Shown one piece after another: positions 1 through 15,505 of a DNA stretch of 15,505 bases. A model generated the notes under the pieces. It had not been told where the DNA came from, made no database searches, and saw only the letters and a list, made by a program, of their open reading frames with translations. The position numbers and the translations under genes are program-made. Within the stretch, counting starts at the first letter, position 1. Each line of letters begins with the position of its first letter. Source of the DNA: a virus (taxonomy: Duplodnaviria; Heunggongvirae; Uroviricota; Caudoviricetes); the IMG/VR virus record IMGVR_UViG_3300028592_000006, positions 64,001 to 79,505 of that record; one strand, 5' to 3'.

Positions 1-425
1 ACCACCTGGTCCTCCACGAAGCCGTAGCTTCCAAACGTGCCATCAACCGTGCCACCGGGCGGGTAGAGGAATTCACCTGTCACCGTGCCACCGCCAACCG
101 GAGCCTGGAGATACTTGTCCCGTCGGATGATATAGGTCCGGACAAGTTCATCCCCGTTGATTTCCCAATTATAGGCATCCTGTGACTCGCGCTCGGCTGC
201 GAACCACATCTTGTAGCGCTGGCCACCAGAGTCCAACGGCTCGCGATAGACCATCTTGTGGTTGGGAAAGCGGGTCGAGTCGGGATGAGGATCGTCAATC
301 TGGATGTCCCATGCCCGTTGGAGCTTCAGATCAACCTTTTCATAAAACAACAGGTCAGATCCAACACCGTGGAAGGTGAAGACCTGGAAGCGTTCTTCGG
401 ACGGGTTGCTGAGTTGCTTCGCCAT
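1..425 (-). CDS. Probable virion tail/structural protein, N-terminal part only (runs off the left edge of the window)
   Basis: Not in the ORF track. Manual translation from ATG at 423-425 gives MAKQLSNPSEERFQVFTFHGVGSDLLFYEKVDLKLQRAWDIQIDDPHPDSTRFPNHKMVYREPLDSGGQRYKMWFAAERESQDAYNWEINGDELVRTYIIRRDKYL..., open to position 1 (141 codons). Codon use matches the other phage genes. The tail role is inferred from context and recalled similarity to uncultured-phage proteins. Confidence 0.75.
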   Translation of the reverse strand, partial: MAKQLSNPSEERFQVFTFHGVGSDLLFYEKVDLKLQRAWDIQIDDPHPDSTRFPNHKMVYREPLDSGGQRYKMWFAAERESQDAYNWEINGDELVRTYIIRRDKYLQAPVGGGTVTGEFLYPPGGTVDGTFGSYGFVEDQV

Positions 426-454
426 GCGGGAGGGTATCTAATCGTTTCTTACAT

Positions 455-664
455 TCAATCCTTCTTGGAGTAGAGCCAGCAGGCCTTGCCATTGAGCACC
501 ATCTTGCGGCGCTTCAGGGCCTTGTTGGTGGAGAGGATTCGGCTCATCTGGACCCGGCTCATCCCGGCCTCTCCCGCGGCCTCCTCGATGGTGAATTCAC
601 CGGGTTGGCGGGGTGTGGCGGGACTGATCCCCACATCCATCAGCAGCTGGCTCAGGGCACTCAC
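455..664 (-). CDS. Small putative helix-turn-helix DNA-binding protein
   Basis: C-terminal part of track ORF 455..790. FTIEEAAGEAGMSRVQMSRIL looks like an HTH. The start is placed at GTG 662-664 (MSALSQLLMDVG..., 69 aa) because it forms a GTGA overlap with the stop of the duplicated phosphoesterase tail; ATGs at 715 and 724 are alternatives. Confidence 0.65.
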   Translation of the reverse strand: MSALSQLLMDVGISPATPRQPGEFTIEEAAGEAGMSRVQMSRILSTNKALKRRKMVLNGKACWLYSKKD

Positions 665-747
665 AGAATCCCTTGTGGACTGATCCAATCGTTGTTTTCC
701 TTGATTGCGTGCCATGCGTTCCATTTCCCGGTTTTGGTGTTGATCAA
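661..747 (-). pseudogene. Displaced original 3' end of the metallophosphoesterase gene (28 codons plus stop)
   Basis: Translates as LINTKTGKWNAWHAIKENNDWISPQGIL*. It aligns without gaps (18/28 identical) to the last 28 aa of CDS 1460..2191, LINTKTGKWSGFHVVKENGDWLTPMGQL*. Confidence 0.85.
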
Positions 748-1463
748 TTTCCGTAAATCTTCCGTGGATTCTTTCCATGAGAACCAGCACCTTTTGACCG
801 GTTCTGCTTGAGCCAAAGTGGCTTAAGATTTGAATAATGATTCAAACGAACCACGTCTTCATGGGTTTTTGCGCTCGCCATGGGAACAACGTGATCAATT
901 TCCCATAGATGGCGATTGTCCCATGTCATACCGACATCAAACAAGGATTCAATATGGGTGAAAAATTGCGCCCAAGTGCATCCAAGAATTTCGAGATTTG
1001 ACGTTTTAATCTCGCGAATCCCCTTCAACGAAATCGCCTTGTTCACTGAGCGCCGATAACGTCCAGCCAAATTGAACAAAGGATCAGTTGCACGCTTGTG
1101 ATTATGCCATGCGGCAACACGAGCCAATTGACGATCTTTGTTTTTGGATGCCCATTCCTTTCGCTTTTCGCAATGGTAACGACGTACATCGGGGCACTCG
1201 CGACGTTTGGCGCTACGGATGCGCTCCTTAGCTCGAACTTGGTCCCTCTTGGAGTAGGCTTTTTGTTTTTGAACTCGGACCAAACGATAATCTGAATCGT
1301 TTTTATACTTCTCATTTGCTCGAGCACGTTTGCGCTCAATACGGGCGTTCAAAATCTCACGAGTAGCCCAGACCTCGCCTCGTCGTTTGTCGTATTGAGA
1401 AAACACCATTCCTGTCTCAGGATGGACCTCTCCTTGTTTCCACTTTTTTTGTTCAAGCATCAT
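744..1463 (-). CDS. HNH-family endonuclease (free-standing homing endonuclease-like)
   Basis: C-terminal WEIDHVVP...NHYSNLKPLWLKQNRSKG is an HNH motif, preceded by a basic helical region. GC is about 40-47% in three sampled 60-nt lines versus about 65% in a sampled line of the neighbouring gene. ATGA overlap with the upstream stop. Confidence 0.9.
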   Translation of the reverse strand: MMLEQKKWKQGEVHPETGMVFSQYDKRRGEVWATREILNARIERKRARANEKYKNDSDYRLVRVQKQKAYSKRDQVRAKERIRSAKRRECPDVRRYHCEKRKEWASKNKDRQLARVAAWHNHKRATDPLFNLAGRYRRSVNKAISLKGIREIKTSNLEILGCTWAQFFTHIESLFDVGMTWDNRHLWEIDHVVPMASAKTHEDVVRLNHYSNLKPLWLKQNRSKGAGSHGKNPRKIYGN

Positions 1464-1555
1464 AGTTGTCCCATTGGGGTTAGCCAGTCACCGTTTTCCT
1501 TCACAACGTGAAATCCTGACCACTTACCTGTTTTTGTATTAATCAAACCTCCAAC
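748..1555 (-). mobile_element. Homing-endonuclease cassette (recoded phosphoesterase 3' end plus HNH gene)
   Basis: AT-rich segment bounded by two copies of the same phosphoesterase C-terminus. Third-position codon use switches from C/G-ending to A/T-ending near 1555. Boundaries are approximate. Confidence 0.7.
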
Positions 1556-2191
1556 CCAGCCGTTGCGCCATGCGAGCTTGGCTGGCGTGCGGTCGGCGTA
1601 GGTCATCAGGTTGATGTCGGCCAGGCATCCGACCGAGAATGACTGGGAGCCGTCAATGAAGCGGGCCACGTAGGTGTCGGGCTTGTGAACGTGCCCGTGC
1701 AGGCATTCACCCCAGTTCTCGAAGTGGGCCTTGGCTGGATACATTGTCGCCCTGAACCCGTGTATCAATTTTGGTCCTCCCTCCGGCATCCGCAGGAAGC
1801 GGTTGACGTGGTAGGGGACGAACTCGATCCGGCGCTTGCGGAATTCGCGTTCGGAGTCGGAGGCAAGCTTCTGGCAGGTCTCCCGCAGGATGCCATCCGC
1901 GCAATGGGTCGAGTGGAGCCAGATCCGGTCGTCGTGGTTTCCCAGCGTCAGGAAGTTCGGCCGGAACACGTCGAGGAACTCCAGCCCGCACTGGTAGTCC
2001 TCGCTGATACCATCGGCCTTTTCCTCCTGCGAGGCCCCGCGCCGCAAGGGTGAGAAGTCCCACAGGTCCCCGAGGTGAATCCGGTAGTGGGGGTTCCATG
2101 AGTCGATGAACGACTGGAGTTTCAAGACCGCGGCCTTGTCCACCAGCCGGCCGTGGTTGTCTGCCACGGCAATGAATCGCTTGTAGCTCAT
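1460..2191 (-). CDS. Calcineurin-like metallophosphoesterase
   Basis: Full motif set: ADNHG, HLGDLWD, LGNHDDR, IHG, HGHVH. Start placed at ATG 2189-2191 (MSYKRFIAVAD), which overlaps the upstream stop as ATGA; 243 aa. Confidence 0.93.
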   Translation of the reverse strand: MSYKRFIAVADNHGRLVDKAAVLKLQSFIDSWNPHYRIHLGDLWDFSPLRRGASQEEKADGISEDYQCGLEFLDVFRPNFLTLGNHDDRIWLHSTHCADGILRETCQKLASDSEREFRKRRIEFVPYHVNRFLRMPEGGPKLIHGFRATMYPAKAHFENWGECLHGHVHKPDTYVARFIDGSQSFSVGCLADINLMTYADRTPAKLAWRNGWVGGLINTKTGKWSGFHVVKENGDWLTPMGQL

Positions 2192-2484
2192 GGAATGATC
2201 AGTTGTTCCCAGGCAGGCCAAAACAGGTTGTCCAGGCACCGGACGATGGCCTCTTCCTCCATCCCTTCGTTGTAGGCCACTCCACCGATGGACAGGGATG
2301 CGTGCTTCATCTCGTGCCGGAGGGTTTCGTAGAAGCACTTCTCGGCCTTCGGTCCTATGCGGATGATCTTCTCGTCAAACAGCCACTGGCCGAACTCCTC
2401 GAGCTCCGGGTCATATTCGACGACAATGGACCACCCCCCGATGGAGACCCGCTGGACCTTGAGAAATGGAGGCGGGTGGCTCAT
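2188..2484 (-). CDS. Small zincin-like metallopeptidase (HEXXH)
   Basis: TLRHEMKHASL motif with a downstream EEEAIVR candidate third ligand; 98 aa; abuts both neighbours. Confidence 0.75.
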   Translation of the reverse strand: MSHPPPFLKVQRVSIGGWSIVVEYDPELEEFGQWLFDEKIIRIGPKAEKCFYETLRHEMKHASLSIGGVAYNEGMEEEAIVRCLDNLFWPAWEQLIIP

Positions 2485-3102
2485 TCAATTTATTGGTCCT
2501 TCGACCAAGAGATACCAGACGTAGTCCATCTTGGCTGCGAGGGTGGAGTCCCACACCTGTTGGAGGAAGTCCTTGGCCACGTCACGGGGAAGGGTTTGGC
2601 ATCCCTCCGAGCTGGTTCCGTTGAATCCTCCCGGATGGACGTTGATGGCGAAGTAGCCTGACTCCTGGTAGTTCCGCTTGTCTCCCGGTGCGTAGGTGCG
2701 GGTGACGCTGAACCGTCCATCATTCGGAGCCTTCACCTTGCGGGCTTCCTCGAGTGTCATCTGTCGCAGGGCGGGAGTGACGCCCTTGTGGGGTCCGCGC
2801 CGGAACGGCCAGCAACCGACATTGAGCACGGCCATTGGCTTGCCGGCATTTCCATTCCAACCGATGCGCGATGGGTCGGTATTGGCCTGGTGTGCCACCA
2901 TCCCCTTCGGGGTGACGTAGGCTATCATGTCGTCCCAAAGTCCGAAATCATTAGCCTCAGGATTGCCCTCGCTTTTGAGCCAGTAGCCACGAACGGCAAA
3001 AAGAAAGCGGTCAGGCAAAGGCCCGCCGGGTCCGCACCGGTCCCAGTGTTCTTTAGCCAGAACTAACACCTTTTCACGAGTGATTTGTGGAATGCGTTTC
3101 AT
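2485..3102 (-). CDS. Putative endolysin with a YkuD/L,D-transpeptidase-like Cys-His catalytic motif
   Basis: FAINVHPGGFNGTSSEGCQT resembles the H...S-x-G-C motif of YkuD-fold enzymes (H156 and C168 counting from the 3102 start). It lies next to lipoprotein and holin-like genes. Start placed at ATG 3100-3102 (MKRIPQ); the track starts at 3186. Confidence 0.65.
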   Translation of the reverse strand: MKRIPQITREKVLVLAKEHWDRCGPGGPLPDRFLFAVRGYWLKSEGNPEANDFGLWDDMIAYVTPKGMVAHQANTDPSRIGWNGNAGKPMAVLNVGCWPFRRGPHKGVTPALRQMTLEEARKVKAPNDGRFSVTRTYAPGDKRNYQESGYFAINVHPGGFNGTSSEGCQTLPRDVAKDFLQQVWDSTLAAKMDYVWYLLVEGPIN

Positions 3103-3103
3103 T

Positions 3104-3202
3104 TCAAAGCAGGTCGTAGGTTTCCCAGTCGAGGAACTCGGCAAGGAGTCCTCCCTTGGTGATTTGCCGCCAGCCACGGTCGGCATTGGCGGTGCGTTTC
3201 AT
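3104..3202 (-). CDS. Small hypothetical protein (32 aa)
   Basis: MKRTANADRGWRQITKGGLLAEFLDWETYDLL*. The ATG overlaps the upstream stop (TGATG) and its stop lies 1 nt before the next ATG (TGAAATG), so it fills the gap exactly. Too short for the ORF track. Confidence 0.6.
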   Translation of the reverse strand: MKRTANADRGWRQITKGGLLAEFLDWETYDLL

Positions 3203-3510
3203 CACTTGTTGCGGTTCTCGATCTCCAGTGGCGTGATGCGGGCCTCCAGAGGGGCCTTTGGGGCGTTTTCAAGCGCCTCGTGGATGTCAGTGCCGGAACC
3301 ACCCTTCTGCTCCACCACGCGGGCTTTAGGGGCAAATGCGATGGCAGTGGCCGTGATGGCTGCCACCGCACCGGCATCAGGCGTCTTGATGACGGACTTG
3401 GACCCATCCGCATGGTAGGTCGTGGTCGTCGTGCAGGAACAGGTCATGGACAGGAAGGTCCATGCAACCGCCCATGCCGCTCCAAGGAGTATGTAGTAAG
3501 TCGCTTTCAT
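3202..3510 (-). CDS. Putative lipoprotein (possible o-spanin-like lysis protein)
   Basis: MK start, hydrophobic stretch YYILLGAAWAVAWTFLS, then a lipobox-like TCSC. Located in the lysis-like cluster, with an ATGA overlap with the upstream gene. The spanin role is inference. Confidence 0.6.
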   Translation of the reverse strand: MKATYYILLGAAWAVAWTFLSMTCSCTTTTTYHADGSKSVIKTPDAGAVAAITATAIAFAPKARVVEQKGGSGTDIHEALENAPKAPLEARITPLEIENRNK

Positions 3511-4040
3511 GCCGCTTCATCGCTGTTGGTTGATGCCTTGGTCTTCGGGGTCAGAACCTTCGACCAGGCTCCGCTGTTCTTCTGGTTGGCTGCAAACAAG
3601 CCGCCCCATAGACGGACAGCCCCGTGGAAGGTGCCGGCCAGCAGGAAACCGGACAACTTCATGATGTCGTAGAATGCCGCGTCACACTGGAAGCGGCTGA
3701 AAGGGAAATGATCCGTCGCGATGAACTGGTAGAGGACATCATGGACCAGCGAGGCTAGCCGGGTGCAGTGGGGATCAGGGGTTCCCAGCCAAAGAAAGGT
3801 AAAGCGGGCCTTGGGAGAGCATCCGTCCCAACTATAGTGCGGCCGGATGTGCAGCTTGTTCTTCACCAGCCTTGCCCACTCGATCCCGTTCTTGTCGTAG
3901 AACAGGATGGGGTCGGGAAAGGTGTTGGATGGCAGGTCGAGATGAACCGTGATGGAGTCCAGCGTCGTGAAGCGGTAGCGTCCACCGCGGTTCTCGCGGT
4001 ATTGCTCGTCCCTCACGAATACTGGAAGCTCCCTGATCAT
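3507..4040 (-). CDS. DUF1353-like phage protein
   Basis: YSWDGCSP...ASLVHDVLYQ...RFQCDAAFYDIM...HGAVRLWGG matches the recalled DUF1353 pattern (WDGxS, HD, D, AVR-x-GG). Confidence 0.75.
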   Translation of the reverse strand: MIRELPVFVRDEQYRENRGGRYRFTTLDSITVHLDLPSNTFPDPILFYDKNGIEWARLVKNKLHIRPHYSWDGCSPKARFTFLWLGTPDPHCTRLASLVHDVLYQFIATDHFPFSRFQCDAAFYDIMKLSGFLLAGTFHGAVRLWGGLFAANQKNSGAWSKVLTPKTKASTNSDEAA

Positions 4041-4041
4041 T

Positions 4042-4437
4042 TCATTGCCTCTTCAAGTGGTCCTTCACGTCTTCCATCACCGCCGTGCAGCGGTCGAGGA
4101 TGCCGCTGTTCTGGGTGACGACGGTAAGGAGCTGCTTGTTGGCTTCATCCCTTTCCGCTTCGCGCTTTGCCCGTTCCTCGTCGCGCTGTTTCTCGCGGGC
4201 GTCGTTCTTCTCTTCGGCCTTGTTCAGCCGCTTGTTCATCCACACCAGGCCAATCATCAGCCCGATCAAGGCTCCGAACGGCCCCATCAGCATGCCCATC
4301 CACTCGGGGTAATTGCTGTTGGTCGCATCCTCGATGGTGGACAAGGCAAGGGGGAATGCGCGAGAGCCGGCTACGCCGGAGACGATGGAAACAAGACCTG
4401 AAAGGGTGTAGTCGATGGTGGACATGGGATCATTCAA
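4042..4437 (-). CDS. Holin-like membrane protein with a C-terminal coiled coil
   Basis: Hydrophobic segments LSGLVSIVSGVAG and WMGMLMGPFGALIGLMIGLVWM, followed by a charged heptad-like tail (BhlA-like architecture). Located upstream of the lysis-like genes. Confidence 0.55.
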   Translation of the reverse strand: MNDPMSTIDYTLSGLVSIVSGVAGSRAFPLALSTIEDATNSNYPEWMGMLMGPFGALIGLMIGLVWMNKRLNKAEEKNDAREKQRDEERAKREAERDEANKQLLTVVTQNSGILDRCTAVMEDVKDHLKRQ

Positions 4438-5692
4438 CGGGATTGGTTGCTTCCGTAACCGTGTGTCCGGTGCTGATGCCGTGGCGGGAGTCGATCAGCG
4501 CGATCAGCTCGTTCATGAGCGAGGGTTCCGCCATCACCCCGCTGATGACACCGGAAAAGCCCCATCCTCCTTGGACGGGCACGATGCAGGGAGAGCCCGA
4601 GTCGCCACCCCGCAGTGCGTGGTAGAACTTGCTCCCTGAACTGCCGTCCCATGTCGGTTCCATCTCGGAACATGCGTAGGCAGATGCCCCTATCACGCCG
4701 ATGGTGCGAAGCCCGTTGAACGCGATCCCTTGATAGGTCGAAGCATTGTAGGGAGTGCGAACCTCGTCGGCCAGCGATGCCGAGGCAAAGGCGTTGAGAT
4801 GCCCGTCGTTGTTCAGCAAGGCGAAGCCGAACACCTGCGGGCAGAACGTGGCGGTCGTTTCGTCGGAGGCGACGATGCCACGTCCGAGTTCGTGGGCGAT
4901 GGGCAGGATGTGAATCGACTCCGGCAGATCCGAGTCAAGCAGGGCAATGGAGCTGTCCCAACCGGGGACGCCTGCCGCTGGCATCTCGGTGAAAAGGTTA
5001 ATCACACGGACGACCTGCCGGGAGATGATGTTGTTATTAACGTCCTTCCAGTAGAGGGTTTCGCCCGCGTAATACTGGTAGTGGCCGCAACCGTAGAGGT
5101 GGCGCGGCGTGATCGCCATGAAGCGACGCCCTCCAACCGTGCCCGAGGGATTGCTACCCGGCACACCCCATCCGCCGTTCCAGACGTGCCCGGTCAGGAA
5201 CTCGTGGGGGATGGCACTTGCTTGGGCGCGGTTGCCAGACGTATCGAACATCGAGTTGTTCACCATCGCGTCGGCGATGGCTTTCACCGCAAGATAGGAA
5301 TACTCGAAGTATGAATCCGGTTCTGCGGCTTCCACGGGCAGTTTGACCGTCCCGCCAACGGTAGTCCGCATGTCAAAGCGCCAGTTGCTCGACCGGACAC
5401 GCGAGTTGGAGAACGATGCCAAGACGACGCTGTTGACCCCTGGCTTCCGTCGCACGACGGGCCACTCGGAAATGTCGAGAGCGTCGGCAGGCGTCTGCGA
5501 GTGAATCTCCACCGGCAAGGATGACCCTGGAACAACAAGGTAGTCGCGGTGCGAGGTTGCGCCCGATGCCTCGGTGTAGTGGGCGTCGCGGTGCTGTTCT
5601 GGCGAATTGCTTCCAGGCACGGTTACCACCGTGGTATGCGCCAGCGATAAGACCGGCACAATCTCCTCGTTGGGCGTTTGGCGGATGATCAT
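4430..5692 (-). CDS. Trypsin-like (clan PA) serine protease with an N-terminal extension
   Basis: Triad motifs appear in the correct order: MAITPRHLYGCGH (H204), WDSSIALLDSDLP (D246) and GGDSGSP (S365). Confidence 0.85.
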   Translation of the reverse strand: MIIRQTPNEEIVPVLSLAHTTVVTVPGSNSPEQHRDAHYTEASGATSHRDYLVVPGSSLPVEIHSQTPADALDISEWPVVRRKPGVNSVVLASFSNSRVRSSNWRFDMRTTVGGTVKLPVEAAEPDSYFEYSYLAVKAIADAMVNNSMFDTSGNRAQASAIPHEFLTGHVWNGGWGVPGSNPSGTVGGRRFMAITPRHLYGCGHYQYYAGETLYWKDVNNNIISRQVVRVINLFTEMPAAGVPGWDSSIALLDSDLPESIHILPIAHELGRGIVASDETTATFCPQVFGFALLNNDGHLNAFASASLADEVRTPYNASTYQGIAFNGLRTIGVIGASAYACSEMEPTWDGSSGSKFYHALRGGDSGSPCIVPVQGGWGFSGVISGVMAEPSLMNELIALIDSRHGISTGHTVTEATNPVE

Positions 5693-6555
5693 GCGAGAGT
5701 TCCAGAAACCGTTGTTTCCGCTAGAAGTTCAATCGAGCCTGAGATGGACATGAGAGCAAAGTCGGCAGGCGACCAGTCGCCCACGATGTAGAACTCGAAG
5801 GATGTAAGTTCGTCCACCGGCTTCATGGTGGTGGGGTCGTTGGTGATGACCGTTGCCGCCATCGGCAGGTAGTCAGCGGGAGTAACTTGGTCCGCTGCCC
5901 CCGCGATTTCCTGCGTGGGGATTAGCAACGAAGTGCGGAGGTTTCCCGTAGTCTCGGAGAGACTCAGGACCCCCTTCATCTTTCGCACCTCGTAAAACTC
6001 GGTCGGAGTGATCTTGAGATAGGAACCCTCTGTCAGATCGGCGACTCCGGTCCCCAGACGGACGAGAATGTAGAGGTCGCTGGTGGTCGGAAGCACTCCC
6101 CCGCCGGACGAATCAATCTGCAATTCGATCCTGATCCCGACCGGGTCGGCGTCCTCGTTGGCTTCGGCGGCAGGGATCGGGAAACCACCCAAATGCAGCT
6201 TTTGAATCCCGTCGGCGAACGCCTGCGCCTGAACATTCGTGAACGTAATCTTGCGGAAGACCGCTTTGGCAAGACGGTCGTCCCCCCAATACGGTTCGCC
6301 GCCCTTCTGGCCGAGCGCATTGTCGGGATTGACGGTGCCGGTGCGGTCGGAGAACTCAACGGCGTCCGTTACCAGGACTTGTCCCTGGAGGGCTCCATTG
6401 ATGTCTTGAAACGTCAACTGGCTGGCAACCGAAACCTCGTTTCCAAGGTAGTCCACGATGGAAAGCAGCCCGTTGCGGACAACCACCCCGTAAGTAGCCT
6501 TCGACAAGCCCTTGGCAACCCCGTTGTTCGCAAGAATTACAACCTGTTCGTTCAT
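5689..6555 (-). CDS. Hypothetical virion structural protein (beta-rich, acidic)
   Basis: 288-aa ORF with phage-like codon use. It follows the capsid and decoration genes and overlaps the next gene as ATGA. Function is inferred only from position and composition. Confidence 0.6.
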   Translation of the reverse strand: MNEQVVILANNGVAKGLSKATYGVVVRNGLLSIVDYLGNEVSVASQLTFQDINGALQGQVLVTDAVEFSDRTGTVNPDNALGQKGGEPYWGDDRLAKAVFRKITFTNVQAQAFADGIQKLHLGGFPIPAAEANEDADPVGIRIELQIDSSGGGVLPTTSDLYILVRLGTGVADLTEGSYLKITPTEFYEVRKMKGVLSLSETTGNLRTSLLIPTQEIAGAADQVTPADYLPMAATVITNDPTTMKPVDELTSFEFYIVGDWSPADFALMSISGSIELLAETTVSGTLA

Positions 6556-6575
6556 CTTTTCTGTTGGTTCAGGCT

Positions 6576-6613
6576 AAGAAAAGAAGGGGCTCCGGTGAGT
6601 TGCCGGAGCCCCT
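6576..6613 (-). terminator. Rho-independent terminator
   Basis: Minus strand: AGGGGCTCCGG-CAACTCA-CCGGAGCCCCT, a perfect 11-bp stem, followed by TCTTTTCTT, just after the stop at 6623. Confidence 0.85.
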
Positions 6614-6622
6614 CGGGGAGGG

Positions 6623-7063
6623 TCAGCCGACCCGATACCAGTTCGACCCGTTGGAGAGGAACCGTGCGGGAGTGTTGATCGCAACCACCAGCGGGCTTGC
6701 GTGGGCACCATAGGCGGTCGTGACCGGGTTGGTTGCCAGTGTCACCGCACCGGAGCTGGTGTTGGCGTTCATGATCAGAAGCTCGCGCAGCTCGCCGGAT
6801 GGCGACGGGATGGTGGCGGCGGTGGCGGCGGTGCGGCCCGAGAAGATCGTGACGCGCTTGCTGACCGTGCCGGCATCCGTGGTGATGTTGGCGGATAGGT
6901 CGTCGGCCGTGATCGCGTTGATCCCTTGTTCGACACCGCTCGTCAAGGCGGTGACAAGCTGCTTGTCCTGGAAGCCGATTGCCTTGCGGCCTTCCTTGAG
7001 GTAGCGCCGGCTGATGGTCTTGCCTTCGTTGTCGGGAAGGATGAGAGAGAGGATGGATTTCAT
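6623..7063 (-). CDS. Probable capsid decoration/cement protein
   Basis: 146 aa from ATG 7061-7063 (MKSILSL). Directly downstream of the MCP and T/A/S-rich. It ends in ARFLSNGSNWYRVG, a pattern typical of small beta-rich decoration proteins. The upstream track start at 7114 lies inside a terminator. Confidence 0.65.
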   Translation of the reverse strand: MKSILSLILPDNEGKTISRRYLKEGRKAIGFQDKQLVTALTSGVEQGINAITADDLSANITTDAGTVSKRVTIFSGRTAATAATIPSPSGELRELLIMNANTSSGAVTLATNPVTTAYGAHASPLVVAINTPARFLSNGSNWYRVG

Positions 7064-7094
7064 GGTGTTAGCTTTAACTAAGTGCCCACTAAGC

Positions 7095-7132
7095 AGAAAC
7101 CCCCGGCCCGGCATGGGCTACCGAACCGGGGG
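7095..7132 (-). terminator. Rho-independent terminator after the major capsid gene
   Basis: Minus strand: CCCCCGGTTCGG-TAGCCCATG-CCGGGCCGGGGG (12 bp including two U.G pairs) followed by TTTCT. Confidence 0.75.
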
Positions 7133-7146
7133 CGATGCACTACGTA

Positions 7147-8604
7147 TCAGCCAAGAGAGCTGCCGTTCATGATGCGGCCGTCAGGACGGGGCACCGCAAG
7201 GTGACGGATGACAATGCCGTATTCCGGGTTTTCCGGACGGGTGCCGTTGGCCATCACCATCAGGAACTGGCCGAGGTTGCCCAGCGGGTTGTCGGTCTTG
7301 TCCTTGTAGTTCGTCCACTCCGGGGTGCCCATGTAGTTGGTGGCCTCGAAGTTGGCTTGTCCGACCGAGGTGATCGGCTTCGGCACTTCCGAGACGCACA
7401 CGCCCTGGTGGAAGATGTAGCTGTCTTCCCAGGTGGCGATGAGCCACTTCGGGTTCGGCAGCTTCTTCATGGCGGCACCGGAGCCGCTGTAAACGAAGCG
7501 CGGGACCTTGAGCCATGCCGTCCAGCTTGCGGTTGCCGAGACTGCTCCAACGGCGGCACCATCATCGCGGATGACCACGCCGGCTGTTCCGGACGAGGTG
7601 GATTTGACGATGTATTTCACACCGCCAACGATGATCGTCGAGCCCTTGGTGAGCTTGGCTGCATTGGTCGAAGTGGATTCAACCGTGGCAACCGTGATCG
7701 CGTAGGCACCAGTGGTTGCGGTGATTTCAATTTCCTGGGTTGCGGCGGTGAAGGCTTCCCAGCGGTCAACCGTTTCATCCAGCGAGTGGACGAAGCCGTT
7801 GTAGGCCCACTTGGTCCGCATCGAACCGAGCAGCTTCTCGTTCTGGCTCGAGTAGCGGAAGTCCTCGCGGATTTCCGGGTCGGCCATGATCAGGCGGCGC
7901 GATTGGCGTGGCGAGGTGACCAGCGAGTAGGCGATGCCGGAGTTGGCATTGCCCAGCGCATCGCTTCCGGCACCCTGGTGGTTGAGATACTCGTAGATCT
8001 CATCGAGGAAGCCGTTGGTCAGGATCGAGTTGTCGGTGCCGGTGGCGGCCGGGAACACCTGGCGGTCGTAGTAGTCGAGCCCGCTCAGGCTGAAACCGGA
8101 GTCGAGGACCACGAGGTTTCCGGCAATGCGCTTGTATTCGTCGCGCTTGCGGGAAATCCAGTATTCGCGGGTCTGGTCGGACAGCGCCTTGACGCAGGCA
8201 CCCATCTGCTGGGCACGTACGAACTTGTCGCGGAGCTGCTCGACGTTCATCGCAGGACCCCAGACGGACTTCCACTGGAGGTTGTATTCACGCAAGGTCT
8301 GGCCGAAGACGATGTTGTCGGACGGCGGGATGTGGCTGTCGGAGGCAGCGGCCTGGTGGTTGGCGTGGTCGTTGTTGAACGTCACGGCGGTGGCCATGTC
8401 GCTCCAGTCAACCTCGTCGGCTCCGCTCGCGACCATGGCGCGGTCGAACTGGAAGGTCTTCTGGATCGAGGAACGCTCGTCCTTCCAGAATTCCTGGCGG
8501 TAGAGATGAATCCACGGGGTGGGAGCCGCCATCACCTTCTGGTTGATGTCGGTGGAAATGAGAGGGGCTTGTTCGGTAAGCCAGTCGGATACGGTCTGGG
8601 CCAT
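7147..8604 (-). CDS. Major capsid protein
   Basis: 485 aa, in the canonical position after portal and scaffold and followed by a terminator. The N-terminal PWIHLYRQEFWKDE...FQFDR and C-terminal W.NY.D..DNPLG..GQF patterns resemble recalled capsid proteins of uncultured podovirus-like phages. Confidence 0.85.
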   Translation of the reverse strand: MAQTVSDWLTEQAPLISTDINQKVMAAPTPWIHLYRQEFWKDERSSIQKTFQFDRAMVASGADEVDWSDMATAVTFNNDHANHQAAASDSHIPPSDNIVFGQTLREYNLQWKSVWGPAMNVEQLRDKFVRAQQMGACVKALSDQTREYWISRKRDEYKRIAGNLVVLDSGFSLSGLDYYDRQVFPAATGTDNSILTNGFLDEIYEYLNHQGAGSDALGNANSGIAYSLVTSPRQSRRLIMADPEIREDFRYSSQNEKLLGSMRTKWAYNGFVHSLDETVDRWEAFTAATQEIEITATTGAYAITVATVESTSTNAAKLTKGSTIIVGGVKYIVKSTSSGTAGVVIRDDGAAVGAVSATASWTAWLKVPRFVYSGSGAAMKKLPNPKWLIATWEDSYIFHQGVCVSEVPKPITSVGQANFEATNYMGTPEWTNYKDKTDNPLGNLGQFLMVMANGTRPENPEYGIVIRHLAVPRPDGRIMNGSSLG

Positions 8605-8733
8605 GGGAGTGGTGCGCTACGGCGCGGGTGTTCTTGTTTGGTTGGGGTCCGGAGCTCACGGGGAGCTGCCTGAAGACAAAGCGGAGCCTCTTGCGGGGCT
8701 GCTGACGGATTTGACTAGGACCGGCTTCGCGCC

Positions 8734-8811
8734 AGAACGGGCGGCTGATGAGAGGATTTAGAACCCGACCAGCTCAGGTTCGCAGTCCTTGTATCACCAG
8801 CCACCCGCTCC
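8734..8811 (-). ncRNA. Long RNA hairpin in the capsid-gene leader (cis-regulatory or processing element)
   Basis: GGAGCGGGUGGCUGGUGA (8811-8794) pairs over all 18 nt with UCAUCAGCCGCCCGUUCU (8751-8734), including G.U pairs. It encloses AGGA/UCCU and GAACCUGA/UCGGGUUC stems and a GCUGG loop. Confidence 0.65.
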
Positions 8812-8875
8812 CTGCTAGATAATTCGTTCAGAAATCCTGAACAATTGTTTAGCCGTAGCTAACACCCTGCATGCC

Positions 8876-10132
8876 TTACCGCAGGTCGGCTGCCATCATC
8901 GCCTCCATGAAGGTCTTCGGCTTGTCATCGGTCTTCGGCTGCGGGCCACCCAATGACTCGCCCGGCTTCGGGCGTGCCTGCACTTCCTTGCCGTCAGCCT
9001 TGTCCCGCTCGGCCAATTCACGGGTGACCGCATTGAGCTTCTTCATCACGAACGGCAGAACCGTGCCGGCGAAAGCGGCGAATGCCTGGTCCTTGGCGCG
9101 GCTCTTCGAGAAGTCGATGGAAAGACCCTTCGCCACCATCTTCCTATAATCCTCGGTTTCTTTGCCGTCTTCGGCCAGGCCGGGGATCATGTCCTTGTAT
9201 TTGCTCCAGATGTCCTTCTGAAGCGTTTGGGTGGTTGCCCGCTGCTCCTCGATCAGCTTGTTGGTTTCCTCGATGCGCTTGGCCTCCTGCTTCTCCAGCA
9301 GGGTTTCGGCATCCGCCAGCATTACCGCATGCTTCTGCTTGAAGCCCTCGAAGTCCTGGGCCATCCGATAGACCGAGTGCCGGTCGAAGTCGGTGAAGGA
9401 TTCCGGCAGGTGCTCCTTGATCAGCTCGTTCTGCTTCTTGCGGTCGCCCTCCTTGATGATCGCCCGGAGGATGCCGGTGTCCATCTCGTAGGACTCGGAC
9501 AGCTTGTCGGCCAACTCGAACAACTTGGCGGCTGGCTCGACCACCTGAATGCGGTAGTCGTCGGACTGCTTCATCTTCACCTCCGCGGAAACCGATGACA
9601 TCTCCTCGATGCGCTGGCGCAGGCCGTCGATTTCCTGGGCCTTGGTGCGCAGGGTCTCAAGCTCCTTCTTGGTCTCCTCGGGGATGACGGTGACAGGTTC
9701 CGCCTTCTCGGCCTTCTTGAACTCCTTGAGCTGGTTGCGCAGCTCCTTGAACTTGTCGCCCTGATGGCGGCCCATTCCCTTCTCCAGCTCGGCTGTTTCC
9801 TTGTCGAAGGCGGTCTCGTCGAAGGAAGGCTTTTCATCCTCCTTCTTCTCTTCCTTCACTTCCTCCTTGGTCTCGGTGTCGCCAAAGAAGTCCTCATCCA
9901 TCAGGGGTTCTTCATTGGTCTCCTGCTTGGTTTCCTTGGCCGGCTCCTCCTTGGCGGGCTCGGCTTTGGTCTCTTTTGCCGGTTCCGGCTCGAATGGCTT
10001 CGGCTGAAAGTCATTGGTGAAGTCGATCTCGTCCATGGCAGCGAGGATGCCCTTGCCAGTGGGGTCGGCCCAATTCTGGGCGGCCATGTGGTTCTCGGTT
10101 GCGGTGTTTCCTTCGGTGTTTTCGTCGCTCAT
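8876..10132 (-). CDS. Capsid scaffolding protein
   Basis: 418 aa, E/K-rich, with a low-complexity N-terminus (EPAKE repeats) and long predicted coiled coil. Sits immediately upstream of the MCP. Confidence 0.8.
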   Translation of the reverse strand: MSDENTEGNTATENHMAAQNWADPTGKGILAAMDEIDFTNDFQPKPFEPEPAKETKAEPAKEEPAKETKQETNEEPLMDEDFFGDTETKEEVKEEKKEDEKPSFDETAFDKETAELEKGMGRHQGDKFKELRNQLKEFKKAEKAEPVTVIPEETKKELETLRTKAQEIDGLRQRIEEMSSVSAEVKMKQSDDYRIQVVEPAAKLFELADKLSESYEMDTGILRAIIKEGDRKKQNELIKEHLPESFTDFDRHSVYRMAQDFEGFKQKHAVMLADAETLLEKQEAKRIEETNKLIEEQRATTQTLQKDIWSKYKDMIPGLAEDGKETEDYRKMVAKGLSIDFSKSRAKDQAFAAFAGTVLPFVMKKLNAVTRELAERDKADGKEVQARPKPGESLGGPQPKTDDKPKTFMEAMMAADLR

Positions 10133-10150
10133 CGTTTTCTCTTGGTTGGT

Positions 10151-10552
10151 TTACTGCTCGAAAGAGGAGGGCAGGACGCCATCGGGCACCCGTTTGGCAG
10201 GTAGTGACCGGACACCCTCCAAAAGCGCCTTCACGACGCGATGGCGGCCATCTATGAGTCTTCCACGGTTGTCCATGATCACCGGGTCGCTCAGGTCCGC
10301 CTGTTGGACGTGGAGCATGTGTTCGGCGAACTCGACCAGGTCCGCGCACTTGAAATCGTGGTCGCTAAGTGGAATGAGGCTCAAAGGAAGGTCGAACACA
10401 GGTTCATTCTCCACCGCCGTGCGCAGGTCGCGCACCGTCCACACCCGCCCCCCGTAGGAGCTGACCTTCTCGTTGCCGGCATGCCACTTGCGTCCGATCA
10501 CCGGTGGCGCGGGAAAGGCATCCGGCTTGGCAGGTTTGGTCTTCTTACTCAT
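10151..10552 (-). CDS. Stand-alone ParB/sulfiredoxin N-terminal-like domain protein
   Basis: PVIMDNRGRLIDGRHRVVKALLEG matches the ParB-N DGxHR signature; ATGA overlap with the upstream gene. Confidence 0.75.
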   Translation of the reverse strand: MSKKTKPAKPDAFPAPPVIGRKWHAGNEKVSSYGGRVWTVRDLRTAVENEPVFDLPLSLIPLSDHDFKCADLVEFAEHMLHVQQADLSDPVIMDNRGRLIDGRHRVVKALLEGVRSLPAKRVPDGVLPSSFEQ

Positions 10553-10818
10553 CCCTTGTTCTGCTCGTGCTGGCGGGCCACCACCGCGTCGTAGCGGCCA
10601 CGTTCACCCTCGAAGCCGTTCTGGTAGGACGTGTGCTCGCGAAGCCATTCGGTAATCATCCCTTCCACCGCGTGCCGGTTGCCGGCAAAGCCTGTCATGG
10701 TGTGGGTGTCCTCGCTGTCATCGACGTAGCAGGCGGTGATGAACACCCCCTCGAAGCCAAGCTCGCGGAGTTCCTTGGTCGCCTTGACGATGGCGCGGGC
10801 GCGTTTGTCGGTGTCCAT
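10549..10818 (-). CDS. Hypothetical protein
   Basis: 89 aa, coupled by overlap to both neighbours, with GC3-rich codon use. Confidence 0.75.
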   Translation of the reverse strand: MDTDKRARAIVKATKELRELGFEGVFITACYVDDSEDTHTMTGFAGNRHAVEGMITEWLREHTSYQNGFEGERGRYDAVVARQHEQNKG

Positions 10819-11069
10819 CAGGCGCGGTGGTTGAGGCGGGCCGGTTTGGGTGCAGGTTCACGGGTTTCCCCTGCCTGCTTGAACAAGGCGCTCAGGACAG
10901 CCGTGGAGCCCTCCTTGTAGGCATTGGCCAGTGCATTGGCCTCGAGCCCTTCGGCTCCCGCCTTGAGCCTCCAGACCTCCCCCAACGCGTTGTCCATGGC
11001 TTCGCGGAACAGGTGGTTGTTGAGCAACCCCCGCAGGGTTGCCTTCTGTTCGTCGTTGAACGTGCTCAT
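10818..11069 (-). CDS. Small helical protein downstream of the portal (head-assembly accessory, Bbp19-like position)
   Basis: 83 aa, predicted helical; located where podovirus-like phages usually have a small gene between portal and scaffold. Confidence 0.65.
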   Translation of the reverse strand: MSTFNDEQKATLRGLLNNHLFREAMDNALGEVWRLKAGAEGLEANALANAYKEGSTAVLSALFKQAGETREPAPKPARLNHRA

Positions 11070-11084
11070 GAATTAGTTGAAGCT

Positions 11085-11102
11085 AAAACCGGCCTTGCCG
11101 GT
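11085..11102 (-). terminator. Weak terminator-like hairpin after the portal stop
   Basis: Minus strand: ACCGGC-AAG-GCCGGT followed by TTT. Short stem and short U tract. Confidence 0.3.
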
Positions 11103-13477
11103 CAGTTGATTCCCGACTGCTTGGCAGCGGCGGCCTTGGCGCGAAGCTCGGCTTCCTGTGCCGCAATCTTCGCAATCGACTCCTGCGCGGCCAAAACCAT
11201 CTTGGACTCGGAGGCTGCCCGGCCAGCTTCCAAGCGTGCCAGGTCGGCCTTGATCTGGAATGCCGCCTTCTCGGCATTGATCCGCATGTCCTGCTGGTGT
11301 TTTTCCTCCTTGTGGCGCAACTCTTGTTCGCCCTTGGCGGCTTCCTGCTGGGCCTGCGGGTCCACCTCTCCTTGCTGCCCTTGCTCGCGGGCCAGCTTGT
11401 TGAGGTGCTTCATGCCGTTGACCACCAGCTCGCCGATCTGCTGGACGCGCTGGCGATACGAGTTGAGTTCCGGCACCAGCGTCTCATGCACCGTCGCCAT
11501 CTCGAGTGTGGCAACGCAGTGGCGGTAGATCTGCTGGTTCTCGATGGTCCACTGGCCAAGGTCCAAACGACCCTCATCCACGTCCTTGAGGGCCACTTCC
11601 AGCTCGTCGATGTGCACACCAAGGTGGGTCATGTGGTCCTCTCCGTCGTCCGGATCGACGTAGTCGCCTTCCAGCATCTCGAGGTTCTCCAGCTTGGCGA
11701 TCTTGTGATCCACCGGCAGGCGCTTCTCATCCGGCTTGCCAAGGTAGCGGTTGGCCTTGTCCACCCCGAGCAATTCGACCAGGTAGTCGTAGACGAAGTT
11801 CTTCCGTCCGATGGCATCCATTTCCGAGAACATCTGGGAGACCTGGTCCAGCAGCATGATGCGCGAGGCGCGGGAGCCGGTGCCGATGATGCGGCTGGCC
11901 TTGACCCGCTTCACGTCAATCTTGCCGAAGACTTCCGGAGGAACCCCGCGTGCAATGCAGCGGTCCTTCATCTCCTTGACCCGTTTGGCCGCTTCCTTGT
12001 CCTTCTGTGGCACCTGGAAGGCGCGGCGGACCTTCTCGCGGGTAAGCTTGTCCAGGGGGCCGTAGAACAACGAGATGGCAAAGCTGTTGAGCTTGTTGAT
12101 GTAGTCCAGCTTGCTCGAAATCTCGAGCTTGGTCTGGCGGTCCTTGTCGTCCTGCAACATCATCGAGCCGGAAGCCAGCCCGCCGGTCGCACGGTTGAGG
12201 ATGTTCCGGGATTCATTGATCGCCGGGATGATGGCCCGGTTCAGGTCGATGCCCACCTGCCGCTCCGGCAGCTTCATGGTCGGCGGGATGGCGATGCCGG
12301 CACCGAAATCAATCAAGGTCATGTCTTGCTCGTCCTCGACCGTCGCAGGCTGGACGATCAGCGAGGAGCCCACCCGGGCGTTGTCCAGCAGCTTGCAATG
12401 CATGATGTCCATCGCGTTGCACAACTGGAAGATCAGGTAGCCCAGCCCCCGGACGGTGTAGAGCTTGCCACCGTTGCCCACCGAGAACGGGAAGATTTGG
12501 AACGCCTGGTCCGCCGAGTCGTAGTAGTCGCGCTCGCGGAACAGGAATTCCTCCTTGCTGCTGCCGCGGATGTATTCCTGCTGGCAGGCCCGGCGCAGGG
12601 CGATGTAGTAGCTGATTTTCTTCGAGGAAAGCTCCTGAACCCACACGTGGATCACCTCGATGGGGTCACAGATGTTCTCGACGTAAAGCTCGTTGGCCTT
12701 GATGTCGCGCTGGATCGACTCGTAGTTGTCCCAGTCGGGCTTCTTCTTGGAAGCCGTGTTGGTCATGGCCGACATGATGGCGTTGTCGTTCCATCCCTTG
12801 GCTCCCATCTTGCGGTAGAGCTGCGGCAAGGTGTAGGTGCCCAGCGCGCAGCACAGCTCGATCTTGGAGGAAACAATGCCCGATGAACGGGGGAACTTGA
12901 AGCGGTCCAGCCCGGCCGCATTGTATTGCATCGACTCCTTGTCGTCGAAGTAGCCGATCCCGACCCCGTGGGTGACGTAGATGTCGGCCAGCTCCAGGTG
13001 GGTCGGCATCGAAGCATCGTCCGACCGGTCCATGGTCGTGTATTCCTCGGCCATGATCAGCGACCAGGTCTCAGCCCAGGTAGGGTCCACGTCGCTGGTC
13101 AGCGGGATGTCAGCAAGAACCTTGGGATTGGTGTAGATGTCGACGTAGGCGGCCACCGCCTCATTCTTGATCGCCGGTCCTTCGCCGGTGGTGATGTTGA
13201 AGCGGTCGGACTGGCCCTTGTTCTCCAGCTCCGCGTCATCATGGGGAGGAACGAAGTCCATCAGCCCTTGCACCAGCGCCCGGTTCTTCGAGCCCGGACC
13301 ATCGGCATCCTCGAGGGTCTGGTAGATGGCGCGGGCGGCCTCCGGCGAGGTCAGGCGCTCGTCAGGCACCTCGTAAGAGCCATCGGGTTCAACGCAAACG
13401 CCCTTGAGTTCATCAAGGGCTTGTTCGGAGTCGGAGAATAAGGAGGACATCTCGTTGGTCTTGGCTAATTCAGGCAT
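11102..13477 (-). CDS. Portal protein (P22-like, long C-terminal helical barrel)
   Basis: 791 aa and upstream of scaffold and MCP. It has the DHMTHLGVH motif recalled from P22-like portals and a Q/A/E-rich helical C-terminus. Confidence 0.85.
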   Translation of the reverse strand: MPELAKTNEMSSLFSDSEQALDELKGVCVEPDGSYEVPDERLTSPEAARAIYQTLEDADGPGSKNRALVQGLMDFVPPHDDAELENKGQSDRFNITTGEGPAIKNEAVAAYVDIYTNPKVLADIPLTSDVDPTWAETWSLIMAEEYTTMDRSDDASMPTHLELADIYVTHGVGIGYFDDKESMQYNAAGLDRFKFPRSSGIVSSKIELCCALGTYTLPQLYRKMGAKGWNDNAIMSAMTNTASKKKPDWDNYESIQRDIKANELYVENICDPIEVIHVWVQELSSKKISYYIALRRACQQEYIRGSSKEEFLFRERDYYDSADQAFQIFPFSVGNGGKLYTVRGLGYLIFQLCNAMDIMHCKLLDNARVGSSLIVQPATVEDEQDMTLIDFGAGIAIPPTMKLPERQVGIDLNRAIIPAINESRNILNRATGGLASGSMMLQDDKDRQTKLEISSKLDYINKLNSFAISLFYGPLDKLTREKVRRAFQVPQKDKEAAKRVKEMKDRCIARGVPPEVFGKIDVKRVKASRIIGTGSRASRIMLLDQVSQMFSEMDAIGRKNFVYDYLVELLGVDKANRYLGKPDEKRLPVDHKIAKLENLEMLEGDYVDPDDGEDHMTHLGVHIDELEVALKDVDEGRLDLGQWTIENQQIYRHCVATLEMATVHETLVPELNSYRQRVQQIGELVVNGMKHLNKLAREQGQQGEVDPQAQQEAAKGEQELRHKEEKHQQDMRINAEKAAFQIKADLARLEAGRAASESKMVLAAQESIAKIAAQEAELRAKAAAAKQSGIN

Positions 13478-13616
13478 CGAGAAACTCGCGCCACAGGTAG
13501 CGGCAGATGGCTTGGAAGCGTCCCTGCATGACCACCGAGCCGCGATGGACGAGGGAGTAGGAGCCAGACGAGTGCTTGATCACCCGGGTCTGGTCCTGCT
13601 TCCACACCGTCTTCAT
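13470..13616 (-). CDS. Small hypothetical protein (48 aa)
   Basis: MKTVWKQDQTRVIKHSSGSYSLVHRGSVVMQGRFQAICRYLWREFLDA*. It starts in a TGATG overlap with the upstream stop and overlaps the portal ATG by 8 nt. In the track it is hidden as the tail of spurious ORF 13470..14303. Confidence 0.7.
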   Translation of the reverse strand: MKTVWKQDQTRVIKHSSGSYSLVHRGSVVMQGRFQAICRYLWREFLDA

Positions 13617-14296
13617 CAGACAATCTGGCGAACCAGGGTGAAGGCAGGATTGACGTTGACCACGATGCCGGTCGGATCTGCCACCGTGATCGCCACGTTG
13701 ATCTCCGGGTGGGAGCCGCAGTTGATGCCGGTCTTCTCGCCTGCGGCGGTCAGCGATAGGGCGCTGGTCGAGTATGGCTGGCCGGTAACGGTCTTGGAGG
13801 CAACCCCGGCGGTGGTGTTCGTGCTGGTGGCTGCGGCGGTCACTCCGAGGCCGGCGGGGATGGCCAGGTTGCACTCGGGATCGTTGGCTCGCTTGTGGCC
13901 GTATTCGTCGGCCTTGGCGGTGATGACCACGTCCTCGGTGGAGGTGGTGGCAGTCCAGCTCGCGGCAAACTGCGCGTTGGCATTGAGCGCGTCCTTGATG
14001 GCGGTGGCAATCAGCGCGGCGGTGGTGTGGTCTGCCAGGGTGAGGGCTACCGGGATACTCAAACTCGGGGTCTTCGCCGAGTTGAACACCACGGTGAGGA
14101 TTCCTGCGGAAGTGGCACCCGCGGCGGCAACGACGGTGGCGGTCTCGACCTGGGCGGTGCCAGCGGCAATCACGTCGTTCAGGTATTGCAGCGTCAGGGT
14201 TGAGCCATTGAAGGTCCCGGTGGCCGATAGCGTGTAGGTGGCCCCGATGGGGACCGGGAAGCGGTAGTTGCCCTGCTTGGTGATGGCTTTCTGCAT
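13616..14296 (-). CDS. Beta-rich virion structural protein
   Basis: 226 aa, very A/T/V-rich, with phage structural-protein-like segments (TLSATGTFNGSTLTLQY; AALIATAIKDALNAN). Confidence 0.7.
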   Translation of the reverse strand: MQKAITKQGNYRFPVPIGATYTLSATGTFNGSTLTLQYLNDVIAAGTAQVETATVVAAAGATSAGILTVVFNSAKTPSLSIPVALTLADHTTAALIATAIKDALNANAQFAASWTATTSTEDVVITAKADEYGHKRANDPECNLAIPAGLGVTAAATSTNTTAGVASKTVTGQPYSTSALSLTAAGEKTGINCGSHPEINVAITVADPTGIVVNVNPAFTLVRQIV

Positions 14297-14304
14297 GCCC
14301 CACC

Positions 14305-14338
14305 CATAAACCTTAGACGGTCATAAATGTCAAGATTG
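14305..14338 (-). promoter_or_regulatory. Possible promoter/operator upstream of the head operon
   Basis: Perfect TTGACA at 14333-14328 on the minus strand, but no convincing -10 at 16-18 nt spacing. It overlaps a CAATCTTGACATT motif that recurs at 14866-14878. Confidence 0.35.
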
Positions 14339-14363
14339 CCTGACCTAGCAACAGGAATGGAAG

Positions 14364-14459
14364 TCTGGACGGTGGGATTCGAACCCACGGAGAACCCACA
14401 CTTAGGGCTCTCACCCGATTCCAAGTCGGGCACCTTTAACCAAGCTCGGTCACGTCCAG
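14364..14459 (-). tRNA. tRNA with UGG (Pro) anticodon and a long class II variable arm (96 nt, no encoded CCA)
   Basis: Acceptor CTGGACG/CGTCCAG with A73; D stem ACC/GGT; anticodon arm CCCGA-CTTGGAA-TCGGG; variable arm GAGAGCCC-TAAGTGT-GGGTTCTC; T arm GTGGG-TTCGAAT-CCCAC. The amino acid charged is uncertain. Confidence 0.85.
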
Positions 14460-14466
14460 ATTGAAG

Positions 14467-14538
14467 CGCCTCCCCAAGGAATCGAACCTCGATTTTCCGG
14501 TTCGTAGCCGGATGTCCTGTCCGTTGGACGAGGAAGGC
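14467..14538 (-). tRNA. trnR: tRNA-Arg(ACG)
   Basis: Acceptor GCCTTCC/GGGAGGC; anticodon arm TCCGG-CTACGAA-CCGGA; T loop TTCGATT; A20 present; no encoded CCA. Confidence 0.92.
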
Positions 14539-14546
14539 TGGAAAGT

Positions 14547-14622
14547 TGGTGATGTCGGCGGGACTTGAACCCTGCATTGCCCGAGTGAAAGTCGGGAGTG
14601 ATGACCTTTACACCACGACATC
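14547..14622 (-). tRNA. trnE: tRNA-Glu(TTC)
   Basis: Acceptor GATGTCG/CGACATC plus ACCA; anticodon arm CCCGA-CTTTCAC-TCGGG; the T stem has a bulged A. Confidence 0.88.
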
Positions 14623-14637
14623 AGCGGAGAAAGGGTT

Positions 14638-14711
14638 TGGCAGTCTCGCAAGGTTTTGAACCTTGGCTGGGTGGATCAAAGCCACCAGTGCTACCATTAC
14701 ACCACGAGACC
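14638..14711 (-). tRNA. trnQ: tRNA-Gln(TTG)
   Basis: Acceptor GGTCTCG/CGAGACT plus GCCA; anticodon arm GGTGG-CTTTGAT-CCACC; T arm CAAGG-TTCAAAA-CCTTG. Confidence 0.92.
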
Positions 14712-14934
14712 AGAAAAAGGCCTCACCGCTGTTGTCGCGGTCGCTCTCGTCGTGGAGCTGGAATGGTGTAGTTCACAGGAAAAGGTGTCGCGACAAGGTG
14801 GTTTAGTTGAGACGTATATTCCAAATGTAGTCCCAGCCGGACATTCGCAACGAGCGGACCATGCACAATCTTGAGATTGTAGGCAAGAGGATTTCCTTGT
14901 CAGAAATAATGGGGTGTTTTTCTGACAGGTTGGT

Positions 14935-15010
14935 TGGCTCACCGGGTAGGGATCGAACCTACGACCTTCGGGGTAACAACCCGTTGCAACTACCTCTGTG
15001 CTACCGGTGA
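14935..15010 (-). tRNA. trnN: tRNA-Asn(GTT)
   Basis: Acceptor TCACCGG/CCGGTGA plus GCCA; anticodon arm ACGGG-TTGTTAC-CCCGA; T arm GTAGG-TTCGATC-CCTAC. Confidence 0.92.
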
Positions 15011-15012
15011 GT

Positions 15013-15089
15013 TGGTGGATCGTGAAGGTCTCGAACCTTCGGCCTGCCGGTTAAAAGCCGGCTGCTCTGACCAACTGAGCTAACGATCC
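15013..15089 (-). tRNA. trnK: tRNA-Lys(TTT)
   Basis: Acceptor GGATCGT/ACGATCC plus ACCA; anticodon arm GCCGG-CTTTTAA-CCGGC; canonical D and T arms. Confidence 0.95.
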
Positions 15090-15098
15090 TTGGAAAGG

Positions 15099-15173
15099 TG
15101 GAGGTCCGGGTCGGACTTGAACCGACAGCCCCTTGATTACGAATCAAACGCACTACCATTGTGCTACCGGACC
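15099..15173 (-). tRNA. trnT: tRNA-Thr(CGT)
   Basis: Acceptor GGTCCGG/CCGGACC plus TCCA; anticodon arm TTTGA-TTCGTAA-TCAAG; T arm GTCGG-TTCAAGT-CCGAC. Confidence 0.92.
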
Positions 15174-15226
15174 ATGAGAACAACGAAGAGGAGAGCCGCG
15201 TAGCGGGCTCGATCAATTTCGTTTCA

Positions 15227-15316
15227 GGCCGGTGGTTGTCAGGAACACGAGGAAAGGAATGACAGGTCCCGGGAAAAAGGCAAGCCCCGACATCCTTGCC
15301 ATTAGACGACCGAGGC
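15227..15316 (-). pseudogene. Degenerate tRNA-like sequence
   Basis: The 5' half GCCTCGG-TC-GTC-TAATGGCAAG-GAT-G is tRNA-like. It is followed by stems TCGGG/CCCGG and TGTCA/TGACA in anticodon-arm and T-arm positions, but with 12- and 18-nt loops and no clean 3' acceptor strand. Confidence 0.4.
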
Positions 15317-15318
15317 AT

Positions 15319-15394
15319 TGGTTGCAGGAGTGGGATTTGAACCCACGACCTAGAGCTTATGAAACTCCCGCGCTAACCGCTGCGCCATCCTGCT
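15319..15394 (-). tRNA. trnM: tRNA-Met(CAT), initiator-like acceptor stem
   Basis: Acceptor AGCAGGA/TCCTGCA (A1.A72 mismatch) plus ACCA; anticodon arm GGAGT-TTCATAA-GCTCT; T arm GTGGG-TTCAAAT-CCCAC. Whether it is fMet, elongator Met or Ile2 is not resolved. Confidence 0.88.
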
Positions 15395-15505
15395 GCACCG
15401 GTTCCTAGCAGGCTGGCGGGAGTTGGTCAATCTGCTTGGTGACTTGTGACAATCTCTAACAGACGCGGAACATTCGGCTGTTCCGTGCGAAGCACGGGTG
15501 GGGAG

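Follow-up and report, generated by a model that had tools for sequence, protein, structure and literature searches.

Gene hybrids of the mORF type have been described in fungal mitochondria, in atp6, atp9, cox2, and nad3 of Glomus sp., atp9 of Rhizopus oryzae, and cox2 of Mortierella verticillata (PMC3630166), and a hybrid of this type in atp6 of Allomyces macrogynus was described by Paquin et al. 1994, as cited in PMC3630166. The locus presented here is located in a window of 15.5 kb (the whole stretch of DNA that was analysed), which constitutes the final part of a 79.5-kb uncultured viral record. Both in the mitochondrial hybrids and in the window, the gene core is followed by an in-frame foreign C-terminus, an endonuclease ORF, and the native C-terminus stranded downstream, the order in the window being core (2191-1556), inserted end (1555-1460), HNH endonuclease gene (1463-744), and native end (747-661). 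In both, the native copy is like that of close relatives and the inserted one is divergent, with a nucleotide identity between the copies of 63.5% in Glomus atp6 and 63% here. On this comparison, the architecture of the cassette matches that of the mORF hybrids of fungal mitochondria, here in a phage. It differs from them in that the genome is that of a phage and not an organelle, the endonuclease is of the HNH type and not LAGLIDADG or GIY-YIG, and the target is a metallophosphoesterase (MPE) gene. In addition, the nuclease ORF is separate and coupled through an ATGA overlap, whereas that of the mORF hybrids is fused in frame, and the stranded end (referred to below as the orphan) still bears the start signals of the next gene.

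The second related group consists of the free-standing homing endonucleases of T4-like phages, such as SegF/gene 56, SegG/gene 32, and MobE/nrdB (PMC2988022). As in the window, a promoter-less, free-standing nuclease cassette lies beside its presumed target, overlaps the end of the upstream ORF, and brings along flanking donor sequence when it is inherited (co-conversion). In T4, the recipient sequence gives way to that of the donor and a stranded copy is not described in the review (PMC2988022), whereas the window keeps the full 28-codon native tail. The sequence-only reading of this locus had cited segF/gene 56 as the precedent; this comparison falls short, because the T4 case represents co-conversion without a stranded copy, and it is the mORF gene hybrids of mitochondria that provide the exact precedent. 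The HNH domain is N-terminal in the T4 Mob enzymes and C-terminal in the protein encoded by the window. A full-text literature search found no phage report of the stranded-tail layout.

Substitute 3' ends of target genes are also carried by integrase-driven elements, including e14 and phage 21 in icd and many islands in tRNA genes. Insertion of such an element within the 3' end of a gene is harmless owing to the replacement that it carries, and the displaced original is found at the far junction, as in the window. These elements use a site-specific recombinase and att sites, whereas the window has no integrase and the driver would be a nuclease together with host recombination. The locus is probably a phage MPE gene into which a free-standing HNH homing-endonuclease cassette with a replacement gene end was inserted.

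Gene layout and the two tail copies

All genes treated here are encoded on the minus strand. The stop codon of an upstream gene for 98 aa (2484-2188) is overlapped by the start ATG of the MPE gene (ATGA). The MPE gene (1460..2191, 243 aa) matched PF00149 in Pfam (E 5e-6) and phrog_221, metallo-phosphoesterase, in PHROG (E 1.5e-9), and its protein has relatives at 55-75% identity. The gene is considered a hybrid of two parts: a native body comprising codons 1-212 up to ...AWRNGW (1556..2191), which has a GC3 of 0.84 and is collinear with relatives, and a predicted foreign replacement 3' end (1460..1555, GC3 0.39), which consists of V-G-G, an attached 28-codon tail, and the stop codon. It is followed by the free-standing HNH endonuclease gene (744..1463, 239 aa), which was identified by a match to phrog_1035 and by a motif in the family alignment, and then by the putative orphan native tail (661..747, 28 codons and stop), which contains neither a frameshift nor an internal stop. 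Three extra codons, ATT TAC GGA (I-Y-G, 750..758), possibly belong to the orphan, and the same 9-mer is present in the related locus L071. The next gene (455..664) encodes a small HTH-like protein of 69 aa, for which the HTH profile matches in the Pfam search (E 0.04-0.1) were weaker than the cut-off.

These reading frames are linked by three successive 4-nt overlaps. The stop of the MPE gene is overlapped by the ATG of the HNH gene (ATGA, 1463-1460), the HNH stop and the orphan overlap at TTGA, where the stop TGA (746-744) is formed from the first two codons of the orphan, and GTGA (664-661) combines the TGA of the orphan with the GTG (664-662) that starts the next gene. A Shine-Dalgarno-like AAGGGA for this next gene sits within the last codons of the orphan. 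A promoter scan found no promoter-like site, and terminator-like sites were no more frequent than expected by chance.

The MPE ORF ends with LINTKTGKWSGFHVVKENGDWLTPMGQL and a stop codon (attached tail, 1546-1460), and the orphan, LINTKTGKWNAWHAIKENNDWISPQGIL and a stop codon, is found at 747-661. The two copies are of equal length and align without gaps, with 18/28 amino acids and 55/87 nucleotides identical; the sequence-only reading had reported this duplication, and its coordinates, peptides, and identity were all reproduced exactly. Among the codons that specify the same residue in both copies, 9/18 carry synonymous differences, and 6 of these are found among the first 8 codons. The earlier description of the attached copy as recoded implies too much design; with 10 non-synonymous differences in addition to the synonymous ones the copy is better called a diverged homologue, most likely derived from another MPE lineage.

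Composition sets this region apart from its surroundings. GC content is 42-49% from approximately 1555 to approximately 660 versus roughly 60% on either side, and that of the HNH gene is 46% versus 59% for the window. The attached copy (GC3 0.39) has A/T-ending codons like those of the HNH gene (0.43), as had been noted in the sequence-only reading; GC3 is higher in the orphan (0.64), the MPE body (0.84), and the next gene (0.83). The body-minus-tail difference in GC3 is 0.45 with the attached copy, versus a mean of 0.01 (sd 0.12, maximum 0.27) in 79 relatives; with the orphan it is 0.20, which is similar to that of the nearest relatives. The A/T-ending codons begin three codons before the attached tail with GTT GGA GGT (V-G-G, 1555-1547), at a position that is [LIVAM][YFH]G in all others, VGG being unique among about 200 relatives. 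Because of both the codon usage of V-G-G and this pattern in the relatives, the start of the foreign piece was placed right after ...AWRNGW, at approximately 1555. Composition thus links the attached copy to the HNH gene, and the insert (about 1555-748) is judged on these grounds to be foreign to the phage.

The native allele in related phages

For comparison, 80 MPE loci with 55-74% identity were fetched from IMG/VR, and a complete C-terminus was available in the alignment for 78 of them. The C-terminus was nearer to the orphan than to the attached copy in 78/78, in agreement with the earlier expectation that orphan-type sequence would form the in-frame C-terminus of HNH-free relatives. The orphan aligned to the C-terminus of all 78 relatives (E about 1e-9 to 1e-12 among the matches listed), and this match is not due to chance. 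Tail identity was regressed on body identity using 3003 pairs of relatives; relative to this trend the orphan had a mean residual of -0.03 (rank 21 of 78), and the attached copy had a mean residual of -0.17, an outlier matched by just 1/78 relatives. At tail positions conserved in at least 90% of sequences, the orphan keeps 15/16 residues and the attached copy 12/16 (hand count from the alignment), and in well-conserved DNA columns the occupied allele showed 12 mismatches to the family consensus compared with 5 for the body joined to the orphan. These comparisons identify the orphan as the native MPE end and the attached copy as foreign. The earlier proposal that an HNH cassette swapped in a foreign 3' end and left the original behind is thereby supported, by the relatives as well as by composition.

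The junction downstream of the orphan was also compared. The start codon of the next small gene overlaps the MPE stop codon as ATGA, GTGA, or TTGA in 25 relatives, with the start lying 3 nt before the stop ends; all of the nearest relatives (L002-L006, L062) belong to this group. As had been predicted, homologues of the HTH-like gene are found immediately downstream of MPE in relatives. The GTGA junction between the orphan and the HTH-like gene is this native junction, preserved. At the start of the HNH gene, CTATGA is identical, letter for letter, to the stop/start junction of L002 and L006, and the HNH gene therefore occupies the start position of the donor's next gene.

Relatives carrying both tail copies but no HNH gene, which the sequence-only reading had considered as contrary evidence, were not found. 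Searches for second tail copies in the relatives returned just weak, gapped, or short matches. One of these, L004 5221-5307 (E 0.06), is a gapped resemblance to the MPE tail that lies at the end of a different frame, some 1.3 kb downstream of that gene, and probably reflects chance or a common C-terminal motif. No HNH-less genome with an MPE identity above 75% was found, and because of this we infer the empty allele from more distant relatives. One of the two closest MPE relatives (L166, 75% identical) is an 8.5-kb contig of NCBI GCA_041191225.1 from a Verrucomicrobiota MAG bin, and Verrucomicrobia phage P8625 also carries an HNH homologue; together these give a weak hint of the host group.

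Distant database relatives nearest to the attached copy were P0020 (19/28), P0081 (18/28), and P0049 (17/28). P0081 and P0049 are among the few distant relatives that are marginally nearer to the attached copy than to the orphan, a pattern that would point to the donor lineage rather than count against a foreign origin of the attached copy. A donor-type MPE tail (GF / LTP / GQL) was sought and not found, and the contigs of P0081 and P0027 end too soon downstream to be informative. A near-identical cassette or donor was likewise not found in the databases searched: blastn of GenBank phage DNA with window positions 1-3200 gave no match, a 53-nt exact junction pattern had no match in IMG/VR, and the HNH protein used as a close-relative query in IMG/VR returned none. 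A contig look-up for the HNH protein yielded no entry on record; identical copies of the HNH protein, and likewise of the hybrid MPE protein, are known from 2 contigs each.

An HNH gene was present at the 3' end of the MPE gene in L048 alone among the 80 MPE loci; elsewhere near the MPE gene, HNH genes were located on the 5' side in L013 and about 1.1 kb away in L018. The presence of HNH is sporadic at one site among otherwise collinear relatives. Conversely, only 2 of approximately 240 fetched HNH-centred loci (L048 and L087) adjoin an MPE gene, which rules out a general linkage, and the HNH family as a whole is therefore not MPE-specific. The HNH homologues P0005, P0008, and P0006 have unrelated neighbours, and MPE is absent there. 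The best HNH homologue shares 45% identity over 59% of the query.

The HNH protein

The HNH protein matched phrog_1035, 'endonuclease VII', in PHROG (E 9e-10), and tblastn against GenBank phages returned homologues bearing the annotation HNH endonuclease or endonuclease VII; no Pfam family, including the HNH models, was matched at E <= 0.1. An alignment with 17 homologues revealed invariant D190, H191, N212, and K224 and a near-invariant N221 within a C-terminal motif of the classical HNH type, W-x-I-D-H-x-x-P ... N-L-x-P-x-W-x-x-x-N-x-x-K. Based on this conservation, the gene looks intact and the catalytic motif conserved, and the protein is a putative nuclease.

In the AF2 model (pLDDT 88), a beta-hairpin and a long helical region are accompanied by a unit that surrounds the motif and consists of two strands (residues 187-191 and 213-217) and a following helix (218-223). 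Foldseek returned nothing at E <= 0.001, and the matches to beta-beta-alpha-metal nucleases at E >= 0.5 (autotaxin nuclease-like domain, VcaM4I, Gme HNH, and Cas9 HNH) were weak. The top VIA-align match was caspase-activated DNase (Z 5.1), and a PDB sequence search with the protein gave no match. Residues 15-146 form a short beta-hairpin with a W..W...DG.VFW motif and then six helices that are long and very basic. No profile or solved structure matched this N-terminal part, two thirds of the protein, which is presumably the DNA-binding region.

Residues 228-239 are unconserved, have a pLDDT below 50, and end in K-I-Y-G-N. The ATT TAC GGA sequence at the end of the HNH gene corresponds to the I-Y-G codons that precede the tail in relatives such as L071, where the 9-mer is identical. 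These codons are offset by 2 nt (AA, 749-748) from the frame of the orphan and now form the end of the HNH ORF; they may represent three more native codons, out of register by 2 nt. A longer orphan extending into the 3' end of the HNH gene was considered and rejected: local alignment did not exceed shuffled sequences (p 0.86 against the window's own upstream sequence and 0.34 against relatives), and the I-Y-G resemblance is position-specific only. A 12-nt exact direct repeat (GGAAATTGATCA on the minus strand) was observed at 741-752, spanning the junction between the HNH stop and the orphan, and at 892-903, within the codons of the catalytic W-E-I-D-H motif; approximately 0.1 such repeats are expected by chance in a 1.9-kb stretch (own estimate).

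Related insertions and origin of the cassette

L048 is considered a second case of an HNH gene accompanied by a foreign MPE 3' end. Its HNH protein is 31% identical to that of the window, and the gene starts 2 nt after the MPE stop. Nucleotides 1-420 of its MPE gene are 80-95% identical to those of L016, L012, L017, and L018, whereas nucleotides 420-729 are 53-68% identical to these loci and 68-78% identical to L056, a pattern indicating that the 3' part of approximately 310 nt is a donor-derived foreign tract. The HNH stop is directly followed by GATCCTGTAG, which corresponds to the final codons and the stop codon of the native tail in L034 and L069. The remnant of the native tail consists of its final 9-10 nt, followed by the native spacer and the next gene, and in this respect L048 is nearer to the T4 SegF/gene 56 type. 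The right junction TTG|ATC is common to the window and L048 cassettes, and the TGA of the HNH gene consists in both of TG and the A of a native Ile codon. An unlikely possibility is that the common junction, with HNH proteins only 31% identical, reflects an old site-specific 'tail-replacing' lineage that co-diverged with the MPE gene.

In L013 and in the distant L087 (MPE 32% identical), an HNH-family gene abuts the MPE gene on its 5' side with ATGA overlaps. A foreign 5' tract in the MPE gene of L013 was tested for and not seen. In L013, about the last 50 nt of the HNH gene (3934-3989) match the DNA that precedes the MPE gene in the HNH-free L015 and L007 at 74-97% identity; the HNH ORF of L013 probably ends by reading into native DNA, as that of the window seems to. 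In L087, a 62-kb phage contig, an amidase-like gene (cell-wall type, as judged from its sequence), a 274-aa HNH gene, and the MPE homologue are chained by two ATGA overlaps (1941-4041).

The HNH gene of the window and the adjoining MPE 3' end would have come from a different, lower-GC phage and entered at approximately codon 212/213 (near 1555). In a mixed infection, the nuclease would cut an HNH-less MPE allele near the conserved ...NGW|LYG|LIN... codons; the left end of the break would be repaired by homologous recombination with the MPE gene of the donor, and synthesis would proceed through the donor tail and the HNH gene. The right end would then be joined at the start of the recipient's own tail in the window, and at the end of the tail in L048. 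Because its replacement tail has diverged, the occupied allele would be cut poorly by the nuclease. Both cleavage by the HNH protein and its target site are predictions. The outcome visible in the window is a hybrid MPE, in which 31 foreign codons follow the native body, together with an HNH gene that is coupled to it in translation by ATGA where relatives start the next gene, and a native 28-codon tail stranded as an orphan that is predicted to be untranslated. A recent event is suggested by the contrast in composition and by the intact state of both the orphan and the HNH motif.

The alternative that survives best, and that we nevertheless consider unlikely, is module exchange without homing. 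According to this explanation, the low-GC tail and HNH gene entered as a block by illegitimate or short-homology recombination between co-infecting phages, and the HNH gene is a passenger that marks the recombination boundary or has another role. It would accommodate the facts that cleavage by the HNH protein is a prediction, that nuclease genes are known at the boundaries of phage-phage exchanges (PMC10448857), and that members of this HNH family occur in many unrelated contexts. It does not readily explain why the block comprises exactly one gene plus the segment of the adjacent gene required for that gene to stay whole, or why a second, very divergent HNH is present at the same site of the MPE gene and is likewise accompanied by foreign MPE 3' sequence; the intact catalytic motif also speaks against it. 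A local tandem duplication of the MPE tail, with subsequent insertion of the HNH gene between the copies and drift of one of them, would produce two equal-length copies 800 nt apart, yet it is highly improbable, as the translated copy and not the untranslated one departs from the family, the codon usage of the attached copy fits the HNH gene and not the phage, and half of the same-residue codons differ synonymously. Since the record is an uncultured viral contig, a metagenome assembly chimera of two strains joined at the common tail was also considered and can be dismissed with similar confidence, given that the copies have no long identical run at which an assembler could switch, GC3 is equally high on both flanks, 2 contigs are on record for each of the two proteins (hybrid MPE and HNH), a finding that speaks against a one-off artefact, and L048 independently shows the same layout.

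With insertion of a homing-endonuclease cassette as the preferred reading, the before/after comparison with the 78 relatives would show that a selfish nuclease gene can invade a phage coding region without destroying the gene, the same solution as that found in fungal mitochondria. The predicted recognition site comprises the conserved ...NGW-LYG-LIN-x-KTG... codons, and the occupied and inferred empty alleles form a natural substrate pair for an HNH family that is poorly characterised and has its catalytic domain at the C-terminus. Cassettes of this kind would make hybrid genes, move gene ends between phage lineages, and leave small orphan ORFs, which gene callers may annotate as genes.

The next gene still takes its ribosome-binding site and its GTGA start overlap from the last codons of the orphan; because of AAGGGA and this overlap, at least the 3' end of the orphan is taken to be under selection. 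A translated relay, in which ribosomes finishing the HNH gene reinitiate at TTG (TTGA, 747-744), read the 28 codons, and stop at GTGA, was considered doubtful; no good Shine-Dalgarno motif precedes the TTG of the orphan. If such a relay did operate, the cassette would keep the native coupling between the MPE gene and the next gene via the three 4-nt overlaps, and selection would hold the frame of the orphan open. In L048, the next gene has its own spacer and almost nothing of the orphan is left. In the relatives with a spacer of approximately 135 nt between the MPE gene and the next gene, this spacer holds a conserved small hydrophobic ORF of ~30 aa (MIAEI...VVWVVIF...), located at about 4760-4860 in L017 and L018 and at about 1915-2010 in L048, which may be the gene for a tiny membrane peptide.

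What the first reader, a model, noticed from the sequence alone, without database searches (positions are those of the whole stretch)
14364..14459. Chimeric tRNA: Pro anticodon and acceptor determinants on a Ser-like class II body, with A37
Seen: a 7-nt loop C-U-UGG-A-A, C1:G72 with A73, an AGCUUGG D loop, G13.A22, extra D-loop bases, and a 25-nt variable region with an 8-bp stem directly abutting C48. Established knowledge: bacterial tRNA-Pro is class I, uses G72/A73/G35/G36 as identity elements, and has G37 (m1G37, TrmD) which limits +1 frameshifting. Long variable arms belong to Ser, Leu, Tyr and Sec, and SerRS reads the arm, not the anticodon. The loop equals the tRNA-Ser(UGA) loop CU-UGA-AA with A36 changed to G. 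Inference: it is either a TrmD-independent tRNA-Pro built from a Ser scaffold, possibly evading host tRNA-targeting defences, or a tRNA that inserts Ser at CCA codons. Either would be unusual.
Basis: partly seen in the sequence, partly recalled or inferred. Interest (0 to 1): 0.82.

Follow-up and report, generated by a model that had tools for sequence, protein, structure and literature searches.

The report
Phage proline tRNA with extra arm
This phage carries an intact proline tRNA built on the long-armed body plan that textbooks reserve for serine, leucine and tyrosine tRNAs; it belongs to a conserved, almost purely viral family that I could not find in print, and it most likely still inserts proline rather than miscoding.

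Summary
Window 14364-14459 (minus strand) is a 96-nt tRNA with anticodon UGG, C1:G72, A73, A37, a 3-bp D stem with G13.A22, and a 25-nt variable region forming an 8-bp stem.

It is not a one-off. I collected 51 distinct relatives from uncultured phage contigs and metagenomes:
- 50 have C1:G72 and A73.
- 50 have UGG and one has CGG.
- 47 have A37.
- 43 have a variable region of exactly 25 nt.
- All five helices covary.

In anticodon-blind scans of this scaffold, every tRNA with a proline anticodon had the proline-type acceptor end. Every tRNA with a serine anticodon had G1:C72, nearly always with G73. In this phage, CCA and CCG codons align with proline, not serine, in three related genomes that lack the tRNA.

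My best reading (about 0.72) is a proline tRNA charged by the host ProRS, carrying a serine/tyrosine-type D arm and a serine-style extra arm. Why it keeps the arm and A37 is not shown. Escape from a host activity that recognises tRNA shape, and independence from TrmD, are untested inferences.

Serine insertion is disfavoured but not excluded. The scan has noted this family before on other DNA. No charging or expression data exist.

The parts
14364..14459 (-). Whole gene: 96-nt class II tRNA with anticodon UGG (tRNA position i = window 14460 - i). No CCA is encoded; CTTCC follows A73.
   Evidence: ARAGORN. Rfam RF00005 at 54 bits. Family model R1 at 108.2 bits, third best of all members.
14453..14459 (-). 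Acceptor 5' strand CUGGACG. C1 is at 14459.
   Evidence: Sequence. The 1:72 pair is C:G in 25 of 26 aligned members, while pairs 2-7 vary freely.
14364..14371 (-). Acceptor 3' strand CGUCCAG (14365-14371; G72 at 14365) plus discriminator A73 (14364).
   Evidence: Sequence. A73 is invariant in alignment A1. 50 of 51 distinct members have C1/G72/A73.
14432..14450 (-). D arm: a 3-bp stem ACC/GGU, G13.A22, and an 11-nt loop AGCUUGGUUAA with A14, G15, G18 and G19.
   Evidence: Sequence. All three stem pairs covary, and A14, G15, G18, G19 and the two A before the 3' strand (A21 and A22) are invariant. D-arm identity to the family consensus is 0.65 for tRNA-Ser and 0.68 for tRNA-Tyr, against 0.49 for class I tRNA-Pro.
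14414..14430 (-). Anticodon arm: stem CCCGA/UCGGG and loop CUUGGAA. Anticodon UGG is at 14421-14423 and A37 at 14420.
   Evidence: Sequence. All 5 stem pairs covary, which fixes the 7-nt loop register. C32, U33, U34, G35 and G36 are invariant in A1.
14389..14413 (-). 25-nt variable region: U, an 8-bp stem GAGAGCCC/GGGUUCUC, the loop UAAGUGU, then C48.
   Evidence: Fold. 7 of the 8 stem pairs show compensatory changes across members. The region is 25 nt long in 43 of 51 members, with stems of 7-9 bp.
14372..14388 (-). T arm GUGGG-UUCGAAU-CCCAC (7/5 acceptor/T arrangement).
   Evidence: Sequence. Three T-stem pairs covary and the T loop is invariant, though part of it was fixed by my search patterns.
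14364..15394 (-). The tRNA array holding the gene: Met-CAU, Thr-CGU, Lys-UUU, Asn-GUU, Gln-UUG, Glu-UUC, Arg-ACG, then the long-armed Pro-UGG. This is the only Pro tRNA in the genome.
   Evidence: ARAGORN on the window and on the whole 79.5-kb record. Rfam.
14876..14903 (-). Sigma-70-like promoter match (CTGACA, 16 nt, TACAAT; 10 of 12) in the 223-nt gap upstream of the Gln-Glu-Arg-Pro half of the array. No terminator-like site lies between the tRNA and the next gene (13616-14296, minus strand).
   Evidence: Consensus scan only; 0.6 such sites are expected by chance, so this is weak.

Best explanation
This is a functional phage tRNA-Pro(UGG). It is a member of a conserved, phage-borne family in which the recognition elements for bacterial prolyl-tRNA synthetase sit on a class II body. 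Those elements are C1:G72, A73, G35, G36 and the G15:C48 pair. The body has a Ser/Tyr-type D arm and a 25-nt extra arm set in the serine manner.

Proposed working: the tRNA is transcribed with the phage's tRNA array and given CCA by the host. The host ProRS charges it with proline, and it reads CCA and CCG, possibly all CCN. It is the phage's only proline tRNA.

A37 in place of the universal G37 removes the need for TrmD methylation. An A cannot pair with the mRNA C, and that pairing is what m1G37 normally blocks.

The long arm is kept by selection for its shape (length and helix), not its sequence. My preferred but unproven reason is that it makes the phage's Pro tRNA look different from the host's to some host factor that recognises tRNA-Pro, for example a defence nuclease.

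Shown: gene integrity, family conservation, covariation, linkage of anticodon to acceptor identity, and the proline meaning of CCR codons. Inferred: charging by ProRS, TrmD independence, and the purpose of the arm.
For: 1. It is a real tRNA.

2. It belongs to a family. A scan of IMG/VR for the loop CTTGGAA followed by a T arm 20-36 nt downstream gave at least 16 long-armed UGG tRNAs. A scan blind to the anticodon, using only the D-arm motif, the spacing and the T arm, gave 25 viral loci, all with UGG.

3. The same anticodon-blind scan in metagenomes gave 78 hits:
- 40 had a Pro anticodon (39 UGG, 1 CGG), and all 40 had C1, G72 and A73.
- About 33 had Ser anticodons; all had G1:C72, nearly all with G73.
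In 185,579 species genomes the scan gave 22 ordinary tRNA-Ser and one Pro-type tRNA.

4. Covariation on 26 distinct members (RNAalifold gives the same structure):
- 97.3% of cells are paired.
- 25 of 28 pairs changed on both sides.
- 0 of 500 shuffles reached the observed values.
- Sliding the partners by 1-3 columns dropped pairing to 40-45%.
- The 1:72 pair is C:G in 25 of 26, whereas 2:71 is U:A 13, G:C 8, A:U 5.

5. Identity rules are taken from the review PMC9976931. C1:G72 is a strong E. coli ProRS determinant, along with A73, G35, G36 and G15:C48. G1:C72 and G2:C71 are conserved in bacterial tRNA-Ser, with G73 as a determinant. tRNA-Ser genes in the same phage arrays have G1:C72, G2:C71 and G73, and short tRNA-Pro genes there have C1:G72 and A73.

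6. Codon meaning. In 33 proteins of this phage aligned to three complete relatives without the tRNA:
- CCA aligns to Pro 53% and Ser 5.6%.
- CCG aligns to Pro 57.5% and Ser 3.9%.
- CCC and CCT behave alike (Pro 55-61%, Ser about 5%).
- True Ser codons align to Ser 37-49% and Pro 0-4%.

7. CCA plus CCG make up 59% of the 1,116 Pro codons counted in the phage. Serine insertion would therefore hit the phage's own proteins.
Against: - No aminoacylation, expression or modification data exist.
- G37, or m1G37, is itself listed as a contributor to prolylation in E. coli. A37 could therefore weaken charging by ProRS.
- The same review says E. coli SerRS recognises tRNA-Ser mainly by its tertiary shape and long arm. 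A Ser-style arm could allow some serylation despite the wrong acceptor end.
- About 17 of 27 distinct arrays also carry a normal short tRNA-Pro(UGG), which suggests the long-armed one does something different.
- The host is unknown, so which ProRS type is involved is also unknown.
- My search patterns fixed part of the D arm and T loop, so the family picture is limited to that scaffold.
Confidence: 0.72

Rival explanations
1. It is a serine-inserting, or dual Pro/Ser, tRNA. SerRS grips the long serine-style arm and charges it whatever the anticodon, so CCA and CCG are read partly as serine during infection.
For: - The extra arm is set in the serine manner, with one unpaired base on each side of the stem. 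The D arm is of the Ser/Tyr type.
- The family model scores bacterial tRNA-Ser at 65-82 bits.
- SerRS ignores the anticodon and relies mainly on arm and shape (review).
- Engineered tRNA-Ser(UGG) does insert serine at proline codons in yeast (PMC6827378).
- Many arrays keep a normal tRNA-Pro(UGG) beside this one.
Against: - The acceptor elements conserved in tRNA-Ser (G1:C72, G2:C71, G73) and the D-stem pair C11:G24 are all missing or variable.
- The full Pro set is conserved in 50 of 51 members.
- CCA and CCG sit at conserved proline positions and are no more serine-like than CCC and CCT.
- This is the phage's only Pro tRNA, and 59% of its Pro codons are CCA or CCG.
Confidence: 0.1
2. It is not mainly a decoder. 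It is a tRNA-shaped decoy or competitor that binds and occupies a host factor recognising tRNA-Pro, such as a defence nuclease or a modification enzyme.
For: - It often coexists with a normal tRNA-Pro(UGG).
- The same genome holds other tRNA-like non-decoding RNAs, according to earlier notes of this scan.
- The PARIS study raises the possibility that over-expressed viral tRNAs inhibit AriB by competition, and lists tRNA-Pro(UGG) among probable cleavage products (PMC12409363).
Against: - Every element needed for charging and decoding is conserved: a 7-bp acceptor stem, A73, a standard T arm, a 7-nt loop with U33, and the anticodon.
- In this phage it is the sole Pro tRNA, within an otherwise ordinary decoding array.
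- No partner protein was identified.
Confidence: 0.08
3. It is charged with leucine. A73 is the main LeuRS determinant, and the long arm combined with loss of G73 removes the barrier that keeps LeuRS off tRNA-Ser.
For: A73 is invariant. G73 of tRNA-Ser is listed as an antideterminant against LeuRS and TyrRS. A separate Leu-type body with a UGG anticodon does exist in phages (L042).
Against: - The family has the Ser/Pro-type G15:C48 pair, not the A15:U48 of E. coli tRNA-Leu (the latter from my own knowledge of Asahara 1993).
- D-arm identity to tRNA-Leu is only 0.50.
- C1:G72 conservation is unexplained by LeuRS.
- CCR codons are not leucine-like, which I infer from the high Pro conservation.
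Confidence: 0.03
4. It is a sequencing error, a one-off mutant of a tRNA-Ser(UGA), or a decaying pseudogene.
For: The loop differs from a tRNA-Ser(UGA) loop by one base. The record comes from a metagenome assembly.
Against: 51 distinct relatives carry Pro anticodons (50 UGG, one CGG), and 50 of the 51 have the same acceptor end. There is extensive compensatory change and no broken helices in the window's copy.
Confidence: 0.01

Closest known systems
Canonical class I bacterial and phage tRNA-Pro(UGG), for example E. coli proM and the short tRNA-Pro genes in the same phage arrays
   Same: Anticodon UGG, C1:G72, A73, G15:C48, a 7/5 acceptor/T arrangement and presumably the same synthetase. Some phage class I copies share the loop CUUGGAA and align with the family apart from a clean 20-nt gap in the variable region.
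   Different: - A 25-nt variable arm instead of 4-5 nt.
- A 3-bp D stem with G13.A22 and an 11-nt D loop. Katoh 2016 (my own knowledge) described a 4-bp stem with a 9-nt loop as the EF-P recognition element.
- A37 instead of G37 in 47 of 51 members.
Bacterial class II tRNA-Ser, especially those with 23-25-nt variable regions in Armatimonadota and Bacillota
   Same: The D-arm motif CGAG..GGTT.AAG with G13.A22, the extra arm flanked by one unpaired base on each side, G15:C48 and the same T loop. They match the family model at 65-82 bits.
   Different: tRNA-Ser has G1:C72, G2:C71, A3:U70, G73 and Ser anticodons. The family has C1:G72, variable 2:71 and 3:70, A73 and UGG.
Allo-tRNAs (Mukai et al. 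2017, PMC5389517) and nematode nev-tRNAs (Hamashima 2012, from my own knowledge)
   Same: Long-armed tRNAs whose anticodon belongs to an amino acid that normally uses a class I tRNA. Some are found in phages and mobile elements.
   Different: Allo-tRNAs have 8/4 or 9/3 acceptor/T arrangements and Sec-like D arms, and they are charged according to their body (Ser or Ala). The present family is 7/5, and its acceptor end matches its anticodon, not its body.
Engineered tRNA-Ser(UGG) mistranslators (Berg et al. 2019, PMC6827378)
   Same: A serine-type long-armed body with a UGG anticodon.
   Different: The engineered tRNAs keep the serine acceptor end and insert serine. The natural family has replaced the acceptor end with the proline one.
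Phage tRNAs that escape tRNA-targeting defences through sequence changes (van den Berg 2023, PMC10264068; PARIS and T5 tRNA-Lys, PMC11464382 and PMC12409363)
   Same: A phage-encoded replacement tRNA that differs from the host's in and around the anticodon arm. This window's array contains Lys-UUU, Asn-GUU, Thr-CGU and Pro-UGG, four of the six tRNAs listed as AriB targets or probable targets.
   Different: Known cases involve point changes, not a new arm. No defence that targets tRNA-Pro has been shown to be evaded. The window's Thr-CGU keeps the E. coli AriB site motif UAAUCA, so the parallel is only a lead.

Membership tests
tRNA (Rfam RF00005) | Cloverleaf with a 7-bp acceptor stem, D arm with G18 G19, 5-bp anticodon stem with a 7-nt loop and U33, and a T arm with the UUCGAAU-type loop | tested here: met
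   54 bits against a gathering score of 29. ARAGORN. All helices covary in the family.
Bacterial tRNA-Pro (ProRS identity set) | C1:G72 and discriminator A73 | tested here: met
   Present in the window. 50 of 51 distinct family members have them. The rule is from PMC9976931.
Bacterial tRNA-Pro (ProRS identity set) | G35 and G36 in the anticodon | tested here: met
   Anticodon UGG at 14421-14423. G35 and G36 are invariant in A1. Anticodon-blind scans found only UGG or CGG on C1/G72/A73 tRNAs.
Bacterial tRNA-Pro (ProRS identity set) | Levitt pair G15:C48 | tested here: met
   G15 and the base before the T stem (C48) are invariant in A1.
Bacterial tRNA-Pro | G37 (m1G37, the TrmD substrate) | tested here: not met
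   The window has A37. Across the family, 47 have A37 and 4 have G37.
Bacterial tRNA-Pro | Class I architecture (4-5-nt variable loop) | tested here: not met
   The variable region is 25 nt with an 8-bp stem.
Bacterial tRNA-Pro | Aminoacylation with proline | not testable with these tools
   This needs a charging assay.
Bacterial tRNA-Ser | Long variable arm in the serine orientation | tested here: met
   One unpaired base on each side of an 8-bp stem. This is the same layout as the 22 bacterial tRNA-Ser found with the same pattern.
Bacterial tRNA-Ser | G1:C72, G2:C71 and G73 | tested here: not met
   The window has C1:G72, U2:A71 and A73. In the family, 2:71 varies freely. tRNA-Ser genes in the same arrays keep G:C, G:C and G73.
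Bacterial tRNA-Ser | Serine anticodon (NGA or GCU) | tested here: not met
   The anticodon is UGG. The stem register is fixed by five covarying pairs.
Allo-tRNA (Mukai 2017) | 8/4 or 9/3 acceptor/T-stem arrangement with a Sec-like long D stem | tested here: not met
   The arrangement is 7/5 and the D stem is 3 bp. The definition is from PMC5389517.
Bacterial tRNA-Leu | A73 with Leu-type core (A15:U48, Leu-type D loop) | tested here: not met
   A73 is present, but the pair is G15:C48. D-arm identity to phage tRNA-Leu is 0.50, against 0.65-0.68 for Ser and Tyr. The core rule is from my own knowledge.
tRNA-Sec | 13-bp acceptor/T branch (8/5), 6-bp D stem, UCA anticodon | tested here: not met
   The branch is 7/5, the D stem is 3 bp and the anticodon is UGG.

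The most novel reading that the evidence does not exclude
The serine-style arm lets SerRS charge a fraction of this tRNA while ProRS charges the rest. Phages carrying it would then make CCA and CCG codons ambiguous (Pro/Ser) during infection. That would be a virus-imposed, tunable miscoding that harms host proteins or diversifies phage proteins. The conserved proline acceptor end would set the ratio rather than abolish serylation.
Probability: 0.08. Interest if true: 0.9.

Novelty: new variant of a known kind. Interest (0 to 1): 0.68.

Why it matters
Textbooks restrict long variable arms to Leu, Ser, bacterial Tyr and Sec tRNAs. The known exceptions (allo-tRNAs, nematode nev-tRNAs) are charged according to their body. 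Here a class I identity, proline, sits on a class II body, with acceptor and anticodon determinants conserved together in more than 50 distinct phage sequences.

If ProRS does charge it, three things follow:
- A class II synthetase that faces the variable side of the tRNA can tolerate a 25-nt arm.
- The rule 'long arm means Ser, Leu or Tyr' used by annotation tools is not safe for phages.
- A37 offers a natural test of how far tRNA-Pro needs m1G37 for reading-frame maintenance.

If the arm is a counter-measure against a host factor that recognises tRNA shape, that would be a new way of escaping tRNA-directed immunity. The family also gives synthetic biologists a natural scaffold for orthogonal proline tRNAs.

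Tried and rejected
1. Neighbour-gene search with ORF 13470-14303 found nothing. That His-rich ORF is a wrong-frame shadow; the real gene is 13616-14296.

2. A rigid 63-position pattern copied from the window's tRNA gave no hit in IMG/VR.

3. Relatives found through the 791-aa protein mostly lack tRNAs near that gene. Two relatives rated complete have no tRNAs and a third has two. No ortholog of this tRNA was found in the phage's own lineage, so the array is an accessory module.

4. megablast of the array region, and blastn of three family members, against 50,697 GenBank phage records gave no match. No cultured phage with this tRNA was found at that sensitivity; a 96-nt query is weak.

Read-level verification of the anticodon and RNA expression could not be done, and read laying was not used.

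6. A GG dinucleotide occurs in the extra-arm loop of only 29 of 51 members, and not in the window (loop UAAGUGU). Rejected as a conserved feature.

7. PARIS/AriB parallel. The array shares four anticodons with the AriB target list. The window's Lys-UUU and Asn-GUU differ from the E. coli cleavage motif, but its Thr-CGU keeps UAAUCA and the Pro tRNA has AAUC at positions 37-40. This is mixed and I keep it only as a lead.

8. The one cellular hit (an Opitutales MAG contig with an 11-tRNA array). PHROG scans of flanking ORFs were uninformative. Only 1 of 121 genomes of that order had a match. I cannot tell whether this is prophage or chromosome.

9. Literature. Seven full-text searches and five papers read found no description of a long-armed tRNA-Pro. 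The library lacks most subscription journals.

10. Descent from tRNA-Ser versus gain of an arm by a phage tRNA-Pro is unresolved. Pairwise identities to co-resident tRNAs are 0.42-0.68, with Ser highest where Ser is present. Class I tRNA-Pro aligns with a clean 20-nt gap.

11. tRNAscan-SE isotype models were not available.

Full report
**What is there.** The window is the last 15.5 kb of a 79,505-bp IMG/VR virus record (58% G+C) that CheckV rates 100% complete. Genes in the window run on the minus strand. The right end holds eight tRNA genes in an array: Met-CAU, Thr-CGU, Lys-UUU, Asn-GUU, Gln-UUG, Glu-UUC, Arg-ACG, and last the flagged gene.

ARAGORN calls the flagged gene tRNA-Pro(tgg), 97 nt, at 14363-14459. 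Rfam's tRNA model matches 14364-14459 at 54 bits. The single sequence folds into a cloverleaf plus an extra hairpin at -45.6 kcal/mol, z -4.3.

Read off the sequence, the gene has:
- acceptor CUGGACG/CGUCCAG, so C1:G72, with A73 and no encoded CCA;
- a D stem of three pairs with G13.A22 and an 11-nt loop AGCUUGGUUAA;
- anticodon stem CCCGA/UCGGG closing the loop CUUGGAA;
- a 25-nt variable region (U, an 8-bp stem, a 7-nt loop, C48);
- a standard T arm.

**It is a family, not an accident.** The phage's own relatives, found through the 791-aa protein, mostly lack tRNA arrays. Two relatives rated complete have no tRNAs and a third has two. I therefore searched by pattern.

ARAGORN found 21 UGG tRNAs of 87-99 nt among them. 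At least 16 of these share the window's architecture: C1:G72, A73, the D arm CGAG..GGTT.AAG and a 25-nt variable region.

That pattern fixed the anticodon loop, so I ran a second scan that is blind to it: the D-arm motif, 46-50 nt, then the T arm. The results were:

| Collection | Hits | Pro-type | Ser-type |
|---|---|---|---|
| IMG/VR viral contigs | 25 | all 25 have UGG; 24 have C1:G72 and A73 | 0 |
| Metagenome contigs | 78 | 40 (39 UGG, 1 CGG), all with C1, G72, A73 | about 33, all G1:C72, nearly all G73 |
| 185,579 species genomes | 25 | 1 | 22 ordinary tRNA-Ser (the other 2 hits are not tRNAs) |

The single Pro-type tRNA in cellular genomes lies in an 11-tRNA array on a contig of an Opitutales MAG. 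Only 1 of 121 genomes of that order had a match.

Pooled, there are 51 distinct family sequences:
- 50 have C1/G72/A73.
- 50 have UGG and 1 has CGG.
- 47 have A37 and 4 have G37.
- 43 have a variable region of exactly 25 nt, and all have a 7-9-bp stem.

The window's copy scores 108 bits against the family model, the third best of all members.

**Structure is under selection.** On 26 distinct members, 97.3% of cells form standard pairs and 25 of 28 pairs show changes on both sides. None of 500 shuffles reached the observed values, and sliding the partners by 1-3 columns dropped pairing to 40-45%. The extra-arm helix has 8 pairs, 7 of them with compensatory changes. RNAalifold predicts the same structure without being told it. 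The extra arm is conserved in length and pairing, not in sequence: the window's arm shares little sequence with the commonest version.

**Which amino acid.** The review of tRNA identity (PMC9976931) lists the following.
- For E. coli ProRS: C1:G72 (a strong determinant), A73, G35, G36 and the G15:C48 pair, with G37 or m1G37 contributing.
- For SerRS: the long arm and overall shape, conserved G1:C72 and G2:C71, and G73.

The family conserves every Pro element except G37. It has lost every Ser acceptor element. The 1:72 pair is C:G in 25 of 26, while 2:71 is U:A 13, G:C 8, A:U 5, and 11:24 also varies.

In the same phage arrays:
- tRNA-Ser genes have G1:C72, G2:C71 and G73.
- Short tRNA-Pro(UGG) genes have C1:G72 (18 of 19) and A73 (18 of 19).

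The complete linkage between anticodon type and acceptor type on one shared scaffold is what one expects if ProRS reads both ends. It is hard to explain if SerRS were the charging enzyme.

**A direct test of codon meaning.** I aligned 33 proteins of this phage with three complete relatives that lack the tRNA.

| Codon in this phage | Aligns to Pro | Aligns to Ser |
|---|---|---|
| CCA | 53% | 5.6% |
| CCG | 57.5% | 3.9% |
| CCC | 61% | 4.7% |
| CCT | 55% | 4.8% |
| True Ser codons | 0-4% | 37-49% |

CCA and CCG make up 59% of the 1,116 Pro codons counted in the phage, and this is its only Pro tRNA. There is thus no reassignment. Substantial serine insertion would damage the phage's own proteins. 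Low-level ambiguity cannot be excluded by this test.

**What the body resembles.** D-arm identity to the family consensus is 0.65 for tRNA-Ser and 0.68 for tRNA-Tyr. It is 0.50 for tRNA-Leu and 0.49 for class I tRNA-Pro. The arm is flanked by one unpaired base on each side, as in the bacterial tRNA-Ser found with the same pattern. Those tRNA-Ser score 65-82 bits on the family model.

On the other hand, some class I phage tRNA-Pro share the loop CUUGGAA and align with the family apart from a clean 20-nt gap. 'Pro ends on a Ser/Tyr-type core' is therefore a fair description. The direction of evolution is open.

**Why have it.** This part is inference.

A37 is conserved, but it is not unique to the long-armed form: 7 of 19 short phage tRNA-Pro(UGG) in these arrays also have A37. 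A37 cannot form the G37:C pairing that m1G37 exists to block, so the tRNA would not depend on TrmD (established knowledge applied here, not tested).

The arm's constant length suggests a shape requirement. About 17 of 27 distinct arrays carry both a short and a long-armed tRNA-Pro(UGG), and in nine they are immediately adjacent. This argues that the two are not simply redundant.

One lead concerns the PARIS nuclease AriB. It cuts tRNAs at 40/41, at the base of the anticodon stem near the variable region. Its targets or probable targets are Lys-UUU, Thr-UGU, Asn-GUU, Thr-CGU, His-GUG and Pro-UGG (PMC12409363). Four of these anticodons are in this eight-gene array. At the motif level the picture is mixed, because the window's Thr-CGU keeps the E. 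coli site. The host is also unknown, so I treat this as a hypothesis to test and not as support.

**Comparison with what is known.** The closest known molecules are:
- ordinary tRNA-Pro(UGG), with the same identity but a different body;
- bacterial tRNA-Ser, with the same body plan but different ends;
- allo-tRNAs, which are long-armed with odd anticodons but have an 8/4 or 9/3 arrangement and are charged according to their body;
- engineered tRNA-Ser(UGG) mistranslators;
- phage tRNAs that escape nucleases through point changes.

Seven full-text searches found no description of a long-armed tRNA-Pro. Three family members have no blastn match in 50,697 GenBank phage records, which may be why the family has gone unnoticed.

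Earlier notes of this scan record the same family on other DNA and reached the same reading. I re-derived the family, its covariation and the identity linkage independently. I added the anticodon-blind linkage test and the codon-meaning test.

**Limits.**
- My patterns fixed part of the D arm and the T loop, so the counts describe that scaffold only.
- The host is unknown.

**Verdict.** This is a real gene and a member of a conserved phage family. It is most likely a proline tRNA (0.72). The purpose of the arm is unknown.

Noticed in passing
L018:7237-7471 (related phage contig IMGVR_UViG_3300048583_000261); also L121, L141, L070, L158: These phage arrays contain tRNA-Leu genes of class I length (74-78 nt, A73, no long arm): Leu-AAG, Leu-CAG and Leu-UAA in L018, and Leu-UAG, Leu-UAA, Leu-CAA and Leu-CAG elsewhere. 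This is the mirror image of the finding. The L018 Leu-UAA gene has C1:G72 and A73, a proline-type acceptor end.
   Followed up: partly
L146, L141, L140, L145, L155, L142, L104, L121, L054, L097: The same arrays hold many other normally short tRNAs with an extra hairpin of 12-23 nt: Thr-UGU (84-87 nt), Met-CAU (89-94), Asn-GUU (86-89), Gln-UUG (83-88), Glu-UUC (86-92), Val-UAC (84-86), Gly-UCC (87), Lys-CUU (85) and Ile-UAU (90). Adding an arm appears to be a general habit of phage tRNA arrays.
   Followed up: partly
L042:4866-4946 (-): This tRNA has a leucine-type body (acceptor GCCGCCG, D arm GCGGAACUGGUAGACGC, A73, encoded CCA, 15-nt variable region) and a UGG anticodon. It is a different kind of Pro-anticodon class II tRNA that may really be charged according to its body.
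   Followed up: no
L074:8816-8903 (-), L095:7647-7734 (+): A second type of long-armed Pro tRNA: C1:G72, A73 and UGG, with a 16-nt variable region and a different, longer D region. It is not part of the 25-nt family.
   Followed up: no
L215 (metagenome contig OCZT010000067.1): One family member carries CGG instead of UGG (loop CUCGGAA) on the same scaffold, with C1:G72 and A73.
   Followed up: no
class I tRNA-Pro(UGG) genes in family loci: 7 of 19 distinct short phage tRNA-Pro(UGG) genes also have A37 instead of the G37 that cellular tRNA-Pro always has. Loss of the TrmD site is therefore a wider phage trait.
   Followed up: partly
window 14364-15394: The array holds Lys-UUU, Asn-GUU, Thr-CGU and Pro-UGG, four of the six tRNAs reported as targets or probable targets of the PARIS nuclease AriB (PMC12409363). 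Lys-UUU reads UAACCG and Asn-GUU reads UACCCC at positions 36-41, unlike the E. coli cleavage motif. Thr-CGU keeps UAAUCA.
   Followed up: partly
window 14712-14934 and 15174-15318: Two gaps of 223 and 145 nt inside the tRNA array have no Rfam match at E up to 1. The first holds a sigma-70-like promoter match at 14903-14876 on the minus strand. ORF 15001-15318 (105 aa) overlaps tRNA genes and is probably spurious.
   Followed up: partly
G002, G003, G004 (L181-L192): Complete relatives sharing 33 proteins with this phage have very different base composition: 46%, 39% and 56% G+C, against 58% here. They carry 2, 0 and 0 tRNA genes. The lineage spans hosts of different composition, and the eight-tRNA array is a recent accessory.
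   Followed up: no
window 13470-14303 (-) versus 13616-14296 (-): The longest ORF next to the tRNA (277 aa, His-rich) is a wrong-frame shadow. The frame with GC3 of 0.84 (226 aa, starting MQKAITKQ) is the likely real gene. It has no Pfam or PHROG match.
   Followed up: partly
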